From a virus (lineage: Duplodnaviria > Caudoviricetes): DNA of 64,000 nucleotides. The position numbers were made by a program, and so were the translations under genes. The notes beneath the pieces are model-generated. The model was not told the DNA's origin and made no database searches. It was given only the letters and a program-made list of their open reading frames with translations. The stretch covers positions 1,749 through 65,748 of IMG/VR virus record IMGVR_UViG_3300045970_000924; one strand, given 5' to 3'. Positions 1 to 64,000 of the stretch are shown here, piece after piece. Positions within the stretch are counted from its first letter, which is position 1. The number at the start of each line of letters is the position of its first letter.

Positions 1-60
1 GACAAGACGCCTCCCGGCAACCAGGGTGGGGTGATCGTCCTGCCCGAAGAGAAGGACTGA
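1..60 (+). CDS. 3' end of a gene running in from outside the window, probably terminase small subunit (partial)
   Basis: Frame reads DKTPPGNQGGVIVLPEEKD-stop. A hydrophobic VIVLP C-terminal strand and the position upstream of terL fit TerS. Confidence 0.4.
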   Translation, partial: DKTPPGNQGGVIVLPEEKD

Positions 61-268
61 CAGCGCGCGGTGGCCCTGACGCGCGCCAGTAGCTCGCCCA
101 GGGTCACGCTTTCATCGTCGCGGCCTCGGACTGCGCTTTGCGTATACGTCCGCACGGCGAGTGATTGGCCCGACGCCAGCCCCTCCTGGGGCTCATGTAG
201 CAACCCCCGCGCGCCCAGCGCCGGGGCCTCTCACGGGCTCTCTGGGCGCGCCTGCGGGCCGCCGGAGG

Positions 269-736
269 ATGTCCACTAACCAGGCCGACCGGAGCGCACT
301 CGTGATCCCTCCCGTCAAGGTCGCGCTGGCGACGGGTGCGGCAGCGACCACGGCCGGGGCTGCGGTCTCGCAGTTGCTCGGGGCGGCGGTGCCCGACCAG
401 ATCGCGTGGGTGCTCGGCGGGCTGGTGGCGGTGGGCAGCGCGATCGCGGTGGTGCTCACCGGCTACAACAAGTTCACCGAGACGGTGGACCAGCGGGCCC
501 GAGACCGAGCCCGCGAGGTGGTGCAGGAGAACGCGAAGGCAGCAGCCGAGAAGACCGAGGCGAGCATCGCGGCGGCCATCAAGGACCACTCCCACGAGCA
601 GACCGCAGCGCTGCGCGAGCACATCCATGCTGAGGAGCGGAAGTTCGACGCCATCCTCGCGGAGCTGAAGCTCCAGCGGGCGCAGAACGAAAGCATCATC
701 GAGACCGTGAAGTACCTCCGGTCGCAGAAGACGTAA
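269..736 (+). CDS. Membrane protein with two hydrophobic segments and a coiled-coil C-terminus
   Basis: ATG at 269 in the 161..736 frame; hydrophobic stretches such as IAWVLGGLVAVGSAIAVVL; charged helical tail. Confidence 0.6.
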   Translation: MSTNQADRSALVIPPVKVALATGAAATTAGAAVSQLLGAAVPDQIAWVLGGLVAVGSAIAVVLTGYNKFTETVDQRARDRAREVVQENAKAAAEKTEASIAAAIKDHSHEQTAALREHIHAEERKFDAILAELKLQRAQNESIIETVKYLRSQKT

Positions 737-744
737 CACTCTTT

Positions 745-1062
745 GGGGATGACTGGTTTCGACGAGGGCAGTGAGCAGTACGCAGCGCGCCCCGGGTCGC
801 TCGGGACCGGGTCAACAAACCGAGCACCGCACAAAAGCCAACGACAACGTCGTTTCGCTCAAGTCGTACCGCAGCACCCGCATGGTGAAGCCCAGCGGCG
901 TCGTTCGCAGCAACGCGTTCCAGCTCGCGGCAGCCTAGCTGGATGGTGGAGGCGGCTCTGGCCGCCCCGTAGTGCCCAGCCCGCGGGGTTCGCGGGACAC
1001 GCGCGTAGACCCGTACCGCAAGCAGCTTTCGGACGGCGGTTCGAATCCGCCCATCTCCACCA
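745..1062 (+). ncRNA. ssrA: tmRNA (transfer-messenger RNA), complete and phage-encoded
   Basis: 5' GGGGATG pairs with 3' CATCTCC, including the G3:U alanine identity pair, then discriminator A and CCA (1060-1062). T-arm GGCGGTTCGAATCCGCC. Tag frame 837-938 starts ANDN and ends LAAA-stop. Confidence 0.95.
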
Positions 1063-1132
1063 CCTCCCGATTCGTAGAGCACGGCTCCGCACGGCATCCG
1101 CCGTCGGTGAAGCGCAGAGCATTGGAGGAACT

Positions 1133-1465
1133 ATGGGCGACTTTTCCGTCACGTTCGCTTCGCAGGGCGGCCACGGCTGCGAGCGCAAGGCGAAGGCCGG
1201 TGAGCAGTTCTACGGCTGTGGTCGGCTCGACTGCCCGGACTGCTACGCAGCCGAGCTGGTGCAGCAGTTCCACGCGCGCTTCCCGGTCCACTTCGCCACC
1301 TTCACGCACTGGCCCGTCTCGCTGAACGAGAAGATGGGGCGCAACTACCAGCCCGAGTCCGAGGTGGTGGACTCCATCGTCGAGACGGTGAACTACACCG
1401 GCCGGCAGCCGCTGGTGGTCCCGAACCTCCGCAAGCGGATCAAGGGTCGGTTCAATCCCTCATGA
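1133..1465 (+). CDS. Hypothetical protein with a Cys cluster (GCGRLDCPDC)
   Basis: GGAGG RBS before ATG 1133; stop overlaps the terL start (ATGA). Confidence 0.7.
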   Translation: MGDFSVTFASQGGHGCERKAKAGEQFYGCGRLDCPDCYAAELVQQFHARFPVHFATFTHWPVSLNEKMGRNYQPESEVVDSIVETVNYTGRQPLVVPNLRKRIKGRFNPS

Positions 1466-2883
1466 CCGCGGCGCCGGCGGTAGCTGGCGCGGTGAAGCCG
1501 CTGTGGAAGGCGAACAGCCCACCGCAGCGGCGGTTCCTCGAGACCGGCGCCTACGAGGCGCTGTATGGAGGCGCAGCGGGTGGCGGCAAGTCCGACGCGC
1601 TCCTCGCGGCTGCGCTGCGGTTCGTCCACATCCCGACCTACTCGGCGCTGCTCCTGCGCCGGACGTTCCCCGAGCTCCGCCGCACGCTGATCAAGAAGTC
1701 TCGACTGCTCTACCCAGCTGCCTTCCCCGGCGCGAAGTACCGCAAGGACGAGGCCACCTGGACGTTCCCCTCCGGGGCTACGATCGAGTTCGGCCACGCG
1801 CAGACCGAAGAGGACGTGCACCAGTACCAGGGTGCGGAGTTCCAATTCGTCGGCTTCGATGAGCTCACGCACTTCACCGAGTACCAGTACAAGTACCTGC
1901 TCTCCCGTCTGCGCTCCGTGATGGGGCCAGACGGCAAGGGGCTCATCCCCGTGAGGGTGCGGGCTAGCACCAACCCGGGCGGCCCTGGGCACGAGTGGGT
2001 CATGCGCCGCTGGGCGCCGTGGCTCTGGCGAGAGCCGGGCACGCCCGAGATACCGAAGTGGGACGGCCCGCGCGCGCAAAGCGGCGAGCTGCTCCGTTAC
2101 AGGCTTGAGGAGAACGGCACCGAGACCTGGCTCGATCAGCCCGAGGAGGGCGCGTTCGGTCGGGTGTTCATTCGAGCACTGGCGAGCGACAACCCGGCAC
2201 TGCCGAAAGAGTACCGCACCAGCCTCAACGCCCAGGACGCGCTCACCCGCGCGCAGCTCCGGGACGGCGACTGGCTGGCGCGGGCCGCTGCAGGGCTGCT
2301 CTTCAAGCGGGAGTGGTTCTCCGCGCAGCGAGAGCCGCCGGCGGACGTCGTGGCGCGGATCCGATACTGGGACCGCGCCAGCACCGAGCCGCACGAGAAG
2401 AACCGAGACCCGGACTGGACTGTCGGCGTGAAGCTGAGTCGCACCAGCGAAGGTGTCTACTTCGTGGAGGACGTCGTGCGCGTGCGCGCCCGGCCTCTCG
2501 AGGTGGAGCGGCTCATCCTCGCGACCGCGCTGGGCGACGGCGTCAAGTGCGCGGTGGGCATCGAGCAGGACCCCGGCCAGGCCGGCGTTGCCGACGCAGA
2601 GAACTACACGCGGCTGCTCTCCGGCTTCAACGTCCGGACCTTCAGGCCCACGGGCGACAAGGTGACAAGGGCGCAGCCGGTCTCCGCGCAGTGCGAGGCC
2701 AAGAACGTGAAGCTGGTCGCGGGAAGCTGGCACGGAGCGTTCCTCGGGGTGCTCGAGGAGTTCCCCGACGGCGCACACGACGACGATGTCGACGGCCTCA
2801 GCGGCGCATTCAACGCGATCACGCCCACCGTGGCGGGGCAGAAGCTCTCCCGGCGGCTCGCCCACTTCGCAGGGCAATCCTAG
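1462..2883 (+). CDS. terL: Terminase large subunit
   Basis: Walker A GGAAGGGKS, Walker B FVGFDELTHF, motif III STNPGG, nuclease end FPDGAHDDDVD. Confidence 0.95.
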   Translation: MTAAPAVAGAVKPLWKANSPPQRRFLETGAYEALYGGAAGGGKSDALLAAALRFVHIPTYSALLLRRTFPELRRTLIKKSRLLYPAAFPGAKYRKDEATWTFPSGATIEFGHAQTEEDVHQYQGAEFQFVGFDELTHFTEYQYKYLLSRLRSVMGPDGKGLIPVRVRASTNPGGPGHEWVMRRWAPWLWREPGTPEIPKWDGPRAQSGELLRYRLEENGTETWLDQPEEGAFGRVFIRALASDNPALPKEYRTSLNAQDALTRAQLRDGDWLARAAAGLLFKREWFSAQREPPADVVARIRYWDRASTEPHEKNRDPDWTVGVKLSRTSEGVYFVEDVVRVRARPLEVERLILATALGDGVKCAVGIEQDPGQAGVADAENYTRLLSGFNVRTFRPTGDKVTRAQPVSAQCEAKNVKLVAGSWHGAFLGVLEEFPDGAHDDDVDGLSGAFNAITPTVAGQKLSRRLAHFAGQS

Positions 2884-2892
2884 GAGCAGCTC

Positions 2893-4509
2893 ATGGCCAG
2901 CAGCCCCAAGCCTGCTGGCGCCGGCGAGAAGCTCAAGCTCCGTCTCGACTCGTTCGCCAACAGCCTCACCGGCCTCGGGCTCGCCCGGGACAAGCGCCAG
3001 GGCGGCTACGCTCGCGTCGTCACGGTCGACTACCAGGAGGCGACGGATCTCTACCGCGGCAACGACATGGCCGCGCGCATCGTCGATGCCCTCCCCGAGA
3101 ACTGTCTGCGCGAGGGGTTCGGTGTCTCCATCGAGGGCGACGACGGCCACCAGTTCGCCGAGGCGGTGCAGGCCGCGCTCGAGACGCTGAACGCCGAAGA
3201 GGCGCTCCTGCAGGCCCACAAGTGGAGCCGCGCCTACGGCGGTGCCGGAGTCTTCATCGGCGCCAACGACGGCCAGACGGCCGACCTTCCGCTGGACCTG
3301 AAGCGGGTCAAGAGCGTCGACTTCCTCCTGCCATTCGACACGCTCGAGTTGGTGCCCAACACGTTCTACTGGGACCCGAACCTCGGCGCGAAGTACGGCC
3401 AGCCGGAGACCTACCGCCTCAACCGCTTTGGCTCGATCGGCCTGATGCCCTCGGGTGTCGGCACCCCGCAGATGGGGGCAGGCGCTCTCTCGGCGGTCTC
3501 GGGCAACCCGGCCATCTTGGGCGGCCTGCCGACGATCGCGGCCAGCACCAACTGGCAGTGGCTCCCGGTGGTGCACGAGAGCCGGATCATCCGGTTCGAG
3601 GGCAACTTCACCAACCGCCTCAGCCTGCGCCAGAACCGCTACTGGCCGGACTCGGTGTTCGTTCGCTGCGGCGAGGTGCTGCGAGACTTCGGCCTCTCGT
3701 GGAGCTCGGCCGCGCTGCTCATCCAGGACTTCGTGCAGCAGGTCTACAAGCTGCCTGGGTTCGCGGACATGCTCGCGCAGCAGGGTCCGACGGCGTACGT
3801 CACCGCGGCGTCGATGATCGAGCAGGGCAGGAGCCTGATCCACGCGCTGGTCCTCGACAAGGACGACGAGCTGATCCGGACGCCGCAGCCAGTCACGGGA
3901 CTTCCGGACCTGCTGATCCAGATGGCCAAGCGGCTCGCCGCGGCGGCCGATATGCCGGTGTCGCTCCTCTTCGGCGAGGCTCCGGCGGGCCTCAACGCGA
4001 CTGGAGACACGGACGCGAAGTGGTGGGCGGACAAGTGCCGCGCGGCGCAGCGCAAGAAGCTGAAGCCTGCGATCCGGCGCATCTGCGAGGTGCTCTTCGC
4101 AGCCGCGGAAGGACCCACCAAGGGCAAGCCCATCGGGGGCGACAACTGGGCAGTGACCTTCCCCTCCCTGCTCCAGCTTGACGAGCAGCAGGAGGCGGAC
4201 CTTCGCCAGAAGGTGGCCGCGTCCGACGAGATCTACCTCCGCAACGGGGTGGTCACGCCGGAGGAGGTGGCGATCACCCGGTTCGGCGGCGCCGAGTTCG
4301 ATAGCGGCAAGATCAACCTGGTCGAGACGGACCCGGCCAAGCGCGCGGGGATGGCTGCCGAGGCCGCGGCTGAAGCGGCTGCAGCGGCTGGGGGCGGGAC
4401 CGGCGGAGACGAGCCGGACGGCGATGAAGAGCCGGACGGCGATGAAGAGCCGGACGAGGACGCTGAAGACGAGCCCGACGACGAGGAGGCCGACAAGCCC
4501 GGGAGCTGA
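2893..4509 (+). CDS. Portal protein (DUF1073-type) with acidic C-terminal tail
   Basis: Follows terL; motifs RAYGGA, HESRIIRF, AAAADMPVSLLFGEAPAGLNATGDTD; EPDGDE repeats at the end. Confidence 0.9.
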   Translation: MASSPKPAGAGEKLKLRLDSFANSLTGLGLARDKRQGGYARVVTVDYQEATDLYRGNDMAARIVDALPENCLREGFGVSIEGDDGHQFAEAVQAALETLNAEEALLQAHKWSRAYGGAGVFIGANDGQTADLPLDLKRVKSVDFLLPFDTLELVPNTFYWDPNLGAKYGQPETYRLNRFGSIGLMPSGVGTPQMGAGALSAVSGNPAILGGLPTIAASTNWQWLPVVHESRIIRFEGNFTNRLSLRQNRYWPDSVFVRCGEVLRDFGLSWSSAALLIQDFVQQVYKLPGFADMLAQQGPTAYVTAASMIEQGRSLIHALVLDKDDELIRTPQPVTGLPDLLIQMAKRLAAAADMPVSLLFGEAPAGLNATGDTDAKWWADKCRAAQRKKLKPAIRRICEVLFAAAEGPTKGKPIGGDNWAVTFPSLLQLDEQQEADLRQKVAASDEIYLRNGVVTPEEVAITRFGGAEFDSGKINLVETDPAKRAGMAAEAAAEAAAAAGGGTGGDEPDGDEEPDGDEEPDEDAEDEPDDEEADKPGS

Positions 4510-4511
4510 CC

Positions 4512-6380
4512 GTGACGACCACGCTCGAGCGAGTGAAGGCGCGGCGCCGGCAGATGGCGCGTCGGCGTCGGCTCCCTGAGCAGCGTCACCCGAACCACGT
4601 CGCGCTCGCCTACTCGCAGACCCTCAAGGGGATGCTGGCGCGGGCCCGCGCGCTGATCGAGGAGCACCTCGGCGCGCAGCTGCCCGAGCTGCTCAAGCAG
4701 GCCGCGGCGGTGCACCCCGAGGCGCACGGCCGTCAGGACGACGACTACGCGACGGGCGTCTCTCGCGCGGTGGCCGAGGCGGCGCGCCGACTCTTCGCGG
4801 AGTTCAGCAACGAGCGGATGCGGGCGACCGCGGCGACAATGGGCGCCCGCGCGGCGGAGTTCCAGAAGGCGGAGCTCCAGCGCAACCTCGGCATCGACCT
4901 CGTGGGCTCCGAGCCGTGGCTGGCGCCCAAGATCGAGGCCTTCGCCGGGCAGAACGCGTCGCTCATCAAGTCGATCCCGACCCGCTACTTCAGCGAGATC
5001 GAGGCGTCGACCATCGAGGCCTTCCGGAGCGGCACCCGCGCCGAAGACCTCGCGGACGACTTGCAGGACCGCTACGGCGTCTCGGAGAGCCGCGCGGAGC
5101 TGATCGCCCGAGACCAGATCGGGAAGCTGAACGCCCAGGTGAACGAGACCCGCCAGCGAGAGCTCGGCGTGGAGCACTTCACCTGGCGGACCAGCAAGGA
5201 CGAGCGGACGTGTCCGGTGTGCGCGCCGCTGGACGGCAAGGTGTTCTCCTGGGACAAGCCGCCTGCGAAGGGGCCGCCCGGCGAGATTCACCCCCGCTGC
5301 CGTTGCACCGGCGAGCCGATGGTCGACGAGGTGATCGACAAGCTCCTCGCCAAGCCCGGGGCGCCGCCCAAGCCGCAGGTGAAGCGCTCGCCGGCGGCAG
5401 TGCCCCGGCCGCCCAAGCCTCCGCCAGCACCAAAGCTGCCCCCGCGGCCAGAGCACACGGAGACGCATTGGGAGACGCACTACCAGGGCAACGGCTACGG
5501 CGAGGAGGCAGCGGTAAGCCTCGCAGCAGCCCGGGCCGCGCACGAGAAGTCACTGGACCTGTCGGCGTTCGCGGTACAGCGCGAGGTCACCAAGATCCTG
5601 CCGCCCAGTATGGCGAACCGCTACCGCTCCTGGCTCTCGACGCTGGGGCTCGAGTTCCGCAAGAAGGCGACGCTGCGCGAGGTGATCGCGGAAGCGAAGA
5701 ACGCGCTCATCAAGCACGAGCTGGAGACCATCGCCGCTGTGCACGGGCACGCCAAGGCGCTCAAGGGCAAGACGACGGCGCCGGACCTGAAAGAGGCCAA
5801 GCGGTACGGCATGGGGCCGACCGAGGAAGCTCGAGCGGACCGGATCATCAAGGAGACCAAGGAGGCGCTCGCTCCGCTCCTGTCATCGGTGGCAGCACCA
5901 GGGGAAGTCCACTTGGCTTTCCGTCCCGGCCGGGCGTACTACTCGCTGGCCAGTCGAGAAGTGGTGATGGAAGGCTCAGCGCACGACCTGTTTGAGGGGA
6001 CGCTGGCTCACGAGGTGGGCCACGCGATCGAGCACGCAAGCCCGGCCCGAGCGAAGGCCGCGGCAGAGTTCCTGCTGAGGCGTACCAACGGCGGGGCGTC
6101 TCTCAAGAAGCTGAAGGACCTCGACCCAAGCAAGCCGTACGATCCGCACGAGGAGGCCCTCGAGGACGGGTTCCATGCGCCCTACGTCGGCAAGCTCTAC
6201 CTGACGGGCGCAGGGCAACTGGCGCAGATGAACAGGGCCAAGATCGACCCGGCACACATCATGGCCACCGAGGTCACCAGCATGGGCATGCAGTGGTTGC
6301 TGAGCCCGCGGGCTTCCGAGTTCATGAAGAAGGACCCCGAGCACTTCTTCTTCACGCTGGGCCAGTTGGGCTTGCGCTAG
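4512..6380 (+). CDS. MuF/SPP1 gp7-like head morphogenesis protein with a C-terminal HExxH metallopeptidase-like extension
   Basis: RAELIARDQIGKLN, WRTSKDERTCPVC and PGEIHPRCRC MuF motifs; Pro-rich linker; TLAHEVGHAIEH and a downstream EVTSMG. Confidence 0.85.
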   Translation: MTTTLERVKARRRQMARRRRLPEQRHPNHVALAYSQTLKGMLARARALIEEHLGAQLPELLKQAAAVHPEAHGRQDDDYATGVSRAVAEAARRLFAEFSNERMRATAATMGARAAEFQKAELQRNLGIDLVGSEPWLAPKIEAFAGQNASLIKSIPTRYFSEIEASTIEAFRSGTRAEDLADDLQDRYGVSESRAELIARDQIGKLNAQVNETRQRELGVEHFTWRTSKDERTCPVCAPLDGKVFSWDKPPAKGPPGEIHPRCRCTGEPMVDEVIDKLLAKPGAPPKPQVKRSPAAVPRPPKPPPAPKLPPRPEHTETHWETHYQGNGYGEEAAVSLAAARAAHEKSLDLSAFAVQREVTKILPPSMANRYRSWLSTLGLEFRKKATLREVIAEAKNALIKHELETIAAVHGHAKALKGKTTAPDLKEAKRYGMGPTEEARADRIIKETKEALAPLLSSVAAPGEVHLAFRPGRAYYSLASREVVMEGSAHDLFEGTLAHEVGHAIEHASPARAKAAAEFLLRRTNGGASLKKLKDLDPSKPYDPHEEALEDGFHAPYVGKLYLTGAGQLAQMNRAKIDPAHIMATEVTSMGMQWLLSPRASEFMKKDPEHFFFTLGQLGLR

Positions 6381-6424
6381 CCTCCCCGTTTCGGGGGCGC
6401 TAGGGTGTGCGGTCGAGGTGGTCG

Positions 6425-6760
6425 ATGGCGACGTGGAGCTTCAGCGACGGGACGGTCCTCCTCTCCGGCGGAGAGGTGGTGGGCGGTTCGGAGCTTGCCG
6501 ACTCGCTCCGCCACGCCATCGCCTACGCTAAGAGCGGCGAAGGGTGGCCAGTCTCGGTGGCTCTGCCTCCGGGTGGCTCCTGGCCGCTGGACGTCCACAG
6601 CGACTTCACGCTGAACGCGCTGGCGCAGGAAGAGGCGTGGCGCCCCGTACGACACCTCGCTGAGCCGAAGGTGATCACGGACTACGCCGAGGGCGACGAC
6701 GTCCCGGCCGAGGTCCACACGATGCGGGCTCGCGAGTCAGTCGCCGGCCGCATCTACTAG
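6425..6760 (+). CDS. Small hypothetical protein, candidate immunity partner of the MuF extension
   Basis: GAGGTGG RBS; lies directly downstream of the extended MuF. Confidence 0.55.
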   Translation: MATWSFSDGTVLLSGGEVVGGSELADSLRHAIAYAKSGEGWPVSVALPPGGSWPLDVHSDFTLNALAQEEAWRPVRHLAEPKVITDYAEGDDVPAEVHTMRARESVAGRIY

Positions 6761-7045
6761 CCTCAAAGCCTCACCCCACCAGCCACTCACCAGCACCGCG
6801 CCACCCGGCGCGGCGAGGTGCCGTCATGCCTGCTGCCCAGACCTCTCGCATCGCGGGGCCGTGGGTGCGCGTCGTCTCTGGCGCGCTGCGCGGCCTCCGC
6901 TTCCGTGAGGTCGATGGCCTACCCGTCTTCGCCCGCAACGACGGAGAGAAGCTCGTCGTCGATGCCCTGCTGACGCAGCGGGGCCTGCTGCTCGTCAACG
7001 TGCCCGGAGCCCCCGAGTACCTCACCAGCAGCACCAGGGAGCCCG

Positions 7046-8287
7046 ATGGCCCGCCGATTCGATGAAGGCCGCCTGGACGCTCCAGTGCGGACCCCGCAGG
7101 GCTTCCTGCGCGTCCCCGCCTCGATCGCCCGCATCGGCGTCCAGATGTACTCCCAGGACGACGGCACGGTCCGCCGCGAGTACCGACCGCCCGACGAGGT
7201 CTTCAAGGCCGACGCGCTCGCCTCGTTCGCACTGGCGCCCATCACGCTCACCCATCCGCCCGAGGCTGTCACCGCCGCCAATGTCGCCGAGTACGGCGTC
7301 GGGACGATGGGCGAGACGCTGGCCGCCAGCGGCGACCTCGTGTGCGGGACCGCGCTCATCACGCACGCGGACGCGATCGAGGCGGTGGAGCGGGGGCAGC
7401 GCGAGCTCTCCTGCGGCTACGAGTGCGACCTGGACTTCACCGCTGGGACCGCTCCCGACGGCCAGAAGTACGACGCGATCCAGCGGAACATCCGCGGCAA
7501 CCACGTCGCGATCGTCCGCACCGGACGGGCTGGACCTGCTGTCCGGCTCCGGCTCGACGCCAACGACAACGCAGTCCCGGGCGACGACGCCCCATCCCAC
7601 CAGCAGCAGCAGGAGAAGTCCATGGCCATCAAGATCAAGATCGACGGCGTCGAGGTCGAGGTTCCCGAGGTCGCCGCGCAGCTCATCAAGAAGCACGACG
7701 ACGACAAGGACGAGGAGATCGCCAAGCTCAAGGCCCGCATCTCGGAGCTCGAGGGCGCGAAGAAGGACCTCGAGGAGCTGACGGCCAAGGAGAAGGAGGA
7801 GGCGAAGAAGGACGCCGCCGAGTCCAAGGCCACCGCGCAGAAGGAGGCCGCCCGCGCCGACACCGAGAAGGCGCGCGCCGACGCCGCGGAGAAGGCCCGC
7901 GCGGATGCCGCTGCTCCCGAGGCGCTGGCCAAGGTCGTGGCCGCCCGCGTGAAGCTGGAGAAGGCCTGCGCGCTGCTCGCCCCCGCGGTCAAGGCGGACG
8001 GCCTCGACGACATGGCGCTCCGCACCGCCGCGCTGAAGGCGGCCGGCGTGGACGTCACCGGCAAGGCCCCCGCGTACATCGAGGCCCGGTTCGACGGCGC
8101 GCTCGAGCAGCTCGGCAAGACCAACCCCGCCGCGGCCGTGCTCGCGGCCGGCCCGACCGCCCCGCCCACCGCCGAGGAGAAGAAGAAGCAGGACGAGGCG
8201 GCGGCCAACGGCGGCGACGCGCGCGCCACCTTCATGGCGTCGCAGGCGGCGCGCTCGAAGAGCGTGTTCGAGAACATCGGCAAGTAG
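7046..8287 (+). CDS. Prohead protease/scaffold (DUF2213-type)
   Basis: [29 protein letters not shown] motifs, followed by an Ala/Lys/Glu-rich coiled coil. Confidence 0.9.
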
Positions 8288-8395
8288 TCGCAGCAGCAGG
8301 CGCTGACCCCGGCCGCTGCTCGGCGGCTCCCACACCACCCACTCACATCACCCAAACGCCTCGGCTCCGGTCGAGGCAGCAGGAGGCTATTCCCC

Positions 8396-9283
8396 ATGGC
8401 CCAGACCAGCTACAGCGGCTCGCCCTCGCCGGGCATCCCCGGCCAGCTCGCCGACACGGCGCCCAAGCGCGTCGTCACCCGCAACAACGAGAACGTCTCC
8501 GGCATCTCCGCCGGCATCTTCGTCAAGCACGGCACCGCCGTGAACGGCGCGGACCTCCTCTCCCTCGTCACCGACGCCATCGACGGCATCGCCATCAAGA
8601 GCGACGCCAAGCCGGTGGACGGCCTCACCGGCACGCAGTCGGTGCCCGCGGGCTTCGACTTCGACTGCCTCGAGCAGGGCGCGGCCTGGATGCGCTCGGA
8701 GACCGGCTCCCAGCCGACGGTGGGCGACGAGGTGTTCGTGCGGTTCGTCGCCAACGGCGTGGGCAAGCTGGTGGTCGGCGCGGTCCGCAAGGACGTCGAC
8801 AGCGGCACCGCTCGCCGGGTGAAGGGCGCCCGCGCGCTCGCCATCGGCACCGCCCCGGACGGCTCGAAGATGAGCCTCGTCTTCTTCGACAAGACCGTCG
8901 AGGCCGCGGCGGCCGATCCGGTGTTCCTCGCGTTCTCCAACGCGTCGATCTCGGCCACCGCCACCCAGAAGCTGCTCAACGTCCCGGCCGACAAGTTCTT
9001 CGTCGTGGACGAGGTGCAGTACGACAACATCACCGGCCTGGCCGCGGACGGCACCAACTACTTCACGCTCTCGATCGACGCGGGCGCGCAGTCGACGGCG
9101 AAGTGGTCGACGCTCACCGGGCAGCAGGGCGCCCTCGCGGCCGACACGGTGGTGTCGTTCACCAACGACACCCAGGCCAACCGCGTGGCGGCCCCGGGCA
9201 CGCAGCTGAAGTACAGCGCCACCAAGACCGGCACCCAGACCCTCCCGGTCGGCTCCGGCACCATCCGCGGGCGCTTCATCTAG
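8396..9283 (+). CDS. Capsid cement/decoration protein with an extra C-terminal domain
   Basis: GGAGG RBS; MAQTSY...GIPGQLAD start; position between scaffold and capsid. Confidence 0.7.
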   Translation: MAQTSYSGSPSPGIPGQLADTAPKRVVTRNNENVSGISAGIFVKHGTAVNGADLLSLVTDAIDGIAIKSDAKPVDGLTGTQSVPAGFDFDCLEQGAAWMRSETGSQPTVGDEVFVRFVANGVGKLVVGAVRKDVDSGTARRVKGARALAIGTAPDGSKMSLVFFDKTVEAAAADPVFLAFSNASISATATQKLLNVPADKFFVVDEVQYDNITGLAADGTNYFTLSIDAGAQSTAKWSTLTGQQGALAADTVVSFTNDTQANRVAAPGTQLKYSATKTGTQTLPVGSGTIRGRFI

Positions 9284-9417
9284 CGCTCGCTCGCAGTCCC
9301 GCAGTCGGCTTCACGGCTCGGCGCTGCCCCTCGCGGGGCGCGCCCGGGCCTCCCTCACAACCCACTCACCTACCAAGCCACTGCGCGGGCCTCCCGCGCG
9401 CCCTGGAGGCCTTCCCC

Positions 9418-10371
9418 ATGTCTCTCCGCACCTTCCGCTATGACCAGCTCGACGCTGGCGAGAACGAGTTCTTCGCCCGCCAGCTCGAGGCCTTCCTCCC
9501 CGAGCTCTACAACACCAAGTACCCCGAGCTGATGGCTCGGCAGCTGCTCCCGATCTCCTACGCGGCCGGCCCGGGCGCGAAGAAGATCACCTACCGCGCG
9601 TACACCCTCACGGGCCTCGCGCAGGCGATCAGCAACTACGGCAGCGACGCGCCGCGCGCCGACGCCTTCGGCCAGGAGTTCTCCAGCAACGTGCGCGACT
9701 ACGGCCTCGCGTGGGGCTGGAACATCTCGGAGGTGCAGGCGAGCGCCCGCGCCGAGCGCAGCGGCATCGGCCCGGTCATGCCCCTCGACACCGCCCGGGC
9801 GATGGCCACCCGCCGCGGCCAGGAGGTCACCCTTGACAACGTGGCCTTCTCCGGTGACTCGCAGTACGGGATGATCGGCCTGAACAACATCCCGGGCGCG
9901 AACTCCTACTCGGTGCCGAACGGCGCCAGCGGGTCGGCGCTCTGGGCGAACAAGTCCCCCGACGAGATGCTGGCCGACCTCTTCGCGATGGAGAGCACCC
10001 CCCTCTCCAACACCAACGAGGTGGAGAGCGCCACCGTCCTCCTGCTGCCCCCGGCGAAGTACCGCGCGGCGCAGTTCACCCGCGTGTCCATCGCCTCGGA
10101 CACCACCGTCCTCGACTTCTTCCTGAAGACGGCGAAGACCATCAAGAAGGTCGCCCCCTGGTGGAAGCTCACCGGCGCCGGCGCGGGCTCCCTCGACCGC
10201 ATGATCTCCTACCGGCCCGACCTCCAGACCATCCGCCTGGAGATCCCGCAGGAGATGCTCACCCTCCCGCCCGAGGCGCGGAACTTCGAGTTCATCATCA
10301 ACACGGTGATGAGCGTCGGCGGCGTCATCTGTCCTTTTCCGCTCAGCGTCACGTACGGCGACGGGATCTAG
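9418..10371 (+). CDS. Major capsid protein (DUF2184-type)
   Basis: GGAGG RBS before ATG 9418; FFARQLE, AFSGDSQYGMIGLNN, C-terminal GGVICPFPLSVTYGDGI. Confidence 0.9.
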   Translation: MSLRTFRYDQLDAGENEFFARQLEAFLPELYNTKYPELMARQLLPISYAAGPGAKKITYRAYTLTGLAQAISNYGSDAPRADAFGQEFSSNVRDYGLAWGWNISEVQASARAERSGIGPVMPLDTARAMATRRGQEVTLDNVAFSGDSQYGMIGLNNIPGANSYSVPNGASGSALWANKSPDEMLADLFAMESTPLSNTNEVESATVLLLPPAKYRAAQFTRVSIASDTTVLDFFLKTAKTIKKVAPWWKLTGAGAGSLDRMISYRPDLQTIRLEIPQEMLTLPPEARNFEFIINTVMSVGGVICPFPLSVTYGDGI

Positions 10372-10472
10372 GCCCCCAAGCCATCCCGCAGCACCCGGCG
10401 GCGCTCCCCTCCTGAGAAGGCGGGCGAGCGCCGCTGCCATTTCCAACCCCAGCAGTACCCACGAGGCACCTC

Positions 10473-10958
10473 ATGCAGCTGCACTGGCACGGCCGTGAAG
10501 GCAAGGCAGGCAAGGACAAGGGCATCCTGACCACGCACATCAACCCCGAAGTCACGGGGCCGGCGATGGTCGCCGTCAAGGACCCCAAGACCGGCGTCGA
10601 GTCGATGACGCAGAAAATCGAGGGCGGCAAGCCCGTCTTCCTGCCGCCGGCCAAGACGCTCAAGGTGCTGCCGGGCATCAACGGCTACACCCCGGAGCAG
10701 CTGTCCGAGGCCGAGTGGAAGAAGGTCTCCGCCTATCCGGCGATCAAGGCCCACCTCGACGACGGCAACCTCGAAGTGATCGAGCTGCCCGACCTCCTGA
10801 AGCTGAAGGAGCCGCAGGCGAAGGCGGCCGTCACCGAGTGCATCGACACGGCGCTGCTGGCCGCGTGGCGCCGAGCCGACAACCGCTCTCCCATCCACGA
10901 GGCGATCGACAAGCAGCTCGAGTCGATGCGCGCCCCCTCCACCAAGCCCTCCAAGTAG
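10473..10958 (+). CDS. Head-module hypothetical protein
   Basis: GAGG RBS; LPGIN motif and DNRSPIHEAIDKQLE end, typical of genes following the capsid gene. Confidence 0.65.
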   Translation: MQLHWHGREGKAGKDKGILTTHINPEVTGPAMVAVKDPKTGVESMTQKIEGGKPVFLPPAKTLKVLPGINGYTPEQLSEAEWKKVSAYPAIKAHLDDGNLEVIELPDLLKLKEPQAKAAVTECIDTALLAAWRRADNRSPIHEAIDKQLESMRAPSTKPSK

Positions 10959-10969
10959 GAGCAACGCAC

Positions 10970-11719
10970 ATGAAGAAGATCCTCTACTCCGCCCTCGGCG
11001 TCCTCGCCGCACTCGCCCTGTTCGCCCTCCCTACCTTCGACGCGCACGCGGCCGCGCCGCCCGCGCTCACCGTCGGCGGACCCACCGCCACCGGCGTCGT
11101 CTCGACCGCAGCCCCCGTGCAGACCGGCGGCGTCGACTCCACCGGCAAGGTCCGCAAGGTCCTCACCGACGCGAGCGGCCGTGCCATCGCCGGCAACGTG
11201 GACCGCACCAGCTACACCGTCGCGACCGCCGAGGCGATCGGTGCGACCGCCAAGGCCCTGGGCGCCATCGAGGCGGACGGGACCAGCGTGCTGCGGCTCC
11301 GGTACATCAAGATCTGCCTCGACTCGACTGCGCTCCAGACGGCCGCCGGCAACCGGACCCTCGTCCTCTACCCCACGACCGCGGCCAGCGCTTCCGGATC
11401 GACGGTGACGCCGGTGCCGCTGCAGTCGGGAGATGCCGCGTTCGCGGGCGTGGCCCGCACCGGAGCGCTGACCACGACCACGGCGATCGGCTCGGTGACC
11501 GCGGCCAACGCGCTCTGGCAGACCAACATCTTCATGCCGGCCGCCGCGACCACCGCGACTGCCTGCGTGGAGAAGTACTTCGGCACCGGCGACGGCGTGA
11601 AGCCTCCGACCACGAGCTCCGCGGTGACGTCCGGGCTGGCTCTCGGTGACCTGACCGGCGGCGCGGGCGGGACCGGGAACTACCTCATCACCATGACGTT
11701 CGCCGTGGAGCCGAACTAG
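10970..11719 (+). CDS. Thr/Ala-rich protein with an apparent Sec signal peptide
   Basis: AGGAG RBS; MKKILYSALGVLAALALFALPTFDAHA/AAPP N-terminus. Confidence 0.7.
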   Translation: MKKILYSALGVLAALALFALPTFDAHAAAPPALTVGGPTATGVVSTAAPVQTGGVDSTGKVRKVLTDASGRAIAGNVDRTSYTVATAEAIGATAKALGAIEADGTSVLRLRYIKICLDSTALQTAAGNRTLVLYPTTAASASGSTVTPVPLQSGDAAFAGVARTGALTTTTAIGSVTAANALWQTNIFMPAAATTATACVEKYFGTGDGVKPPTTSSAVTSGLALGDLTGGAGGTGNYLITMTFAVEPN

Positions 11720-11722
11720 GTC

Positions 11723-12055
11723 ATGGCCCCGACCCCCGCTGACGTCATCGGCATCGCGCCGGAGCTGGCCAGGCTGAACACCACCGAGGTGCAGACGGCC
11801 ATCGACGACGCGACGCTCGAGCTGAACGCGGAGGCGTGGGGTGCTCGACTGGACCGCGGGGTGAAGCTCCTCGCGGCCCACCTGCTGGCCGTGACGCACC
11901 CAGAGCTCAGCGGGCCCGGCAACCGCGCGTACACCTACGAGACGCCCACCGAGGTGTCCGCCGGGGCATACGCGCGGAGCCGGTTCGGCCTGGAGTTCTG
12001 GCGCCTGCAGGAGCGCGTGAAGAAGAGCCTGCCCTTCGCCATCGTCACAACCTGA
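11723..12055 (+). CDS. Head-tail adaptor (DUF4054-type)
   Basis: APELA, LLAAHLLAV, SRFGLEFWRL motifs. Confidence 0.8.
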   Translation: MAPTPADVIGIAPELARLNTTEVQTAIDDATLELNAEAWGARLDRGVKLLAAHLLAVTHPELSGPGNRAYTYETPTEVSAGAYARSRFGLEFWRLQERVKKSLPFAIVTT

Positions 12056-12063
12056 GGTGCTCC

Positions 12064-12597
12064 GTGAAGGTCAACGTCACCCTCGTCGACAACGACAAGG
12101 GGTGGCGAGAGCTCCAAGCAGTGCTCGCCAAGCTAGAGAACCGCACCGCCTACGCGAAGGCCGGCGTCATCGGCGCGAAGGCGCAGGCGGGCCAGCACCC
12201 GACGCCGCAGGGCAAGAACCTCTCCAACGTGGACCTCGCGGTCACGCACGAGTTCGGCGTGCCTGGGCGCATCCCGCAGCGCTCGTTCATCCGGCGCGCC
12301 TTCGACGCCAACCGGGACCGCTACATCGAGATGATGACCAAGCTGGCCCAGGCCATCTACGACCGCAAGACGAGCGTGCGGCAGGCGCTGGGGCTGATGG
12401 GTCTCCAGGCCGCCAGCGACATCCGCAACATCGTGCGGCAGGGCGCGGGTATCCCGCCGCCCAACAGCCCCGCGACCATCGAGCGCAAGGGCTCGAGCCG
12501 GCCGCTGATCGACACGGCCCAGATGATCGGCGCCGTCTCGCACGCCGTGGACCTGACCGGCACACCGGACCCCGAGGGGTTCCGCGGGGGCAAGTGA
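12064..12597 (+). CDS. Neck/virion morphogenesis protein
   Basis: HEFGVPGRIPQRSFIR and PPNSPATIERKGSSRPLIDT motifs. Confidence 0.8.
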   Translation: MKVNVTLVDNDKGWRELQAVLAKLENRTAYAKAGVIGAKAQAGQHPTPQGKNLSNVDLAVTHEFGVPGRIPQRSFIRRAFDANRDRYIEMMTKLAQAIYDRKTSVRQALGLMGLQAASDIRNIVRQGAGIPPPNSPATIERKGSSRPLIDTAQMIGAVSHAVDLTGTPDPEGFRGGK

Positions 12598-13130
12598 TGG
12601 CGATCGACTACGAGGCCGTCGAGGCGGCCATCCTCGGGTGGCTCGTCTCAGCCACAGGCCTGGACGCTGACTCCGTGCTCCTCGCCAACGACAAGTACCC
12701 GCAGCCGACGATGCCCTACGTCACGGCGAAGGTCCCGATCCCCCGCAACGCCGGCGGGCTCGACGAGCACCGCTACTCCTACGACGCCGCGCAGCCCAAC
12801 GGGAAGCAGCTGACCACCACGGTGGTGGGCCAGCGAGAGACCGTGGTCGCCGTCGAGGCGTTCACGATGGGCACGGTGGGCCGGGGCAGCGCCAGAGAGC
12901 TGCTCTCGCGCGCAGAGACGTGCATCACGCTCCCGTCGATCCAGCAGGCGCTGGAGGCGGCGGGGCTCGCGTTCGTCAACGTGGACGGGCGCGGCGACTT
13001 CACCGCGCCGCTCGGGCCTGTCGGCCAGGGCCGCGCCACCCTCGATGTGCGGTTCCGCCTCGTCGACACCGCGTCCGAGCAGGGCACCTTCATCGAGTCG
13101 GTGCCGACTCCCACTGCAGTCTGGAGCTAG
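12597..13130 (+). CDS. Tail terminator/neck protein
   Basis: Position before the sheath; PQPTMPYVT and RATLDVRF motifs. Confidence 0.7.
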   Translation: MAIDYEAVEAAILGWLVSATGLDADSVLLANDKYPQPTMPYVTAKVPIPRNAGGLDEHRYSYDAAQPNGKQLTTTVVGQRETVVAVEAFTMGTVGRGSARELLSRAETCITLPSIQQALEAAGLAFVNVDGRGDFTAPLGPVGQGRATLDVRFRLVDTASEQGTFIESVPTPTAVWS

Positions 13131-13133
13131 CCC

Positions 13134-14507
13134 ATGCCGCTTTCCGACTTCCTCAACGTCTCGATCAACCTGCAGGGCGCCAGCCCGTCGCAGCCCGGCT
13201 TTGGCGTTCCCATCATCCTCGGCAAGTGCGCGGCGTGGGGCGCGAGCACCGACCGCATCCGCTACTACTCGGGCATCGCTGGCCTCACCTCCGACGGGTT
13301 CGTGACGACCGATCCCGAGTACCTCGCGGCCTCGGCGCTCTTCAGCCAGAACCCCGCGCCGTCCTCCATCGCCCTCGGCAAGCGCGCCACCGCGAACCTG
13401 CCCACGATGAAGGTGGTCTTCACCGTCGTCCAGGCGGTGGTCGGCAAGGTCTACAGCGTGGTCGTCAACGGCGTGGTGAAGAGCTTCACCGCCGTCGACA
13501 CCGTGCCGGCCAATGTCGCCATCGGCCTCGCCACGGCCATCGGCACGCCGACCGGGTTCGGCGCTGCGGTCGCCGCGACCAACACCGTCACCTGCACCGC
13601 CTCGGTCGCGGGCAACTGGGGACGGTTCGCGATCAACACCGCGCTCACCACGCCCAACACCGACCTTGACTGCCAGCAGACCCACGTCGACGCGGGGATC
13701 GTAACCGATGCCGCGGCCATCGCGACGATCGACTCCACCTGGTACGCGATCCTCTCGGTGTGGAACAGCAACGCTGAGGTCGCCGCGCTCGCCGGGTGGG
13801 CCGAGACGAACAACAAGCTCTACCTCGCCGACACGCAGGACTCGACCGTCCTCGGCTCGGGCACCGGCGACATCGCCAGCACGCTCAAGGCGAGCCTCTA
13901 CGTCAACACGGCCGTGCTCTACAACCCGGACAACGGCGTCTTCGCCGCTGCGGCCTGGGCTGGTGCGCGGCTCCCCACACAGCCGGGCAGCGAGACGTGG
14001 AAGTTCGTCACCCTCGCGGGTGTCCCGGTCGTCACGCTGACGGCGACCCAGATCACCAACCTCACCACCAAGCGGTGCAACTACTACTACTCGGTGGCGG
14101 GCATCGGCATGACGGCCGAGGGCATCACCCCGAGCGGCCAGTTCCTCGACGTCGTGCGCGGCCGCGCCTGGATGGTGGCGACGATCCAGACGGACGTCTT
14201 CACCGTGCTGACCTCACCGCCCTCGGGCGCGAACCCGGCGAACCCCGCGGGCTCGAGCCTGCTGACGAAGGTGCCGTTCACCGACACCGGGATCGCTGTG
14301 GTCGAGAACGCCCTGCGCGGTTCGCTGGCCAAGGGCGTGGCGGCTGGGCTGCTGGCCTCGAGCCCCGCGCCCTACGTCTCGGTCCCGAAGGCGGCGAGCG
14401 TCTCCACCGCCAACAAGACCAACCGCAAGCTCTCGCCCATCACCTGGGGCGCGACCATCGCGGGCGCGGTCCACTCCGTCGACATCACCGGCTCGCTCAC
14501 GTTCTAA
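13134..14507 (+). CDS. Tail sheath protein (DUF3383-type)
   Basis: PEYLAASALFSQNPAP, PGSETWKFVTLAGV, KVPFTDTGI, AGAVHSVDITG. Confidence 0.9.
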   Translation: MPLSDFLNVSINLQGASPSQPGFGVPIILGKCAAWGASTDRIRYYSGIAGLTSDGFVTTDPEYLAASALFSQNPAPSSIALGKRATANLPTMKVVFTVVQAVVGKVYSVVVNGVVKSFTAVDTVPANVAIGLATAIGTPTGFGAAVAATNTVTCTASVAGNWGRFAINTALTTPNTDLDCQQTHVDAGIVTDAAAIATIDSTWYAILSVWNSNAEVAALAGWAETNNKLYLADTQDSTVLGSGTGDIASTLKASLYVNTAVLYNPDNGVFAAAAWAGARLPTQPGSETWKFVTLAGVPVVTLTATQITNLTTKRCNYYYSVAGIGMTAEGITPSGQFLDVVRGRAWMVATIQTDVFTVLTSPPSGANPANPAGSSLLTKVPFTDTGIAVVENALRGSLAKGVAAGLLASSPAPYVSVPKAASVSTANKTNRKLSPITWGATIAGAVHSVDITGSLTF

Positions 14508-14519
14508 CGAGGAACGCCA

Positions 14520-14948
14520 ATGCCTACGTATGACCCCAACAAGGTGGCCGTGGTGTTCAACGGCCACCAGTGCCACGGATTCGTCAAGGGCACCTTCGTC
14601 AAGGTGTCCCGGCACGAGGACGCGTTCAAGCTCCAGGTCGGCGCCGACGGCGAGGATGCCCGCGTGCGCAACCGGGACCGCTCGGGCCAGGTCGAGGTGA
14701 CGCTGCAGCAGACCTCGATCTCCAACGATGTCCTCTCCGGGATGGCGGTGCTCGATGAGACCGCCTCGGGCGGCTACGGCTCGCTGATGATCAAGGACAT
14801 CCAGGGCACCACGCTCTGCACCGCGGCGCGCGCCTGGATCAAGAAGATGGCCGACGAGGACCTTGGCGCCGAGCTCGGCCAGCGCACCTGGATCATCGAG
14901 ACCGGCAACCTCGCGATGTTCGTCGGCGGCAACCCCACCGATTCGTAG
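14520..14948 (+). CDS. Tail tube protein (DUF3277-type)
   Basis: TYDPNKV, VGADGE, TLQQTSISN motifs; follows the sheath. Confidence 0.85.
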   Translation: MPTYDPNKVAVVFNGHQCHGFVKGTFVKVSRHEDAFKLQVGADGEDARVRNRDRSGQVEVTLQQTSISNDVLSGMAVLDETASGGYGSLMIKDIQGTTLCTAARAWIKKMADEDLGAELGQRTWIIETGNLAMFVGGNPTDS

Positions 14949-14997
14949 TGTACCCCGGGCGGTCCCGTGAGGGACCGCCCAAGCACCGGAGTACCGG

Positions 14998-15432
14998 ATG
15001 GCGCTGCAGACGGTGGAGAAGGAGATCGGCGGCAGGGTCTACGCGGCCACGCAGCTGCCGGCGATGCGGTCGCTGAAGCTGCTCGCGCGGCTCGGCAAGG
15101 TGGCGGCGCCAGCGCTCGCGGCCGGGCTGGACTCGGACATGGGCAAGGCTGCCGGGCTCCTCTTCGAGAAGCTCGACGACAGCGAGGTGGAGCACCTGAT
15201 CAAGGCGCTGCTCGAGCCGATGCTCGTCACCGATGGCGACACCCAGCGGCCGGTGCTGACGGGGTTCGACGCGGCGTATGCGGGCGATCGGCTGCCGGAG
15301 GTGTTCTCGCTGATCCGGTTCGCGCTGGAGGTGCAGTACGGCCCTACGCTCGCCGCGCTGGGCCCGCTGCTCGCCGCCCAGACGCGGCAGCAAGGCCCGG
15401 CGGGCGCGGCCCCCAAGCAGCCCGAGGCATAG
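14998..15432 (+). CDS. Tail assembly chaperone
   Basis: Position after the tube gene; GGAG RBS; a -1 frame extension runs to 15593. Confidence 0.7.
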   Translation: MALQTVEKEIGGRVYAATQLPAMRSLKLLARLGKVAAPALAAGLDSDMGKAAGLLFEKLDDSEVEHLIKALLEPMLVTDGDTQRPVLTGFDAAYAGDRLPEVFSLIRFALEVQYGPTLAALGPLLAAQTRQQGPAGAAPKQPEA

Positions 15433-15620
15433 CGCTACCCGAGGAAGCTCAGGCGATCTGGCCCGCCCTGCGGCTCTGGGAGGCGGGCAAGGCGTCGCTG
15501 TCGGAGCTCGAGATGATGTCGATCGACGACTGCGCTCTCTTGAACTCGGTGCTGGACGTGGTGAACGCCGCGCGCGCGGGGTCCACCAAGTAATACCCAA
15601 ACCCAATCCCGAGGTGTTCG

Positions 15621-16238
15621 ATGCGCGCCCGCCCGCTCGCCGAACGCTTCTGGGAGAAGGTCAGCCGGAGCCAGCCAACCGAGTGTTGGTCCTGGCTTGG
15701 GGCAAGGAACCGAGACGGCTACGGCCACATCCTGGGCGATCGCGGCGACGGGACGGGTGCCAGGACGATCGCGGCTACTCACGTGGCGTGGTTCCTTGCG
15801 CACGGAGAGTGGCCCGCGCGAGGGCTCGAGGTCTGCCACACCTGCGACAATCCTCCCTGCCAGAACCCGGCCCACCTCTTCCTCGGCACGCACCGGCAGA
15901 ACATGGCCGACGCGGCAGCAAAGAAGCGGATGCCTCACGGGGACAATGCCACCGCTAAACGCTTTCCCCGCAAGCGTGTGCGAGGAGAAGAGCACCCACG
16001 ACGGCGGCACCCAGAGAAGTTCCAAAGGGGCGCCGCCCATCGATGGGCCAAGCTCTCCGGCGAGCAGGTCATAGAGATTCGTCGCCGGATTGCGGATGCG
16101 AAGTCGGCCTTCGGAATCAAGTCACTGCTCGCGCGCGAATACGGCATCAGCCACTCCGGGATCTGCCAGATCGCCAGCGGGCGCTCCTGGAAACACATTC
16201 TCCCGGTCGTGCCATGGGCCACCGAGAAGGCAGCGTAA
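15621..16238 (+). CDS. HNH homing endonuclease
   Basis: RFWEKV...CWSWLG...GYG...[21 protein letters not shown]-terminal HTH (LAREYGIS); inserted between chaperone and tape measure. Confidence 0.9.
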
Positions 16239-16241
16239 GTT

Positions 16242-17783
16242 ATGGTAATCCGGGAACTTCTGGCGCGTCTTGGGCTCTCCGTCGACTCCGCGTCGTTCAA
16301 GGCCGCCGGCTCCGCCATGTCCGGCGTCATGGAGGGCTTCGCCAAGCTGAAGGTCTACGGCGAGATGGCCAACGGCGCCCTCAAGGCGATGGTGGTCAAT
16401 CTCGCCGGCAACGCGAAGGAGCTGGACCAGTTCTCGCGCCGCACGGGCATCTCCACGGACACGATCCAGGAGATGGGCCACGCGGCTGCAGTCGCAGGCG
16501 TGAGCAGCGACGCGTTCCTCGCCGGGCTCTCGACGCTGGCCACGGGCGTGACCCAGGCAGCGCTCGGGGGCGGCTCGGCGGCAGAGGCCTTCTACCGGCT
16601 CGGGATCAACTTCCGCGACGCGGGCGGCAAGGCCAAGCCGCTCGAGGCCCTGATCGGCGAGGTGGCCGACAAGGTCTCGACGCTTCCGGACAGCCTCCAG
16701 AAGAGCCGCGTCATGGTGCAGCTCTTCGGGGAGTCGGGCGCGAAGATGCTCGGGCTCTTCAACCAAGGAGCGCCGGGGATTGCCCGGGCCGCGGCCGAGG
16801 CGCACAAGCTCGGCGTCGTCCTCGACACGAAGCTGATCAAGGCCGGCGTCGCGATGGACGACGAGATCAAGAAGATGCTCGCCTCCATCGTCGGCGTGAA
16901 GAACTCGATCGCCGCCAGCCTGCTGCCCGAGGTGATGCGCGGGGTGCGCGCCTTCCGCGACTGGATGGCGGTGCATCGCCAGTGGATCGCGCTGCGATTG
17001 CACCAAGCCTTCAACATCGTGGCGCAGGTGCTCCACGGGCTAGGGAAGTCGCTGGAGTGGATTGTCGGGCTCCTGCAAAGGTTCTGGAACATGGGCGCCG
17101 CCGCGAAGGCGATTCTCTTGGGCCTCGGGGCGGCGGTGCTCTACGCGACTGCGCCATGGACGGCATTGGCCGCGGTGATCTCGTTGGTGGCTGAGGACGT
17201 CTATCTATTCTTTGCGTCTGGCGGAAAGTCGAAGACGCTCACGGGGGAGCTGGTCAAGCTCTTCAACCTGCTCAAAGAGAAGGCTGCAGCGCTCTGGGAC
17301 GGGTTCAAGAAGGACCCGTTCGGAATGCTCTACAAGTGGGCCTCGGACTTCTTCGCCTGGGTGGTGAAGGAGGCCGCAGGTCTGGGCGACCGCATCGCCA
17401 CCGCAGTCAAGGGGACGGCACCCACTGGGGGCGGAGACAGCACCAAGGCCGGAGTGGGCACATTCCTCGGGCACGGCCTGGCGCAGATGCTCGAGACGAT
17501 CCACATGCTGCCGAAGGGCACGGCGTCAGCGTTCCTCGACGAGCGGATGGACAAGCTCGAGGGCTGGGGATCAGGCAAGGAAGGCGACATCCGGGCGCTG
17601 CGCTCTACGGATGCCGGGCCTGCACCCATCACGATCAGCATCGGGGCGCTCACCCTCTCGGGCGCCGATGGCAATGGCGACCCGGTGGCATTCGCCAAGC
17701 AGCTTGCGGCCTCAGTGGGTCCGATGATCGAAGAGAAGCTGAACACGCTCCTGCGCGAGTCGCACGCCGCCGCCAACCAGTGA
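16242..17783 (+). CDS. Tape measure protein (short)
   Basis: MVIRELLARLGL start, helical Ala/Leu-rich sequence, hydrophobic central segment, position. Confidence 0.8.
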   Translation: MVIRELLARLGLSVDSASFKAAGSAMSGVMEGFAKLKVYGEMANGALKAMVVNLAGNAKELDQFSRRTGISTDTIQEMGHAAAVAGVSSDAFLAGLSTLATGVTQAALGGGSAAEAFYRLGINFRDAGGKAKPLEALIGEVADKVSTLPDSLQKSRVMVQLFGESGAKMLGLFNQGAPGIARAAAEAHKLGVVLDTKLIKAGVAMDDEIKKMLASIVGVKNSIAASLLPEVMRGVRAFRDWMAVHRQWIALRLHQAFNIVAQVLHGLGKSLEWIVGLLQRFWNMGAAAKAILLGLGAAVLYATAPWTALAAVISLVAEDVYLFFASGGKSKTLTGELVKLFNLLKEKAAALWDGFKKDPFGMLYKWASDFFAWVVKEAAGLGDRIATAVKGTAPTGGGDSTKAGVGTFLGHGLAQMLETIHMLPKGTASAFLDERMDKLEGWGSGKEGDIRALRSTDAGPAPITISIGALTLSGADGNGDPVAFAKQLAASVGPMIEEKLNTLLRESHAAANQ

Positions 17784-17793
17784 GGTCTCCCCG

Positions 17794-18543
17794 ATGGCCG
17801 TGAGCGACTACCTGGCGAACCCGACGGACATCATCCCGCAGGGCGGCAGCGCGCTGGCCGTCGCGCAGTCGATCTCGCTTGCGTTCAATGCTGGCCTGCT
17901 AGCAGAGGGGGCGCTGCGGCCCAACTTCCGGGTCCGGATCAACCCGCCAGGAGAGCAGCAGGTCATCCAGATCGACGTCACGGTCTCGGAGGTCCACTCG
18001 CTGCAGGCAGAGGTGACGCAGCACCCGGTGGAGTCGGGCGCGGACATCGCGGACCACTACCGGCCCAAGCCGGCAGAGCTGCGCATCCAGGGGATCGTCA
18101 CCGACACGCCGATCGACGGCTCGCTCGGCTTGGCGGTGACGCGGGCGCTCGCGGGGCCGATCGGGACGGCGATCGGCGCCGTGCAGGGCGTGGCGCAGAC
18201 GTTCCGTCCGAGCGTCCTGCGGACCGCGTTCGACGCGCTACGGGCCCTGCACGATAACGCCGTGCCCGTCCAGATCTTCACGCCCTACAAGACCTACGTG
18301 AACATGCTGATGACCGATCTCCAGGTCACCCGCGACAGGGCCGGAGGGGAGGCGCTCTACTTCACATCGACCTTCCGCGAGGTCTTCCTCGCTAGCTCGA
18401 GCACCACGAGCATCAACGTGCCTCCGGCGAATCAGGTGCCCATCGACATGGGCACGCAGACCGGCAAGACGGCGCCGGACAAGCTCGCCAAGCAGAGCGT
18501 CGCCTACGCAGGCGCCAAGCAGTTCGGATGGGTCAAGCCATGA
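17794..18543 (+). CDS. Baseplate/tube initiator protein
   Basis: EVHSLQAEVTQHPVESGADIADH and YVNMLMTDL motifs. Confidence 0.75.
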   Translation: MAVSDYLANPTDIIPQGGSALAVAQSISLAFNAGLLAEGALRPNFRVRINPPGEQQVIQIDVTVSEVHSLQAEVTQHPVESGADIADHYRPKPAELRIQGIVTDTPIDGSLGLAVTRALAGPIGTAIGAVQGVAQTFRPSVLRTAFDALRALHDNAVPVQIFTPYKTYVNMLMTDLQVTRDRAGGEALYFTSTFREVFLASSSTTSINVPPANQVPIDMGTQTGKTAPDKLAKQSVAYAGAKQFGWVKP

Positions 18544-18568
18544 GCGCCGGGCGCGCACGGAGTCCATA

Positions 18569-18898
18569 GTGGCCACCATCGTCATCCCGACCCGCACCGA
18601 CGGGACGCAACTCTACTCGATGCGGATGACCCTGGGCGGCGTGGGCTTCACGCTCGGCCTCCAGTGGAACGACCGCGACGCCTCCTGGTCGCTGGCGATC
18701 TCCGACTCGAGCGGAGCGCTGCTGCTGGTCAAGAAGGTCACCGTGGGCACGCCGCTCACGAAGAACTACGCCACCGCCACCCTCCCCTCCGGCGAGTTCA
18801 TCGCGATCGATACCTCGGGCGCAGACATCGACCCCGGCCTGACCGACCTCGGCTCGCGCGTGCTGCTCACGTTCACCGACGCTGCGGACCTACCGTGA
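18569..18898 (+). CDS. Small baseplate plug-like protein
   Basis: LQWNDRDASWSLAISD motif; synteny. Confidence 0.65.
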   Translation: MATIVIPTRTDGTQLYSMRMTLGGVGFTLGLQWNDRDASWSLAISDSSGALLLVKKVTVGTPLTKNYATATLPSGEFIAIDTSGADIDPGLTDLGSRVLLTFTDAADLP

Positions 18899-19881
18899 GC
18901 GGGGCGCGGCTCTGGCGCCGACGCGCGCGCCTGCTGGTGCAGTTGAAGGGTGAGCCAGTCCCTCTTTCTGTGAACCTCGGGCCTGGAGATGTGACGGGCA
19001 CCATCGGGGTATCGGACGGGTTCGTGCTCGCGCAGAAGTTCGACGGACTGCACATGCGCTTCCGCGCGGAGAAGCACTCCCTCGGGCAGCCGAACACCCT
19101 GGACCTCGAGGTGTTCAACATCGCGGCCAGCACCCGGAAGAAGCTGCAGACCTCGCAGGCGTGGGTGCAGCTGCTCGCGGGGTACGAGAGCGACGGAGAG
19201 AACCTGCCGCTGGTCTTCCAGGGAAACGCGCGGACGATCGACCACATCCGCAACGGGGCCGACTGGATCACGCGCATCCAGTGCGGCGACGGGGAGAACG
19301 GCTACCGATTCGGCGTGGCCTCGCTCAACTTCCAGGCGGGCACCCGGGCATCGGAGATCGCGATCGCCCTCGCGCAGCAGGTGCAGCTCGCCGAGAAGAA
19401 CCCAGACACCAACAGCAGCCGCCTGGACATCAGCGACTTCAAGCGGCGGGCCCCGACGCTCGACTATCCGCAGGCCGTCTACGTGAACGGGCACGCGGCT
19501 TGGGGCAACGCCTTCGCGGAACTCCAGAAGGTCGTCGGCTCCAAGTACGAGCTGTCGATCCAGGACGGCGCACTGCGCTGCCTCAAGGCCACCGAGGGCG
19601 TACTGACCACGCTGCTCATCTCGCCCAAGACGGGGATGATCGGCTCGCCCGAGCACGGCACTCCGCCCAACCCGGGCCTGCCGTCGGTGCTCCGAGTTCG
19701 CTGCTTGATGGACCAGCGCATCCGGCCGGGCGACATCATCGCGATCGAGTCGCAGGCGGTCGAGAAGGCGGGCTACCGCGTGATGCGGGTGATCCACAGC
19801 GGAGACCTCGGCGGCAACGACTGGCAGTCCGAGATCGAGGCGCTGCCGGCCACCCTCACCACGGCTCAAATCCTCCAATGA
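18895..19881 (+). CDS. Baseplate hub protein
   Basis: PNTLDLEVFN, LLAGYE, SIQDGAL, TGMIGSP, HSGDLGGNDW motifs. Confidence 0.8.
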   Translation: MSGARLWRRRARLLVQLKGEPVPLSVNLGPGDVTGTIGVSDGFVLAQKFDGLHMRFRAEKHSLGQPNTLDLEVFNIAASTRKKLQTSQAWVQLLAGYESDGENLPLVFQGNARTIDHIRNGADWITRIQCGDGENGYRFGVASLNFQAGTRASEIAIALAQQVQLAEKNPDTNSSRLDISDFKRRAPTLDYPQAVYVNGHAAWGNAFAELQKVVGSKYELSIQDGALRCLKATEGVLTTLLISPKTGMIGSPEHGTPPNPGLPSVLRVRCLMDQRIRPGDIIAIESQAVEKAGYRVMRVIHSGDLGGNDWQSEIEALPATLTTAQILQ

Positions 19882-20591
19882 CCACTCCCCGCACACCGAC
19901 GCTCGCAGAGGTCATCAGGGTGGCGCTGGAGCGGCGCGTCTCCGACCTCTTCGTCTCGATGCCGGGGAGGGTGCAGACCTACTACCCCGCCACGCAGACG
20001 GCAGACGTGCTGCCTCTCTTGCGGAAGACGCGGCCGAACCCAAGCCCCGGGCCAGACGACGCGGACGACGTCGCGGTGCCGCTGCCGGTGCTGGTGGGCG
20101 TGCCGGTGGTGTTCCCAGGCTCGGGGGCATGGAGGCTGACGTTCCCGGTCTCGGCTGGGGATGAGGTGCTGCTGGTCTGGTCCGACCGCTCGCTGGACTC
20201 GTGGAAGAGCAACGGCGCCGAGGGCGACCCGGGCGGCGGCAACCACAGCCTGGGAGACGCGGTGGCGCTGGTGGGGCTGGTGGCGCCGGGCGTGCCCCGA
20301 GCGGCCACGGCGACCGACCGGCTGAGCCTCGGGCAGGACGGCGGGACGGCGGTGGAGGTACTGCCCGCCCGCATCAACCTGGGCGTGGGGGCCTCGCAGG
20401 CGCTGGTGCTTGGAGGGTCATTCTCGACGCACATGACCGCTCTGGCGACGGCCCTCCAGGCGCTCCAGACGGCGATCACCCCGCTGATGCTCCCGCCAGC
20501 AGCTGCAGCAGCAAAGGCCGCCGCGTTGGCCGCCTACAACGCAGCGACGCAGCTCGCGAACGACATCAGCTCCAACAACTTCACCACCTGA
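19878..20591 (+). CDS. Baseplate spike protein (Gp138 N-terminal OB-fold type)
   Basis: SMPGRV, VPVVFPGSG, FPVSAGDEVLLVWSDRSLDSW, HSLGDAV. Confidence 0.8.
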   Translation: MTTPRTPTLAEVIRVALERRVSDLFVSMPGRVQTYYPATQTADVLPLLRKTRPNPSPGPDDADDVAVPLPVLVGVPVVFPGSGAWRLTFPVSAGDEVLLVWSDRSLDSWKSNGAEGDPGGGNHSLGDAVALVGLVAPGVPRAATATDRLSLGQDGGTAVEVLPARINLGVGASQALVLGGSFSTHMTALATALQALQTAITPLMLPPAAAAAKAAALAAYNAATQLANDISSNNFTT

Positions 20592-20598
20592 GGCACCG

Positions 20599-21720
20599 AT
20601 GACGATCGTCGCCGGAGACGTGGCCTGCTCCACAGGCCTCGCGGCGCGCATCTTCAACAACCTCCGCTACGACAACCCGTGGCAGGCCTCGACGGCCGGC
20701 GTTGCGGTTGGCGCGGTGTGCTGCCCGACCACGCCCAACGGCATCGGCTACAGGTGCTCGGCGATCACCACCGGCATCACGGGCTCGAGCGAGCCGACGT
20801 GGCCGCTGGTGCTCACCAACACGGTTGTGGACGGCGGGGTCACCTGGACCGCGCAGGACGTCGCCAGCCCGAGCGGCAAGGCGCATCCGCCGCCGGCTGT
20901 CGGCGCGATCCCCTCCTACTTCGGCTACGTCCAAACCTCATCCGACCTCGACGGGTTCAGGCTCCTGGCGTGGGATATCGCGAAGGGCGTGATCGACGAG
21001 GTCAACGCGAATAGGTGGGACGGCACCTCGCAGGTCAGCGGCGGAGGTGGCGGCGGCGGGGGAACATGGTCCCTCGCGACGAAGCCGGCTTCGCCCGACT
21101 CGCGGGACGAGGAGTTTGAAGGCGCGGCGTTCTCGGGCTGGACCATCGTGGGGACGCAGGACTCGACCCCCATCGATCCCGACGTCAGCTTCAGCACAGC
21201 GAACCTGTGGCGGCACTCGTGGAACAGCGAGCGGCCCTCATGGCTGATGCTCCAGACCACCAATGCTAGCTCTCTGGTCGGAATCGCGAAGTCCATCACC
21301 ATGGGCACCAACGACATGGTGTGGTGCGGCTTCTCGACCAACGGCGCGGCTGGCTCCGTTGATGGCACCGTAGTTCTCCAGATTGCTACCGCAGGAGGGG
21401 CCGCGAATGTCGCCGGTATTCGCGTCAACCAAATCGCCAACTCTGTATCGTACTTCCTGGGTGGCGGCTCCGACGTAGGGGTGGGCTATACCAGGATGAC
21501 GGCGGTGAGCCTTTGCCCGATCCACTTCATGGGAATCCGGAAGATCGGAACCACCTACCGATTCGTGGTGGCGGACGAGTTCGGTAGTTGGTATGAAATC
21601 GGCAACGGCAGCAACGCCAGCACGCCGGGCGAACTGCGCGTGCGGTCTGCCAACTCGTTGACCAATGCCATCACCGGCGTTGACTTCGTCAGATTCCGAG
21701 CGGGCGCTGGATATCCATGA
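20599..21720 (+). CDS. Baseplate-associated multi-domain protein, possible receptor-binding protein
   Basis: Aromatic carbohydrate-binding-like module (PWQAST...EPTWP...VVDGGVTWT), Gly linker, beta-rich C-terminal domain with visibly lower GC. Confidence 0.65.
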   Translation: MTIVAGDVACSTGLAARIFNNLRYDNPWQASTAGVAVGAVCCPTTPNGIGYRCSAITTGITGSSEPTWPLVLTNTVVDGGVTWTAQDVASPSGKAHPPPAVGAIPSYFGYVQTSSDLDGFRLLAWDIAKGVIDEVNANRWDGTSQVSGGGGGGGGTWSLATKPASPDSRDEEFEGAAFSGWTIVGTQDSTPIDPDVSFSTANLWRHSWNSERPSWLMLQTTNASSLVGIAKSITMGTNDMVWCGFSTNGAAGSVDGTVVLQIATAGGAANVAGIRVNQIANSVSYFLGGGSDVGVGYTRMTAVSLCPIHFMGIRKIGTTYRFVVADEFGSWYEIGNGSNASTPGELRVRSANSLTNAITGVDFVRFRAGAGYP

Positions 21721-21768
21721 TCGGCGTTCTTTGTCAGATGAAGACGACCCCAATCCCTGAGGTGGTGA

Positions 21769-22122
21769 ATGACGGTCCGCAACCTCAAACTGGGCCTGAC
21801 CGGGGACCTCTCGTTCTCCGGCGGCAACTTCGCGATGGTCTCCGACAACGAGGCGATCGGGCAGGCCTGCAACTGCGCTCTCCGCCTCGTGCAGGGAGAG
21901 TGGTTCCTCGACCCCTCGATCGGCGTGCCCTACCGGACCGCCGTCTTCGTCAAGGCCCCCTCGACAGCCAGGATGAAGCAGGTCTTCACCAACGCGCTCC
22001 TCTCGGTGAAGGGCGTCGCCTCGGTGGCGACGCTGGACCTCGCGGTGAGCAAGGACCGCAAGCTGACGGTGGCCTATACCGCGCTCGGTAGCTCCGGTGC
22101 GCTCATCACTGGGGGCATCTAA
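21769..22122 (+). CDS. Baseplate wedge/sheath initiator (gp25-like)
   Basis: QGEWFLDPSIGVPY motif; GAGGTGG RBS. Confidence 0.75.
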   Translation: MTVRNLKLGLTGDLSFSGGNFAMVSDNEAIGQACNCALRLVQGEWFLDPSIGVPYRTAVFVKAPSTARMKQVFTNALLSVKGVASVATLDLAVSKDRKLTVAYTALGSSGALITGGI

Positions 22123-23511
22123 ATGGCGTACGGTCTCCTCTCGACGGGGTACCTCCCCGAGCCTCTCGCGGCGCTCGTGGCCGATCTCGAGGCCGACTTC
22201 CAAGCGGCATTCGGCGCCGACTTCGACCTCAGCGCCGAGGGGCCTGCCGGGCAGTTCATCGGCATCCTCGCAGAGCGTCTTGCTACCGTCTGGCAGCTCG
22301 GGGGCGCGGTCTACAACGCGGGCTACCCCGACACCGCCAGCGGGAGCGCGCTGGACGACCTCTGCGCGATCACCGGCTGCTTCCGCCTCCCCGCCACCAA
22401 GAGCACCGACGTCGTGGTGGGCATCGGCACCAACGGCACCGTGCTGGCCCCGGGCCTCGCGCTGAAGACCGGCGCGAACGGCAACAGCTTCGCCAGCTCC
22501 GCCAGCGCGACGATCGCCACGCTCTCGGCCTGGGCAGGTGGTGGCTCCTACTCCGCGTTCTCTTCGATCGCGGTGGGCGCGCTGGTAACGAACGCGGGCA
22601 ACATCTACGCGTGCACCGCGGCCATCGCGGTGGCCACCTCGGCGCCCACGGGCACCGGCGCGAGCATCGCGGACGGCACGGGCACCTGGCGCTACATTGG
22701 CGCGGGCAGCGCGGCCGCGGGCATCCTCGTGCTCGGCGCGGCGACCGGCCCGCTCACCGCGCCGGCCGGGACCATCACCACGATCTCGACGCCAGTTGTG
22801 GGCCTCACCTCGGTGAGCAACCCGATCGACGCGGTGCCCGGAACGAACATCGAGACCGACGCGGCCCTGCGCATCCGGCGCGCCGCCTCGCTGCAGCAGT
22901 CGGGCACGGCGCCCGTGCAAGCCCTCCGCGCGGCCCTTCTTCAGGTATCAGGGGTGACGGCCGCCTACGCATACGAGAACCCCACGGATGCCGTGGACGG
23001 TTCTGGTCGCCCGCCGCACTCGGTGGAGTGTCTCGTGCAGGGTGGCACCGATGCTGCCGTGGCGATGGCGATCTGGAATGCAAAGGCGGCGGGGATCGCC
23101 TCCACGGGTGGCTCGATCGAGACCGTCACCGACCCGGTCACGGGCGCGGCCTACAGCGTCTGGCTCTCGCGTCCAGTGGTGACGCCGATCTACGTGGAAG
23201 TCACCGTGAAGAAGGGCAGCACCTACGCGACGGGCGGCGTCGGCGCGGCGGCGGTGAAGGCGGCGATCGTCGCCTACGCCAATGGTCTCGTCTCGGCGCT
23301 GGGAGGCACGGCCTACACCGTGGGGCAGACCGTCTATGCCGGCCCGCTGGCGGCGGCAGTTCTCGACGCGCTCCCGCCTCCGTACCTGCTGGACGTCACC
23401 TCCCTCTTCATCGGGACTTCGCCAGGGCCCACAACCAGCACGCCGCTGACGATGCTCTACTCGCAGCTGCCCGACTTCCAGACCGCGAACATCACCGTCA
23501 TCGAGACCTAG
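22123..23511 (+). CDS. Baseplate J-like wedge protein with an inserted module
   Basis: PDTASGSALD, GTNIETDAALRIR, YENPT, PPHSVECLVQGG, KAAGI. Confidence 0.9.
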   Translation: MAYGLLSTGYLPEPLAALVADLEADFQAAFGADFDLSAEGPAGQFIGILAERLATVWQLGGAVYNAGYPDTASGSALDDLCAITGCFRLPATKSTDVVVGIGTNGTVLAPGLALKTGANGNSFASSASATIATLSAWAGGGSYSAFSSIAVGALVTNAGNIYACTAAIAVATSAPTGTGASIADGTGTWRYIGAGSAAAGILVLGAATGPLTAPAGTITTISTPVVGLTSVSNPIDAVPGTNIETDAALRIRRAASLQQSGTAPVQALRAALLQVSGVTAAYAYENPTDAVDGSGRPPHSVECLVQGGTDAAVAMAIWNAKAAGIASTGGSIETVTDPVTGAAYSVWLSRPVVTPIYVEVTVKKGSTYATGGVGAAAVKAAIVAYANGLVSALGGTAYTVGQTVYAGPLAAAVLDALPPPYLLDVTSLFIGTSPGPTTSTPLTMLYSQLPDFQTANITVIET

Positions 23512-23515
23512 CGCC

Positions 23516-24091
23516 ATGGCCTACGGCAACGTCACGCAGGTCACCACTCACGCGGTGGCCGCGCAGGGGCGTCTCGTCTCGCAGTACGTGGACAAGCCGA
23601 ACCTGCTGGCGCTGATCGGCATCGTCGGGGCTCGAGTCCAGGCGGTGGAGAACACGCTTTGGGACGTGCTCACGCTGCGGTCCCTGGCGAGCGCCACGGG
23701 GCAGCAGCTCGACAACATCGGCAAGCTGGTGGGGCTGGCGCGGGGCAGCGTCGTCGGCGGCGAGGATGACGCGGTCTACCGGACGTGGCTCCGGGTGCAG
23801 GTGCTCATCAACGCGAGCCGGGGCACGGCGCCTGACCTCCTCGGGATCGTGCTGGCGGCGTTCCCCTTGGTCACGGTGCGAGCCATCGACTCTGGCCCCG
23901 CGTCGGTGGTGGTGCGGGTGGTCGGCGCGGTGTCGCAGCCCACGGCGCTCTCGGCGGCGCTCCAACTTGCGAAGGCGGGCGGCGTGAAGCTGCTCACCGA
24001 GTACTTCACGGTCGACCCCGCGCTCGCGTTCACCCTTGACGGCACGAGCGCACAAGCTCTCGACGCTGGCCTCTTCTCAGGAGCTATCTGA
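23516..24091 (+). CDS. Baseplate wedge protein (DUF2612-like)
   Basis: SQYVDKPNL, ATGQQLDNIGKLVGLAR, DDAVYR. Confidence 0.75.
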   Translation: MAYGNVTQVTTHAVAAQGRLVSQYVDKPNLLALIGIVGARVQAVENTLWDVLTLRSLASATGQQLDNIGKLVGLARGSVVGGEDDAVYRTWLRVQVLINASRGTAPDLLGIVLAAFPLVTVRAIDSGPASVVVRVVGAVSQPTALSAALQLAKAGGVKLLTEYFTVDPALAFTLDGTSAQALDAGLFSGAI

Positions 24092-24834
24092 TGGCGACCA
24101 AGCCGAGCACGACCCCGCGGTTTGCAGAGACGGCCGGAGGGGCTCCCGCGACGAACATCGCCACGCCTTCGTCGGGCCAGCAGGACACCGGCTGGACGGT
24201 CGGGCAGGCCCCGCCGTCCTCGTACTTCAACTGGTGGATGCGGCTGGTCTACGACTGGATCCTCTACCTGAAGGACGCGGTGTTCACGGCGACCCCGTCG
24301 AGCGGGCTCGCGGGCGTCTCGGGCACGGGCGACGGCGCGGCGGCTGGCGTCTCGGGCACGGGTGGCAGCACCAGCGGGACCGGTGGTGCGTTCACCGGCG
24401 GCGCTACCAACGGCCGGGGTGTCACCGGGCAGGGCACCGGGAGCGGCGACGGCGCTGCGTTCACCGGCGGGGCCACTGGCAACGGCGTGACGGGCTCGGG
24501 CGGTGCGACGAGCGGCTACGGCGGCCAGTTCACGGGCAACAGCGCTGGCGTGAGCGCCACCGGGCAGGGCACTGCGCCAGGCGTCGTCGGATCTGGCAGC
24601 ACCACTGGTGCAGGCGGTGCATTTACCGGTGGAGGCGGTCTTACCGGCGGCCCAGGCGTAAGCGCCGCGGCCGGTGCCGGCACGCTCTCAGGCGGCAGGG
24701 GCGCGATCCATCTCGTGGCCTCGACCGGAGCGGCCGCAGGCGTCGGGTACGGCTGCCAGCCTGGCGACATCACCTGGAACGGAACCAACTTCCTCGTGTG
24801 CAAGACCGCCGGCACTTGGACGGTCCTGATCTAG
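24091..24834 (+). CDS. Gly-rich tail fibre protein
   Basis: PSSGQQDTGW...PPSSYFNWW fibre N-terminus; repeated G-[VA]-x-G-T-G units. Confidence 0.75.
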   Translation: MATKPSTTPRFAETAGGAPATNIATPSSGQQDTGWTVGQAPPSSYFNWWMRLVYDWILYLKDAVFTATPSSGLAGVSGTGDGAAAGVSGTGGSTSGTGGAFTGGATNGRGVTGQGTGSGDGAAFTGGATGNGVTGSGGATSGYGGQFTGNSAGVSATGQGTAPGVVGSGSTTGAGGAFTGGGGLTGGPGVSAAAGAGTLSGGRGAIHLVASTGAAAGVGYGCQPGDITWNGTNFLVCKTAGTWTVLI

Positions 24835-25226
24835 CTGCACCGACCATCGCGCCTGCACAGCAACCCTGCGCCGGCACAGACCCAGGGCTCCGCGCGGCAG
24901 TCGGGCACGCAGCCCGCGCCGTTGCAGATCGCCCCCGGTGAGCAGTCGATGTCGCTGCGGCACTGCTTCACGCAAAGCCCGGCGTCGGTGCAGTCGGCGC
25001 CAGTCGGGCAGGGCGTAGATGTCGAACACTGGACGGAGCAGAAGACGAACTGCGACGTGAGCGTGTAAGCGCAGACCATCGCCGGGCCGCAGACGTTGGG
25101 ATCGCGCAGGCTGCACGGCGCACCCATCCGCCACACCATCGGGTCGGCTGGCTCAGGGAGCGGAGCCAGCGACTCTGCTCCGCACGCCGCCAGCACCATC
25201 AGCATCCCCACCAGAATCACTCGCAT
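24831..25226 (-). CDS. Cys-rich lipoprotein (moron-like, antisense to the late genes)
   Basis: Lipobox VLAACG; GGAGGG RBS; many Cys in disulfide-rich repeats. Confidence 0.75.
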   Translation of the reverse strand: MRVILVGMLMVLAACGAESLAPLPEPADPMVWRMGAPCSLRDPNVCGPAMVCAYTLTSQFVFCSVQCSTSTPCPTGADCTDAGLCVKQCRSDIDCSPGAICNGAGCVPDCRAEPWVCAGAGLLCRRDGRCS

Positions 25227-25305
25227 GGCTACCCTCCCCGCTTTCTGCGCCGCACCCTAGGCAACGCGGAAACACCGAGGCAATCACCGCCAGCGGAGCC
25301 CTCTC

Positions 25306-25809
25306 ATGATGACCCCCCTCAGCGCCCACTGGTCGCTCGAGCAACTCTGCGCGACCTCGCACGGCCCCAACCCGCTCACCGCCTGCGCCCGCTACGGTGC
25401 CCGCGTCGAGCTCGACGAGCTGCGGGCGAACGCCGAGCACCTCGCGAGGGGGATCCTCGATCGGCTCGCAGACCATTTCGGCTGGCGAGTGAGCAGCTGC
25501 TACCGCTCACCTCCGGTGAACGCAGCCGTGGGCGGCTCCCCCAGCAGCGCCCACCTCGTCTTCCTCGCCTGCGACGGCGCGCCGGGAGAAGGGCGGGGCT
25601 CCTTCGCCGACGTCATCCGCAACCTCTCCGCGGCCCCGCCTGCCTGCCTCGACCGGGTGATCTACGAGGTCCGCGGCAAGACGAAGTGGCTCCACGTACA
25701 GGCCACACCTCCCGGGCTCCGCGTGCATCCGCCGCTCTTCTTCCACTCGCCCAAGCCCGGGCAGTACCTCCCCACCACCGCTGCAGTCCTGGCCGGCATC
25801 GCGGCCTGA
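25306..25809 (+). CDS. Endolysin, peptidase M15 family
   Basis: SSCYRSPPVNAAVGGSPSSAHL...ACD and WLHV motifs. Confidence 0.85.
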   Translation: MMTPLSAHWSLEQLCATSHGPNPLTACARYGARVELDELRANAEHLARGILDRLADHFGWRVSSCYRSPPVNAAVGGSPSSAHLVFLACDGAPGEGRGSFADVIRNLSAAPPACLDRVIYEVRGKTKWLHVQATPPGLRVHPPLFFHSPKPGQYLPTTAAVLAGIAA

Positions 25810-25820
25810 AGGAGCGCGTC

Positions 25821-26114
25821 ATGTTCCGAGCGATCTACAACTTCCTCGCCGCGTTCTTCTTCGACGAGTCCGAGTTCGTCAAGATGTCCTCCAAGCTCGT
25901 GGCGAAGGTGCGCGGCGTGCTGATGATCGCGGGCCTCTCGGCCACCGCGCTCTCGGGCGAGATCATCGAGTCGGGCGGTCTCGACCCCAAGTACGCGGGC
26001 AAGATCAAGCTCGCGGGGATCATCGTCGCGGGCCTCTCGGTCATGCTGCGCGCTGGCGACAAGACGCCGGAGAGCGTGAAGGCGCTCGCGGCCGAGACCC
26101 CGAGCGCGCAGTGA
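25821..26114 (+). CDS. Putative holin (two TM segments)
   Basis: AAGGAG RBS; two hydrophobic helices; adjacent to the endolysin. Confidence 0.55.
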   Translation: MFRAIYNFLAAFFFDESEFVKMSSKLVAKVRGVLMIAGLSATALSGEIIESGGLDPKYAGKIKLAGIIVAGLSVMLRAGDKTPESVKALAAETPSAQ

Positions 26115-26716
26115 GAGCGTTCCTCCGCCGAACCATCGCGCTGGTCTGCCTGCTCTTCGGCTGCACCACCACCTCCGCCACCGAGCGGCGCGCCGACCTC
26201 ACCACCAGCGCCCGCGAGGTCACGGCCTCCGCCACCAGCACCCACGACGTCGAGACCCGTGACGTGGAGCAGGGGCCGACGATCGAGACCTCCTGCGAGG
26301 GCAGGGCGGACGACTGCGCCCGGGCGCTCCTCGACGCGCTGGCGACCCAGCCCCCCGAGGCCGACTCGGGGCAGGCAGATGCCGGCGCGCCGCGCGCGAG
26401 CGGCCCGGTGAAGGTGACGCGCAAGGTGACGCTGCCCATCGGCGCCGACCCCCGCCTGCCTCCCGCGCCCGGGCCCACCGCGCCAGCCTTCCGCGAGACC
26501 GAGCGCATCGACCACTCGGCCAGCAGCACCGCGGCCAGCGAGAAGGACGACGACTCGCACCTGAAAGACGAGCAGGAGACCACCCGTACGACCGACCTCG
26601 GATTCTCGTGGCAGGTCAAGGCGGGCATCCTCGCAGCGGTCCTGCTCGCGCTCTTCCTCGCCTACCGCTTCACGCCGCCCGGGCGCTCGCTGGCAGCGCT
26701 CATCAGCAAGGCTTGA
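26111..26716 (+). CDS. Putative unimolecular spanin-like lipoprotein
   Basis: N-terminal lipobox LLFGC plus C-terminal TM AGILAAVLLALFLAY; lies in the lysis cassette. Confidence 0.55.
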   Translation: MRAFLRRTIALVCLLFGCTTTSATERRADLTTSAREVTASATSTHDVETRDVEQGPTIETSCEGRADDCARALLDALATQPPEADSGQADAGAPRASGPVKVTRKVTLPIGADPRLPPAPGPTAPAFRETERIDHSASSTAASEKDDDSHLKDEQETTRTTDLGFSWQVKAGILAAVLLALFLAYRFTPPGRSLAALISKA

Positions 26717-26749
26717 GCAGAGCCACCCTCACCGCCGTGTTGAGGCCTC

Positions 26750-28015
26750 ATGTCCCTCCTGTGGACGCCAGAGCGTGTTGCTGAGGCGCGTGGGCTCGTT
26801 GACGCGCACCTTGGCGACCGGAAGAAGGCCGCCGCCGCCATCACCTCCCGCTGGCGCCACATCGTCACCGTCAACGCGCTCAACAAGGCGCTGCGCAACG
26901 CGACCGAGCGAGAGACGCTGAGCAACCTTCCGGCGTCTCCGGATAGTTGGCCGGACAACGACCCCCTCGATCGCACGGACGAGATGCTGCCGCTCACCGC
27001 GGAGCAGCTTGAAGTAAGCGATCAAAGGGCGCAGCCAAACCCCGCCCTTCGTCCGTTGGAATCGAGAAGTGAAGCCGTAAAAGACCCACCGGAAGAACCG
27101 GAGCCGCGCAAAGCCCAGGCATCCAGCGCCGCCCGGGCTCGAGTGATCCACCCGCCCGAGGGTGGCCTTCCGCTGGCAGACCTGATCAGCCACCGCATCG
27201 CCCGCTACGACGCGAAGGCGCGACAGGAGCGGGGCCGGCGCCTCATCCCGGTGGTGATGCCCGACGATCAGCCGGTCGGCATCCTCCACCTGGGCGACCC
27301 ACACCTCGATGACGACGGCTGCGACCTGCGCAAGGTGCAGGCCCACGCCGAGATCGTCCGCTCCACGCCCGGGCTCTACGCCGCGTGCGTTGGCGATTTC
27401 TCGAATAATTGGATCGGTCGCCTCCAGGCGCTCTACGGGGCGCAGGCGACCACCGAGGGCGAGAGCTGGCGGCTGGTGGAGTGGTTCGTGCGGGACCTGC
27501 TTGGACCGCACTGGCTCTACGCCATCGGCGGCAACCACGACGCGTGGTCCGGCGCAGGCGACCCGCTGCAGTGGATCTGCGGTGCAGCGGGCGTGCTCTA
27601 CCAAGACTCGGAGGTGCGGCTCGAGCTCCGGCTGCCCGGCGGCCACCGCATCCGCATCCACGGCCGGCACGAGTTCAAGGGCCGCTCGATGTACAACGAC
27701 ACGCACGCGCAGATGCGGGCGCTCATCTTCGGCAACCGCGACCACATGGCCATCAGCGGCCACACGCACAAGAGCGGCTACTCGACGCTCAAGTGCCCCG
27801 AGACCGGGATCGCGATGCACGCGCTCCAGGTCGCTGCCTACAAGGACTTCGACCACTACGCGAGGGAGCAGGGCTTCCCCGACAAGGCGCTCGGTCCTTG
27901 CGCGGTCACGGTGATCAACCCGCGCCTCGACCCGCTCCACCCCGACCTGGTCAAGGTGTTCTGGGACCCTACCGAGGGCGCCGACTACCTCACCTTCCTG
28001 CGAGGCCGCAAGTGA
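26750..28015 (+). CDS. Metallophosphoesterase (calcineurin-like)
   Basis: GDPH, VGD, GNHD, GHTH motifs. Confidence 0.85.
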   Translation: MSLLWTPERVAEARGLVDAHLGDRKKAAAAITSRWRHIVTVNALNKALRNATERETLSNLPASPDSWPDNDPLDRTDEMLPLTAEQLEVSDQRAQPNPALRPLESRSEAVKDPPEEPEPRKAQASSAARARVIHPPEGGLPLADLISHRIARYDAKARQERGRRLIPVVMPDDQPVGILHLGDPHLDDDGCDLRKVQAHAEIVRSTPGLYAACVGDFSNNWIGRLQALYGAQATTEGESWRLVEWFVRDLLGPHWLYAIGGNHDAWSGAGDPLQWICGAAGVLYQDSEVRLELRLPGGHRIRIHGRHEFKGRSMYNDTHAQMRALIFGNRDHMAISGHTHKSGYSTLKCPETGIAMHALQVAAYKDFDHYAREQGFPDKALGPCAVTVINPRLDPLHPDLVKVFWDPTEGADYLTFLRGRK

Positions 28016-28090
28016 GCGCGCATCCCTGCCAGGGCGGCTCCGAGAATGGGTGCCAGTGGTGCGCGGGCGGATGCATGACCGGGCGAGGCC

Positions 28091-28327
28091 ATGGCTAGCC
28101 GCAAGCGCAGGCCAGATCCAGCGGCTCCAGCCTCCCCCGAGGACATCTGGCACCTCGCCAGCGCCTACGGCTACCTCTTCGATGCTGACGCCCCGAGCGG
28201 CCTCCTTCTGGCTCTAGAGGCCCTGCTTCGGCGCGCCACCCGCCTCCCCGACGACCCGGACCAGCTGCTCGAGCAAGGCCTCGAGGCCCCGCGCAACGTC
28301 CGCCCCCTGCGCCGCAAGCGCACCTAG
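28091..28327 (+). CDS. Hypothetical protein
   Basis: GAGG RBS; same-strand operon context. Confidence 0.5.
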   Translation: MASRKRRPDPAAPASPEDIWHLASAYGYLFDADAPSGLLLALEALLRRATRLPDDPDQLLEQGLEAPRNVRPLRRKRT

Positions 28328-28389
28328 CCCCTCCCCATCACCCGCAGTCCACCACCACCCCTCCCGCACTGGGAGAGGAAGGCATCGCC

Positions 28390-28797
28390 GTGGCCAACTT
28401 CACGAACGAAGGCTCGAACTACCTCCTCAACGCGATGGCCAAGGGCGCGACCATCGCCGCCGACACGCTCTACATCGCCCTCTGCACCGCCGCTCCGACC
28501 GCCACCTCGACGCTCGCGACGATCAGCGAGCACACGACCGTGGGCGGCTACGCCCGCAAGCAGTGGACGAGCGCGAACGCCAACCTGGGTGGCACCGGCA
28601 ACTCGGTGCTCTCGATGGGCGCGGCGGTCCAGTGGGGCACCGGCATCACGCTGACCGCGGCCACGCACTGGGTGCTCTGCACCACGGCGTCGGGCACGGC
28701 GGGCAAGTGCATCGCCTGGGGCGCGCTCTCGGCCACGCGCAGCCTGACGACGGCTGACACGCTCACCGAGAACATCACCTCGATCGCGATCACCTAA
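28390..28797 (+). CDS. Small virion fibre/collar-type structural protein
   Basis: LYIALCTAAPT...E...GGYARK motif common in phage fibre-module proteins. Confidence 0.7.
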   Translation: MANFTNEGSNYLLNAMAKGATIAADTLYIALCTAAPTATSTLATISEHTTVGGYARKQWTSANANLGGTGNSVLSMGAAVQWGTGITLTAATHWVLCTTASGTAGKCIAWGALSATRSLTTADTLTENITSIAIT

Positions 28798-28801
28798 GCC
28801 G

Positions 28802-29071
28802 ATGGACCCCGCGCTCGCTGCTGTCTTCATCGAGGCCGCTGTCCGATTCGCCTACGACGCGGCGCCGGACGAGGTGTTCGACCTAGCCGTCAGCGGCGAC
28901 GACGCCAGCGGCTACGTCCTGAGCTACTCGCTCTATCCCCGGATGTCGTCACAGCACGAATCCCCGACGCACCTCGGCGCGTTCGGGGATGCCGTGTCCA
29001 CGCTGCTCGCTGCCATCGCAGACCACGGCGGCGACAACGCAGCCCTGCTCGCGCAGGGACAGTCGCTCTAG
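28802..29071 (+). CDS. Hypothetical protein
   Basis: ORF fills the gap between structural genes. Confidence 0.5.
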   Translation: MDPALAAVFIEAAVRFAYDAAPDEVFDLAVSGDDASGYVLSYSLYPRMSSQHESPTHLGAFGDAVSTLLAAIADHGGDNAALLAQGQSL

Positions 29072-29080
29072 GAGGCTACG

Positions 29081-30013
29081 ATGACCCTCAAGCACGCCTT
29101 CGTCAGCGCGAAGTCGGACAGCGCCGATGCCACGATCGTCAACGCCTCCAACTGGAACGCGGAGCACATTCCCGACGCTGACGGCATCGTGTTCACGGCG
29201 GGCAGCACCGACCCGGCAACTCCGGCGAGCGGCTTCCTCAACCTCTACGCCAAGCTCATCGCGGGCAGGGCGATGGCAAAGTGGATCGGTCCGGCCGGCG
29301 TGGACACCCCGATCCAGCCGTTCCTCGGAATGAACCACATCCGATCGCTGGTCGTGGGCGGCGCTGCGGCAGCCACGACGCTCTACAGCGCCATTGCCAG
29401 CGGATACACGCTGACGGCAACGACCTACGCGATGGTCACGCCGACCACCGGGTCCGTGCGGTCCAAGGCGCGCATGGGGACGCAGGCGACGAACGCCACG
29501 GCGGGGCAGCTCGCCACGCTGCGATGGAACTACCTCGAGTGCGCGGCAGAGACGGGCTACTTCTTCGTCGCCAGGTTCGGCATCGCGGGCACGATGCAGG
29601 CGGGCCAGCGCGGCTTCTTCGGACTCTGGGACGCCGTCTCGACCCCGACCAACATCGTCATCAGCACGGAGACGACGCGCCGCAAGGTGGGTCTGGGGTT
29701 CGAGCTGAACACCGGCAACTGGAAGCTCTACAACAGCAATGCGGCGGCGGCGACCGTGCTCGACCTCGGCGGAAGCTTCCCGCTCAACACCACCGATCTA
29801 ATCGAGTTGATCCTGTACTCGCCGCCCGGCGGAACGACCGTCCAGTATCGGGTCACGAACCTATCGTCTGGGGCGGTTGCCAGCGGAACGCTCTCGTCCA
29901 ACATCCCCGTCACCTCGACGTACCTTGCCCCGGTGATGTGGATCACCAACAACGCAACTGCGGGCATCAGCACGATGACGGTCAAGAGCATCTACCTAGA
30001 GACCGACACCTAG
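29081..30013 (+). CDS. Fibre-like structural protein with a beta-rich C-terminal domain
   Basis: AGGAGG RBS; KHAFVSAKSD...SNWNAEH N-terminal motif seen in phage fibre proteins. Confidence 0.7.
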   Translation: MTLKHAFVSAKSDSADATIVNASNWNAEHIPDADGIVFTAGSTDPATPASGFLNLYAKLIAGRAMAKWIGPAGVDTPIQPFLGMNHIRSLVVGGAAAATTLYSAIASGYTLTATTYAMVTPTTGSVRSKARMGTQATNATAGQLATLRWNYLECAAETGYFFVARFGIAGTMQAGQRGFFGLWDAVSTPTNIVISTETTRRKVGLGFELNTGNWKLYNSNAAAATVLDLGGSFPLNTTDLIELILYSPPGGTTVQYRVTNLSSGAVASGTLSSNIPVTSTYLAPVMWITNNATAGISTMTVKSIYLETDT

Positions 30014-30028
30014 CGAAGGAGGTGGCTA

Positions 30029-32152
30029 GTGGCGATCACCTTCGTAGCGGTTGGCACTGAGGGCTTTCCGGGGTTTTCGATCAACCCCGGAATCCCTGCG
30101 GGCATCGCCAGCGACGACATTCTGATCCTGCAAATCTTCTCGCCAGACAACGTCGCGCACACGGTATCTGACGGGGCGTATACCAAGTTCATTGACGTAT
30201 CTCCGACCGCAGCCTCACACCTCACGGTTTGGTGGAAGAGGACAAACGGCACCGAGAGCGCGCCGTCGTGCGGCGGTGCGGTAAATCAGGGATCCATCTC
30301 CGCAATCACTGCGTGGCGGGGCTGCGCCACGAGCGGATCCCCCATCGGCGTGGTGAGTAGCAGCGCCTCGACTGCTACGCTCACATCAACCCCGACGATC
30401 ACTGGCGTCACAACGACCGCAGCAAATGACATGGTCGTCGCGGTTGCTTGGGCGAGCAACATACAGAATATAATCACCGGTTTCAGTGGCGGTGTCACGA
30501 CGCTCGCTACGAACCAGGGCAACGGAAACGGGATCAGCAGCGACACGGGAACCGGCTACGCGACACAGGCGAGCGCAGGGGCGACCGGCACGGTCACGGT
30601 CAGCCTCGCTGGCTCCAACTCCGTGGACATCGGAGGGGTGCTGTTTTCGTTGAGTTTGTCGGGGGCCTACACCGAGACGGGCACTGTCGCTGCTGTTGCG
30701 ACGGTCGTCGGGACCGACATCCTTGTAGCGCCCGGTCCATCGCTCGACGGCGGCGCGTTCGACGTTGGCGCATTCGACGCGACGGGCGGCGGTGGCAGCA
30801 CCTTCACCGAGACGGGCACGGTCGCGGCCTCGGCCAGCGTCGCTGCCTCGGATGCAGAGCAACTGGTCGAGAGCGGGACCGCCGCGGCCTCGGGCAGCAC
30901 GGCTGGAACCGATGCGGCCGGCCGGGTCGAGAGCGGGACCGTCGCGGCTGCCGCCGCCGTAGCTGGCTCCGACAGCGAGGCGCTCGGGGAGACCGGCGCC
31001 GTCGCCGCGGCTGCATCGGCCACCGGCACCGACGCCGAGCAGCTCTCGGAGAGCGGCACCGCCGCACCTGCTGTCGCTGCTGCGGGCGCAGATGCGGCGC
31101 AGATGGTCGAGAGCGGCACGGTCGCTGCCGCCGGATCGACCGCCGGGACGGACACGCTCACCTCCGGCGGCGTGTTCACCGAGACGGGTTCCGTCGCCGC
31201 CACGGCGAGCGTCACGGGCGCGGACGCAGAGGCGCTCGCCGAGACCGGCGCCGTCGCTGCATCGGCCGCTGTGGCTGGGTCCGATGCCGGGCAGCTTACC
31301 GAGAGCGGGACGGTCGCTGCGTCTGGTGCCACGACCGGCACCGATGCCGAGCAGCTCGCGGAGACCGGCGCGGTTGCCGCTGCCGCCACCTCCGCTGGCT
31401 CCGACGCCGGGCAGGGAGTCGAGACCGCCACCGTCGCCGCGACGGCCTCCTCGACGGGCAGCGATGCCGGCGCGGGCGCGGAGACGGGCACCACCGCCGC
31501 CGGCGCGAGCATCTCCGGCGCCGATGCAACTGCGCTCACCGAGGCTGGCACAGTGGCGGCCAGCGCCGCCATCGCCGCCACGGATACTCTGTCCGCGGGC
31601 GGGGTCATCACCGAGACGGGCTCCGTCGCTGCCACGGCCTCGGCCGCAGGCACCGACGCGCTCACGGCTGCCGACAGCGGCAGCGTTGCGGCCTCTGCCT
31701 CGGCCGCCGGTGGCGACGGCCTCGGTCTGGGCGAGAGCGGGACGACCGGCGCCGCTGCGAGCACCTCCGCGGCAGATGCGGTGCAGCGGGGGGAATCAGG
31801 AGCAGTTGCAGCTGCAGCGTCCATCTCCGGAACGGACGCAGGGGCGTTCGCGCAGTCCTCCACCGCAGCGCCGACGTGGGGCAGCACCGGCCTCGATGCG
31901 GCGCTGTTCAGCGAACTCGGCACCGGCGTTCTTGTCGTCGTCGTCGCCGCGACCGACACGTTCGCCGAGAACATGCTGGCGCCGATCGTGGTCGTGCACC
32001 TCGGTGGCCTGCGCGACTCGATCGGCCTGCTGGGGCTGCATGACGCCACTGTGCTTGTGGGGACTCGAGCCACCACCACCGTGGCAGGACTCCACGACCA
32101 GACCTCCGCTGCTGGTCTCGCCACCCTCACCGCCCTCACCGGGAGGACCTAG
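30029..32152 (+). CDS. Long fibre/adhesin-like protein with about 20-aa E[TS]GxVAAxAxxxGxD repeats
   Basis: AAGGAGG RBS; lower-GC N-terminal domain followed by a long tandem repeat stalk. Confidence 0.8.
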   Translation: MAITFVAVGTEGFPGFSINPGIPAGIASDDILILQIFSPDNVAHTVSDGAYTKFIDVSPTAASHLTVWWKRTNGTESAPSCGGAVNQGSISAITAWRGCATSGSPIGVVSSSASTATLTSTPTITGVTTTAANDMVVAVAWASNIQNIITGFSGGVTTLATNQGNGNGISSDTGTGYATQASAGATGTVTVSLAGSNSVDIGGVLFSLSLSGAYTETGTVAAVATVVGTDILVAPGPSLDGGAFDVGAFDATGGGGSTFTETGTVAASASVAASDAEQLVESGTAAASGSTAGTDAAGRVESGTVAAAAAVAGSDSEALGETGAVAAAASATGTDAEQLSESGTAAPAVAAAGADAAQMVESGTVAAAGSTAGTDTLTSGGVFTETGSVAATASVTGADAEALAETGAVAASAAVAGSDAGQLTESGTVAASGATTGTDAEQLAETGAVAAAATSAGSDAGQGVETATVAATASSTGSDAGAGAETGTTAAGASISGADATALTEAGTVAASAAIAATDTLSAGGVITETGSVAATASAAGTDALTAADSGSVAASASAAGGDGLGLGESGTTGAAASTSAADAVQRGESGAVAAAASISGTDAGAFAQSSTAAPTWGSTGLDAALFSELGTGVLVVVVAATDTFAENMLAPIVVVHLGGLRDSIGLLGLHDATVLVGTRATTTVAGLHDQTSAAGLATLTALTGRT

Positions 32153-32508
32153 TGCCCGCCTCGACCAAGCTCACGATCCCGCTCGGCCGCACCTGCCCCA
32201 TCGCCTGGAGCTACACCAGCGACGGCACCACCCCCGTGTCGATCGCCAGCGTCACCGACATCGTCCTGACGATCCGCGCCGGCGCCAGCGTCTCGAGCGC
32301 GCTGCTGGTCCAGAAGTCGCTACTCGGCGGCGGGGTGACGATCAGCGACGCGGCCGCAGGGCTGGCGACCATCACCCTGGCCGCTGGCGACACCGCGGGC
32401 CTCACGCCCGGCACCTACGCCTACGACGTCAAGGTGCTCTTCGTCGACGGCTCGATCGACTTCCCTTCGATCGGCTCGGTGGTGCTGACGGACCACCCTG
32501 GACGGTAG
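32152..32508 (+). CDS. BppU-like fibre attachment protein
   Basis: ISDAAAGLATITLAAGDTAGLTPGTYAYDV motif; last gene before the terminator. Confidence 0.6.
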   Translation: MPASTKLTIPLGRTCPIAWSYTSDGTTPVSIASVTDIVLTIRAGASVSSALLVQKSLLGGGVTISDAAAGLATITLAAGDTAGLTPGTYAYDVKVLFVDGSIDFPSIGSVVLTDHPGR

Positions 32509-32532
32509 CCGCTCGCCAGACCTGACGCCTGC

Positions 32533-32568
32533 GCCCCGCTCTGCCCTTCGGGGTTGGGCGGGGCTTTT
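32533..32568 (+). terminator. Rho-independent terminator ending the late region
   Basis: GCCCCGC...CCCTTCGGGG...GCGGGGC hairpin followed by TTTT, where the two transcription directions converge. Confidence 0.75.
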
Positions 32569-32666
32569 GGCCGTTCAGCGCCGGGGAGCCCTCCGCTCCC
32601 GCCCCGGCCCGGGTGGATCAGCAGCGCTGCCCGGAGAGAGGCCGCGCCACCGTGCGTGTAGCCACT

Positions 32667-33245
32667 CTACTCCGGCGGGCTCCACTGCCACACGGGGGCC
32701 GTCCCGCGCGCTCCGAGCCAGCGGTTGGCTTCCTCGAGCGAGTACGCCTCCTCGCCAGCCCGGCGCAGCTCGCCCTGACGCGCCAGCAGCCGCACGTGCT
32801 CCGGTGAGCAGGACCCCAGCGCGGCTAGCTCGCGCGAGGTGAGCGCGTCGAGCTCCGCGTTGCTCGCGCGGGTCCGCGCCCACGCGGCGACGAGCACCAC
32901 ATCGAGGTCGGTGTCGAGAGGCCGATCGAGTTGGTAGACGGGGTTCGGCGCCCAGTCGTCGCCCCCGAGGGTGCTGTAGAGCGTGGTGCAGATCGAGAGC
33001 ATCCGGTCGCGGGCGTAGGAGCCGGCCACCGCGGGATCGTCCGTCTCGCCATCGCGGCCGGTCTGCGCGTAGAGGCAGAGGGCCTGCAACGAGTAGGTCA
33101 GGTCGCTCGGCCCCATCTCTGCCGCCGTGCGCCCGAGAGGGAAGAGAAGCGAGGCGAGGCGCTGCAGCACGCGCTCCTCGGTCTCGCGGGCAAGGGCGGC
33201 GGGGTCGATCTTGTCGAGTCGGGGCTTGTCGGTGGGGGGTGACAT
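32667..33245 (-). CDS. Hypothetical protein with a C-terminal HTH
   Basis: LTSRELAALGSCSPEHVRLLARQGEL. Confidence 0.65.
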   Translation of the reverse strand: MSPPTDKPRLDKIDPAALARETEERVLQRLASLLFPLGRTAAEMGPSDLTYSLQALCLYAQTGRDGETDDPAVAGSYARDRMLSICTTLYSTLGGDDWAPNPVYQLDRPLDTDLDVVLVAAWARTRASNAELDALTSRELAALGSCSPEHVRLLARQGELRRAGEEAYSLEEANRWLGARGTAPVWQWSPPE

Positions 33246-33249
33246 TGTG

Positions 33250-33450
33250 TTAGATGCAGGCGGCGCAGACGTGCGTCGAGCTCGGGGCGCGCACGCGGTT
33301 CTGCCCGGTGAAACTGGCGCCGCTCCATTTCTCGACCGGCATCCCCGAGGTGGCGGGTGAGCCGCAGACCCAGCAGAGACAGGCGCAGGGCTCGCAGTCC
33401 TCAACGGCTGGACTGCCAACATGGCGATGAATCAGTTGAGACGCGCTCAT
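33250..33450 (-). CDS. 66-aa zinc-finger ORF resembling the N-terminus of type IV Csf1/Cas8; possibly a truncated remnant
   Basis: MSASQLI...CWVCG...W.GASFTGQN..RAPSSTHVCAAC then an immediate stop. Confidence 0.45.
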   Translation of the reverse strand: MSASQLIHRHVGSPAVEDCEPCACLCWVCGSPATSGMPVEKWSGASFTGQNRVRAPSSTHVCAACI

Positions 33451-33501
33451 TCGTACGGTGTGCGCGTTGAAAGTCGGGGAGGGAAGAGGGGGCTGCTTCC
33501 G

Positions 33502-33849
33502 TCACTTCACCGGGCAGGTCCCGCCCCCGGCGTGCACGTACTCCCACTCCTCGGGGCTGCTCGAGCGGATGCCGGGTTTGGCGAGCCGCTTCCCGCAGGC
33601 GGGGCACGAGGTGAGCACCGCAGACGCGGGCGCCGAGACCACGGGTGCTGCCGGGTGTCGCAGGCACTTCGGAGGCACTCCATGCGCCGGGCGGTTGCAC
33701 CGTGAGCAGCGGAAGGGCACCTCCTTGAGCGGGCGCCCTCCCAGCAGCGCGTTCGCGCGCACGGCCTTCGTCTTTGCGGGGCTCTTCACCTTGCCTCCGC
33801 GACGGCCGAGGGCTGCAGCTGCCTCGCTGATCTCCTTCTTGGTGGCCAT
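33502..33849 (-). CDS. Small basic protein with a GRRGG...ANALLGGRP motif and CxxC pairs
   Basis: AAALGRRGGKVKSPAK motif; CSRC and CPAC. Confidence 0.65.
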   Translation of the reverse strand: MATKKEISEAAAALGRRGGKVKSPAKTKAVRANALLGGRPLKEVPFRCSRCNRPAHGVPPKCLRHPAAPVVSAPASAVLTSCPACGKRLAKPGIRSSSPEEWEYVHAGGGTCPVK

Positions 33850-33950
33850 GGCTGAACTCTACCCCGCGACCCGGGCGATGAGATCGAGCCAGTGGGCGGT
33901 CGTGAAGACCTCGCACCCGCAGTCCTTCGCGAAGGGGCCGGTCGCGGTGG

Positions 33951-35030
33951 TCACGCGGCCTCCGCGAGTCGAGCCTTCGCCTTGATGCGCTCGACGGTGC
34001 GGGAGGTGATCCCGAACTCCTCCGCGATCTGCGCTGCGCTGCGCTCGCCAGCGCGCACGGCAGCGAGCACGTCGTCGCTGCGGTGGTCATGCGTGTCGCT
34101 AGGCAGGGCCTCGCCCTCGGCGGTGATCTCCTCGTACCAGGAGGCGACGGCATTCTCCGTTGAGAGGCGCACGAACCGGGCGCGCATCATCTTGACGTCC
34201 ACCGTGACGCCCAGGCGAGCCGTCATCGCCTTCTTGGTGAAGCCCTCGGCGACCATCTCGCGGAGCTTCCGCTGCGTCGGGCCGGCTGGGACGAGCCCCT
34301 TGAACGGCGGCGGGACGATCTTCTCCTCTTCGACCCGGCGCACGAGGCGGGCGATCTTGGCGGCGCTTGCGGCGGTGACACGTGCGGGCTTCACCGTGAA
34401 CCACGAGGCACTGTCCTTGTAGCCGAGGGAGGTGGCGATCCATGTCTGGGAGAAGCCGCGCTCCTTCAGGCTCGCGAGCAGCGCGTACGTCGGCGCGCCG
34501 TCCACCAGCCCGTGGTCCGCGCGAGCACCCTCATCGACCGCGAGGATGCGCCGGGAGGTGTTGCCGCGGATGCGCGGGGTCCGTCCGCTGATGATCCCGC
34601 AGAGGGTCGTCGCGCTGATGTCGCACGCCGCAGCGACGGCCTTGTACCCAACGCCCGCGGCCGAGAGCTTGGCGAGGTGCTCGCGCGCGGGGCTGGCGTC
34701 CACCAGCCCGTTCCACACGGCCGCCCGGTCCACGCAAGCGAGGCAGACCGGCTGACCACGGAGCCACGCCCCGCCCTTCACGCAGGGCTTCCCGTTGCAG
34801 CCCAGGCAGAGCCTCACCCTGTGAGCCTTGCCCGCCCGCATGAGCACGCCGAACGACTCGCCAGGGTTGGGCACCACCTCGGATACCGCCGCCCGGATGC
34901 GCCGCACCCGCTCGCGCTCGTAGGCGCTGCGAGCGTCCCGGCAGGGCTGGCAGTGGCACCCGCAGGTGTAGCGCCCGCGTGTCCCGTGGGGGAAGTGCTC
35001 GGCCGGCGGCAGGTCGATGGGGCGGCCCAT
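33951..35030 (-). CDS. Multi-HTH, zinc-finger DNA-binding protein
   Basis: HGTRGRYTCGCHCQPC; repeated GLVDA/GLVPA-led HTH units; SAAQIAEEFGITSRTVERI. Confidence 0.75.
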   Translation of the reverse strand: MGRPIDLPPAEHFPHGTRGRYTCGCHCQPCRDARSAYERERVRRIRAAVSEVVPNPGESFGVLMRAGKAHRVRLCLGCNGKPCVKGGAWLRGQPVCLACVDRAAVWNGLVDASPAREHLAKLSAAGVGYKAVAAACDISATTLCGIISGRTPRIRGNTSRRILAVDEGARADHGLVDGAPTYALLASLKERGFSQTWIATSLGYKDSASWFTVKPARVTAASAAKIARLVRRVEEEKIVPPPFKGLVPAGPTQRKLREMVAEGFTKKAMTARLGVTVDVKMMRARFVRLSTENAVASWYEEITAEGEALPSDTHDHRSDDVLAAVRAGERSAAQIAEEFGITSRTVERIKAKARLAEAA

Positions 35031-35033
35031 GGC

Positions 35034-35384
35034 TCAGGCCGCCTTCAGCGCCCGGCGCGCGGCGTTGCGGTGCTTGCGGCAGAGCAGCTGCTCCTCGTCG
35101 CCCGTCTCGCTCTCGCAGGCCGCGATCACGCACACGAGCGGCAGCCGGGGCGTGTCGTAGACCGGGCGGTAGGCCCGCTGCGGCATACCCAGCGCGGCCG
35201 CCTCGGCGTCGAAGAGGTCGGCGATCTGGGTATACCGCTCGTCGAGGTCGACCCGGCAGGTCGGGCGGTAGCTCGGGTGCTGGACGATGTTCTGGCGCAT
35301 CGCCTCGACGTTGAGCCACCCGGTGAGCAGGCGGACCAGAGCGTCCATCGGGTGAGGCTTGGTCATGGTCATGGTCATGGTCAT
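35034..35384 (-). CDS. Hypothetical protein starting in an (ATGACC)4 repeat
   Basis: GGAG RBS; C-terminal CVIAAC...LCRKH. Confidence 0.6.
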   Translation of the reverse strand: MTMTMTMTKPHPMDALVRLLTGWLNVEAMRQNIVQHPSYRPTCRVDLDERYTQIADLFDAEAAALGMPQRAYRPVYDTPRLPLVCVIAACESETGDEEQLLCRKHRNAARRALKAA

Positions 35385-35428
35385 GGTGGTCTCCAGGGAA
35401 CGGATTGGAAGTCGGGGAGGGAAGGGGC

Positions 35429-35734
35429 CTAGAAGCTGCCGAGGCGCTCGAGCTGCCCGCTCGGGAGGTGCACCACGGCCGCGGGCTGGCCCGGGTCCGG
35501 GTAGAGCAGCCACCCACGGGCGACCTCGCGCGAGGCGGTGACGGCGACGAAGTGCGCCTCCGTCCGGTTGCCCACCGGGAAGGCCCGCAGGCCCCAGCAG
35601 GCGGGGCCCTGCTCGCGCCCTTGGTGCGGAGCCACCCGGAGGGACTCGGCGAGGGCGGCGGCCTTCGCCCGGGCGTCTGCGGCCCAGCCTGCGCGAACTT
35701 CGTTGCGGAGGCGGATGGTGGAGGCGCTGTCCAT
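35429..35734 (-). CDS. Hypothetical protein
   Basis: ATG 2 nt after the upstream stop; operon context. Confidence 0.55.
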   Translation of the reverse strand: MDSASTIRLRNEVRAGWAADARAKAAALAESLRVAPHQGREQGPACWGLRAFPVGNRTEAHFVAVTASREVARGWLLYPDPGQPAAVVHLPSGQLERLGSF

Positions 35735-35736
35735 GG

Positions 35737-35925
35737 CTAGAACGCCACCGCGCCGGCCTTGACGGCCTCGTCGTAGGCCCAGAGGTAGTCCTTGCGGGCC
35801 TGCGCCACCTCGGCCTCGGGGCAGGTCTCCAGGAACCGCTGCGCCTTGTTCAGCGTGCGCAGCGCGGAGGCCTTGGCCGAGAGATTCAGAACCGAGGGCT
35901 GCTGGGTAGCGGCGGTGGTGGTCAC
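35737..35925 (-). CDS. Small hypothetical protein, first gene of the accessory operon
   Basis: GGAG RBS plus GTG, just downstream of a consensus promoter. Confidence 0.65.
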   Translation of the reverse strand: MTTTAATQQPSVLNLSAKASALRTLNKAQRFLETCPEAEVAQARKDYLWAYDEAVKAGAVAF

Positions 35926-35955
35926 TTGCGCTCCGTGTGCTGCGAGGGTGAGAAG

Positions 35956-35984
35956 ACAATACCTAGACGCTTTGGTTTTGTCAA
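35956..35984 (-). promoter_or_regulatory. Sigma70-type promoter for the leftward accessory operon
   Basis: TTGACA-17 bp-TATTGT on the minus strand. Confidence 0.8.
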
Positions 35985-36020
35985 CACAGGAACGAGCACG
36001 ACCTGTCGATTCCTGGCCCG

Positions 36021-36237
36021 TGTGCGAACTGTGTGCGCCGCCCGGTTCGGCTCCCTCTGGAGACTGCCGCGCGTTACCGAGCTGTCGGCCACCCCGAAAA
36101 CAGACCTAACCAGTTGTCTGCGCTCACGAATCTAGGAATAGAACAGGCCGATTCGTAATCAGCAGGTCATCGGTTCAAATCCGATTGTCGGCTCCACTTT
36201 TTCCCGGCCCACCGCAGCACTGTGCGAACCGTGTGCG
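36021..36237. other. attP: tRNA-Thr(CGT) 3'-half core (36150-36196) flanked by arm-type direct repeats
   Basis: GATTCGTAATCAGCAGGTCATCGGTTCAAATCCGATTGTCGGCTCCA is anticodon loop to CCA with no 5' half. TGTGCGAACYGTGTGCG occurs at 36021 and 36221. Adjacent to the 3' end of int. Confidence 0.88.
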
Positions 36238-36242
36238 GATTT

Positions 36243-37301
36243 TCAGCCCCGGCCACGCAACCCGATGTAGCCCTCGGTGGTCTTCAGGTCGGCGTGCCCA
36301 AGCCACGCCTGGATCTGGCGCAGAGGGATGCCCTGCTCGTGCCAGCGCGTCGCGGCTCCATGCCGCAGGTCGTAGCTGGTGAAGCGTCGAACACCGGCTT
36401 TGCGGCAGGCCCTGGTGAGCGCCCGGCCGAGCTGCTGCGCCTCATCGTCCGGGTAGCGCCGGCCGCAGCACCGGATCGCCGCGTCGATCGCCTCCTTCGG
36501 AACGTGCGTCACCTCGATCGCTCGCAGCGTCTTGCCGTCTGGGTCGCGCAGGATGCCGCGGGCCTTGTCGATGCTGGCGAGGTTGAGCCGCGCGAACGAG
36601 CCCCACCGGAAGCCAGAGCCGCGCAGGACGATCGCGGCGTCCGCCCACTTCGCCGAGAGGAACGGAAGCACGGCGTCGAGCTCCTCGTCCGTCGCCGGAC
36701 GGTGCGGGCGGATGTCCCGGTGCTCCTTGAGCAGATGGACCTTGCGCATCGGGTTCGCGTCCTCAGCGATCTTCTCCAGCCGCACCGCCCACGACATGAG
36801 CGACATCATCGCGGCCAGGTCGCGGTTGACGGCTGCCTCGCCCACCGGGCGCAGCGCATTCGGCAGGGGCAGTCCGTCGGGTCCGCGCTTGGGGCGCTTG
36901 CGCGGGGCCTCGTGCAAGGCGGCGTTGCCTGCCCGGCGCCACGCAATGAACCCGTCGGCGATCGCGACCGTGAACGCCTCCACGGTGGCCACGCCGAGCG
37001 GCGAGAGGTACGCGCCCCAACGCAGGTAGGCCGCCCGCTGCTGGTCGACGTGCTTCTCGCCGTTGGTCGCCTCGCTGTGGACCAGGTAGTCCTTGATCAG
37101 CCCTGCGATGCCGGTGGCGGCTTTTTCGTCGCTTCCCGGAACGTATCCATCAGGGTCTCGCTCGAACCGGGCGAGCTGCTCAAGCGCGCCGGGGAGCGTG
37201 TGGCAGCGCGTCGTCTCGCGATACTCGCGGCCGCTGATCGAGAGGCTGATGTGGTAGACGCGGCCCCGGATGATGCCCCCGACCCACTTCTTGCTTTGCA
37301 C
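36243..37301 (-). CDS. int: Tyrosine integrase
   Basis: GGAGG RBS plus GTG; SGFRWG (catalytic R), YDLRH, LGHADLKTTEGY. Confidence 0.9.
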   Translation of the reverse strand: MQSKKWVGGIIRGRVYHISLSISGREYRETTRCHTLPGALEQLARFERDPDGYVPGSDEKAATGIAGLIKDYLVHSEATNGEKHVDQQRAAYLRWGAYLSPLGVATVEAFTVAIADGFIAWRRAGNAALHEAPRKRPKRGPDGLPLPNALRPVGEAAVNRDLAAMMSLMSWAVRLEKIAEDANPMRKVHLLKEHRDIRPHRPATDEELDAVLPFLSAKWADAAIVLRGSGFRWGSFARLNLASIDKARGILRDPDGKTLRAIEVTHVPKEAIDAAIRCCGRRYPDDEAQQLGRALTRACRKAGVRRFTSYDLRHGAATRWHEQGIPLRQIQAWLGHADLKTTEGYIGLRGRG

Positions 37302-37468
37302 AGGTACGCCTCCACATCTTCGCGCTGGTAGCGGATCTGAGCGCCAACCTTCATCCCGGTCAACTGCCCGTGCCTGCGCAGCGAGCGCACGGTGTCTACG
37401 CTCACCGAGAGCCACTCGGCGACATCGGCGCTGGTGAGAAGCGCGTGCAGGGGTCTGGCTGCGCTCAC
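37097..37468 (-). CDS. xis: Excisionase-like HTH protein; its 3' part overlaps int in another frame
   Basis: LLTSADVAEWLSVSVDTVRSL...G.L...KVGAQIRY; GAGGAG RBS. Confidence 0.75.
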   Translation of the reverse strand: MSAARPLHALLTSADVAEWLSVSVDTVRSLRRHGQLTGMKVGAQIRYQREDVEAYLCKARSGSGASSGAASTTSASRSAAASIARRRAATRSPARLSSSPGSSETLMDTFREATKKPPPASQG

Positions 37469-37740
37469 GGACTGCTCCTCTTGGCACGGATAGCTCGCAG
37501 GACCCCGGTCTTGACCGGCAGATCGTGCTTGCCCATCCGGAAGCCCATCCCGTCGAGCACGCGGGCAACGGCAGCGCGGACGCGCCTTCGCTCGGCGGCT
37601 CGAGCCCGCTGGGCAACGGTGGCGATGATGGTCGGGCGCACCTCGGCAACGAGTGCCCGGTTGCAGGCAGCGCAGCAGTCGACGTACGTCGCGTCCTTGC
37701 TGCGGGGGCGGGACTGGCAGACCTCGCAGGGCCGCTTCAC
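37465..37740 (-). CDS. Small zinc-finger hypothetical protein
   Basis: CEVC...CAAC; overlapping start/stop coupling. Confidence 0.55.
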   Translation of the reverse strand: MKRPCEVCQSRPRSKDATYVDCCAACNRALVAEVRPTIIATVAQRARAAERRRVRAAVARVLDGMGFRMGKHDLPVKTGVLRAIRAKRSSP

Positions 37741-37934
37741 GGGATGCTCCAGATCGTCTCGCCCGTCGACAGCGTGCGCCGGCAGACGCAGATGCGGTCC
37801 CGATGCCCGACGAACTTGTAGTCACCGGGGGCGCAGGCGCGGGCGCACTCCTGCTCGATCCTGTGCCCGCTTCGGATGGTCGCCGCAATGAGCAGGGCCC
37901 CGAACGCCACGATGATGCAGACGATCGTCTTCAT
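37737..37934 (-). CDS. Small membrane-anchored or secreted Cys protein
   Basis: Hydrophobic N-terminus; coupled to neighbouring genes. Confidence 0.5.
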   Translation of the reverse strand: MKTIVCIIVAFGALLIAATIRSGHRIEQECARACAPGDYKFVGHRDRICVCRRTLSTGETIWSIP

Positions 37935-38722
37935 GGCCGCCCCGCCCCCAGCCGCACCAGCAGCGGAGCCAGCCGAAGGGGGCAGTCTGGCGGCGCGGAG
38001 CCGTCAGAGTGCACCTGCTCGGCTTGAGCCCCAGGCGCGGCGCAGGCGTAGGTGTCGTAGAGGAACGGGCAGTCCCGGCACCCCGCCACCTCCACGACCC
38101 GCTCCGGCGCAGCGAGCGCAGCGCGGGCGGCGTCTAGCGCGGCCTCGATGGCGTCGATCATCTTCGCCTTGTCGGTGAACGCGGGGTAGTCGTCGCGCAG
38201 CGCCAGCAGCGCCCGCAGCGCCTCGGTGGGGGTCTGGCTCATGGGTACTCCCTCCTTGCGTGGGCGCGCACCATCGCGCGCGAGATCGCCCCCCAGCGCC
38301 TCGCCCTCGGCAGCGATGGGCGCGGCCATCCACCGCTTCGCCTGCGCGCACTTGTGCTTGGCGTGGTGCGTGCCGCTGCGGGCGCATCCCTCGGTCACGC
38401 TGCCGGTCGGGGTGCAGTCACCGAGCGGGATCGCAGCGACGGGCGCGGCAGCGGCCTCCTCCAGAGCGCATTCGAGCCGCTTGCCGCCGCGCCTGCGCAG
38501 GAACTCCGTCGCGGCAGCAGGCGCGGGGAGCGGGGCGGCGAGGCGAGCGCGGATCTCGTCCACGAGCGCCACGGTCGCGTCGTTGTGCGCAGCCGCGCGC
38601 ACGCTCCACTCCGCGTGCAGGACCGCCGCCGCCTCCTGCGCAGCAACCACCCTCCGGAGCAGCGTCGTCGCCTCGTCCAACTTGGTCTGCAACGTCGCCA
38701 CCACGTAGTCGTCGGTGCTCAC
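37931..38722 (-). CDS. Hypothetical protein (possible internal start at 38242)
   Basis: GGAGG upstream of GTG 38722; second AAGGAGG-ATG inside; C-terminal GCRDCPF...PPDCPL. Confidence 0.5.
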   Translation of the reverse strand: MSTDDYVVATLQTKLDEATTLLRRVVAAQEAAAVLHAEWSVRAAAHNDATVALVDEIRARLAAPLPAPAAATEFLRRRGGKRLECALEEAAAAPVAAIPLGDCTPTGSVTEGCARSGTHHAKHKCAQAKRWMAAPIAAEGEALGGDLARDGARPRKEGVPMSQTPTEALRALLALRDDYPAFTDKAKMIDAIEAALDAARAALAAPERVVEVAGCRDCPFLYDTYACAAPGAQAEQVHSDGSAPPDCPLRLAPLLVRLGAGRP

Positions 38723-38897
38723 TTCCCACCTCCTGCGCCGGGGGCGCTCGCGCGGCGTCCGTAAATGATGCCGTACCAATCTCCGGTGCGGCGGCAGAGG
38801 CGAGCCATTGCGCGCTGCCCGCGATTCCAGCGCCGCCCAACCAACACCGACCGTCGCGCCCACTTCACGAACCGACGCCGAACCCATGCGCGGGCGC

Positions 38898-39845
38898 TCA
38901 CTTGCCGACCTCCCCGCTGCCTGCGCCCTGGTGCGCGGGGCCGGTGCCGTCGCAGATGAACGACAGGCGCGGGTTGCCGCACAGGTCGCGCTCGTGAACG
39001 GCCTCGACGTTGTCGCACTGGCCCGGCGCAGAGCAGGTGCCGGTGCAGTCGCCGTCGCACGCGCCCTGCGGCGGGGCCTCGGGGACATGAGCGGTGCAGT
39101 GCGGGCACGCCGTCCACCGCTGGCGACCGTGCGGGCAGGACATGGCATCCGGTGCCTGCTCCGTCCGCGCCGCTGCCTCGGGCATCCCTGCCGCCTCCAA
39201 CTCCACCGCGATCAGCGACTCGCGGGCGACCGTCCGCGCCGCTGCCTGCTGCGCCTTCACTTCGGCGCACGCCTCGTCGTACCAATCCGCTGCCTGCGCC
39301 GTCGCGGACGCTGCCTCGACCAGCCCCGTGCCGTTGCAGTCGGGGCACGGTCCCTGCTCCACATCGGAGCCGTTCATGTACTCGGGGCCGTAGCCGCTGC
39401 CGCCACAGTCGGGGCACTCCTTCTTGCCCGCCGGGATGCCCGTCGCGGGCGCTGCCGTGGGGGCGGGGCCGAGCGCGTGCGCGGTAACGTGGTACTCGCA
39501 CATGGAACACTCGCAGCGGTTGCCCTGAGGCGCTGCCGTGGGGGCGGGCTGGGCCGTCGGCGCACCACAGGACGAGCACGGGCCGATGCGACGGCAAGAC
39601 GGCAGGTGCCAAGTCACGCCCGCAATCTGGTCCTCCGGCTCCTTCAGCGCCGCGTCGGCGGCGTCGAGGGCGGTGCGGAGGTCCTGCTGCATGACCCGCG
39701 CGTGCGCCTGGATCGTCGGTGCCCAAAGATCCAGCGGCGCGCCCTGAAGCAGCGCCGTCGCGTTGGCGTCAACGCGGGCGAGCAGTTCCAGGGACTGGAC
39801 AGCCGCGTCCCGCATCAGGCGCAGGGCTTCCAGGGCGCTAGCCAC
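38898..39845 (-). CDS. Hypothetical protein with a DnaJ-type CxxCxGxG zinc finger
   Basis: CPDCGGSG...CPDCNGTG; the GTG start overlaps the end of the GY-repeat gene. Confidence 0.6.
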   Translation of the reverse strand: MASALEALRLMRDAAVQSLELLARVDANATALLQGAPLDLWAPTIQAHARVMQQDLRTALDAADAALKEPEDQIAGVTWHLPSCRRIGPCSSCGAPTAQPAPTAAPQGNRCECSMCEYHVTAHALGPAPTAAPATGIPAGKKECPDCGGSGYGPEYMNGSDVEQGPCPDCNGTGLVEAASATAQAADWYDEACAEVKAQQAAARTVARESLIAVELEAAGMPEAAARTEQAPDAMSCPHGRQRWTACPHCTAHVPEAPPQGACDGDCTGTCSAPGQCDNVEAVHERDLCGNPRLSFICDGTGPAHQGAGSGEVGK

Positions 39846-40191
39846 GGGGCACCCGTCCGCCGGAGCCGTCGCCGTAGCCGTCGCCGGAGCCGTCGCCGTA
39901 GCCGTAGCCGTAGCCGTAGCCGTAGCCGTCGCCGTAGCCGTCGCCGGAGCCGTAGCCGGAGCCGTCGCCGTAGCCGTAGCCGTAGCCGTAGCCGTAGCCG
40001 TAGCCGGAGCCGTCGCCGTAGCCGTAGCCGTAGCCGGAGCCGTAGCCGTAGCCGTAGCCGGAGCCGTCGCCGTAGCCGTAGCCGTAGCCGGAGCCGTCGC
40101 CGTCGCCGTAGCCGTAGCCGTAGCCGTAGCCGGAGCCGTCGCCGTAGCCAAATGCGGGCACGGCTCCGCGCAGCACCACTACTTGGCCCAC
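39838..40191 (-). CDS. Gly-Tyr/Asp/Ser repeat protein (GYGYGDGS)n
   Basis: GTG overlaps the end of the upstream gene; encoded by a GGC-TAC/GAC/TCC hexamer array. Confidence 0.65.
   Translation of the reverse strand: MGQVVVLRGAVPAFGYGDGSGYGYGYGYGDGDGSGYGYGYGDGSGYGYGYGSGYGYGYGDGSGYGYGYGYGYGYGDGSGYGSGDGYGDGYGYGYGYGYGDGSGDGYGDGSGGRVPRG
39862..40149. repeat. Degenerate hexamer tandem array (GCCGTA/GCCGTC/GCCGGA)
   Basis: About 290 bp of directly visible 6-bp periodicity. Confidence 0.95.
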
Positions 40192-40481
40192 GGGCTTGAC
40201 TCCCACGCCGCCACGGCCTCCGGCGAGCACTCAGCCACGCAGGTGATCCCGCGCAACTCGATCCCCGGCGCAGCCGGGCCGATCTTCGCGCCCGCCTTCG
40301 GGCCGTCGCTCGCCAGGCCGAGGAAGCCGCGGTTCTCGATGGGCCAGTAGAGGCAGTTGCGCGCCCGCCTCAGCCGGATCGTCGGGCCGTCCGTCTCCGT
40401 CGCGTAGCCGAAAAACACGCCCCGGTCCGTCGTCACCAGCACCGCCCGCTCCTTGACCGCTGCCATCTTCTTGCTTGCCAT
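40179..40481 (-). CDS. DUF6948-like small beta protein
   Basis: VLVTTDRGVFFG...LRRARNCLYW...LASDGP; AAGGAG RBS. Confidence 0.65.
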   Translation of the reverse strand: MASKKMAAVKERAVLVTTDRGVFFGYATETDGPTIRLRRARNCLYWPIENRGFLGLASDGPKAGAKIGPAAPGIELRGITCVAECSPEAVAAWESSPWAK

Positions 40482-40484
40482 GTG

Positions 40485-40874
40485 TTACTCCTTGTTGGGT
40501 GCTGCGTTGGGATCCTGCGCCGCGCTCGCGGCGTCCTTTGCGGCCCCGGCGAGTTGCCAGGACCGGACCTTGTTGGTGCTCCTCACTCCCTCGGCGGCGT
40601 TGCGCATCTCGCGCGCGGCGGCACGCAGCGCCTCCCGCAGCCTCCCCGCCTCCGCGCGCGCGGCCTCTAGATCCCGCCGCTGGCGCTCTGCCGCGGTCGC
40701 GATGCTGCGCAGGCTGCCCGCCTCCTCCCGCAGCGCCGCCACCTCCCGCGCGTGCGCGGCGTCCTGCCCCGCTGCGCGCGTCTCCGCGGCGGCGGCGCGG
40801 GCGTGGGCGGCGTCACGCTCGGCCACCAGCGCGGCCAGGGCGTCTAGGTCGAGCGGGGTTTGCGTCGTCGTCAT
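40485..40874 (-). CDS. Ala-rich coiled-coil hypothetical protein
   Basis: GAGG RBS; LDLDALAAL start. Confidence 0.55.
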   Translation of the reverse strand: MTTTQTPLDLDALAALVAERDAAHARAAAAETRAAGQDAAHAREVAALREEAGSLRSIATAAERQRRDLEAARAEAGRLREALRAAAREMRNAAEGVRSTNKVRSWQLAGAAKDAASAAQDPNAAPNKE

Positions 40875-41062
40875 CGCCTCTCCTCGAAGTCGAACCGCTC
40901 CCCTGCCTGCTCCATCACCGCTCGGTAGATCTCCTGCTGCACCAGCTGTGGGCTCGGGCGGGAGGTGTGCTTGCGCGCCCGGCGCCACCCTTGAGCGATC
41001 CCGATCTCCACCGCCTCGCTGAGCAGCTCGTAGACGCGAGGGCGCAGGCGGGCCTTAGCCAC
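40871..41062 (-). CDS. Small hypothetical protein
   Basis: YELLSEAVEIGIAQGWRRARKH motif; coupled to neighbouring genes. Confidence 0.55.
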   Translation of the reverse strand: MAKARLRPRVYELLSEAVEIGIAQGWRRARKHTSRPSPQLVQQEIYRAVMEQAGERFDFEERR

Positions 41063-41786
41063 GGGGCACCGCCTTGAACGACACCGCCCAGCACCAAGGG
41101 TTCGCGACCCAGCTGTCGGCGCCGTTGATGGCGCCCCAGACGAGCCGGAAGCAGTCGCGCGCCGCCCAGTCGCCGGAGTTGCGGGGCGCATCAGGGAAGC
41201 CCACTCGCGCGCAACCCTCCATGGACGCCGAGCCCCCGTGGAGCATCCCGGCCGCCAGCGCTGACGTCACTCCCTCGGCAGCTGCCTCCTCCTCGGTGAT
41301 CGCCTGCAGCCGCTCGGCGCGCACGGCCGTCACTTCCAGCGTGAGGCGCGAGGCCCATCGGGGCATATGAATCGAGGGGGACTGCCTCACCCCGTAGCCC
41401 TTTGCTGCCCGCACGGAATCGCCGTCCATCGTCGCCGAGTAGCCAACGATCCTCGGGCGGCCTTCGTAGTCGCGGGGCGAGTCGGCCGGTTCGTCGCCAA
41501 AGTCGGGCGGCGCGATCCAGCAGTTCTCCTTCACCCAGAGGCGATCGCCGGGCGCGCCGTAGGGGCACGCGATCTGGTACTCGCCCTGCTCCGGCTTCAG
41601 CTTCATCCACTCCGCGTCGGGCGTCTCCCAGCCCCAGCAGGACGGGTCGTTCCAGCTTGGGCTCTTGTCGCCGCCCGGCCCGACGTAGTCGATCGGCGCC
41701 TTCACCACCCGGCGGGTCTGCGTCTTCTGGCCAGCCAGGAGCGCGCGTACCATCGGCGCGCTGAAGAGGATCGGGCGCTCAGCCAC
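41055..41786 (-). CDS. ASCH/PUA-like phage protein
   Basis: ERPILFSAPMVRALLAGQKTQTRR, CPYG.PGDRLWVKE, PSIHMPRWASR, WVANPW. Confidence 0.8.
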   Translation of the reverse strand: MAERPILFSAPMVRALLAGQKTQTRRVVKAPIDYVGPGGDKSPSWNDPSCWGWETPDAEWMKLKPEQGEYQIACPYGAPGDRLWVKENCWIAPPDFGDEPADSPRDYEGRPRIVGYSATMDGDSVRAAKGYGVRQSPSIHMPRWASRLTLEVTAVRAERLQAITEEEAAAEGVTSALAAGMLHGGSASMEGCARVGFPDAPRNSGDWAARDCFRLVWGAINGADSWVANPWCWAVSFKAVPRG

Positions 41787-42621
41787 GGCTCACCTCGGGG
41801 AACTCGCGGATATGGAGGTCCGGTGCAAGCTCGTCGAGGATGCCGCCCTTCGTGTCGACAAGGTTGTTGGCCTTGGCGAATGCCGAGCCCGTCTGCTTGA
41901 AGAACGCGGGGACGCCGGCCGCCTTGCACTGAGCGAGGATCGAGCGCGCCCGTTCGATCTCCATCGGTCGCGCGCCTGGGCCGGACTCGCCACCCACGAT
42001 CACCCAGCCGATGTGCGGGCACCCCTTGGGGTGGCGGTCGCAGTCGCCGTCGCGGTTGTAGTCGCGGGGGCAGCGGAGGTGCTCGGCGAGGTCCACCGGC
42101 CCGAGGAGCGGCTCCACAGAGAGGAAGCGCACGGCCGCAGGCGTGCGCTTCAGGTGTTCGATGCGCTCGGTGCGCTGCTGGTCCTCGACGGTGGTTCCCG
42201 CCCAGACGTTGCTCGGCCAACCCGATGCCCAGATCGGTGGCGCCAGGCGCACCATGTTCTCGGGCCGCTTGGTGAGGATCTGCCAGTCGAGGTTCGGCGT
42301 CTTGGCGATGAGGTCCCAGAGCCGCTCGCGCTGCTCGTCCAGGTCGCGACGGTCCTCGAAGACGTCAGCCATCGACGAGCAGAAGACGCGGGCCCGCACG
42401 CCGGCGGCGGCCGCCGCGCGCTCCCACTTCAGGGGCTCGTTCCAGTGGGCGTCTCCGAAGAAGCGGCGCGGAGCGACCGGCCCCCAGTGCTTCTCGGGGC
42501 CGCCGCGGAACTTGTCCCAGGCCTCGGCGTAGCAGTTCGTGCAGCCCGGTGAGACGCGCTGGCACCCCCACCACGGATTGAACGTGTGGTCCGTCCAGGC
42601 GATCGCGGTCTCAGTGCCCAC
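41779..42621 (-). CDS. DUF5131 (phage Gp37/Gp68) radical-SAM-like protein
   Basis: IAWTDHTFNPWWGCQRVSPGCTNCYA, LTKRPE, WVIVGGESG. Confidence 0.9.
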   Translation of the reverse strand: MGTETAIAWTDHTFNPWWGCQRVSPGCTNCYAEAWDKFRGGPEKHWGPVAPRRFFGDAHWNEPLKWERAAAAAGVRARVFCSSMADVFEDRRDLDEQRERLWDLIAKTPNLDWQILTKRPENMVRLAPPIWASGWPSNVWAGTTVEDQQRTERIEHLKRTPAAVRFLSVEPLLGPVDLAEHLRCPRDYNRDGDCDRHPKGCPHIGWVIVGGESGPGARPMEIERARSILAQCKAAGVPAFFKQTGSAFAKANNLVDTKGGILDELAPDLHIREFPEVSRG

Positions 42622-42799
42622 GGCTGAACTCCTTGGCGGTAGCGTTGTGGTGAGCGAGCCGGACGGCCCGGCGGAGCGCCGGCGGGAGCGCGTTGATCTC
42701 GGGCTCGTGCTTGGCGAGCCAGTTGGCCCATTCGAACTCGTTGGCGAACCCGCCCTCGCAGCGGCGCAGCAGCTCGTCTGCCTTCTCTTGGACGGTCAC
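42611..42799 (-). CDS. Hypothetical protein
   Basis: Coupled small ORF. Confidence 0.45.
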   Translation of the reverse strand: MTVQEKADELLRRCEGGFANEFEWANWLAKHEPEINALPPALRRAVRLAHHNATAKEFSRGH

Positions 42800-43056
42800 G
42801 GCTCGACCGCCTTGCCGGGCCGGAGGAGAGAGCGCGCGCGATCGAGTCGGGCCTTCTCTTCTTCCTCGGTCTCGAGCTTCTCGATAACCACCGACACCGC
42901 CAGCTCCGGCACGAGGAACCACTCGGCGCCGTGCACCAACCACGGCCGCCCGTCGATGTGCACGATGTCGCCGCGGGGCGGAACGCTCGGGAGCATCCGC
43001 TCGAGCAACCGCTTTCGCTCCATGCCGTAGAACCGCACCAGCACCTCACCGGGCAT
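42796..43056 (-). CDS. Hypothetical protein
   Basis: Coupled ORF; VPPRGDIVHIDG motif. Confidence 0.55.
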   Translation of the reverse strand: MPGEVLVRFYGMERKRLLERMLPSVPPRGDIVHIDGRPWLVHGAEWFLVPELAVSVVIEKLETEEEEKARLDRARSLLRPGKAVEP

Positions 43057-45001
43057 CGGAGGCCCCCGCGCCCAGCGCCAGCTTGTTGCGGCGCGCCTCG
43101 GCCTTCGAGGCCTTCTCCGCCGCCTTCGTTCGCAGGTTCGTCGCCCGACGCTCGTCGTAGGAGATGGCCGCGTTGTGCTCTTCGCACCACAGGCCCGTGC
43201 CGTCCTTCACTCCGAGCTGGTTCTTGCCGGGCGAGCCCTTCTCTCCACAGCCAACCACCTGGCAAAGCCGGGGGCGCCGGGCGTAGGTCCGCGGGGCCTT
43301 GATGCTCCCCGAGGTGGGCAAGGGCTCCTGGGTCGCTGCCGCGGGCTCGTCCTCCTCGCCTTCGATCTCTGGGGCTGCGTCGTTCGCCAGCCCGAGCCGC
43401 TGCGCGATCGCCTCGCAGTCCCCGCCTGCAGGGGGCTCAGCCGGTGCGGCGGCGGGCACCGGAGCGTGCTTGGCGCACCACCTTCCCGCGTCGGGGTCGC
43501 AGTCGTAGCAGGCGAACGCCCCAAGCGACGGCAGCGGCTCCCCCTCCTTGAACGCTCCGGCCGGCGTCCCCTGCGCTTTCGACAGCTGCTCGCACTCGAA
43601 GCAGCACGGCTTGCCGTCCACCTTCCGTTTGGTCGGCTTCTCCCCGCAGGCCGTGCAGAGCTCGAGCCCGAGCGCCAGAGCCCGAGTGCACTTCTCGCAG
43701 CGCGCCACCGGCGAAGTCTCGGGCGCCTTCCACACCTGCCCGCCCACCGAGAAGCCGAACCCGCAGAGCGACGACCCGATGACGCCGTCGGGGAAGCAGT
43801 GCGCCTCCGGGTTCGCCATCGGGTTGTAGAGCCAGTCCGGCGAGTGAACGACAGGCGCTGACTGCGGCTCCAGCGCGCCCACCTGGTCCACGGCATCGGG
43901 CCTCAGCTGCTCCTGCGTGGGCAGGCCCTCTCCGTGGTCGACCGGCGACGATCCGAGGTCTCCACTGCTCGCCTCGCCCGGCCGGGTGTCGCCTTCGGCC
44001 GCACTTCCGCCCTTGGGGGCAACGTCGAAGAACTCGGACAGCTCCTTGACCAGCACGTCCGCGAACGCGGCCTGCGCGTTGCCGACTGCTCCGACCTCCG
44101 CCGCCAGGGTCTCGGGAACTCCGGTCGGCGGGGTCGGCTCACCAGTCCCCGGGGCAGCATCGCCGGGGCCGTCCAAGGATTGCACCGCGCTGGTGTCCGC
44201 GGGCTTCTCCTGCTTCACGGCGAGGCTCGCCTTGAGCGCCGCCATCAGGTCGGTCACGGGCTCCGCGGGCTTCTCCTCCGCGGGCCAGTCCTCGCTCGAG
44301 CCCGGCGCAGGTACCTCCCCGGGCGGCTTGAGGCGGTCGAGCGCTGCGGCCTTCACCACCGGCCGCCCGTACTCCGCCTCCATCTCCACCAGCTTCACGC
44401 ACGAGGTGCCGCCCACCATGAACGGCGCGCCTTCGATCTTGCCCGTGAAGCCGCGCGGTCCCTTGTGCGGTTGGTAGATGGCCAGCGCGCCCGGTTGGGG
44501 CCACGCCGTCGTATTGGAGACAAGCCCCACCACCGCCACCGAGGAGGGAGTGGCCTCGATGTGCGGGGTGGGCTCAACCACGGCGGGTGTCGGGGCCGCC
44601 GCGGTCGTTTCGGTGGAAGGCCCGATGGGGACAGCCTTGACCTCGGCCTCCCGCGTCGGCTCGGCCGGTGCACCAGCCTCCTCGACGTGCCCGGGTTCAG
44701 TCCCGGCGCCCACGGATGAAGTCTCGGAGTGGTGCGCGTTCGCCCCGATGTCCGTCATCGTCGTGTTCACGATCTCGCGCATCAGCGGGAGCAGGGCCCG
44801 CGCCAGGCGCTCCTCGTCGAAGCCGGGTGCGGTGACGCACATCCCCCAGCGGATCGCGCCGGGCTCCTGCTCGCACCGAACCTCGAGCCGCAGCGCCGTC
44901 ACATTGTCATCGGCGGCGAGGTAGCGAACCAGCTCGCGCAGGCGGTCCACCTCGGCGGCGCTGTCGTGGTCCATCGGGGTCGCCTCGGCTGCGGGGTTCA
45001 T
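43046..45001 (-). CDS. Large acidic Pro-rich mosaic protein with several small Cys/His clusters
   Basis: GGAGG RBS; disordered linkers; CxxC clusters; VTDLMAALKASL motif. Confidence 0.65.
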   Translation of the reverse strand: MNPAAEATPMDHDSAAEVDRLRELVRYLAADDNVTALRLEVRCEQEPGAIRWGMCVTAPGFDEERLARALLPLMREIVNTTMTDIGANAHHSETSSVGAGTEPGHVEEAGAPAEPTREAEVKAVPIGPSTETTAAAPTPAVVEPTPHIEATPSSVAVVGLVSNTTAWPQPGALAIYQPHKGPRGFTGKIEGAPFMVGGTSCVKLVEMEAEYGRPVVKAAALDRLKPPGEVPAPGSSEDWPAEEKPAEPVTDLMAALKASLAVKQEKPADTSAVQSLDGPGDAAPGTGEPTPPTGVPETLAAEVGAVGNAQAAFADVLVKELSEFFDVAPKGGSAAEGDTRPGEASSGDLGSSPVDHGEGLPTQEQLRPDAVDQVGALEPQSAPVVHSPDWLYNPMANPEAHCFPDGVIGSSLCGFGFSVGGQVWKAPETSPVARCEKCTRALALGLELCTACGEKPTKRKVDGKPCCFECEQLSKAQGTPAGAFKEGEPLPSLGAFACYDCDPDAGRWCAKHAPVPAAAPAEPPAGGDCEAIAQRLGLANDAAPEIEGEEDEPAAATQEPLPTSGSIKAPRTYARRPRLCQVVGCGEKGSPGKNQLGVKDGTGLWCEEHNAAISYDERRATNLRTKAAEKASKAEARRNKLALGAGASDAR

Positions 45002-45603
45002 GCTTCCTCCGGCCAGAGCGTCTTGAACTCGGTCTTGAAGAGCAGCTCCGCATCCACCCAGAACAGCGGCGCGACGTTGATGTGCCCGCAGCGGGCGCCG
45101 GTGAGGTTCCACGCCATCGGCCGCTCGCGAGGCGGGAAGAAGAAGCCCGCCTCCGTCGCCAGCAGGTCGTTGTCGGCGCGCTTCACCACCGCGGGCTCGA
45201 ATCCCTTGAGCTGGAACCGGGTGGCGATCACCTCCATCACCAGCTTCTCAGCGTCGCGGTAGGCGGCCATCTGCGGCGCGATCTTCAGCGGCCGCACCAT
45301 GTCGCCCACGTAGGCTTCAGCGGCGTCGTGCAGGAGCGCCCATCGCTCGATGTTCAGCCGCTCGTCGGGAGGCAGCGGCAGGTCTTCCGCCAGGATCTCG
45401 CGGACCCGCTTCAGCACCAGCGCCGAGTGCTGCGCCACCGAGTACGGCGCCGGCGTGTGGCCCCCGTAGCGGTTCACCAGCGCGAGCGAGTGCGCGATGT
45501 CGTGGAGCCGCACCTCCTCCACGCGGGGCTTGAGCGGAAAGAAGGCCACGCCGCTCGCCGTCTGCTGCCAGTCTGCGCGGCCGTTGTTCGCTGCTTCCGC
45601 CAT
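44998..45603 (-). CDS. HD-domain phosphohydrolase (YfbR-like)
   Basis: DIAHSLA..NRYGGH, YSVAQHS, LLHDAAEAYVGD. Confidence 0.85.
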   Translation of the reverse strand: MAEAANNGRADWQQTASGVAFFPLKPRVEEVRLHDIAHSLALVNRYGGHTPAPYSVAQHSALVLKRVREILAEDLPLPPDERLNIERWALLHDAAEAYVGDMVRPLKIAPQMAAYRDAEKLVMEVIATRFQLKGFEPAVVKRADNDLLATEAGFFFPPRERPMAWNLTGARCGHINVAPLFWVDAELLFKTEFKTLWPEEA

Positions 45604-45683
45604 GGTGCTGCTCCTCTCAGGTGTTCAGGCGGGGCCGGGCGTGATGCCCAGCCCTCCGGGTGCTGCGGAACTGCGGGGCTGGG

Positions 45684-45869
45684 CTACGCGGGCTCGAGGG
45701 CGGCCACGCCGATGACGGCGCCGGACAGCGAGGCGGTGCCGTTCTCGCTGTGCTCGTTGAACCACGCGATCTCGACGTTGCCGTCCGCCAGCTCGCGCAC
45801 GACCGTGACGTCCGGCCCGCCGCTCTTCAGCTTCACGACGTCGCCGGCCTTGATCTTCTCTTCGTCCAT
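45684..45869 (-). CDS. DUF2158/YodC-like small protein
   Basis: GDVVKLKSGGPDVTV...WF. Confidence 0.75.
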   Translation of the reverse strand: MDEEKIKAGDVVKLKSGGPDVTVVRELADGNVEIAWFNEHSENGTASLSGAVIGVAALEPA

Positions 45870-45965
45870 TGCTTGCTCCTGGTGCTGCGGGTTATCGAAT
45901 CGGTAATGGGTATGAAGCGGGGAGGAAAGGGTCGCCGGGGTTCGACGCTGGGGAAGTGGCAGCGC

Positions 45966-47003
45966 CTAGAAGTGGATTTCCGCGTCCTTCACCGCGATGG
46001 CGATCGCCTGTTCCATCTGCTTGAGGTCGGCCTCGGTCAGGTCGCTGCTCTTCGCCTTGCCGGTGGTGGCCTTGACCAGCGCCACGAGGTGCTCGTCCTT
46101 CTCGCCGCGCTCGTACTCGTAGTCCGCGGCGATCGCCTGGATGCGCGCCCAGATCGACGGGCCACCCGCGGCCGGCGCCGAGACGCCTGCGCCCTTGTTC
46201 GCCCGGCGCGCCAACTCCGCGTCGATGGCCGCCACGCCCTTCTCGTTGCTCGCCTTGAACTTCGCCTTCGCCGGGTCCGCGAGGCTCTCGGTGAAGCACT
46301 TGCGGTACCAAGCCAGGTCGCTCTCGCCGACCGTCTCGGGAGACGCGCCCTTGTTCTTCCCGAAGGCGAAGGTGAAGCCGCTGGACGCCGACCCGCCGCC
46401 CTTCGCCCCGGCCTTGTATTCGACCTTCGTGGCGCCGTCGGGCGTGATGTTGAACTGCGAGAGGAACGCCCACGAGAGCCCGCGCAGACCCAGCAGTGAG
46501 GTGACGCCGTTCACCTTGCAGTTGGAGTAGGCGGCCTTGAGGATGTTGCCCGAGTCGATCTCGTAGAGCTCCCGGCCCGCGTTCGTCTCGGTCCCGAGGA
46601 ACACATCGCGCGAGCTGCAGGTGCCCATTCCCTCCACCGAGTCGAGCCCACCCGGCAGCGAGAACGTCGCCTCCACGATCCAGTCGTAGAAGCTCCCCTT
46701 CTCGTCGTGCCCCTCGATGCGCTGGCGCCGCGTGTTCGTGATCGAGACCCCGCAGCGCCGGGCCACGCTCTCCGACCCAGCCGCGCCCAGGTAGGGCTTG
46801 CCGTTCTGGTCGAACCAGTGCTCCGGCCGCGTGGCCGAGATCGCGTAGCGAATGACGTTCTCGAACGCCTTGTTCCGCTGCTCGATGATGACCAGCGGGT
46901 CGACGCCGCGCACCCGAGGCGTGTCGTTCGGCGCCACCAGCGGCGCAGAGCCCACCACCTCGCCCTCGATGATCACACCGCTCGTCTGCTTTGCCGTGCT
47001 CAT
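45966..47003 (-). CDS. Putative ssDNA-annealing/recombination protein
   Basis: Directly downstream of the exonuclease; KPYL..AG.E, G.GTCSSRD, N.LKAA motifs. Confidence 0.5.
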   Translation of the reverse strand: MSTAKQTSGVIIEGEVVGSAPLVAPNDTPRVRGVDPLVIIEQRNKAFENVIRYAISATRPEHWFDQNGKPYLGAAGSESVARRCGVSITNTRRQRIEGHDEKGSFYDWIVEATFSLPGGLDSVEGMGTCSSRDVFLGTETNAGRELYEIDSGNILKAAYSNCKVNGVTSLLGLRGLSWAFLSQFNITPDGATKVEYKAGAKGGGSASSGFTFAFGKNKGASPETVGESDLAWYRKCFTESLADPAKAKFKASNEKGVAAIDAELARRANKGAGVSAPAAGGPSIWARIQAIAADYEYERGEKDEHLVALVKATTGKAKSSDLTEADLKQMEQAIAIAVKDAEIHF

Positions 47004-47026
47004 TGTCTCTCTCCCTCTGTGTTTGG

Positions 47027-47989
47027 CTATTGCCCGATACGGCGGATAGACCGCCGCCAATAGCTGCCCGGCTTCACTTCGTAGCCGCGCCGTTGAACTT
47101 CCTTGCTCGTGATCACGTAGTCGCCCAGCAGCACTTCCTCGGCCCGCGGAAGCGCGTCCTTCAGCTCCTCGTCGAGCGCCTTGAACTCCTTCGCGGCCTC
47201 GGCCAACTCCTCGCGGCGCTCGAGCATCACCAGCAGCTCAGCGTCATCGACCACCTGCACGCCAGGCCCGAACGAGACGTCCGGCAGGCAGACGGTCGCG
47301 AACTGGCACCGGCCGCAGTCCTTGCTCTGCGTCCGCGAGGGCGGCTCGTCGTTCAGCACCGCGAGTTGCACGCGGTCCGCCTTGGCGAGCAGCTCCGCGA
47401 TCCGCGCGTCGTCGCGGGGCACCGCGATGATCGTGGGCCACCCGCTCGCCTTGCTGAAGAGCACGAAGAGGTGGATCTCTTCGTCCGCCAGGAAGAGGTA
47501 CGTGAGCGCCTGATCGACGTAGCGGCGGATGTGAGCGGCCTGATGGTGCCGCATATCGTCCAGCGTCTTGATCCGCTCGCCAACCAAACCAAGACCTTTC
47601 ACCTCACAAGAGACCGCCCGCGGCCATCCCGGCATCCGCACGCGCACGTCGGTGTGCCCACTGATCTGGTGCGCGCGATCCACGTAGTCGCGGCCGCGCT
47701 GCACGATCTCGCAGCCCATGTCCTCGAGCCGGCGGACGACGATCCGCTCCATGTCCTTGCCCAACTCGAAGATCGCCTGAAGCTCCGGCTGGTGCGCCAC
47801 ACGCTCCTCGGCCGGCACCGTCCGCTCGTAGAAGAGAGCGCGCTCGCAGTCGTTGCCGATCGAGCTGGCGCGCGTGTTCGCGCTCGGGCCGTTCTTCTTC
47901 ACCAGCGACTGCATGTAGCGCTGGTACGCGCGCGCCAGGTCGCTCGCGGGGTCGAACGCGGGAGCCTCCATCACGCTGGCCTCGCTCAT
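47027..47989 (-). CDS. Cas4/RecB-like PD-(D/E)xK exonuclease
   Basis: RASSIGNDCER, GHTD...EVK, Q...Y, C-terminal CGRCQFATVC. Confidence 0.8.
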   Translation of the reverse strand: MSEASVMEAPAFDPASDLARAYQRYMQSLVKKNGPSANTRASSIGNDCERALFYERTVPAEERVAHQPELQAIFELGKDMERIVVRRLEDMGCEIVQRGRDYVDRAHQISGHTDVRVRMPGWPRAVSCEVKGLGLVGERIKTLDDMRHHQAAHIRRYVDQALTYLFLADEEIHLFVLFSKASGWPTIIAVPRDDARIAELLAKADRVQLAVLNDEPPSRTQSKDCGRCQFATVCLPDVSFGPGVQVVDDAELLVMLERREELAEAAKEFKALDEELKDALPRAEEVLLGDYVITSKEVQRRGYEVKPGSYWRRSIRRIGQ

Positions 47990-48606
47990 AGCGAGATCCC
48001 GGTGAGGCGAGTGCGCGCGTACTCGCGGTCGCGGTTGCAGGTAGAGCAATAGCGGCCGCGTGCCTTGCCGTACACGAAGTGACGACTGTCGAGGAGGTGT
48101 CCGCGCCGACAGTGGGTCTTTTTGGCGTTCAGCGCAGGGGGCGAGAATCCACGGAACCAATTCACTTTCTGCGTCACCGCCTCGAGGTGCTGCGGGTTGA
48201 TGCAGGAGCGAACCCTGCACAAATGGTCGATCTGGAGACCGCTCGGGATTGGCCCTTTCGCCAATTCAAAGGCGACCCGGTGCGCGTACCGAACACGCCC
48301 GCCGACAGCGACCGTCCCGTATCCGTTGGGGGCGAGGTGCTTCAACCAGAGCGTGCAGCCCGTGTTGGGCTCCGGGATCGAGAAGAGTTCCATCTTGGCG
48401 GCCAACTTCGCCGTGTCGATGACCCCCTTGGGGTGGGCGCTGCATCCGCAGGACAACACGCTGTTCGGCTTGAACTTGGAGGCGTAGAGGTCCCGCTCGG
48501 TCCCGCACGCGCAGCGGCAGCGCAGCAGGCGGCCCTTCATGCCGATGACGGTGAGCTGCCCGTTGACCGCCCCGATCGCGATGGTGCTCTTCACGGCCGC
48601 ACCCAT
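47986..48606 (-). CDS. HNH homing endonuclease
   Basis: CRCACG, PEPNTGCTLW, AHRVAFE, IDHLCRVRSCINPQHLEAVT, KTHCRRGH. Confidence 0.88.
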   Translation of the reverse strand: MGAAVKSTIAIGAVNGQLTVIGMKGRLLRCRCACGTERDLYASKFKPNSVLSCGCSAHPKGVIDTAKLAAKMELFSIPEPNTGCTLWLKHLAPNGYGTVAVGGRVRYAHRVAFELAKGPIPSGLQIDHLCRVRSCINPQHLEAVTQKVNWFRGFSPPALNAKKTHCRRGHLLDSRHFVYGKARGRYCSTCNRDREYARTRLTGISL

Positions 48607-48736
48607 GCGCCGATCTTGCCGCCTGCGAGCACCCGGAACCCATGGCGCAGCACCACCGCCAGCGAGCACCATCGGCAGGTGTAGCGAGTACCCTGCGCGA
48701 CCGGGGCCGCGACCATCTCGTGCGCGTGGGCGGGGC

Positions 48737-49069
48737 TCAAAACAGCACCTCGCCTTCGGTCGCGACCGGCGTGAAGTTGCACGGGTAGGCGGGCTCGCTC
48801 TCGGTCCCGAGGCAGTGCGGGCAGAGGCCCTCCACCACCGCGAGCACGCTCTTCGCCAACCGGGCCAGGGCGACGTCCGCCTCGTTGAGCCGCGTGCACG
48901 CCTCGGCGGCGTTGCCGGTGAGGTGGCCCTCGGCATCGTGAAGCGAGCGGGTCGCGTCCTGCTCGTAGTAGGCGGCGTCAAAGTCTCGGCTCGCCCGCGC
49001 TCGCACCAGCAGCGCCTCGCGGATCGTCTCTGCAGTGAGCGGAGCGCCGCTCTCCATGTGCGTGGCCAT
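48737..49069 (-). CDS. Hypothetical protein
   Basis: Coupled early-left ORF. Confidence 0.5.
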   Translation of the reverse strand: MATHMESGAPLTAETIREALLVRARASRDFDAAYYEQDATRSLHDAEGHLTGNAAEACTRLNEADVALARLAKSVLAVVEGLCPHCLGTESEPAYPCNFTPVATEGEVLF

Positions 49070-49326
49070 TAGCCTTCCCCCTTCGTGGTCTGGAACTCGC
49101 TGCGCAGCTCGGCGATCCGAGCGCGCCACGCCACGCCGTCCTTGGCCGCGGCGAGGTAGTCCTTCTGCGCCTGCGTGAGGTGGATGCCCTCGATCACCGC
49201 GACGTACTGCGGCTGGGGCAGGGCGCAGTCGGCGCTGAACCCGCCGAGGCTGCGCTTGTAGTTGCCGGCAGCGCTGCTCTTCACGACCCGGCTGGAGGTG
49301 GTGCCCGTGAACCTGCGCGGAGCCAT
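49069..49326 (-). CDS. Hypothetical protein
   Basis: GGAGG RBS; coupled. Confidence 0.5.
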   Translation of the reverse strand: MAPRRFTGTTSSRVVKSSAAGNYKRSLGGFSADCALPQPQYVAVIEGIHLTQAQKDYLAAAKDGVAWRARIAELRSEFQTTKGEG

Positions 49327-49778
49327 TACCGAGCCTCCCCGTCCGCCCCACGGCAGTCGTAGTGGTCGGGCCGCGCGGGGACGCGATCCATCTGCTCGGC
49401 CTCTTCCGCGAGCGCGCAGGCCGCGCGGTGGAACCCATGCCCGTCGCAGACCGGGCAGGTGCCCGAGTGATCGACGCCGCAGGCGACGCACTGGTCGTTC
49501 GCGTCGAGGGTGCAGTCGGAGTCTTGGGAGTGCGCCTCCGTCGCGCAGCGCCGGCAGAACACCTCTCCCTCGGGCACCCGCTCGCCGCACCGCTGGTCGC
49601 CCTTCCGGCTGGCGTTGGCGCAGGCGTAGGTGATCCCGCCCGTGCTGGTCTTGCAGACGAGGCAGGTGCCGCGGTCGTCGAACCGCTGGCAGGCGCAGGT
49701 GCGCGGGTCGCGGTCCACCACCGCCCGGACCAGTTCGTTGCCAGCCGCGAAGAGGGCGCGCGAGAAGAGAGTCGTCAT
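49326..49778 (-). CDS. Cys-rich zinc-binding hypothetical protein
   Basis: GGAG RBS; many CxxC pairs. Confidence 0.55.
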   Translation of the reverse strand: MTTLFSRALFAAGNELVRAVVDRDPRTCACQRFDDRGTCLVCKTSTGGITYACANASRKGDQRCGERVPEGEVFCRRCATEAHSQDSDCTLDANDQCVACGVDHSGTCPVCDGHGFHRAACALAEEAEQMDRVPARPDHYDCRGADGEAR

Positions 49779-49780
49779 GG

Positions 49781-50206
49781 CTAGCTCCCGCTCTGCGCGC
49801 AGGCCGCGGTCTGCGCGGTGGTGTGGACGGTGCCGCAGCGGAGGCAGACGCCGTGCCGACCGGCGCGGTAGGCCAACTGCGCCTTGGTCGCCTTCTTCTG
49901 CTTGCTGGACTTGGTGGGCTCGACGTAGCTCGGGTCCGCGTCGAGCATCGCCGCGCGGTCGAGGTGCTTCTGCGCCATCTGGCGCAGCGCCTTGCTCGGC
50001 TGCCCGGCGCACTCCGCGCGAGCCTGGAGGCCAGCCGCCAGCGCCCGGTACTCCTCCGCCGTCTTGCCCTCGAAGGTGGCCGGCTTGCTGAACCGCGCGA
50101 TCGCTGCCCGGCCCTTCACCTGGAGCATGTCCACGGTGATCGGCTCGGACTCGGTGGTAGCTGCCTCGAACTCCGCCTGTGCTGCCGTCATCTCCTGGTA
50201 GGTCAT
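49781..50206 (-). CDS. First early-left gene, hypothetical
   Basis: GGAG RBS; C-terminal CLRCG..H. Confidence 0.6.
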   Translation of the reverse strand: MTYQEMTAAQAEFEAATTESEPITVDMLQVKGRAAIARFSKPATFEGKTAEEYRALAAGLQARAECAGQPSKALRQMAQKHLDRAAMLDADPSYVEPTKSSKQKKATKAQLAYRAGRHGVCLRCGTVHTTAQTAACAQSGS

Positions 50207-50257
50207 CTGCTCTCCCTGGCCCCGACAGGCCCTCGGCGGTAGCGCCGAACAAGAGAG

Positions 50258-50286
50258 AGTGTGCCCGACCGGGAACAACTTGTCAA
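50258..50286 (-). promoter_or_regulatory. PL-like promoter with an operator in the spacer
   Basis: TTGACA-17 bp-CACACT; the spacer contains TGTTCCCGGTCGGG, also present at PR. Confidence 0.7.
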
Positions 50287-50393
50287 CAGGAGGATCGAAG
50301 AAAAGGTACACGCGGGGAACCGAACGGGAACAAGCGTCTGGTTCCCGTTGAGATTTCCCCGCGACAGAGAGAGACTACGGATCGGGGTGACTC

Positions 50394-50801
50394 ATGGGCA
50401 TGCTTGCCGTCGTGGTGGTGATCGGACTTGGCGCCGTGTACGTGGGGCTGATGCGCCCTCAGCGAACGGCCGCCGCCAGTTTCGAGCCGGCCGCCGAGCC
50501 GGGCGCGTCGGGCCTGATCAAGTGCCCCGACTGCGGCACCGGGGTCTCGCGGATGGCCCCGGCCTGCGTCCGCTGCGGCCGGCCGATGCAGGCGCGCACG
50601 ATCCTGCCATCATCCGGCCGCGTTCAGGCGATAGAGCAGACGGGCAAGACGTGGAAGTCGATGCAACTACTCAGCGGACTGGCGGTATTCGTCGGCGCGG
50701 TGATGTTCTTCGCGCAGCAACCATCTGGCCCGTTCGTTCTTCTGCTTGGGCTCTGCGGGTTCTTCCTCGCGAGGTTTGGCGCGTGGTGGAATCACGGCTA
50801 G
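50394..50801 (+). CDS. Zinc-ribbon membrane protein (lysogen accessory)
   Basis: LIKCPDCG..VS..A..C..CG.P; two C-terminal TM helices. Confidence 0.7.
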   Translation: MGMLAVVVVIGLGAVYVGLMRPQRTAAASFEPAAEPGASGLIKCPDCGTGVSRMAPACVRCGRPMQARTILPSSGRVQAIEQTGKTWKSMQLLSGLAVFVGAVMFFAQQPSGPFVLLLGLCGFFLARFGAWWNHG

Positions 50802-51334
50802 ACGCTGATGACGGTCGCTCGACCTCTCGAAAGCCTCCACGCTCGAGCCCCTGCAACCCACCCGCGGCCCCGCCTACGCGCCTGCCGGAGCGCTGCGCCC
50901 TCTGAGGGGTGCTCCTCGCCGCCGTAGCGCCAGGCCAGCGACTCCGAATCCCATCCGCTCGCCGTGCTCGCGGCGCCGAGGTCCACCAGCCGGTGCGCGA
51001 TGGTAGCCCAGCTCGCCAGCCGCCAGCGCCGCCGGAGCGCGGCAAGGTCAATGCCGTGCTCGCGCACCGCTATCTTGAACGGCAGGGCAGGGAGCAGGAG
51101 CGCAGCTGCCCCGCGATCGCAGATGGCTTCCTTGGTCTCGCGAGGTAGCGTGTTCCACTCGGCCGGCGCGAAGTACTCCAAGACCTCATGGGCCAGCGTA
51201 AACTCATCTCGGGCCGCGTAGCCCGATGGGCTCAGCACGATCGTCTCGATTGACCGGAGCGTACAGCCGAGGACGCCCGCGCCCATCCAGCGCTCAACCA
51301 GCCGGATGCCCAGGCTATCGATCAGGCCTCGCAT
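50798..51334 (-). CDS. ImmA/IrrE-family metallopeptidase (start uncertain)
   Basis: RDEFTLAHEVLE, EAICDRGAAALLLP; downstream of the repressor. Confidence 0.75.
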   Translation of the reverse strand: MRGLIDSLGIRLVERWMGAGVLGCTLRSIETIVLSPSGYAARDEFTLAHEVLEYFAPAEWNTLPRETKEAICDRGAAALLLPALPFKIAVREHGIDLAALRRRWRLASWATIAHRLVDLGAASTASGWDSESLAWRYGGEEHPSEGAALRQARRRGRGWVAGARAWRLSRGRATVISV

Positions 51335-51374
51335 GGAGCATCCCGGCTGGTGCCGCCCGCGGCGGAGCAGCTCG

Positions 51375-51860
51375 TCAGCGACCTCCTCCCCCCTGGCCAG
51401 CAAGGAGGAGCGACACGATGACGTCGGCAGCCGTGTCGGCCGCAGCAGCGTCGAAGGCCTTCCCTCGAAGGCGGCGGGCCTCGCCGCGGATGCGTTGGAG
51501 CTGTTCACCAGAGAGGTTGAGCCCAGCCGTTCGCTTGCCAATTGCTTCCCCCAGAAGCAGCAGATCGTCGTCTGGGCTGGTTGTAGCAGGCGGCCCCGAC
51601 AACGGGCGCGCCCCCGCGTCTTCTGCCAGGAATTCGTAGCCCGGAGCCGGCGGGAACCCCTTCGGGCGGATCTTCATGATCGCTAGCACCGCGTCCCTGC
51701 CAGGGTTCTGTCGGCCCGCGCCCGCCATGCTCCACCGGGCGACGCCGCTACGCCCCTTGTGCCCGAGGCGAGCCGCGAACTCGTCTTGGTCAAGCTTCAG
51801 CGCATCGCAGACGGACATCGCCCACTCGGCCAGCGCGAAATTCTTCTGCTTGGTCGGCAT
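51375..51860 (-). CDS. cI: CI-like repressor (XRE HTH)
   Basis: LDQDEFAARLG...VARW HTH; divergent from the cro-like gene. Confidence 0.7.
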   Translation of the reverse strand: MPTKQKNFALAEWAMSVCDALKLDQDEFAARLGHKGRSGVARWSMAGAGRQNPGRDAVLAIMKIRPKGFPPAPGYEFLAEDAGARPLSGPPATTSPDDDLLLLGEAIGKRTAGLNLSGEQLQRIRGEARRLRGKAFDAAAADTAADVIVSLLLAGQGGGGR

Positions 51861-51942
51861 GCCATCGGTTGTACTTGTTTGAAGCATCACAGGAAATGCC
51901 CTCCTGGGAACACGAATCCGGGAACGCCGCCGAAACGGGTTG

Positions 51943-51971
51943 TTGACTCCATGTTCCCGGTCGGGTACTTA
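51943..51971 (+). promoter_or_regulatory. PR-like promoter/operator
   Basis: TTGACT-17 bp-TACTTA; contains pseudo-palindrome GTTCCC-GGTC-GGGTAC; extra GGGAAC half-sites upstream. Confidence 0.6.
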
Positions 51972-51979
51972 TCCTGGCC

Positions 51980-52219
51980 ATGGTTCCTTCGTCTTGGCGC
52001 AAGCAACGCGAGTTGTCTCTCCGGGCGGTGGCGCAACTGCTCGGCGTTGAGTCGCCTTCGTCGGTGCTGCGCTACGAGCGCGGCGAGCGCGAGGCTCCCA
52101 ACTCCATCGCTCTCGCCTACGAGCGGATCAGCGCCGGAGCCGTGACCAGCGAAGACCTCGCCCGCGCTCACCGCGCCTTCCACGGCAAGCCCACCAGCAA
52201 GCGCTCTCGCGCCGCCTGA
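51980..52219 (+). CDS. cro: Cro-like HTH regulator
   Basis: LSLRAVAQLLG...SVLRYERGER...GAVTSEDL. Confidence 0.8.
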   Translation: MVPSSWRKQRELSLRAVAQLLGVESPSSVLRYERGEREAPNSIALAYERISAGAVTSEDLARAHRAFHGKPTSKRSRAA

Positions 52220-52314
52220 TCTGCCTCGCCCGTGCCCGCTTTTCGGCATGGGCTTTTTCATGCGCCGCGCAAAGCCGGAAAGCCCGGAAACAGATTTGCC
52301 AGTCGGAGGTCAAA

Positions 52315-52746
52315 GTGGACGAAGAGACGCAGAACGACAACCTTTCCGGCTTCACCGATCCGGCCGCGGACGAGGTGGCGCGCTGGGAGCGTGTCGAGCG
52401 TGAGGCGCTGATCCTCTGCGACCCGTTGGCGCGGATGATCGGGCACAAGAACATCACCCACCCGCTCGGCATGTCGGCGGGCCAGCTCTCCAAGGAGCTG
52501 AGCGCATCCGACGACAAGCGCCTCAGCCTGGCTGTCGGGCTCTGCATCCTCAACAAGAGCCAGAACGACAAGCTGGCCCGGCTGCTGATCTGCGACGCCG
52601 CGGGCTACCGCCTGCCCGAGCCGCAAAAGCGCAAGGCCACGGCGGAGGAGGAGTTGAAGGCGCTGAAAGAGGAGCTGCGGCAGGCGGGCTCCGTCGGCAG
52701 CGCGATCATCGGCCTCGCGCAGGCGCGGTTGAGGGCCGGTCGATGA
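52315..52746 (+). CDS. CII-like regulator
   Basis: GGAGG RBS; position after cro; LGMSAGQLSKEL. Confidence 0.5.
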   Translation: MDEETQNDNLSGFTDPAADEVARWERVEREALILCDPLARMIGHKNITHPLGMSAGQLSKELSASDDKRLSLAVGLCILNKSQNDKLARLLICDAAGYRLPEPQKRKATAEEELKALKEELRQAGSVGSAIIGLAQARLRAGR

Positions 52747-52858
52747 GCGGCGCGGCTGTGTTTTCCGTGAGGCCTCTCGTCGCGTGGCCGATCGTCATGG
52801 GGACGTACTACGCGGACGTCGACGCCCTCGTTCGTAAGCGCAAGAAGGGCGGCAACCG

Positions 52859-53305
52859 ATGAGCGCCCTCGCCTTCATCGCTGGATGCGTGGTCGCGACC
52901 GGAGTGGTGCTGTTCACTCTCCTGGCGACGCTCCTGACGGACGAGCCTGCGCCGACCACCGAAGGCGCAGCATCGGCGCAGGGCTCCTGGCTCGCTGCTC
53001 TGTTCAACCCGCCAGCGCGCGCGTGCGTCTGGATCATCCGCTCGTTCGGCTGGTTGGTTGGTATGGGGTCGGCCCAGCCGCTCACGGCCGAGATGATGAT
53101 GCGGCGGATACAGGCGGCGGCGCTTCCTCTCGCCGCCGCCACGCTCATGTGGCCGGGCGTCTTTGTTGTTGGCGTCGCGCTGGCGATCACCTTTCGCATG
53201 CCTCCCGTGAAGAGGTGGTTCTTCGCCCCGTTTGTGGGCGCGATCCTCTATTGGGCGCTGTCCTTCTATCTGGTCGCGCGCGCGCTGGAGGTCCTGTGGA
53301 CCTAG
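52859..53305 (+). CDS. Multi-pass membrane protein
   Basis: Several hydrophobic helices. Confidence 0.5.
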   Translation: MSALAFIAGCVVATGVVLFTLLATLLTDEPAPTTEGAASAQGSWLAALFNPPARACVWIIRSFGWLVGMGSAQPLTAEMMMRRIQAAALPLAAATLMWPGVFVVGVALAITFRMPPVKRWFFAPFVGAILYWALSFYLVARALEVLWT

Positions 53306-53616
53306 CGCTTGCTGGTCTTGTCGGGCTTGAAGCCCATCGTGGGTCTGGGCTTGAAGTCGGGTGGCGGCGGGGCAGCGTCAACGAGAGTCGGAGCCTCAAG
53401 GGCCTCGAGCATCGCGAGAACCCGCTGCGCCTCGGGTCCGGTGAGGCGCCTGCGGAGGTCGTCTACCCACTCCTTCGCGGCGCGGCCCTCCGGGCTTGCG
53501 AGGAAGGCCTTGTGTCTCGGGTTCAGCGTGAGGCTGGCGGCCTGCAGTTGCTTCAGAAGTTGCACGACATCTTCGACGCCCAAAGCGGGCGCCTGAGGCG
53601 CAAGGCGATTCTGCAC
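53302..53616 (-). CDS. Antisense-oriented hypothetical protein
   Basis: Fills a gap in the + strand operon; helical sequence ending RPTMGFKPD; stop overlaps the convergent gene. Confidence 0.45.
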   Translation of the reverse strand: MQNRLAPQAPALGVEDVVQLLKQLQAASLTLNPRHKAFLASPEGRAAKEWVDDLRRRLTGPEAQRVLAMLEALEAPTLVDAAPPPPDFKPRPTMGFKPDKTSKR

Positions 53617-53861
53617 GGTAACCGTCCATACGTGCGGGCGCCCGGTTCGTCGGTGCTGGATACACCGGCGAGGCCCGCGGTTCAGGCGCCCACTTTGAGC
53701 GCCGAGGCGTCGGCATTGTACCGCGCCCCTCCGACACTCCCGGCGTTGCGGCTCTCGGCTGGGGGCTCGCGATGAGCCTCCCCGACCGCACCGCCGAAGA
53801 GCGCAAGGCCCTGCTCTGGCGCCTAGCTCTTTCGGCAAACCCCCAACACCAGGAGGAATCC

Positions 53862-54146
53862 ATGAGCACCGAGAAGTGCCACCGCGGTTGTGGACGCCCC
53901 GACGGCCTCCACGTCTGCCCGAAGGTTCCGCCCGTTCCTGCGGGCGTCGGTCCTCTCCTCCGCGCCGCCCAGGCCCGTGTCGTGGAGCTCGAGTCCGAAC
54001 TCGCCACATCGCAGCAGCTGCTCCGCGAGGCGTTCGCGCGCGAGGCGCACACCGACGCGCTGCTGGAGAAGGCGCACCGGGAGATCGTGGGCCTCCGCAA
54101 GCTCTACGAGGCGCCGCTCGAGATCGTGGTCGGGAGGCTCGAGTGA
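53862..54146 (+). CDS. Hypothetical coiled-coil protein
   Basis: AGGAGG RBS before ATG 53862. Confidence 0.6.
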   Translation: MSTEKCHRGCGRPDGLHVCPKVPPVPAGVGPLLRAAQARVVELESELATSQQLLREAFAREAHTDALLEKAHREIVGLRKLYEAPLEIVVGRLE

Positions 54147-54595
54147 CCGCGCCCATCCTGCCGACGTTCGCGCGGCTGCTGGCGTTCGTGGTGCTGGTCC
54201 CGTTCGCCGTCGGCGCGGGGCTCGTGAAGCGGCTCGGCCGCAAGTTGAGGGCGCTGTGATCGCCGCGGGGTTCTCGCTGCACACCTCCGAGTTCCTCGGG
54301 CTGGTGGCGTTCGTCGGCGTGGTCGCGGGGATGATCGGCAGCGCGTGGCGGACGTTCACCGCGCCTGCGCCGCTGCCCTATGTCGAGCAAGCAGAGCAGC
54401 TCGCCCGGAGCCGCCGATGAAGGCGCACGTCGAGGCGATGGGCTCGGTGCTGGTTGCCGCTGCCCTGGCTGTGGGGCTGCTGTTGATGACGGGCTGGGCC
54501 GCGGGGCTCGAGTTGTCCAAGCAGGACGGGGCGACGCTCCTCGTGCTGGTGGGCGTGGTGGCGATCGTGCGGACGGGCAACGTGAAGGGGGCGCG

Positions 54596-55258
54596 ATGAA
54601 GCGCGGCCCTCACCACTCTTGGACCCGGGCGATCGACAACGCGGCCCCCGACGGGCGTGAGCGGCGGTGCCTGCTCTGCGATGCGCGGGTGAGCCGCCAC
54701 CGGATCACCGCGCTGCAGATCCCGACCGAGTCGCTCTCCATGGGGCTCGACGGCAAGCGCGTGAGCGTCGAGGCCTGGCGCTTCCGCGGTGACGACACCT
54801 GCCCGTGGGTCTGGTGCTGGGAGTTGCCCTCCTGCGCTCCGAAGGCGGGCAGGGCACAGGCGCTCCGCGCGGGGCCGGAGGGGCTCGCCTTGCCCAAGCC
54901 GGTCCGGCTCGCGGTGCTGAAGGTGCGCCGGGAGAAGGCCCACCGGCAGAGCACCAACGAGATCCGCACGGCGGTCATGCAGCGCGCACAGGGCCGCTGC
55001 GAGGGCTGCGGGCGGGTCTGCTCGGTGTTCGACCTGCAGATGGATCACTTCTTCGGGGGCTCGGGCCGGCGGCGCCAGCAGCAGTCGGTGGAGACCTGCT
55101 GGGCGCTGGGGCGGCTCTGCTGCCACCCCGACAAGACCGACAACAAGCCCAACGCTGCCCACTGGCGTGCGAAGTGGCGGGAGCACTGCCGCACGCACGG
55201 CTACTCGGCTGAGGTCCCCTCGCTGCGCAAGGCGGTGCCGATGCGGAGGGCGTCTTGA
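54596..55258 (+). CDS. HNH-like zinc nuclease
   Basis: RAQGRCEGCG...DHFFGG...CWALGRLCCHPDKT. Confidence 0.65.
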   Translation: MKRGPHHSWTRAIDNAAPDGRERRCLLCDARVSRHRITALQIPTESLSMGLDGKRVSVEAWRFRGDDTCPWVWCWELPSCAPKAGRAQALRAGPEGLALPKPVRLAVLKVRREKAHRQSTNEIRTAVMQRAQGRCEGCGRVCSVFDLQMDHFFGGSGRRRQQQSVETCWALGRLCCHPDKTDNKPNAAHWRAKWREHCRTHGYSAEVPSLRKAVPMRRAS

Positions 55259-55828
55259 GCGCGCTCTCCGCTCTCGCCTGCGCGCACCTCCGCGCCGCGG
55301 GGATGCTCGACGCTGCAGACCTCGCCGAAGAGCAGGCGTGGGCGCACGCGCTGGAGTGCCCGCCCCGCGAGTCCAACGCCATCGCTCGGCTCGTCGCAAT
55401 CGCTCGCGTGGAGACGCTCTGCACGCATGCCGAGTCCCTCCGCATCCTGGCGGCTGGACTGCTGGAGGTCCCCAATGGTTAGCGAGGCCCTGCTGCAGCG
55501 GCTCACGCTGGTAGCGACCCAGGAGGCCGAGGCAGAGCGCGGCCCGGTGGACTGCCTCGCGGGGCACCAGTCGTTCGGCGTGCCGGGCACCGCCTGCACC
55601 TGCGGGCTCACGCGGCTGCCGCCGAGCACCGCGTATTACTTCAACGCCGTCTTTTTCTGCGGTGTCGAGCGGCGCCGGAAGGCGGGGCTCTGATGGCGTG
55701 CACTCGAACCCTCCGTAGTTCTCAAGTCGCCGCCAGAGGAGAAGCGGCTCTCGCGCGGGGTGCCTCTTTCGGCCGTTCTGAGACCTGCGTCGGCATCCGC
55801 CGCGGGCTCGCGCTGTACGGAGCCCTCC

Positions 55829-56434
55829 ATGCGTAAGCGCTTCCGTGCCTCCGCCATCGCCAAGCCCCGCTCCAAGCGGCGCGCCCGCGGGGCCTACTTC
55901 ACCCCTGATGCGCTGGCCGCCGCGATCTGCCGCTCTCTCGCTGACGAGATCGGCGCGCCTCGCGACGTCCTCGAGCCCGGCTGTGGCGGCGGCGCCTTCT
56001 TGCGCGCCGCCCGCGCGGTGTGGCCCGGCGTGGATCTCGATGGCGTGGATCTCGTGCCGAAGTGCGAAGGGCCGGGCGCCATCTGGCCCGGGAGCATCTT
56101 CGACCTCTGCGAAGGGAAGCTGCGCGCCGAAGACGGCTGGGCGTTGATCGTCGGCAACCCCGACTTCTTGCACGCCGAGAAGATCGTGCGGCACTGCCTC
56201 TCGCTGCTCGCGCCGGGCGGTCACCTGGCCTTCCTTCTTCCGCTCTCGTTTGCAGCGAGCAAGCAGCGTCGGGCGCTATTCGTCACCTATCCCTGCCGGT
56301 ATCAGCAGCCTATCGCGGGCCGCCCGGCGTTCATCGGCAAGACCACCGGCTCCCAGGAGTACGGCCTCTTTGTCTGGAGGCAGGGCTTCAAGGGCCGCGG
56401 GCAGATCCTTCCTCCGCTGGAGTGGAAGCCATGA
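55829..56434 (+). CDS. Amino-(N6A/N4C)-type DNA methyltransferase, variant motif IV NPDF
   Basis: YFTP, VLEPGCGGGAF, IVGNPDF, AFLLPLSF, RPAF...EYGLFVW. Confidence 0.8.
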   Translation: MRKRFRASAIAKPRSKRRARGAYFTPDALAAAICRSLADEIGAPRDVLEPGCGGGAFLRAARAVWPGVDLDGVDLVPKCEGPGAIWPGSIFDLCEGKLRAEDGWALIVGNPDFLHAEKIVRHCLSLLAPGGHLAFLLPLSFAASKQRRALFVTYPCRYQQPIAGRPAFIGKTTGSQEYGLFVWRQGFKGRGQILPPLEWKP

Positions 56435-56805
56435 GCACCAAGAACGCGACGCACTGCAAGCGCGGCCACGAGTGGGCGGTCTACGGGAAGCTCGGGAGCC
56501 AGGGCTACCGGGTCTGCGGGAAGTGCAAGGCCGAAGGGATGAAGCGCTGGCGGTCTGAGCAGGGAGACGACCGCGCGGTGATCCGGGCTCAGGCGAGGAT
56601 GATGCGGATCATCCTTCACGAGTGCGGCTACTCGTGGGCGACCGCTGGGCAGTTCCGAATCGACCTTCGCGAGACGACGATCCATGAGCGCAGCGCTCCG
56701 GCCACTGGAGCAGCTCGACGCGACTTCAACCGCTGCCCGGCAAAGCGCTCCACCACCATCTCGATCGCGGACCACGCGGTCGCTCGCCTTAATGAGGCCG
56801 CCTGA
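56431..56805 (+). CDS. Hypothetical zinc-finger protein
   Basis: THCKRGH...RVCGKC; coupled. Confidence 0.55.
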   Translation: MSTKNATHCKRGHEWAVYGKLGSQGYRVCGKCKAEGMKRWRSEQGDDRAVIRAQARMMRIILHECGYSWATAGQFRIDLRETTIHERSAPATGAARRDFNRCPAKRSTTISIADHAVARLNEAA

Positions 56806-58374
56806 TGGGCCTCCGGTTCGGCAGCGTATGCAGTGGTATCGAGGCCGCCAGCGTGGCCTGGTCTCCGCTTGGATGGGAGGCCGCGTGGCTCGCGGAGATC
56901 GAACCGTTTCCCTCTCGGGTGCTCGCGCACCACTACCCCGAGGTGCCGAATCTCGGCGACATGACCACCATCGCCGCGCGCATCCTCGCGGGTGAGGTGG
57001 AGGCGCCCGACCTGCTCTGCGGCGGCACCCCTTGTCAGTCCTTTTCCGTCGCCGGGCTCCGCAAGGGGCTCGCAGACGAGCGCGGCAACCTCGCGCTCGA
57101 GTTCGTGAGGCTCGCAGATGCCATCGACCAGAAGCGCAGCGACCCAGCTTGGATTCTTTGGGAGAACGTCCCCGGAGTCCTCTCCAGCGCCGAGGGTCGC
57201 GACTTCGGATGCCTCTTGGCGGGCCTGGTCGGAGAGGATGCCCCACTCCTTCCGCCACGGGATGGGTGGACGGACGCGGGTGTGGTTGCTGGACCAACGC
57301 GAGTCGCTGCGTGGCGCATCCTCGATGCCCAATACTTCGGAGTGGCCCAGCGCCGCCGACGTGTCTTTGTGCTCGCTCGCGGAGGTGCTGGAGGTTGGGC
57401 CGCACCTGACGCGCTACTGCCTATCGGCCCGCGCCTGTCTCGGAATCCTCCGACGCGCGCAGAAGCGCGGCAAGGAGCTGCCCGAGGCGCTGCGGAACGC
57501 GCTGGAAGCGGCATCGAGGGGCTAGCGCATTCCCTGCGGGCGCGGGCGAACAGCGCGCACCGCGAGGATGCGGAGACTTACGTCCCTTGCATTTCTCCTG
57601 CGCTCAAGGCGCGCGACTGCAAGGGGCCATCAAGCGACGGCGACGGCGACGGCGCGACGCTCGTCGCTCAGCTCGTCAGCGGCAACCAAGGGGGGGGGGC
57701 AACCGTAGTTGGCTCGGCATCGAAGAGCCGCACCAGACCCTCACTCGCAACCACAAGCCCAACGCCATCGTCGCGCTGCCCGGAGATCGGGGGCGGCTTT
57801 GACGAACCGCTCGCCATCCAGGGCACGATGATCGGGCGCGGCGATACCGCGGGGCCGCAGGGCATGGGCGTGGGCGTGGGCGTGGGCGTGGGCGTTCAGT
57901 TCACACTCACAAAGACGGACGTTCACGCGGTGCTCGCCTTCGACCCACGCCAGGTCACCAGCAAGACCAACCGCAGCAATCCGCAGCCCGGTGACCCTGC
58001 GCCCACGCTTGCGACTACCCCCCCCCCTGATCGGGGGTTTCTTTGACGCTGCGCCTACGGCGTTCCATCTCACGCAAGACCCCATCTCTGAGACGGGGGG
58101 GGGCACGCCTGCGATGTCGGCGGGGAACCGGCAGGGCTGCGCAACGCTCGGAGTGATGCACCCCGGAGGCGGCTTTGACGCCCCTGCGGCGGCGGTCAGG
58201 CGGCTGACTCCCCGCGAGTGCGAGCGCCTTCAGGCGTTCCCCGACGATTACACGCTGATACCCGGCGCTGCGGATGGTCCGCGATACCGGGCGCTCGGCA
58301 ACTCGATGGCGGTGGTGGTTATGGCCTGGATTGGTCGGCGTATCGCTGCGGTCATCGCCTCGGAGGTCAAATGA
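56805..58374 (+). CDS. C5-cytosine DNA methyltransferase with modular TRDs; full length needs a +1 frame change at about 58041-58047
   Basis: Motifs I (SVCSGIEA), IV (GGTPCQSFS), VI (WENVPG) and VIII (QRRRRVF) lie in 56805..58046. Motifs IX/X (RRLTPRECERLQAFPDDYT, RYRALGNS) lie in the +1 frame ending 58374. Confidence 0.9.
57118..57525 (+). CDS. Overlapping +1-frame ORF resembling the M.EcoHK31I beta polypeptide N-terminal region
   Basis: GAGG 5' of ATG; SEWPSAADVSLCSLAEVLE...YCLSARACLGILRRAQKRGKELP; wholly nested in the MTase gene. Confidence 0.7.
   Translation: MPSTRSAATQLGFFGRTSPESSPAPRVATSDASWRAWSERMPHSFRHGMGGRTRVWLLDQRESLRGASSMPNTSEWPSAADVSLCSLAEVLEVGPHLTRYCLSARACLGILRRAQKRGKELPEALRNALEAASRG
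57789..57803 (+). other. prfB-type +1 frameshift cassette 1
   Basis: GGGGG CGG CTT TGA C. Confidence 0.75.
58033..58047 (+). other. prfB-type +1 frameshift cassette 2 (needed in the current allele)
   Basis: GGGGG TTT CTT TGA C; this TGA ends the 56805 ORF, and +1 leads into the motif IX/X frame. Confidence 0.8.
58165..58179 (+). other. prfB-type +1 frameshift cassette 3
   Basis: GGAGG CGG CTT TGA C. Confidence 0.75.
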
Positions 58375-58805
58375 CGTCCCTTCTCCCTGCCCACGCTCTC
58401 CCTGCTGAAGACCTCCCGTCCGAGGTCCGCTGCCCGCAGCGCCTCTACTCGATGATGGGGGCTGAGCGTTGCCTGGGCTGGCAGCGCGAGAACGGCTGTG
58501 GAAAGGCCTGCAGCGCGAAGGCAAGCCCGGTGGTGGTGAAGCTGGCGCGCTCGGGGCCACCGCCGGCGCGCCGCCGCGGCGAGGGCTACCTCGGCAAGAG
58601 CAACGAGCAGGTGCCCATCCTCCAGCGGATCCAGAAGCTCATGGATGAGGACCTCGAGATCGAGGCGATGCAGGAGCGGCTCGGACTGACGAAGGGCGAG
58701 CTCCGCGGCTTCATCGACAGGCTCACCGGGTCGTCAAAGGGGCGGACGAATCGCCGTGCATGGAGGCACCCCGTGCAGCTGGGCCTCTTCCGGAGGCGGG
58801 CGTGA
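58371..58805 (+). CDS. Hypothetical protein with a possible C-terminal HTH
   Basis: GGAGG RBS; ATGA coupling to the MTase stop at 58374. Confidence 0.6.
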   Translation: MTSLLPAHALPAEDLPSEVRCPQRLYSMMGAERCLGWQRENGCGKACSAKASPVVVKLARSGPPPARRRGEGYLGKSNEQVPILQRIQKLMDEDLEIEAMQERLGLTKGELRGFIDRLTGSSKGRTNRRAWRHPVQLGLFRRRA

Positions 58806-59881
58806 ACGAGACCCCGAGCAGCCGCGACCTGGCCGCGCGCTCCGATGGCTGTCGCGTGCTCGTCTGCATGGTGAAGGCCGGGCCCATCGCCGCGCAGAGG
58901 TGCGTGGAGCAGCAGGCAGAGGGCTGCTACTGCCCGCAGGGCGCCCGGGCGCTCAAGGGTGTGGAGCAGGCCGCCGCCGAGAACCTGACGCAGAGCCAGC
59001 GGGCGCAGCTCGTGGAGCTGAAGGCGAGGGCGGACGGGCTCACGCGCCAGTCCGCGGAGAGGCAGTTCGCAGGGCTCGCGCTGCGCGTGGAGAACGAGCG
59101 CCGGGCGAAGGGCCATCCGGCGACCACGCTTCCCGAGCCGGTGAAGCTGGCGCCGGTGGTGGTGCCGCCGAAGGTGCGGCCGCCCGCGCCCGCGCCTGCT
59201 GTCCAGACTTCGGGACTGTCGCTCGCGCCCGTGCAGCCAACGGCGCCTGCAGCCCCCGCGGCAGCGGCTCCAGCAGTCCCCGCACCCCCCGTGATCAAGC
59301 GCTTCTGCCTCTGCGGATGCGGCCGTGAGATCGCCTTCTTCAATCGCTCTGGCATCAGCGGCTACTGCAACCGAGGCAGCAAGGTCGCCAGCAAGGGGGA
59401 GGGCGGCCGCGCGCCGTGCCCGAAGTGCCAGCGGCCGGCGAACCCCTCTGGCTGGGTGCCGCACGCGAAGTTCAACGACGGCAAGACGCCGGTCTGCGGG
59501 CGGTGCGTCTACTCGCTCAACCACATCGGCGTGCCGAAGCCGGGGCCGATCGCTGCGGCGCCCGCACCTGCCGCCGCTCCCAGCCCCGCGCCCTTCGCCG
59601 AGCACCTCGACACGCTCCTCGTGACCTCCGAGGAGATGCGCGTCCTCCGCGCCACTAACGAGGCCCTGGCCTCCGCTGGGCTGCGCGCCAAGAGCGAGAT
59701 CGACAAGCTGCTCGCAGAAAACGCAGCCCTTCGTCTCCAGGTTGGTGCCTCCCCGTCTGAGGCTGGTCAGGATGACGAGATCGACACCATCCGAGCCCTA
59801 CTGAAGTCCATCGCGAAGCTGACGAGCGCAGGCCGTCTCTACCTCGCCGGGCGCATCGGCGAAGAGCGGAGGGTCGCTTGA
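58802..59881 (+). CDS. Pro-rich, Cys-cluster hypothetical protein
   Basis: GGAGG RBS; CLCGCG, CPKC motifs. Confidence 0.6.
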   Translation: MNETPSSRDLAARSDGCRVLVCMVKAGPIAAQRCVEQQAEGCYCPQGARALKGVEQAAAENLTQSQRAQLVELKARADGLTRQSAERQFAGLALRVENERRAKGHPATTLPEPVKLAPVVVPPKVRPPAPAPAVQTSGLSLAPVQPTAPAAPAAAAPAVPAPPVIKRFCLCGCGREIAFFNRSGISGYCNRGSKVASKGEGGRAPCPKCQRPANPSGWVPHAKFNDGKTPVCGRCVYSLNHIGVPKPGPIAAAPAPAAAPSPAPFAEHLDTLLVTSEEMRVLRATNEALASAGLRAKSEIDKLLAENAALRLQVGASPSEAGQDDEIDTIRALLKSIAKLTSAGRLYLAGRIGEERRVA

Positions 59882-60240
59882 GCTACGTCGGCAAGCACCC
59901 CGAGTGCATCCACTGCGCCCACGTAGCGCAGAACGTGGCGGGCATCTTCACGCACCACGAGCCGGGTATCGTTCACTGCGAGTTCCACCCGAGCCACAGG
60001 GAGACGGAAGCGCCGATCGAGGTGGCGCAGTGCCTCGCCTTCTTCGCGCACTACCTGAAGGTCGGCATCGAGGCTTCCCGGGGCCGCGGGTTCGACATCG
60101 ACGATGCCGCGCGCGATGAGGCGCGCCGCTGGATGGAGGAGCCGCACGGGCTCTTCGCGTTCGCCTGCGAGCTGTTCGACGTGGACGCGCAGCGCCTGCT
60201 GGAGCAGGAGCGCCGCCGGTGGCGCAGGAGGGCGGCGTGA
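59878..60240 (+). CDS. Hypothetical protein
   Basis: Coupled; EARRWM...FAFACELFDVD motif. Confidence 0.55.
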   Translation: MSYVGKHPECIHCAHVAQNVAGIFTHHEPGIVHCEFHPSHRETEAPIEVAQCLAFFAHYLKVGIEASRGRGFDIDDAARDEARRWMEEPHGLFAFACELFDVDAQRLLEQERRRWRRRAA

Positions 60241-60533
60241 CGCGCCCCCTCTCCGCCGAGCGGCAGGCCCAACGTGCCGTCGAACTCGAAGTGGTTCGCC
60301 GTTGTCTGGAGTGCGGCCGCCTGCATGATCAGGCGGTGCGGAGCCGCGTGCTGCGCCGACTGCTCCCCTCCTCCGCGCAGGGGATCCGGGAGGCGCTCAG
60401 CGAAGGCTGGCCCTGCTTCTACGGCGAGACGCTCGGCAACAACGCTGGCGCCCGCCGGTTGCAGCGGGACCTTCACTCGATGGGCGCTGTGGTCGTGGGG
60501 CTGGGAAACGCCGCGATGTGGAGCCTCCGATGA
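60237..60533 (+). CDS. Hypothetical protein
   Basis: Coupled GTGA overlap. Confidence 0.5.
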   Translation: MTRPLSAERQAQRAVELEVVRRCLECGRLHDQAVRSRVLRRLLPSSAQGIREALSEGWPCFYGETLGNNAGARRLQRDLHSMGAVVVGLGNAAMWSLR

Positions 60534-61567
60534 TCGGTCCATTCGCAGCACGCGATTGCGTCGTCTGCGCCAACGTCTTTGCGCCGCCCAAGGGCAACAG
60601 CTCCGCTGATGCCGCCCGGCGCACGACTTGTTCGCGCAAGTGCACCTACGCCGCCAAGGCCCGCGGGCTCTATCTGCCGCGTCCCGAACCCACGCAAGGT
60701 CAGGCGGCACACCGCCCTTGGTCGGCGAGCGAGTTGGATCGCCTGCGGGCCGTCTACCGGCACGAGGCCACGCCCTTCATCACCATCAAGCAATTGGCCG
60801 AGGAACTCGGCAGGGAAGAGGGGAACCTTTCGCGCAAGGCGCGCGAACTCGGGCTGGCCAATCCCCACCGCAAGAGGGTCGAGAAGCGCGTCGTGCAGGA
60901 GCGGAAGTTCGCCACCGACGATGAGCGCCGCGAGTGGCAGTCCCAGGATGCCAAGCGACGTATCGCGGACCTTGGCCACCCTCGCGGGATGGCAGGAAAG
61001 CACCACCCCGAATCTGCCAAGGCTCGGATCTCCGCCGCCAGCCGCGCGCGGTGGGCCGATCCGGCGTCCCGCGAGAACTCCGACGAAGTGCGACAGGCGA
61101 TGTCCGACAACATGCAGAGGCGCGTCCTAACTGATCCCCGGCTCCGCCATGGGTACTCACGCTCGGCGGGCGGCCGTCGCGCCGACCTCGACAACGCCTA
61201 CTTTCGTTCTTCGTGGGAGGCGAACTACGCCCGCTATCTCCGCTTCCTCGTGGGCCAGTCGCAGATCCGCGCGTGGGAGTATGAACCGCATACCTTCTAC
61301 TTCGAGTCCATCAAGCGCGGGACCCGCTCTTACACACCCGACTTCAGGGTGACGCTGCCCGATGGCCGCGTGGAGTGGCACGAGGTCAAGGGCTGGATGG
61401 ACGACAAGAGCCGCGTCCGGCTCGCTCGCATGGCGAAGTTCTACCCGGCCGAGAAGATTGTCCTGATCGACGAGAAGTGGTTTCGCAGCGCCAACCGCGG
61501 TGGTCTCGCTGCAGTGATCCCCGGCTGGGAGAAGAAGCGCCGTGCCGAATCGACGGTTCTCCCTTGA
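60530..61567 (+). CDS. PD-(D/E)xK endonuclease with zinc-finger and NUMOD3-like segments
   Basis: FRSSWEANYARYL, WEYEP, YTPDF, HEVKGW; GKHHPESAKARIS. Confidence 0.8.
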   Translation: MIGPFAARDCVVCANVFAPPKGNSSADAARRTTCSRKCTYAAKARGLYLPRPEPTQGQAAHRPWSASELDRLRAVYRHEATPFITIKQLAEELGREEGNLSRKARELGLANPHRKRVEKRVVQERKFATDDERREWQSQDAKRRIADLGHPRGMAGKHHPESAKARISAASRARWADPASRENSDEVRQAMSDNMQRRVLTDPRLRHGYSRSAGGRRADLDNAYFRSSWEANYARYLRFLVGQSQIRAWEYEPHTFYFESIKRGTRSYTPDFRVTLPDGRVEWHEVKGWMDDKSRVRLARMAKFYPAEKIVLIDEKWFRSANRGGLAAVIPGWEKKRRAESTVLP

Positions 61568-61790
61568 CCGCCTACGCCCCCGACGAGCCCAGCACGGGCC
61601 GGAGCTACGCGTGGTGCGACAAGCCCCCGGCAGGGACCCGGAAGCCCAGCCCCAAGCACGCTGACGAGGTGGACGCAGCCTGGGTCCTGGACTTCCTCGG
61701 GCAGCCCGGCTGCAACAAGCCCTGCTGCGGACGCCTGCTGGGCTTCAAGATCGGCGCCGGCGGGTTCCGCCTCGTCACGGTGGGCCGCCC

Positions 61791-62018
61791 GTGAGAGCCC
61801 TCGGGAAGAACACCGCCCGGCGCTGTGAAGAGGGCCAGGGCAAGAGGTGCAGGTGTCGCTGCCGGGGCGCTCGTCATGGGGCCAACCGCGGCGACGTCGC
61901 TGCCCTCGCGCCTTGGGACGTTCATTCGCCGCAGAACCGCGCTGAGCCGGCGCAGCTCGTCCTCTTCGACCGGCCCACCAAGACCCGCACCACGATCAGC
62001 GCCAGCAAGGAGGGATGA
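61791..62018 (+). CDS. Small Cys-rich protein
   Basis: CEEGQGKRCRCRCRGARHG motif. Confidence 0.55.
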   Translation: MRALGKNTARRCEEGQGKRCRCRCRGARHGANRGDVAALAPWDVHSPQNRAEPAQLVLFDRPTKTRTTISASKEG

Positions 62019-63028
62019 CGATGCCCCCGCGAGAGATGTGGCTCAAGCTGGCCGTCGAAGTCGCCGACGACCCTAAGTTGCTCGCCCTGCCCGAGGCCGA
62101 GCGGTGGCTTTGGATCTGCCTGCTCTGCCTCGCCAAGCGGCGCGAGAGCGCGACCCTCACCGGCTACACCGCCAAGATGTTGGTGCAGGTGTTCGCGCTC
62201 ACCATCAAGGTGCCGCGGGCGCAGGCCGCGCTCGAGCACTTCGAGCGGCAGGGGATGGTGCGCCTCTACCCCGACGGCACCATCGAGATCGCGAAGTGGG
62301 AGGAGCGCCAAGCCATCGCTAAGGACTCGCCCGAGGCCGTGCGGGAGCGCCAGCAAGCATGGAGAGCGAGGGAGCGCGCCAAGAAGGAAGAGGCGCAGCG
62401 TAACGGGTCAGACCAAGGGCGGAGTAACGGGTCCGTAACGGGTCCCCTGTCCGTTACGGAGCGTGACGGCGTAACGCAGACGAGACGTAGAGGAGAAGAG
62501 ACGAGAGGAGAAGAGAAGAACACCCTCGCGTCGGCAGCGGCCGAAAGACCGGCCGTGCCGCCGGTCGCCTCGGTGCCCGTCGTCCCGATTGCCGACCTCG
62601 AGGCCGACTGGCCACCCGACTTGGTCAAGCGGGTCCGCGAGGCGGTCACTTCGACCCGCAAGGGCGGCACGATGGCCGAGGGCCCGTGGCGCGCCTTCCT
62701 GCTCTCGGCCAAGCAGTATCCGAAGGCCCAACGCGAGGCGGCGGCGAGCGAGTATCTCGACCGGGCTTACGCCGCAGAGGGCAAGCCCGAGGAGTACCTG
62801 CTCGGGATGATCCGCCGGGGCGCGGGGAAGACCGCGCCGATGCAGCAGCAACTCGGACCGCGGCCAGTCCGCCCAAACGCCCCCGTTCCCGCCAGCACCC
62901 GCGAGGCGCACCTGCTCGACGCCATCGAGGCAGAGCGAAAGAAGCGCGGTGACGCCCTCCCCACCGAACGCGAGACCTACCTGCTCGAGCAGCTCGACGC
63001 CGAGCGCAAGAAGCGAGGTGCAGCATGA
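62015..63028 (+). CDS. Phage replication initiator (replisome organizer type)
   Basis: WLKL...DDPKL...WICLLCLA, I.KWEERQ, RERQQAWR; internal iterons; precedes a DnaC-like gene. Confidence 0.8.
   Translation: MTMPPREMWLKLAVEVADDPKLLALPEAERWLWICLLCLAKRRESATLTGYTAKMLVQVFALTIKVPRAQAALEHFERQGMVRLYPDGTIEIAKWEERQAIAKDSPEAVRERQQAWRARERAKKEEAQRNGSDQGRSNGSVTGPLSVTERDGVTQTRRRGEETRGEEKNTLASAAAERPAVPPVASVPVVPIADLEADWPPDLVKRVREAVTSTRKGGTMAEGPWRAFLLSAKQYPKAQREAAASEYLDRAYAAEGKPEEYLLGMIRRGAGKTAPMQQQLGPRPVRPNAPVPASTREAHLLDAIEAERKKRGDALPTERETYLLEQLDAERKKRGAA
62400..62520. repeat. Putative replication origin iterons
   Basis: GTAACGGGTC at 62400, 62424 and 62435; inverted CCGTTAC at 62451; further GTGACG/GTAACG; then a purine-only-rich tract. 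Confidence 0.7.
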
Positions 63029-63852
63029 GCAAGGACCCCGACCTGACCCCGAGCGAAGACCCTACCGGCGAGCGCGCGGACCGCGAGCAACTGCAGCGCG
63101 CCCATGACGCCGGGACCCGCGATGGAGGCCCCGCCATGGTCGGCTCGATGCTCGCTGGCCTCGCCAACGCTCGAGCGGCATGGGAGCGGCGGCGCGCCTC
63201 GGTGATCGAGTCCAGTTGCCCGAACTGCGCGATCGACTCCGCCGCGGCGAAGGTCTGCACTTTCCGCGGCCACGACTTCTGCCGCCACCTCGTCGAACTC
63301 GAGGCCCGCGGCCGCGCCAAGGCCCGTCACGCCAACCTGGTCAAGAGCAAGGCCCTGCTGAAGCCGGAGGACTTCGGGATGGTGGTCTCCGGCCGCTACA
63401 ACGTCACGGCCGCGGTCGCCGCTGCCAAGCGCATCGCCGCTGAAGAGGGCCGACTCGCGATCCTGGCGGGCAACGCGGGGGGCGGAAAGAGTCTCGGCAT
63501 GGCGGTAGCCCTCTCGGAGCGCGGAGGGTTCTTCGTAGCGGCCAGCGACCTCGACCCGTTCGGCAAGGAGGTCAACGAACTGATGGCCCATTGCTCCACC
63601 GTGGGCCTGCTCGGCATCGACGACGCCGGGGCCGGGCGCAGCGCCAGCGACGTTGCTCGAGGCCGGGTGGAGCAACTCGTCTGCCAGCGGTGGGACGCCG
63701 GCAAGGCCACGATCGTCACGACCAACAGCACCCGAGCCGAGTTCTGGGCTCTCTACGGCGGCCCGCTCGGGCGCGTGGCGGACCGTCTCAACTCCGACCC
63801 CGTGGGCTGGGTGGACTGCATCGAGGAGAGCTACCGGACCATCCCTCAGTAG
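63025..63852 (+). CDS. DnaC/IstB-like AAA+ helicase loader
   Basis: GNAGGGKS, LLGIDDAG, TIVTTN, RVADRL. Confidence 0.85.
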   Translation: MSKDPDLTPSEDPTGERADREQLQRAHDAGTRDGGPAMVGSMLAGLANARAAWERRRASVIESSCPNCAIDSAAAKVCTFRGHDFCRHLVELEARGRAKARHANLVKSKALLKPEDFGMVVSGRYNVTAAVAAAKRIAAEEGRLAILAGNAGGGKSLGMAVALSERGGFFVAASDLDPFGKEVNELMAHCSTVGLLGIDDAGAGRSASDVARGRVEQLVCQRWDAGKATIVTTNSTRAEFWALYGGPLGRVADRLNSDPVGWVDCIEESYRTIPQ

Positions 63853-64000
63853 CCCGGACACGTTCAACGTCCGCCCCTGTCCACCCTCGCCGCCAACCTC
63901 CTCCACCCTCCTCACCACGAGGTGCAAAGTGAAGACGATTCGCGCAGATAACCCCCGGACGTCCGCCGTGTCCGCATCGCGTCCGCCCGCGTCCACCCAG

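Follow-up and report, generated by a model that had tools for sequence, protein, structure and literature searches.

The tmRNA gene (ssrA) of 318 nt at positions 745-1062, on the plus strand, of the phage DNA analysed here (the window: 64 kb, bases 1749-65748 of a linear 65,748-nt viral record estimated to be 73% complete) is, on our best reading, functional cargo taken from a host, whose long tag has been selected; the role of the tag's extension is one that we infer. We consider it probable that this is a functional phage-borne one-piece tmRNA, descended from a tmRNA of the Myxococcota-type host phylum, and its 22 additional tag residues may alter the fate of the proteins to which they are added. 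The same long tag recurs in a related prophage and in environmental sequences, so it appears to have been kept on purpose.

ARAGORN calls the gene as a one-piece tmRNA and as the sole RNA gene of the window, and a scan at the Rfam gathering thresholds returns a single match within the window, to RF00023, which spans 745-1062 and the full model (1-374) at 76.6 bits versus a cut-off of 47 (E 5.3e-28). The agreement of the two scans bears out the complete tmRNA that the original prediction had placed at this site, and wherever that prediction's account of the molecule could be checked it proved right. The elements of a one-piece tmRNA, all on the plus strand, can be followed along the molecule. 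The 5′ strand of the acceptor stem (745-751) pairs with 1052-1058 as GGGGAUG/CAUCUCC and includes a G3:U pair, the mark of alanine acceptors; an ACCA 3′ end is encoded in the gene at 1059-1062, and the T arm occupies 1035-1051 (GGCGG UUCGAAU CCGCC, with the T loop GGUUCGAAUCC). When the homologous RNA of a related prophage (locus L290, described below) is compared, two double changes keep the acceptor pairs, and four of the five T-arm pairs are changed on both sides. Helix 2, whose 5′ strand is 763-790 and whose partner lies at approximately 1001-1031 in the minimum free energy (MFE) fold, also carries two double changes (RNAalifold). It is followed by the pseudoknot PK1 at 791-825, read from the sequence as stems 791-795/807-811 and 799-804/820-825, with one U-A to A-U change versus L290. 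An A-rich linker of 11 nt leads from PK1 to the resume codon, GCC at 837, which opens a tag reading frame of 33 codons (837-935) identified by ARAGORN, by identity at the resume site and by codon-position GC. The UAG stop codon of the tag (936-938; ARAGORN and sequence) is contained in a helix 5-like hairpin at 920-942 that holds the end of the tag as well; this hairpin is seen in the sequence and in the MFE fold, and L290 has a hairpin there in another register.

It is in the segment 3′ of the stop that the one-piece pattern is not followed. Approximately 60 nt (939-998), the length that had originally been noted as left for the pk2-pk4 region, hold two short hairpins in place of PK2-PK4, and posterior probability in the Rfam alignment is low there. 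Hairpin A (951-966, GGCGGC/GCCGCC) and hairpin B (980-996) appear both in the MFE fold and in RNAalifold; in L290 the former is kept with one C-G to U-G change, and the latter keeps its stem with a different loop. Variation of PK2-PK4 among lineages, and pseudoknot loss in some, is described in PMC1168896. The stability of the whole-molecule fold is no better than that of shuffled sequences (MFE fold, z 0.23). Two other classes of molecule were considered: a two-piece (permuted) tmRNA is ruled out by the standard gene order in ARAGORN and by RF00023 being the only model that matches in the window, and a TLD-only ssrA decoy of the phage DS6A type is ruled out by the presence of a complete, conserved mRNA-like domain.

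A decoy role could still be envisioned for a complete molecule, which would tie up host SmpB or damp host trans-translation, as has been proposed for mycobacteriophage DS6A with its TLD-only ssrA. No match to the SmpB family turned up anywhere in the 65,748-nt record (itself only 73% complete), which extends the original statement that no smpB is visible in the window; a phage without smpB must compete for that of its host, and according to PMC4131195 a TLD-only molecule inhibits tmRNA strongly. However, a decoy needs neither PK1 nor a resume site, nor an open frame, a stop within a hairpin and a C-terminal AA, all of which are intact in this RNA and conserved in its homologue and in the tag family described below, and we regard such a role as improbable.

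The tag given by ARAGORN is ANDNVVSLKSYRSTRMVKPSGVVRSNAFQLAAA, 33 residues long and exactly as first proposed, with a coding part that runs over positions 93-194 of the gene (837-938 of the window, stop included). It ends in an Ala-rich ...QLAAA, and the C-terminal peptide of tagged chains would contain ...ANDNVVSLKSYR... as a result of tagging. In its reading frame GC at the three codon positions is 0.58/0.48/0.91, like that of this phage's own genes (shuffle p 0.00065 in any frame). The original description of canonical ANDN and LAA ends flanking an insert was sound: alignments place a host-type tag around an in-frame insert of about 22 codons (849-914; ANDN + insert + AFQLAAA), as judged from local alignments in which head and tail both match the same host tag, with weak E-values, and from a further alignment. 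Searches for the origin of this 66-nt insert found no match elsewhere in the phage (blastn-short, tblastn).

How unusual such a tag is depends on the company in which it is placed. Among 30 tmRNAs from the lineage of the first metagenome-assembled genome (MAG), which measure 354-397 nt and score 118-182 bits in Rfam, 29 have tags of 10-12 residues; the thirtieth (L255, with a tag of 27 residues at position 224) is apparently an ARAGORN mis-call and is left out of that statement. In a set of 66 bacterial tmRNAs with the same 5′ 20-mer the tags have 8-25 residues, those of Chloroflexota having 21-25, and in 67 tmRNAs from 80 viral-contig loci they have 8-30 residues, with nine of the 67 at 23 or more. 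The earlier figure of 10-12 residues for a typical tag therefore fits the host lineage and is too narrow beyond it, given the 21-30 residues found in Chloroflexota and phage tmRNAs; among phage tmRNAs a long tag is no rarity. None of the 163 comparison tags collected is as long as the 33-residue one, which nonetheless turns out to be one member of a long-tag family, and this qualifies the original claim of an unusual length. Two large viral contigs (L285:199-640 on 133 kb and L287:243-762 on 110 kb) have ANDN-type tmRNAs lying directly beside tRNA genes, with the tags ANDNGFAVAA and ANDNMYPAASLRAAA, respectively.

Several observations bear on where the gene came from. A 3′ half of tRNA-Thr(CGU) in the phage is found as an exact 45-mer in four genomes (one Myxococcota MAG, one Deltaproteobacteria MAG and two Terracidiphilus MAGs of the Acidobacteriota), and the best relative of the phage terminase among genomes lies in a prophage of a GC-rich Deltaproteobacteria MAG. 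Over its 5′ 100 nt the tmRNA shares 71-78% identity with canonical tmRNAs from the Myxococcota-type phylum, and the 21 nt round the resume codon, CACAAAAGCCAACGACAACGT, recur unchanged in two canonical Myxococcota-type tmRNAs with the tags ANDNVELALAA and ANDNVELAIAA. Taken together, these four lines indicate that the gene descends from a host-type tmRNA, and the host itself is high-GC and myxobacterium-like. The phage RNA shares with the canonical Myxococcota-type SsrA (tag ANDNVELALAA) the tRNA-like domain, helix 2, PK1, the stop within a hairpin and the resume context ACAAAA/GCC AAC GAC AAC GU. It differs in size and score (318 nt and 76.6 bits, as against 354-397 nt and 118-189 bits), in having two hairpins for PK2-PK4, in a tag of 33 residues rather than 10-12, and in being borne by a phage, with its gene near the terminase.

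A homologue was found via a back-translated tag pattern on a 128.7-kb contig of a delta-proteobacterial MAG (G066). This tmRNA, at L290:2909-3227, is 319 nt long, scores 69.5 bits in Rfam, has its resume codon likewise at position 93 and encodes the 32-residue tag ANDNVVSLNEYRKTRMVKPSGRSIGSARLAAA. The gene order tmRNA, small ORF, TerL is common to both phages, whose proteins are related at 49.8% identity for TerL, 54% for the protease, 52% for the sheath and 51% for the baseplate hub. The same contig bears, 26.3 kb off, the canonical tmRNA of the host (365 nt, 188.8 bits, tag ANDNVELALAA), such that this lysogen holds both a short-tag host tmRNA and a long-tag phage tmRNA. On that contig (C41) the canonical ssrA lies at 81546-81911 (L318:5547-5911) and the long-tag tmRNA at 108227-108545 (L319:12228-12546). 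An integrase-like gene lies directly behind the canonical ssrA, from which it follows that this prophage probably integrates into ssrA and carries its own long-tag tmRNA 26 kb inward; the far end of the prophage is lost at the contig end.

Comparison of the two RNAs by RNAalifold gives 72 predicted pairs, with 10 double compensatory changes (six of them in the tRNA-like stems) and none broken. A hand-made structure of 63 pairs is less uniform, with 40 pairs unchanged, nine changed on both sides, four changed on one side and 10 broken; the broken pairs fall mostly in the middle of helix 2 and in helix 5, where L290 and the phage pair in different registers. On this comparative sequence evidence both RNAs are under structural selection. 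Identity is far from even along the molecule: it is 0.61-0.68 in the tRNA-like parts, 0.77 in PK1 and 0.91 in the linker, while tag codons 1-21 agree at 56 of 63 nt (0.89) and the rest of the tag at 0.59, which places the tag head among the two best-kept segments of both RNAs.

Conservation of this kind could reflect an RNA rather than a peptide. One can imagine that the extension matters as RNA, with the 66 extra nucleotides and their hairpins either compensating for the loss of PK2-PK4 in the large loop that must pass round the small ribosomal subunit or gating the resume codon, in which case the peptide would be a by-product. The replacement of PK2-PK4 by two hairpins in a molecule of 318 nt, set against the 354-397 nt of the host lineage, speaks for this account. 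Within codons 1-21 the phage and L290 differ at five codons with only two synonymous changes, and the conserved hairpins predicted by RNAalifold include some within the tag frame (alignment columns 93-116 and 135-155), where a synonymous CGC/CGT change between the two DNAs keeps a pair by turning C-G into U-G. In addition, GUCGUU, which encodes two Val, is the reverse complement of AACGAC (Asn-Asp); over this stretch the head may be conserved for its RNA. The gene-like GC at the codon positions argues against a by-product, as does the behaviour of the tag outside this pair of phages.

Further tags of the same type were traced through ORFs that had been miscalled across tmRNAs in metagenomes. 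A search with the 55-residue tag-bearing ORF yielded two more peptides with the same long tag, and profile searches then added others, to give 15 tags beyond those of the phage and L290 and 17 in all. DNA and context are available for two of the 17 members, the phage and L290, in both of which the reduced RNA architecture is seen; the remaining 15 are represented by peptides from called ORFs. The type can be written as ANDNVVSLxx[YFVA]R plus a stretch that varies and is mostly basic. The 17 tags have 21-36 residues (median 30) and a net charge of 0 to +6, and they end in AA in 16 cases and in VA in one. In the middle they differ freely in both sequence and length, yet stay in frame. Since AA ends persist despite many length changes, the frame has been kept from head to stop, and the survival of a head-to-AA frame through such changes would, as far as the sequences go, be hard to explain unless it is translated. 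The head is moreover preserved behind in-frame upstream residues that differ among members (TK, TN, ID, SN, TR), which suggests different RNA backbones. These features, a mostly basic middle that remains in frame at 21-36 residues, a near-constant end and a head that outlasts its surroundings, speak against an extension that matters as RNA, and we consider that account unlikely, if less so than the decoy. As the tag is conserved in the prophage and in 15 environmental sequences, it is also unlikely that the RNA in fact adds an ordinary short tag, the outcome by which the original prediction would have failed.

Of the 24 new matches in the profile search 12 were examined, and they comprised eight tags of the type, one canonical short tag and one divergent long tag (P0015); those outside the 12 are P0021, P0022, P0025-P0031, P0033, P0034 and P0037. 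The tags of P0005 and P0015 differ (24 residues ending LAAA versus 37 residues ending LALV), and the PK1 region of the two is nearly the same, because they have the same upstream residues, MQRAPDCTEPGQKTVQPTK. The remaining two of the 12, P0023 and P0035 (73 and 45 residues), contain (A)NDNVVSLxxxR near the N-terminus, and their ORFs end unlike a tag; these could be either tmRNAs that lack the normal end or genuine small proteins with the same motif. A search of the representative library gave no member beyond P0005 and P0006, with P0010-P0013 (155-1063 aa, several stretches each) left out. Pfam has no family for seven of the tag ORFs, the Atlas has no named neighbour above 0.9 for the motif, and among the matches listed in a literature search with "NVVSL" all are unrelated by title.

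The neighbourhood of the gene is that of a packaging operon. Upstream, an ORF on the plus strand (161-736) ends 8 nt before the tmRNA; it has no assigned function and no PHROG or Pfam family at E≤0.001, and a Pfam scan at E≤0.01 gave one sub-threshold match, PF04687, at 17.2 bits versus a cut-off of 22.7. Downstream, 70 nt separate the end of the tmRNA from the start at 1133 of a small plus-strand ORF (1133-1465, 110 aa, GGAGGA ribosome-binding site, no PHROG or Pfam family), a tight operon fit, and this is followed by the large terminase subunit (1462-2883, +; phrog_979 at 1.1e-121; PF03237, PF17289). Genes for the portal, a MuF-like protein, the head protease, the tail sheath, the tape measure and the baseplate lie further downstream, and the replication genes run off the right end of the record. 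No sigma-70-like promoter was found in positions 1-3000. The tyrosine integrase is encoded on the minus strand at 36243-37649 (phrog_1 at 3.3e-32; PF00589), and adjoining its stop is the attP-like 3′ half of tRNA-Thr(CGU) (36152-36196, +), which is likely to be the attP core. This integrase and att region lies 35 kb from the tmRNA, in keeping with the original view of the gene as cargo beside packaging genes and not an att remnant. From the gene set and the integrase it follows that the phage is temperate and myovirus-like. It also contains two ordinary temperate-phage recombination genes, one for a Cas4/RecE-like exonuclease (phrog_1990; 47027-48220, -) and one for a DNA-repair exonuclease-like protein (phrog_7339; 26750-28015, +).

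Distribution searches show how sparsely the gene is spread. Identical pieces of the phage (1044-1546, 1662-1812 and 2062-2300, none of them across the tag) are present in a second pond metagenome run, X2, and since that run belongs to another study the phage extends beyond a single sample. Among 50,697 phage records there is no DNA match to the phage. Exact and degenerate patterns run against viral contigs found no family member and one chance locus without a tmRNA, and the 18-mer of the resume site led to six viral loci, which are three ordinary tmRNAs, one permuted tmRNA and two chance matches inside genes. ARAGORN finds a tmRNA near the terminase in none of 42 other terminase-relative loci (23 viral, one genome, 18 metagenome), many of which have little upstream DNA, and Rfam finds none in the seven closest relatives. 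The gene's being missing near these terminases implies that it is dispensable for the wider phage group. In bacterial genomes the long-tag homologue was met only in G066, that is, in one of 401 genomes in the phylum sample, one of 363 in the order and one of 368 in the class (by pattern); the BLAST searches scored only two candidates per genome. The long-tag tmRNA is thus a rare accessory gene.

Such a patchy distribution, together with an Rfam score that is low beside the 118-189 bits of host tmRNAs, might be expected of a decaying host ssrA copy picked up by chance, whose long frame would be an accident of high GC; by our own estimate, the chance that 22 random codons stay open at high GC is about 0.6. 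Decay is nevertheless difficult to square with a gene that occupies the same site in two phages of about 50% protein identity and has accumulated 10 compensatory changes and no broken pair in RNAalifold, or with the conservation of the tag family. A very recent exchange of the gene between L290 and the phage is argued against by the 61-68% identity of the tRNA-like parts. Among the alternatives considered here, we find this one the least credible, and very improbable, and return to a functional tmRNA with a selected tag.

Both phage tmRNAs and long tags are known already. The former have been described (PMC4131195, PMC9004378, PMC7162821) from cluster C mycobacteriophages (Bxz1), Bacillus phage G, Melnitz, pelagimyophages and huge phages, and PMC9004378 counts a tmRNA in 402 of 18,146 phage genomes. 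Like these, the gene reported here is a phage-borne ssrA without an att role; unlike them, as they belong to large lytic phages, its carrier is temperate and of about 66+ kb. The phage-tmRNA literature searched, as far as its accessible text goes, has nothing on long conserved phage tags, nor did we meet in it a family of conserved long tags borne by a minimal tmRNA in temperate phages of the Myxococcota type. As for long tags, PMC8403727 describes a 27-residue ssrA tag in Mycoplasma that is read by Lon. The phage tag resembles this one in being far above the usual length, and in Mycoplasma length accompanies a change of reader. The two also differ: by inspection there is no sequence likeness between them, and the Mycoplasma tags are chromosomal and come from the cell's only tmRNA, whereas the long tag of the phage type coexists with a short-tag tmRNA of the host.

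A plausible course of events can be outlined by analogy to canonical trans-translation. The tmRNA would be transcribed within the late packaging operon and then cut out of the transcript. Host AlaRS would charge it with alanine, and host SmpB, which would be needed because there is no smpB in the record, would deliver it with EF-Tu to stalled ribosomes. Translation would resume at GCC (837) and add the 33 residues, and ribosomes would in this way be rescued during late gene expression. The added peptide can be viewed as three parts, a conserved head (ANDNVVSLxxYRxTRMVKPSG), then a basic linker that varies, and at the C-terminus an LAAA similar to the usual protease signal. Work in E. coli indicates that a tag end of AAA instead of LAA may weaken ClpX recognition. 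The head and the basic stretch may give tagged chains another fate than that of host-tagged ones, for example via another adaptor or protease, as in Mycoplasma, whose extended ssrA tag Gur and Sauer are said to have shown in 2008 to be read by Lon. It is from this precedent that we infer a change of reader, and the rerouting of tagged proteins that the original prediction offered may be a reasonable idea. Its other suggestion, that the RNA replaces a host tmRNA cut by defence nucleases, is neither supported nor contradicted by the data.

Phage tmRNAs are often annotated and hardly studied, and they are commonly seen as a supplement to ribosome rescue. A tag three times as long as the host's, in frame across its family and carried beside an intact host tmRNA in a lysogen, argues for more than such a supplement, and suggests that what becomes of the rescued proteins matters to the phage, beyond the freeing of ribosomes. 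We entertain, tentatively, the bolder idea that a temperate phage lineage marks every rescued chain with its own conserved basic peptide, which another reader (a protease or adaptor, a membrane, a nucleic acid) would recognise or which would spare the chain; were this true, phage-tagged chains would be distinguished from host-tagged ones. With its PK1 and two hairpins the RNA is, moreover, a naturally occurring minimal tmRNA, useful on the question of what the pseudoknot ring is needed for. Overall, a short-tag host tmRNA and a long-tag phage tmRNA on one contig provide a clean natural comparison for the readers of these tags.

What the first reader, a model, noticed from the sequence alone, without database searches (positions are those of the whole stretch)
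57690..58179. Methyltransferase TRD modules switched by homopolymer tracts, each backed by an RF2-type +1 frameshift cassette that resets the frame
Seen: three homopolymer tracts in the variable region of the C5 MTase (G10 at 57690, C10 at 58018, G9 at 58095). Each is followed by a cassette of SD-like pentamer + 3 nt + CTT TGA C (57789 GGGGG-CGG, 58033 GGGGG-TTT, 58165 GGAGG-CGG). Known: this is the prfB +1 frameshift signal (AGGGGG-NNN-CUU-UGA-C). The geometry is the same in all three. One tract length reads through the cassette as GG(G/F)FD. One base longer gives a frame with no stop until the cassette TGA, where +1 rejoins the main frame. One base shorter hits an early stop. Module 1: G10 gives a low-complexity S/T/P linker, G11 gives a TRD-like NRSWLGIEEPHQTLTRNHKPNAIV plus shift, G9 stops. 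Module 2: C9 reads through, C10 (current) needs the shift, C11 or C8 stops. Module 3: G9 reads the TRD AFHLTQDPIS...GCATLGV, G10 scrambles its second half and is rescued, G8 stops. Inference: slipped-strand phase variation swaps individual specificity modules while full-length enzyme is still made, giving combinatorial methylation patterns (anti-restriction bet-hedging). I know of no description of this design.
Basis: partly seen in the sequence, partly recalled or inferred. Interest (0 to 1): 0.95.

Follow-up and report, generated by a model that had tools for sequence, protein, structure and literature searches.

The report
Phage methylase with prfB-type frameshift reset
A phage DNA methyltransferase gene carries slippage-prone base runs, each followed by a copy of the signal bacteria use to shift reading frame in the release factor 2 gene, so the enzyme may still be made when a run changes length.

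Summary
G10, C10 and G9 are the only homopolymers of 7 or more in 64 kb. Three GGRGG-N3-CTTTGAC motifs are found against 0.02 expected.

I first read the cassettes as plain codons of a repeated GGGFD peptide in a slippage-broken gene. Comparative data overturned that for cassette 2 (58033-58047).
- Its 15-mer recurs in about nine lineages of the same methylase family.
- In six lineages found without reference to the cassette, 0 of 5 cassette codons vary, against 16 of 17 neighbouring conserved codons.
- Eight of nine lineages have a simple repeat 5-106 nt upstream, and its length differs between near-identical contigs.
- In six lineages, including the window, the ORF carrying the catalytic N-domain ends on the cassette TGA. 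The +1 frame then runs on, to motifs IX-X in five of the six.
- The same 15-mer is the genuine prfB shift site in sampled bacteria.

Cassette 1 is not shared (0 of 77) and cassette 3 was not searched. No frameshifting, tract heterogeneity in this phage, or methylation specificity was measured. The scan had not noted this on other DNA.

The parts
56805..58046 (+). ORF1 (frame 0, 413 aa) of the C5 DNA methyltransferase. It holds the catalytic N-domain (motif names PCQ, ENV, QRRRR are recalled nomenclature) and the variable region, and it ends on the TGA of cassette 2.
   Evidence: ORF. (PF00145, residues 4-134, E 2.5e-28). (phrog_116). (homologues match frame 0 up to 58013).
58045..58374 (+). 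Continuation in the +1 frame from the GAC of cassette 2 to the stop. It carries motifs IX-X (RRLTPRECERLQ..., GNS).
   Evidence: PF00145 profile positions 268-322, E 2.4e-10. (homologues match frame +1 from 58054). (GC3 is highest in frame +1).
57690..57699 (+). G10 tract of unit 1. As it stands the ORF reads on in frame 0 and scrambles the next 29 codons.
57700..57785 (+). Segment whose native frame is frame 2 (GNRSWLGIEEPHQTLTRNHKPNAIV). It would be read in that frame with one more G, and that frame ends on the cassette-1 TGA.
   Evidence: GC3 0.83 in frame 2 against 0.66 and 0.46. (weak likeness, best E 0.028, to a GERTGFGIGEP...TLTKGH module found in 3 of 150 homologues).
57789..57803 (+). 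Cassette 1, GGGGG-CGG-CTTTGAC. It is read in frame as GGGFD in the present allele.
   Evidence: Not shared by other methylases: 0 of 77 IMG/VR hits.
57860..57895 (+). In-frame hexamer repeat (GGGCGT)x6 encoding GVGVGV. Homologues have a shorter DGVGVQ at this place.
   Evidence: The Logan contigs break here.
58018..58027 (+). C10 tract of unit 2, 5 nt upstream of cassette 2. C9 would join ORF1 and the continuation into one ORF, 56805-58374.
   Evidence: A direct repeat at 57992/58044 is spaced 52 nt, which is 51+1.
58033..58047 (+). Cassette 2, GGGGG-TTT-CTT-TGA-C. It is the family-conserved, prfB-identical +1 shift site, and its TGA (58044-58046) ends ORF1.
58095..58103 (+). G9 tract of unit 3. 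It is in frame as it stands (ETGGGT).
58165..58179 (+). Cassette 3, GGAGG-CGG-CTTTGAC. It is read in frame as GGGFD in the present allele.
   Evidence: It was not searched for elsewhere.

Best explanation
The gene is an orphan phage C5 DNA methyltransferase of a large mosaic family. Its variable region holds recoding units. Each unit has a slippage-prone simple repeat followed by a prfB-type +1 ribosomal frameshift cassette: an SD-like GGGGG, 3 nt, then CTT TGA C.

Inferred mechanism, by repeat length:
- At the in-frame length, the cassette is read as plain codons (GGFFD or GGGFD).
- With one base more, ribosomes read the stretch between repeat and cassette in the wrong frame and reach the cassette TGA. 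There the peptidyl-tRNA-Leu slips from CTT to TTT, as in prfB. The frame is reset and the catalytic motifs IX-X are still made. The amount should depend on shift efficiency and host RF2.
- With one base fewer, an early stop truncates the enzyme.

In this window unit 2 (C10 plus cassette 2) is in the state that needs the shift, and units 1 and 3 are read through.

Shown here: the sequence anatomy, the family-wide conservation of cassette 2 at synonymous sites, its pairing with length-variable repeats, the ORF geometry, and the identity with genuine prfB sites. Inferred: that ribosomes shift here, that the repeats vary in this phage, and any effect on methylation.
For: 1. All prfB elements are present: an SD-like run approaching AGGGGG, 3 nt, CTTT, TGA, then C (passages of PMC12421855; window sequence).
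2. The exact 15-mer has 63 hits in IMG/VR. Ten are in loci with N- or C-domain homology to this methylase. An eleventh (L287) has the same module peptide. A metagenome homologue (L181) also has it.
3. A search on the upstream module peptide that ignores the cassette found 12 loci in 8 lineages. Six lineages have GGFFD, and all six use the same 15 nt. The other two have other peptides, no repeat, and a single ORF.
4. In those six lineages, 16 of 17 conserved-residue codon columns upstream use more than one codon, against 0 of 5 cassette columns. My hand calculation of the hypergeometric probability is 6/26334, about 2e-4.
5. A simple repeat lies 5-106 nt upstream in 8 of 9 lineages: C10, G7-G10 or (AG)5.
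6. Five near-identical contigs differ by G7/G10 at one tract and G9/G7 at another, with only 2 other differences in 580 nt.
7. In 6 of 9 lineages (window, L263, L270, L296, L312, L297) the ORF holding the N-domain ends exactly on the cassette TGA. The +1 frame runs on, reaching motifs IX-X in 5 of those 6.
8. In 9 of 9 loci the frame reached by one extra base is open from the repeat to the cassette TGA (5-39 codons). The other shifted frame stops within 0-16 codons in 8 of 9.
9. In 401 sampled genomes the 15-mer occurs in 7. None of the 7 loci is a methylase. Five look like the prfB shift site. Pfam PCRF plus RF-1 domains in the +1 frame confirm this for 3. The other two (L403, L405) rest on the unpublished genomes G042 and G299.
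10. No start codon lies near the cassette in the downstream frame, so re-initiation is not an obvious alternative (sequence).
Against: No frameshifting was measured.

Cassette 2 also reads as ordinary codons. Two lineages (L291, L181) are single in-frame ORFs, and L181 has no repeat.

CTTTGAC alone arises often from G-F-D codons in this family. Ten homologues spell it in EGFDAS with no SD-like run. GFD codons vary overall, TTC 144 against TTT 49.

Cassette 1's 15-mer is in no other methylase (0 of 77), and cassette 3 was not searched.

Homologues L022, L037 and L038 have a G8 tract in the one-extra-base state followed by IGGGFD coded GGC TTC GAT. That gives no TGA and no rescue.

Among 62 loci with the GDECQNLV module, only L297 has the cassette, and 4 others have a G/C tract of 7 or more without it.

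In the L268/L279 lineage a second tract is out of frame in both alleles, so those copies look switched off whatever the cassette does.

The unbiased codon sample is small, at six related lineages.

No close relative of this phage and no raw reads were available, so tract variation in this phage is unshown.
Confidence: 0.6

Rival explanations
1. This is ordinary slippage-prone repeats in a dispensable phage methylase, either phase-variable ON/OFF or decaying. The cassettes are only codons of a repeated GGFFD/GGGFD peptide. The C10 allele is simply off, and no ribosomal shift of any consequence occurs.
For: The gene reads as one ORF with C9. G/C tracts of 8 or more recur in the variable region of homologues: 13 inside 345,813 nt of methylase ORF, against 10 G/C tracts in the rest of 1,245,799 nt. 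ON and OFF lengths occur at the same site in Pasteurellaceae, G8 in L154 and L156 against G9 in L150. L022, L037 and L038 are shifted with no cassette. CTTTGAC arises from GFD codons elsewhere. Cassette 1 is unique to this window.
Against: It does not explain why the five cassette-2 codons, which include the rare GGT and TTT, are invariant while 16 of 17 neighbouring conserved codons vary. TTT is 18 of 305 Phe codons in the window's likely genes. Only 6 of 33 A/T-ending codons are shared between the window and L181 in the N-domain. It does not explain why the N-domain ORF ends on that TGA in 6 of 9 lineages. It does not explain why the sequence equals genuine prfB sites.
Confidence: 0.2
2. This is a constitutive programmed +1 frameshift, as in prfB. 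The shifted arrangement is the standard genotype and tunes methylase output to host RF2. The upstream repeats are incidental.
For: Six of 9 lineages are in the shifted arrangement and only 2 are in frame. The cassette is identical to prfB sites. In the window the tract sits 5 nt from the cassette, so only about 5 residues differ between the two routes.
Against: The module between repeat and cassette varies at the third codon position of the cassette's own frame. So in-frame reading has been under selection. Repeats accompany the cassette in 8 of 9 lineages, and their lengths differ between near-identical contigs.
Confidence: 0.1
3. Frames are restored at the RNA level by transcriptional slippage on the long G or C runs. 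The cassette TGA only ends unslipped messages.
For: Runs of 9-10 identical bases are present. Slippage and frameshifting are known to substitute for each other in some genes (passage of PMC3711429).
Against: The passages I read name runs of A or T as the usual slippage motif. The (AG)5 repeats in L270 and L296 do not fit. A plain stop would not need the SD-like run, the spacing and the following C to be conserved.
Confidence: 0.05
4. The C10 length is a sequencing error. The true allele would be C9 and the gene intact.
For: Homopolymers of 10 are error-prone. Both assemblies come from the same reads.
Against: Two assemblers agree at depth about 13 with no differences. The same ORF geometry recurs in five other lineages from other samples, including an (AG)5 case.
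Confidence: 0.05

Closest known systems
prfB (release factor 2) autoregulatory +1 programmed frameshift
   Same: The signal is the same: an SD-like GGGGG, a 3-nt spacer, CTT TGA C, with the functional remainder in the +1 frame. Cassette 2 is letter for letter the prfB site of some sampled bacteria (elements as in passages of PMC12421855).
   Different: The gene is a phage DNA methyltransferase, not a release factor. The site lies about 410 codons into the gene, not at codon 26 or so. It is used only in one state of an upstream repeat, and it is read as plain codons in the in-frame state. There is no autoregulatory loop, although RF2 dependence would be expected.
Phase-variable DNA methyltransferases (phasevarions: type III mod genes with poly-G/C or tetranucleotide repeats)
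   Same: There are simple repeats inside a methylase ORF, and their length sets the reading frame (a passage of PMC3711429 cites them). Tract-length differences between near-identical relatives were seen.
   Different: This is an orphan C5 methylase of a phage. It has several tracts in one gene. One of the two off-frame states is apparently rescued by a downstream frameshift cassette, which would give three states rather than ON/OFF.
Compensatory frameshifting after a 'savior' indel (herpes thymidine kinase G-run)
   Same: An indel in a G-run is partly compensated at translation, so that some full-length protein is made (passage of PMC5009743).
   Different: There the low-level shift occurs on the run itself and is adventitious. 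Here a separate, conserved, high-efficiency-type cassette lies downstream.
Multispecific C5 methyltransferases of Bacillus phages (SPbeta, phi3T, SPR) with tandem target-recognising domains (recalled, not checked here)
   Same: Both are phage C5 methylases with an enlarged, mosaic variable region between motifs VIII and IX. Homologues range from 245 to 753 aa and share shuffled mini-modules.
   Different: No sequence relation to those enzymes and no specificity of any module was tested. Those enzymes have no repeats or recoding, as far as I recall.
Listeria phage PSA +1 frameshifting at a proline codon next to a stop
   Same: It is a +1 shift at a 'shifty stop' in a phage gene (passage of PMC5009743).
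   Different: It uses a different shift codon, has no SD-like stimulator, and makes a second structural product rather than restoring an enzyme.

Membership tests
prfB-type +1 ribosomal frameshift site | A purine-rich SD-like run (approaching AGGGGG) three nucleotides upstream of the shift codon | tested here: met
   All three cassettes have GGGGG or GGAGG followed by 3 nt. Definition taken from passages of PMC12421855.
prfB-type +1 ribosomal frameshift site | A CTT codon followed by an in-frame TGA, then C | tested here: met
   Cassette 2: ORF 56805-58046 ends CTT TGA, followed by C. Cassettes 1 and 3 have the letters, but in the present allele they are read in the GGGFD frame.
prfB-type +1 ribosomal frameshift site | The +1 frame carries the functional remainder of the protein | tested here: met
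   PF00145 C-terminal motifs lie in the +1 frame, and homologue matches switch to +1 at 58054.
prfB-type +1 ribosomal frameshift site | The site is conserved among homologues, synonymous positions included | tested here: met
   Cassette 2: 6 of 6 lineages with GGFFD use the same 15 nt. 0 of 5 cassette codon columns vary, against 16 of 17 neighbouring columns. Cassette 1 is not met (0 of 77). Cassette 3 was not tested.
prfB-type +1 ribosomal frameshift site | Measured frameshifting that depends on the SD-like run, the stop and RF2 | not testable with these tools
   This needs a reporter assay or mass spectrometry.
prfB gene itself | It encodes release factor 2 (PCRF and RF-1 domains) | tested here: not met
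   The gene is a C5 methylase. Genuine prfB loci with the same 15-mer do show PCRF plus RF-1. So it works like prfB's site but is not a member of prfB.
Simple-repeat contingency locus (phase variation) | A repeat inside the ORF, over-represented against background | tested here: met
   There are three runs of 9-10 within 414 nt, and none of 7 or more elsewhere in 64 kb.
Simple-repeat contingency locus (phase variation) | Repeat length varies among molecules or strains | tested here: inconclusive
   For the window only contigs were available, and both assemblies agree. No close relative was found. It is met in relatives: G7/G10 and G9/G7 between near-identical contigs, and G8 against G9 at one site in Pasteurellaceae.
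Simple-repeat contingency locus (phase variation) | A length change switches the reading frame, with consequences for the product | tested here: met
   Shown by translation of all frames.
Multispecific phage C5 methyltransferase with tandem target-recognising domains | Several modules in the variable region, each conferring a target specificity | not testable with these tools
   Mosaic mini-modules are seen and ORFs range from 245 to 753 aa. No specificity data exist.

The most novel reading that the evidence does not exclude
Phage C5 methylases carry a portable 'repeat - module - frame reset' recoding unit built from a copy of the host prfB shift signal. Slippage in the repeat drops or restores one recognition module while the prfB-type cassette keeps the catalytic C-terminus in frame. 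Several such units in one gene, three in this window, would give a combinatorial set of methylation specificities. The output of shifted alleles would be tied to host RF2 activity. This would be the first use of the RF2 frameshift signal outside prfB, and a new three-state logic for contingency loci.
Probability: 0.22. Interest if true: 0.95.

Novelty: new variant of a known kind. Interest (0 to 1): 0.82.

Why it matters
The RF2 shift signal is the textbook bacterial +1 frameshift. In the review and survey passages I read it is described only for prfB. A second, independent and conserved use in phage methylases would show that the signal is portable and has been co-opted.

Coupling it to a slippage-prone repeat would give a fail-safe contingency locus. 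One of the two out-of-frame states would still yield enzyme, possibly with a changed variable region, at a level set by host termination capacity.

In practice, such genes are called as two ORFs or as pseudogenes in metagenomes. Recognising the unit would change how 'broken' phage methylases are annotated. It also gives directly testable constructs for recoding and anti-restriction studies.

Tried and rejected
First working reading, held up: the cassettes are only codons of a repeated peptide in a slippage-broken or decaying gene, and the prfB likeness is accidental. I dropped this as the main reading. It is kept as the main rival.

Searches for close relatives of this phage, to compare tract lengths, found nothing useful.
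- The N-domain query gave at most 75% identity in IMG/VR, 73% in GTDB genomes and 72% in metagenome contigs.
- The neighbouring gene gave no relative.

The longer pattern with the GATC prefix gave 17 IMG/VR loci, none a methylase. The module peptide gave no match in cultured phage records.

Run X2 gave only short pieces below 95% likeness, which is no evidence either way.

A profile for the frame-2 module could not be built, because only 3 examples exist among 240 loci.

Literature searches and passages of PMC12421855, PMC5009743 and PMC3711429 showed no description of a prfB-type cassette in a methylase or paired with a repeat. These searches cover only the held library. I read passages, not whole texts, and supplements were not opened.

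The caps on scripts (40 of 40) and on viral scans (8 of 8) were reached. For that reason cassette 3 was not searched and no larger unbiased sample was drawn.
Full report
WHAT IS THERE. The window is part of a 65.7-kb IMG/VR virus record with 69% G+C. At 56805 starts a C5 DNA methyltransferase gene. ORF1 (56805-58046, 413 aa) matches PF00145 over its N-terminal half. The +1 frame from about 58030 to 58374 matches the C-terminal end of the same profile. The gene belongs to phrog_116 and lies beside a second methylase and a replisome-organiser gene.

- They are the only homopolymers of 7 or more in 64 kb.
- GGRGG-N3-CTTTGAC occurs 3 times against 0.02 expected.
- Logan contigs of the probable source run give the same tract lengths, with no difference, at depth about 13. 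These contigs come from the same reads and cannot show minority lengths.

THE FAMILY AND THE FRAMES. Relatives are plentiful but distant. The best N-domain identities are 75% in IMG/VR, 73% in species genomes and 72% in metagenome contigs. In 150 complete homologous ORFs (245-753 aa) the N-domain, a mosaic variable region and motifs IX-X lie in one frame. Laid on the window, the homologues follow frame 0 to 58013 and frame +1 from 58054. So a single extra C in the C10 tract separates the two halves.

A GC3 frame plot agrees with this. It adds that 57700-57785, just after G10, has its native frame in frame 2 (0.83 against 0.66 and 0.46). There is weak likeness there to a module seen in three homologues.

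MY FIRST READING, AND WHY I LEFT IT. CTTTGAC is what GGC TTT GAC (G-F-D) spells one base out of frame.
- G-F-D is common in the family: 193 occurrences in 132 of 240 loci, TTC 144 against TTT 49.
- Ten of those occurrences spell CTTTGAC with no SD-like run.
- Poly-G tracts of 8-9 recur in the variable region of homologues, 13 inside methylase ORFs.
- There is a clear ON/OFF pair in Pasteurellaceae, G8 in L154 and L156 against G9 in L150.
- One lineage is shifted at a G8 with no rescuing stop (L022, L037, L038).

That looked like ordinary contingency tracts plus coincidence.

THE TURN. Scanning all frames of the homologous loci for the peptide showed that L181, an intact homologue of 71% G+C, encodes GGFFD with the very 15 nt of cassette 2. 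Elsewhere the window and L181 share only 6 of 33 A/T-ending codons at identical residues.

The exact 15-mer has 63 hits in IMG/VR. Ten lie in loci with homology to this methylase, and an eleventh has the same module peptide.

To remove the bias of searching with the cassette itself, I searched for the upstream module peptide with fully degenerate codons. That gave 12 loci in 8 lineages.
- Six lineages have GGFFD, all with identical codons.
- Two lineages have other peptides there, no repeat, and a single ORF.
- Across the six, 16 of 17 conserved-residue columns upstream use more than one codon, always at the third position of the cassette's frame. None of the 5 cassette columns varies. My hand calculation of the hypergeometric probability is 6/26334.

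PAIRING WITH REPEATS, AND ORF GEOMETRY. In 8 of 9 lineages a simple repeat lies 5-106 nt upstream of the cassette: C10, G7 to G10, or (AG)5. L181 has none.

Five near-identical contigs from different samples fall into two alleles. They differ by G7/G10 at one tract and G9/G7 at another, and by 2 substitutions in 580 nt.

In the window, L263, L270, L296, L312 and L297 the ORF that holds the N-domain ends exactly on the cassette TGA. The +1 frame runs on, holding motifs IX-X in 5 of the 6. L291 (G8) and L181 are single ORFs.

In 9 of 9 loci the frame entered by one extra base stays open from the repeat to the cassette TGA (5-39 codons). This includes loci of 46-50% G+C. The other shifted frame stops within 0-16 codons in 8 of 9.

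IDENTITY WITH prfB. In 401 sampled genomes of one class the 15-mer occurs in 7, against 2 for a reversed control. None of the 7 loci is a methylase. Five look like the shift site of the release factor 2 gene. For three of them the +1 frame gives PCRF and RF-1 domains. The other two rest on the unpublished genomes G042 and G299.

The elements that define the prfB signal are the SD-like run, the spacing, CTTT, TGA and the following C. Altering any of them lowers shifting (passages of PMC12421855). So cassette 2 is a sequence on which bacterial ribosomes are known to shift.

THE OTHER TWO CASSETTES. Cassette 1's 15-mer has 77 IMG/VR hits, none in a methylase. Both carry every prfB element and the same geometry, but only this one sequence supports them.

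Unit 1 is a mirror case. The native frame of the segment after G10 is the frame that ends on the cassette TGA. So G11 plus a shift would include that segment, while the present G10 reads a scrambled Ser/Thr/Pro-rich stretch and passes the cassette in frame. A fixed compensating indel near 57783 would explain this equally well.

HOW IT MOST LIKELY WORKS. Each unit has three states set by repeat length.
- In frame: the cassette is read as codons.
- One base more: the segment is scrambled, then the frame is reset at CTT TGA C, with output depending on shift efficiency and RF2.
- One base fewer: an early stop.

In the window, unit 2 is in the state that needs the shift. The tract lies only 5 nt from the cassette, so the two routes differ by about five residues. 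This unit can tune amount rather than swap a module. Module swapping is possible at units 1 and 3, and in the sister lineages, where 26-39 codons lie between repeat and cassette. Whether these segments set target specificity is unknown.

LIMITS. Nothing was measured.
- The unbiased sample is six related lineages.
- Among 62 loci with another common module, only one has the cassette, and four have a tract without it.
- Some shifted relatives have no cassette.
- One lineage is out of frame at a second tract in both alleles.

KNOWN OR NEW. Phase-variable methylases and the prfB shift are each textbook. Compensatory frameshifting after an indel in a G-run is known for herpes thymidine kinase (passage of PMC5009743). 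I found no description of the prfB signal in another gene family, or of a repeat backed by a frameshift cassette. This covers five library searches and the passages read. The scan's own notes hold nothing like it on other DNA. I therefore file it as a new variant of known kinds, with 0.6 confidence in the core mechanism.

SIDE RESULT. It is described under Noticed in passing.

Noticed in passing
window 57118-57525 (+), frame +1 inside the methylase N-domain: The nested 135-aa ORF is conserved family-wide. Its C-terminal 49 aa (LSQVLE...ACAGILRRAEKRGK.LP..L..AL) are found in 210 of 240 homologous loci, always at offset +1 to the N-domain. There are no stops in either frame in 151 unique sequences. 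Nucleotide entropy by codon position of the +1 frame is 0.67, 0.59 and 1.13. The +1 frame is open for a median of 93 codons upstream, and for at least 70 codons in 182 of 183 loci. The first ATG lies 87 codons upstream in 78 of 185, made by a rare GAT/AAT/CAT codon in the frame-0 motif LADAID. Database proteins carry the peptide either as small proteins of 88-250 aa or in frame within PF00145 proteins of 400-780 aa. This looks like an overlapping second polypeptide, as recalled for M.EcoHK31I and M.AquI. It has no Pfam, PHROG or PDB sequence match.
   Followed up: partly
window 57860-57895: An in-frame (GGGCGT)x6 repeat encodes GVGVGV where homologues have DGVGVQ. Both Logan contigs end at it. 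It is a fourth slippage-prone repeat that changes length without changing frame.
   Followed up: partly
window 57634-57654: (GCGACG)x3.5 encodes DGDGDG at the place of the family's SEDGTGRG motif.
   Followed up: no
L150, L154, L156 (Pasteurellaceae genomes), position 3711: There is a poly-G tract at the same site of the homologous prophage methylase. G8 gives a full ORF in Haemophilus influenzae and an Aggregatibacter. G9 gives a stop after 6 codons in Aggregatibacter segnis, with the rest of the gene in +1. It looks like a classical ON/OFF tract without a cassette.
   Followed up: partly
L022, L037, L038 (IMG/VR), G8 tract: Two gene variants from three samples share a G8 tract where G7 would be in frame. 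The rest of the gene, to motifs IX-X, lies in +1. The following IGGGFD is coded GGC TTC GAT, so there is no TGA and no prfB-type site.
   Followed up: partly
L268, L315 against L279, L287, L319 (IMG/VR): Near-identical methylase genes from five samples differ almost only in two poly-G tracts (G7/G10 and G9/G7). Neither allele is in frame at either tract.
   Followed up: yes
L453 (IMG/VR): A G10 tract lies 75 nt upstream of the end of the GDECQNLV module, followed by an (AC)n run encoding THTHT. No cassette is present.
   Followed up: no
window 55760-56434 (+): A second DNA methyltransferase gene lies just upstream (Methyltransf_23, phrog_799). A replisome-organiser-like gene lies at 61946-63028.
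   Followed up: no
window 56805-58374: By my reading, the methylase uses TTT for about 6 of 14 Phe codons, against 18 of 305 in the window's other likely genes. Its GC3 is lower, 0.77 in the N-domain. This hints at a different history or at constraints from the overlapping frame.
   Followed up: no

Follow-up and report, generated by a model that had tools for sequence, protein, structure and literature searches.

The gene under study is an orphan C5-cytosine DNA methylase, active by prediction, on a 65.7-kb virus record of which a stretch of 64,000 nucleotides was analyzed (hereafter the window; 69% G+C). Its coding sequence is distributed over two reading frames (Table 1). The first ORF contains motifs I-VIII and the greater part of the variable, target-recognition region. 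Its N-terminal catalytic part, Pro-Cys motif included, is recognizable in frame 0 by GGTPCQSFS, ENVPG and QRRRRVF and matches the N-terminal part of PF00145 (E 2.5e-28, best stretch at profile positions 2-123), while the ORF as a whole matches the phrog_116 DNA methyltransferase (3.1e-62) and has 8000 homologues. The first-pass annotation had placed the end of this ORF exactly at a prfB-like CTT-TGA-C site behind a run of ten C, with motifs IX-X following in the +1 frame. Direct reading confirms the run and the site, whose TGA (58044-58046) closes the ORF, and the ORF list and PF00145 confirm the change of frame. Indeed, the +1-frame continuation covers profile positions 268-322 of 324 (E 2.4e-10), including RRLTPRECERLQAFPDDYT and GNSMAV. 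It starts at GTG 57991 in the ORF list and at ATG 58114 in the gene call of the record (P0122, 86 aa), and two relatives, P0121 and P0123, are 90 and 85% identical to it, respectively.

Motifs IX-X are hence not in the same polypeptide as motifs I-VIII. The two parts can be joined only by a C9 run or by a four-letter step, CTT-T (58041-58044), which leaves an open frame from 57165 to the natural stop (58372-58374). On both sides the gene overlaps its neighbors, its start (TGATG, 56803-56807) with a neighboring stop and its own stop (ATGA, 58371-58374) with a neighboring ATG. The variable region is a mosaic of short modules connected by Gly-Gly-x-Phe-Asp linkers. A separate observation at this locus is a strongly conserved +1-frame ORF (57118-57525) embedded in this C5-methylase family, whose predicted structure has a mean pLDDT of 67, with high confidence only in the last two helices.

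Table 1. Features of the methylase gene (positions in the window)
Feature	Position	Strand	Remarks
5' ORF, C5-cytosine methylase, frame 0	56805..58046	+	413 aa; ends at the cassette B TGA
G10 run	57690..57699	+	One extra G would send frame 0 into module c (frame 2)
Module c	57700..57802	+	Native frame 2 (GNRSWLGIEEPHQTLTRNHKPNAIVALPGDRGRL, then stop); the assembled allele reads 33 out-of-frame codons in frame 0
Cassette A, GGGGG CGG CTT TGA C	57789..57803	+	TGA in frame 2 (module c frame); assembled frame 0 reads GGGFD
Six GGGCGT hexamers	57860..57895	+	Simple repeat of the variable region, in frame, Gly-Val repeats
+1-frame continuation	57991..58374	+	Last variable-region module and motifs IX-X; PF00145 C-terminal part
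C10 run	58018..58027	+	Meeting point of frame 0 and frame +1; TG ATC, then cassette B, downstream
Cassette B, GGGGG TTT CTT TGA C	58033..58047	+	prfB-type shifty stop in frame 0; frame +1 codons read GGFFD
G9 run	58095..58103	+	In frame as assembled (ETGGGT), by three-frame translation
Cassette C, GGAGG CGG CTT TGA C	58165..58179	+	TGA in frame 0; assembled frame +1 reads GGGFD

Homopolymeric Runs and Their Putative Length Variants

The only homopolymers of at least 7 nt in the 64 kb are G10, C10 and G9, all located inside 414 nt of the variable region; shuffles of the window lead one to expect 15.1 runs of at least 7 nt and 1.1 of at least 9 nt. Outside this gene, runs are avoided (12 of at least 6 nt vs 55.9 expected from shuffles). 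Inside the ORF, where long runs are enriched with respect to shuffles, a homopolymer sets the frame. By simple arithmetic on the sequence, C9 fuses both frames (...TTPPLIGGFFDAAPTAFH...) and C11 brings CCC TGA straight after the run. One more G in G9 opens frame 0 as far as the TGA of cassette C; at the position of this run, P0121 and P0123 read ISETGGGTPAMS in frame. The G10 run differs between relatives: in the window it leaves module c out of frame, whereas P0002, with GGGG, reads through into module c and runs ...QLVSGNQGGGGNRSW... without break across the same position. The native frame changes three times within 340 nt (at G10, near 57785 and at C10), and the 33 codons that the first ORF spends out of its native frame past G10 (57700-57800) had been overlooked in the first-pass annotation, as had the threefold occurrence of a tract followed by a cassette.

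Run lengths were read from contigs, with an assembly depth of about 13. Contigs of the source sample (run X1) break within 57854-57902, at the hexamer repeat, and contain G10, C10 and G9 only, contigs being known to drop rare variants. In run X3, which belongs to another study and sample, a 151-nt contig over 57959-58103 has one C fewer (C9) and one further difference; this single short contig has a depth of 2 and a read error could explain it.

prfB-Like Stops and the Linker Peptide

Cassette B aligns GGGGG (58033-58037), TTT, CTT (58041-58043), TGA (58044-58046) and C (58047), and possesses all the elements of a prfB shift site: a Shine-Dalgarno-like run, a 3-nt spacer, CTTT, TGA, the following C and an open +1 frame. 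The pattern GGRGG-NNN-CTTTGAC is found three times in the window (57789, 58033 and 58165), each time on the plus strand and inside the methylase gene, for an expected number of 0.02, and none of 100 shuffles reached three. This repetition exceeds chance, with the three copies not being independent, as each encodes one repeated peptide, GG(G/F)FD. All three retain GGRGG and TTT GAC and sit 13-97 nt downstream of a long run, the TGA lying in the frame gained by the addition of one base there. RNA folding around the three cassettes was no better than in shuffles (z-scores of -0.05, 0.26 and 0.27).

The Gly codons of the linker read GGGGG, three bases ahead of CTT TGA C, and the TGA at 58044-58046 is an out-of-frame reading of its Phe-Asp codons (TTT GAC), so that an out-of-frame allele displays all the elements of a prfB +1 site. 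In-frame translation of the linker, GG.FD, is seen in P0121 (two copies), P0123, P0153, P0230 and, for the first copy, P0002; P0230 reads ...IPVGGGFDAVAFHNRQDP... in frame, a junction of the cassette B kind. Third-position G/C points to the same frame, in cassette B (5/7 in the linker frame vs 2/7 in the TGA frame) as in cassette A (6/7 vs 3/7). TTT amounts to 5.6% of Phe codons in the rest of the window and to 6 of 15 in the methylase gene. For module c, third-position G/C is 0.85 in frame 2 vs 0.60-0.70 in frame 0.

Related Methylases

A set of 157 distinct related genes, each having the two end domains, includes 147 scored as a single open frame and three more flagged only through alignment overshoot past their natural stop, which brings the uninterrupted genes to 150; GGRGG-NNN-CTTTGAC is absent from all 157. 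P0002, 73% identical to the window over 285 N-terminal residues, ends in ...PGDRGLL followed by a stop, as the window does in ...PGDRGxL, and the module ahead of its end is 86% identical (31/36 residues) to module c in frame 2. Neither in the window nor in P0002 can module c be connected to the remaining enzyme unless the frame moves by +1 at the cassette. P0178, a C-terminal methylase fragment of 78 aa, comes from a contig of 4654 bases, the same size as that of P0002, and the gene call of P0121 begins exactly at the linker. In full-length relatives of the 3' part, the sequence runs ...HPLA.GAHPPAIAFHLTQDP..., the linker being absent at that point.

Further searches were conducted for close homologues of this junction. 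Comparison of the 3' ORF with longer proteins did not retrieve a full-length form with the linker at the cassette B junction, the best matches being 54-62% identical. The exact cassette pattern GATCGGGGGNNNCTTTGAC was found in 17 stretches of viral contigs, none of them in a context resembling that of the present gene, and degenerate DNA patterns for module c and FHLTQDPISETGGG gave no match in viral contigs. A nucleotide search with 57560-58200 found no match in phage or plasmid records, and protein-guided searches, in which P0002 was compared with metagenome and viral contigs and the 3' ORF with genome contigs, yielded relatives at a greater distance only, the contigs of P0002, P0178 and P0121 not being among them. 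In none of the 167 loci obtained by such searches was module c or the linker seen in a methylase frame.

A Proposed Slippage-Prone Methylase in an Out-of-Frame Allele

The explanation we favor, and to which we give about an even chance of being right, is that of a phase-variable, slippage-prone phage methylase caught in an out-of-frame allele. It is based on the fact that long homopolymers are confined to this gene, on the C9 contig, the differing G-run state in P0002, the 150 of 157 relatives that are uninterrupted, the in-frame translation of the linker elsewhere, the third-position G/C of the cassettes and the lack of a linker in full-length relatives of the 3' part. Slippage in the G/C runs would make the gene exist as a set of length variants. 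The assembled allele (G10, C10, G9) is one C too long, and with this surplus C ordinary decoding ends at 58044-58046 and gives a 413-aa protein lacking motifs IX-X, predicted to be inactive on its own. A single frame is regained with C9, and an immediate stop is met with C11. In the assembled allele, a minority of ribosomes probably slip by +1 at cassette B and finish the enzyme, a leak that would compete with RF2 and that is supported by the matching prfB elements and by the single +1 step opening the frame to the natural stop. Rather than a purpose-built regulator, the prfB-like stop is in all likelihood a side effect of a slippage-prone, switchable gene; it probably allows some RF2-sensitive +1 rescue. 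The junction peptide would be DRGFL-DAAPTAFH after a +1 shift, and PPLIGGFFDAAP if the template is C9 or the transcript slips.

The first-pass annotation had described the C run and the CTT-TGA site as a three-state dial of expression, with RF2 availability setting the level at C10. Its logic holds at the sequence level, with C9 in frame, C10 at a prfB-like stop and C11 off. The idea of a selected, purposeful site does not fare as well, since the TGA is a -1-frame reading of a translated linker, and third positions, the 150 of 157 uninterrupted relatives and the C9 form all argue against it. If ribosomes do shift at CTT-TGA, RF2 sensitivity would follow from the known prfB mechanism, as it is presented in PMC12421855.

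The slippage reading also has evidence against it. The retention of GGRGG and TTT GAC in all three cassettes, with TTT so rare among the Phe codons of the window, is one such point, and the shallow C9 contig and the uniform run lengths in the contigs of run X1 are others. P0002 terminates at the same ...PGDRGxL after a shared module, despite only 73% identity, and an accidental break would not be expected to persist across such a divergence, unless the block was recently exchanged. Both close relatives seen (2/2) are broken, which also fits decay.

Alternative Explanations

The best-placed alternative, which we consider unlikely but still deserving attention, takes GAT CGG GGG NNN CTT TGA C for a portable recoding cassette travelling with the variable-region modules and programming a +1 shift. 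Ribosomes would pause at the weak TGA-C, GGGGG would pair with the 16S rRNA tail and the Leu-tRNA would slip from CTT to TTT; competition by RF2 would then set the yield of full-length enzyme, and the adjacent G/C runs would decide at which cassettes the stop is read in frame. The corresponding proposal, that GATCGGGGG-NNN-CTTTGAC acts as a prfB-type +1 recoding element and is mobile, moving with target-recognition modules among phage C5 methylases, is held just as tentatively. If true, a cassette and its upstream slippage-prone G/C run would form a three-state switch (in frame, RF2-gated, off), and, with three such switches in its variable region, the methylase could differ within a phage population in amount and in module make-up, hence perhaps in specificity.

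The complete set of conserved prfB elements, the excess of the motif over its expected number and the position of every copy past a long run, with TGA in the one-base-gain frame, speak for such programming, whereas the motif is found in 0 of the 157 relatives, 150 of them uninterrupted, and in-frame translation of the linker is plain at five or more other sites. Similarly, the two GATC-type copies fall at +1 moves of the best-supported coding frame (from 2 to 0 near 57800 and from 0 to 1 near 58030), but third positions over both of them suit the linker frame and not the stop frame. Every copy uses TTT and GGR codons, rare in the window, and P0002 shares both the module and the cassette at which it ends, with the C-terminal fragment P0178 on a like-sized contig and the 90% identical P0121 called from the linker onward. 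However, the G run one base shorter that bypasses cassette A resembles compensation more than reliance on shifting, and a C9 form exists in run X3, at depth 2. According to PMC10885494, all RECODE +1 sites with CUU before the stop belong to prfB, and a methylase site would thus be without precedent there. Moreover, PMC12421855 indicates that the prfB shift is often missing from genomes of high GC content and that about 6% shifting was obtained with the motif in Mycobacterium smegmatis; the window is 69% G+C.

Clearly less probable is a functionless stop, either in a dead gene decaying through several frame breaks or through wrong G/C run lengths in a metagenome assembly at 13x. Short-read sequencing is prone to errors in long G/C runs, and the low depth, the three native-frame changes in 340 nt and the truncation of the closest relative, P0002, are all in line with this explanation. 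Yet the independent contig set of run X1 agrees on G10, C10 and G9, the modules, each read in its own frame, are free of stops and other damage, PF00145 gives good scores for the two end domains, the start and stop overlap neighboring genes as in a working operon, and random decay would not confine all long runs to this gene.

A two-polypeptide enzyme, in which the 413-aa chain would associate without frameshifting with a separately initiated C-terminal chain (e.g., from ATG 58114, 86 aa), is highly improbable: P0001 and P0122 are called in the record as exactly these two ORFs, G9 lies 10 nt ahead of ATG 58114 where it could act as a ribosome-binding site, and, according to PMC3404938, M.AquI and M.EcoHK31I are natural two-chain C5 methylases and split fragments complement each other when the cut falls in the variable region, but the 58114 start loses AFHLTQDPISETGGGTPA, half a module conserved in full-length relatives, no start codon adjoins the TGA, complementation fails for distal variable-region cuts in M.SssI (same source) and 150 of the 157 relatives are single chains.

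Significance and Comparison With Known Systems

If the runs do switch, the methylase, a phage gene of anti-restriction or epigenetic function, would be a contingency locus, with its switches in the part that reads the DNA target, and would be relevant to phage bet-hedging against the restriction systems of hosts. If ribosomes do shift at the cassette, a prfB-type site would for the first time be seen in a gene other than prfB, as a compact and portable element linking the output of a phage gene to the termination capacity of its host. If neither holds, the locus would be a warning that a repeated linker peptide read out of frame can perfectly mimic a textbook recoding signal. A limited literature search found no prfB-like site in a methylase, no repeat-switched phage C5 methylase and no ORF embedded in this C5-methylase family.

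Phase-variable DNA methyltransferases switch by simple sequence repeats, such as poly-G in Campylobacter, Neisseria and Helicobacter. As in these enzymes, long G/C runs lie within the coding region of the methylase and their length sets the frame; the C9 contig and P0002 suggest that their states also differ between related sequences. The carrier is nevertheless a high-GC phage and not a host-adapted pathogen, the enzyme is an orphan C5 methylase, three runs and a hexamer repeat are all gathered in the target-recognition region, every run precedes a shifty stop in the one-base-gain frame, and reversible switching is a prediction. Shifty-stop +1 frameshifts also occur in phage structural genes, for instance in Listeria phage PSA. 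The methylase shares with the PSA sites a phage gene, a stop after a slippery codon and a continuation in +1; those sites, however, are conserved and deliver two structural proteins in a fixed ratio, whereas the methylase shift is predicted from its sequence.

With M.AquI and M.EcoHK31I, as described in PMC3404938, the gene has in common a coding break located past motif VIII and ahead of motif IX, within the variable region, with the two parts in different frames. It departs from them by the lack of an evident start for a second chain at the break, by the cut through a conserved module and by relatives that are nearly all single-chain. Finally, the closest parallel for the stop itself is prfB, in which the Shine-Dalgarno-like run, the 3-nt spacing, CTTT, TGA and the following C are almost universally conserved according to PMC12421855. 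The methylase cassettes reproduce this arrangement with a GGGGG or GGAGG purine run, the three-base spacing, the slippery CTTT, a TGA read by RF2, the C and an open +1 frame. Unlike in prfB, the motif is absent from the 157 relatives, although P0002 ends at the same ...PGDRGxL, and the site belongs to a methylase gene, hence without autoregulatory loop; it consists of a translated linker out of frame, exposed only in one length state of the adjacent homopolymer.

The methylase gene and its reading frames

The virus record (65,748 bases, estimated to be 73% complete) carries one copy of a C5-cytosine DNA methylase gene, of which ORF 56805-58046 is the front portion (PF00145, E 2.5e-28; phrog_116, 3.1e-62; 8000 scored homologues). 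The +1 frame encodes the remainder of the enzyme: its final variable-region module together with motifs IX-X, matching PF00145 at profile positions 268-322 (E 2.4e-10). The first-pass annotation had proposed that the C10 allele depends on a +1 shift at CTT-TGA and that its output could track host RF2 activity; the break is indeed as it described, C10 being followed by TG ATC GGGGG TTT CTT TGA C. When the CTT-T of this sequence is read as a single step, the frame is open to the natural stop, in a translation begun at 57165, as from 56805 the in-frame CTT-T of motif VI shifts too.

Coordinates of features in the window
Feature	Position	Strand	Remarks
tmRNA gene, complete	745-1062	+	RF00023, 76.6 bits, model positions 1-374; also called by ARAGORN, with an unusually long tag peptide
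Upstream ORF	55760-56434	+	two genes before the methylase; amino-methyltransferase-like by eye (GCGGG...GNPDF)
TGATG	56803-56807		methylase ATG overlapping stop of preceding ORF
Methylase front ORF	56805-58046	+	413 aa; frame 0; stop TGA 58044-58046
Embedded ORF	57118-57525	+	135 aa, +1 frame; wholly within the methylase gene, over motifs VI-VIII
CTT-T, in frame	57156-57159	+	motif VI (ILWENV)
GCGACG x3.5	57634-57654	+	variable region, in frame (Asp-Gly repeats)
G10	57690-57699
Module c	57700-57802		native frame 2
Cassette A	57789-57803	+	IGGGFDEP in downstream frame
GGGCGT x6	57860-57895	+	variable region, in frame (Gly-Val repeats)
C10	58018-58027
Cassette B	58033-58047	+	IGGFFDAAP in downstream frame
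CTT-T of cassette B	58041-58044
G9	58095-58103
Cassette C	58165-58179	+	PGGGFDAP in downstream frame
ATGA	58371-58374		final methylase stop (58372-58374) overlapping ATG of next ORF

Frames were mapped both by third-position G/C and by match to the closest relative, the database protein P0002, and the two maps agree. Third-position G/C peaks in frame 0 as far as about 57700, moves to frame 2 across 57705-57765, returns to frame 0 until about 57975 and is highest in frame 1 thereafter. P0002 follows frame 0 over residues 3-273 (73% identity), then frame 2 for the 36 residues at its end (86%), and matches frame 0 again farther on. The assembled ORF thus already reads 33 module c codons out of frame after G10. 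A G11 allele would be expected to read module c properly and then to stop at cassette A.

G10, C10 and G9 are the sole homopolymers of 7 or more in the 64 kb (69% G+C), for which dinucleotide-preserving shuffles give 15.1 such runs and 1.1 of 9 or more. The frame break falls in C10, and all three runs are probably prone to slippage. Each is followed by a cassette, at 97, 13 and 69 nt respectively, whose TGA lies in the frame of the run plus one base, and the GGGCGT repeat lies among these runs. The window as a whole strongly avoids homopolymers (12 runs of 6 or more versus 55.9 in shuffles), and those of 7 or more, of which 15.1 are expected for the whole window, are confined to the methylase gene. 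Regarding the tmRNA gene, its proximity to the start of the virus record means that it could derive from host DNA flanking a prophage attachment site, or be phage-borne.

Cassettes and the peptide linker

The motif GGRGG-NNN-CTTTGAC occurs at 57789, 58033 and 58165, each time in the methylase gene and on its coding strand, for an expectation of 0.02 in the window, and three copies were reached in 0 of 100 shuffles. This prfB-like motif arises when a peptide linker is read in the wrong frame. The same GG.FD(A/E) linker is found in frame in the relatives P0121 (twice), P0123, P0153 (...LIPTGGCFDALAFDPQQ...), P0230 (...LIPVGGGFDAVAFHNRQDP..., a junction of the same kind as cassette B) and the first copy of P0002. 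Among full-length relatives of the 3' part, the junction is ...HPLA.GAHPPAIAFHLTQDP... and is devoid of the linker. The linker frame of cassette B has G/C at 5 of 7 third positions versus 2 of 7 for its stop frame; for cassette A these values are 6 and 3 of 7. Selection at the nucleotide level may also act on the cassettes to some extent: Phe is TTT in all three copies, a codon that elsewhere in the window makes up 5.6% of those for Phe, although its share is 6 of 15 in the methylase gene. The three copies may be paralogous.

Related methylase genes

From 190 related loci, 157 distinct genes were retained after leaving out 4 without the N-terminal domain, 16 without a nearby C-terminal domain and 13 duplicates. 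The prfB-type motif was found in none of these 157, and a single open frame was scored in 147; L123, L128 and L204 were flagged merely by an alignment overshooting the natural stop, and seven genes are disrupted (L104, L105, L124, L150, L188, L198 and L200). Runs of 8 or more occur in 6 of the 157. G8 is present in the variable region of five intact relatives (L024, L082, L089, L118 and L171), and L198, a distant relative on a Clostridia MAG contig, combines G10 at gene nt 336 with a frame change between its end domains, so that G runs arising from poly-Gly codons recur in this family. L105 and L150, open elsewhere, each contain one in-frame TGA that does not follow CTT (gene nt 1405, ...CRIP*KKKKAED..., and gene nt 703, ...ITGGA*KNGG..., respectively).

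The embedded +1-frame ORF

On comparative grounds, the embedded ORF is a conserved overlapping gene. Over 57195-57495, third-position G/C is 0.75-0.90 in its frame versus 0.50-0.70 in the methylase frame, and of 165 distinct related loci (39-70% G+C), 145 keep this conserved peptide (...CSLS.VLE.G.IP.R.FLS..AC.GILRRAEKRGK.LP..L..AL...) in an open +1 frame (median open length, 154 codons). When 139 distinct segments were compared over a fixed stretch of 46 codons, pairwise identity averaged 0.705 for the +1 frame versus 0.522 for the methylase frame, the former being inflated because the stretch is anchored on a +1-frame motif; the codon-position pattern, free of this effect, gives nucleotide identities of 0.76, 0.77 and 0.61 at +1-frame positions 1, 2 and 3, with variation concentrated at position 3. 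An ATG precedes the core by 85-125 codons in 132 of 142 distinct embedded ORFs, and by exactly 102 codons in 77; the start is MQ in 86. With an E cutoff of 0.001, a search of 1.84 billion representatives returned 2826 proteins. In the long matches P0357, P0361, P0365 and P0382, the embedded domain is N-terminal and continues in frame into the C-terminal portion of PF00145; P0357 and P0382 carry it as an in-frame fusion with the variable region and motifs IX-X. Searches of Pfam and PHROG gave no family match, and only the last two helices were modelled with confidence. A +1 step at the CTT-T in motif VI enters the embedded ORF (...AWIL|GRTSPESS...); this site is probably incidental, because the ORF has its own ATG.

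Possible slippage, programmed shifting or decay

The explanation that we consider the most likely, with confidence evenly balanced, is a slippage-prone methylase captured in an out-of-frame allele, in which a probable low-level, RF2-sensitive +1 rescue is a side effect of linker codons. As for variation, contigs of four sequencing runs were compared. Those of X1, the likely source run, show the same G10, C10 and G9 (depth, about 13) and break at the GGGCGT repeat. A 151-nt contig of X3, from another study, covers 57959-58103 with one C fewer at 58018 and one other difference, corresponding to the in-frame C9 form, although a depth of 2 makes an error possible. The G-run state also differs between the window and P0002.

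A programmed +1 shift cassette is a rather unlikely alternative, despite several observations in its favor. P0002 ends ...KPNAIVSLPGDRGLL* and frame 2 of the window reads ...KPNAIVALPGDRGRL*; module c is as conserved between the two as the catalytic domain, yet in both it could join motifs IX-X solely via a +1 shift at the cassette. Moreover, P0178, a 78-aa C-terminal methylase fragment, is recorded on a 4654-base contig, as is P0002, from which we infer that the P0002 gene probably has a matching split, and P0121, 90% identical to the 3' part in the window, has its called start exactly at the linker. However, the block formed by the G run, module c and the cassette could have been recently exchanged together with its defect, as the modules preceding it differ between the window and P0002; the G10 of the window would then be a compensating slip.

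Decay of the methylase or miscalled run lengths we consider improbable. A two-chain enzyme, as documented for M.AquI (PMC3404938), is very unlikely.

Comparison with known recoding sites

Conserved prfB elements consist of an SD-like run near AGGGGG, a slippery CTTT placed 3 bases after it, and a TGA stop with C as the next base (PMC12421855). The likeness of the cassettes is exact in sequence terms, GGRGG-NNN-CTTTGAC containing the SD-like run, the 3-base spacing, CTTT, TGA and the C. Two points argue against a strong RF2 dial: the prfB shift is often absent from high-GC genomes, and in Mycobacterium smegmatis the motif led to shifting of about 6% (PMC12421855). In RECODE, CUU-stop +1 sites are all in prfB (PMC10885494), so that a working methylase cassette would be new.
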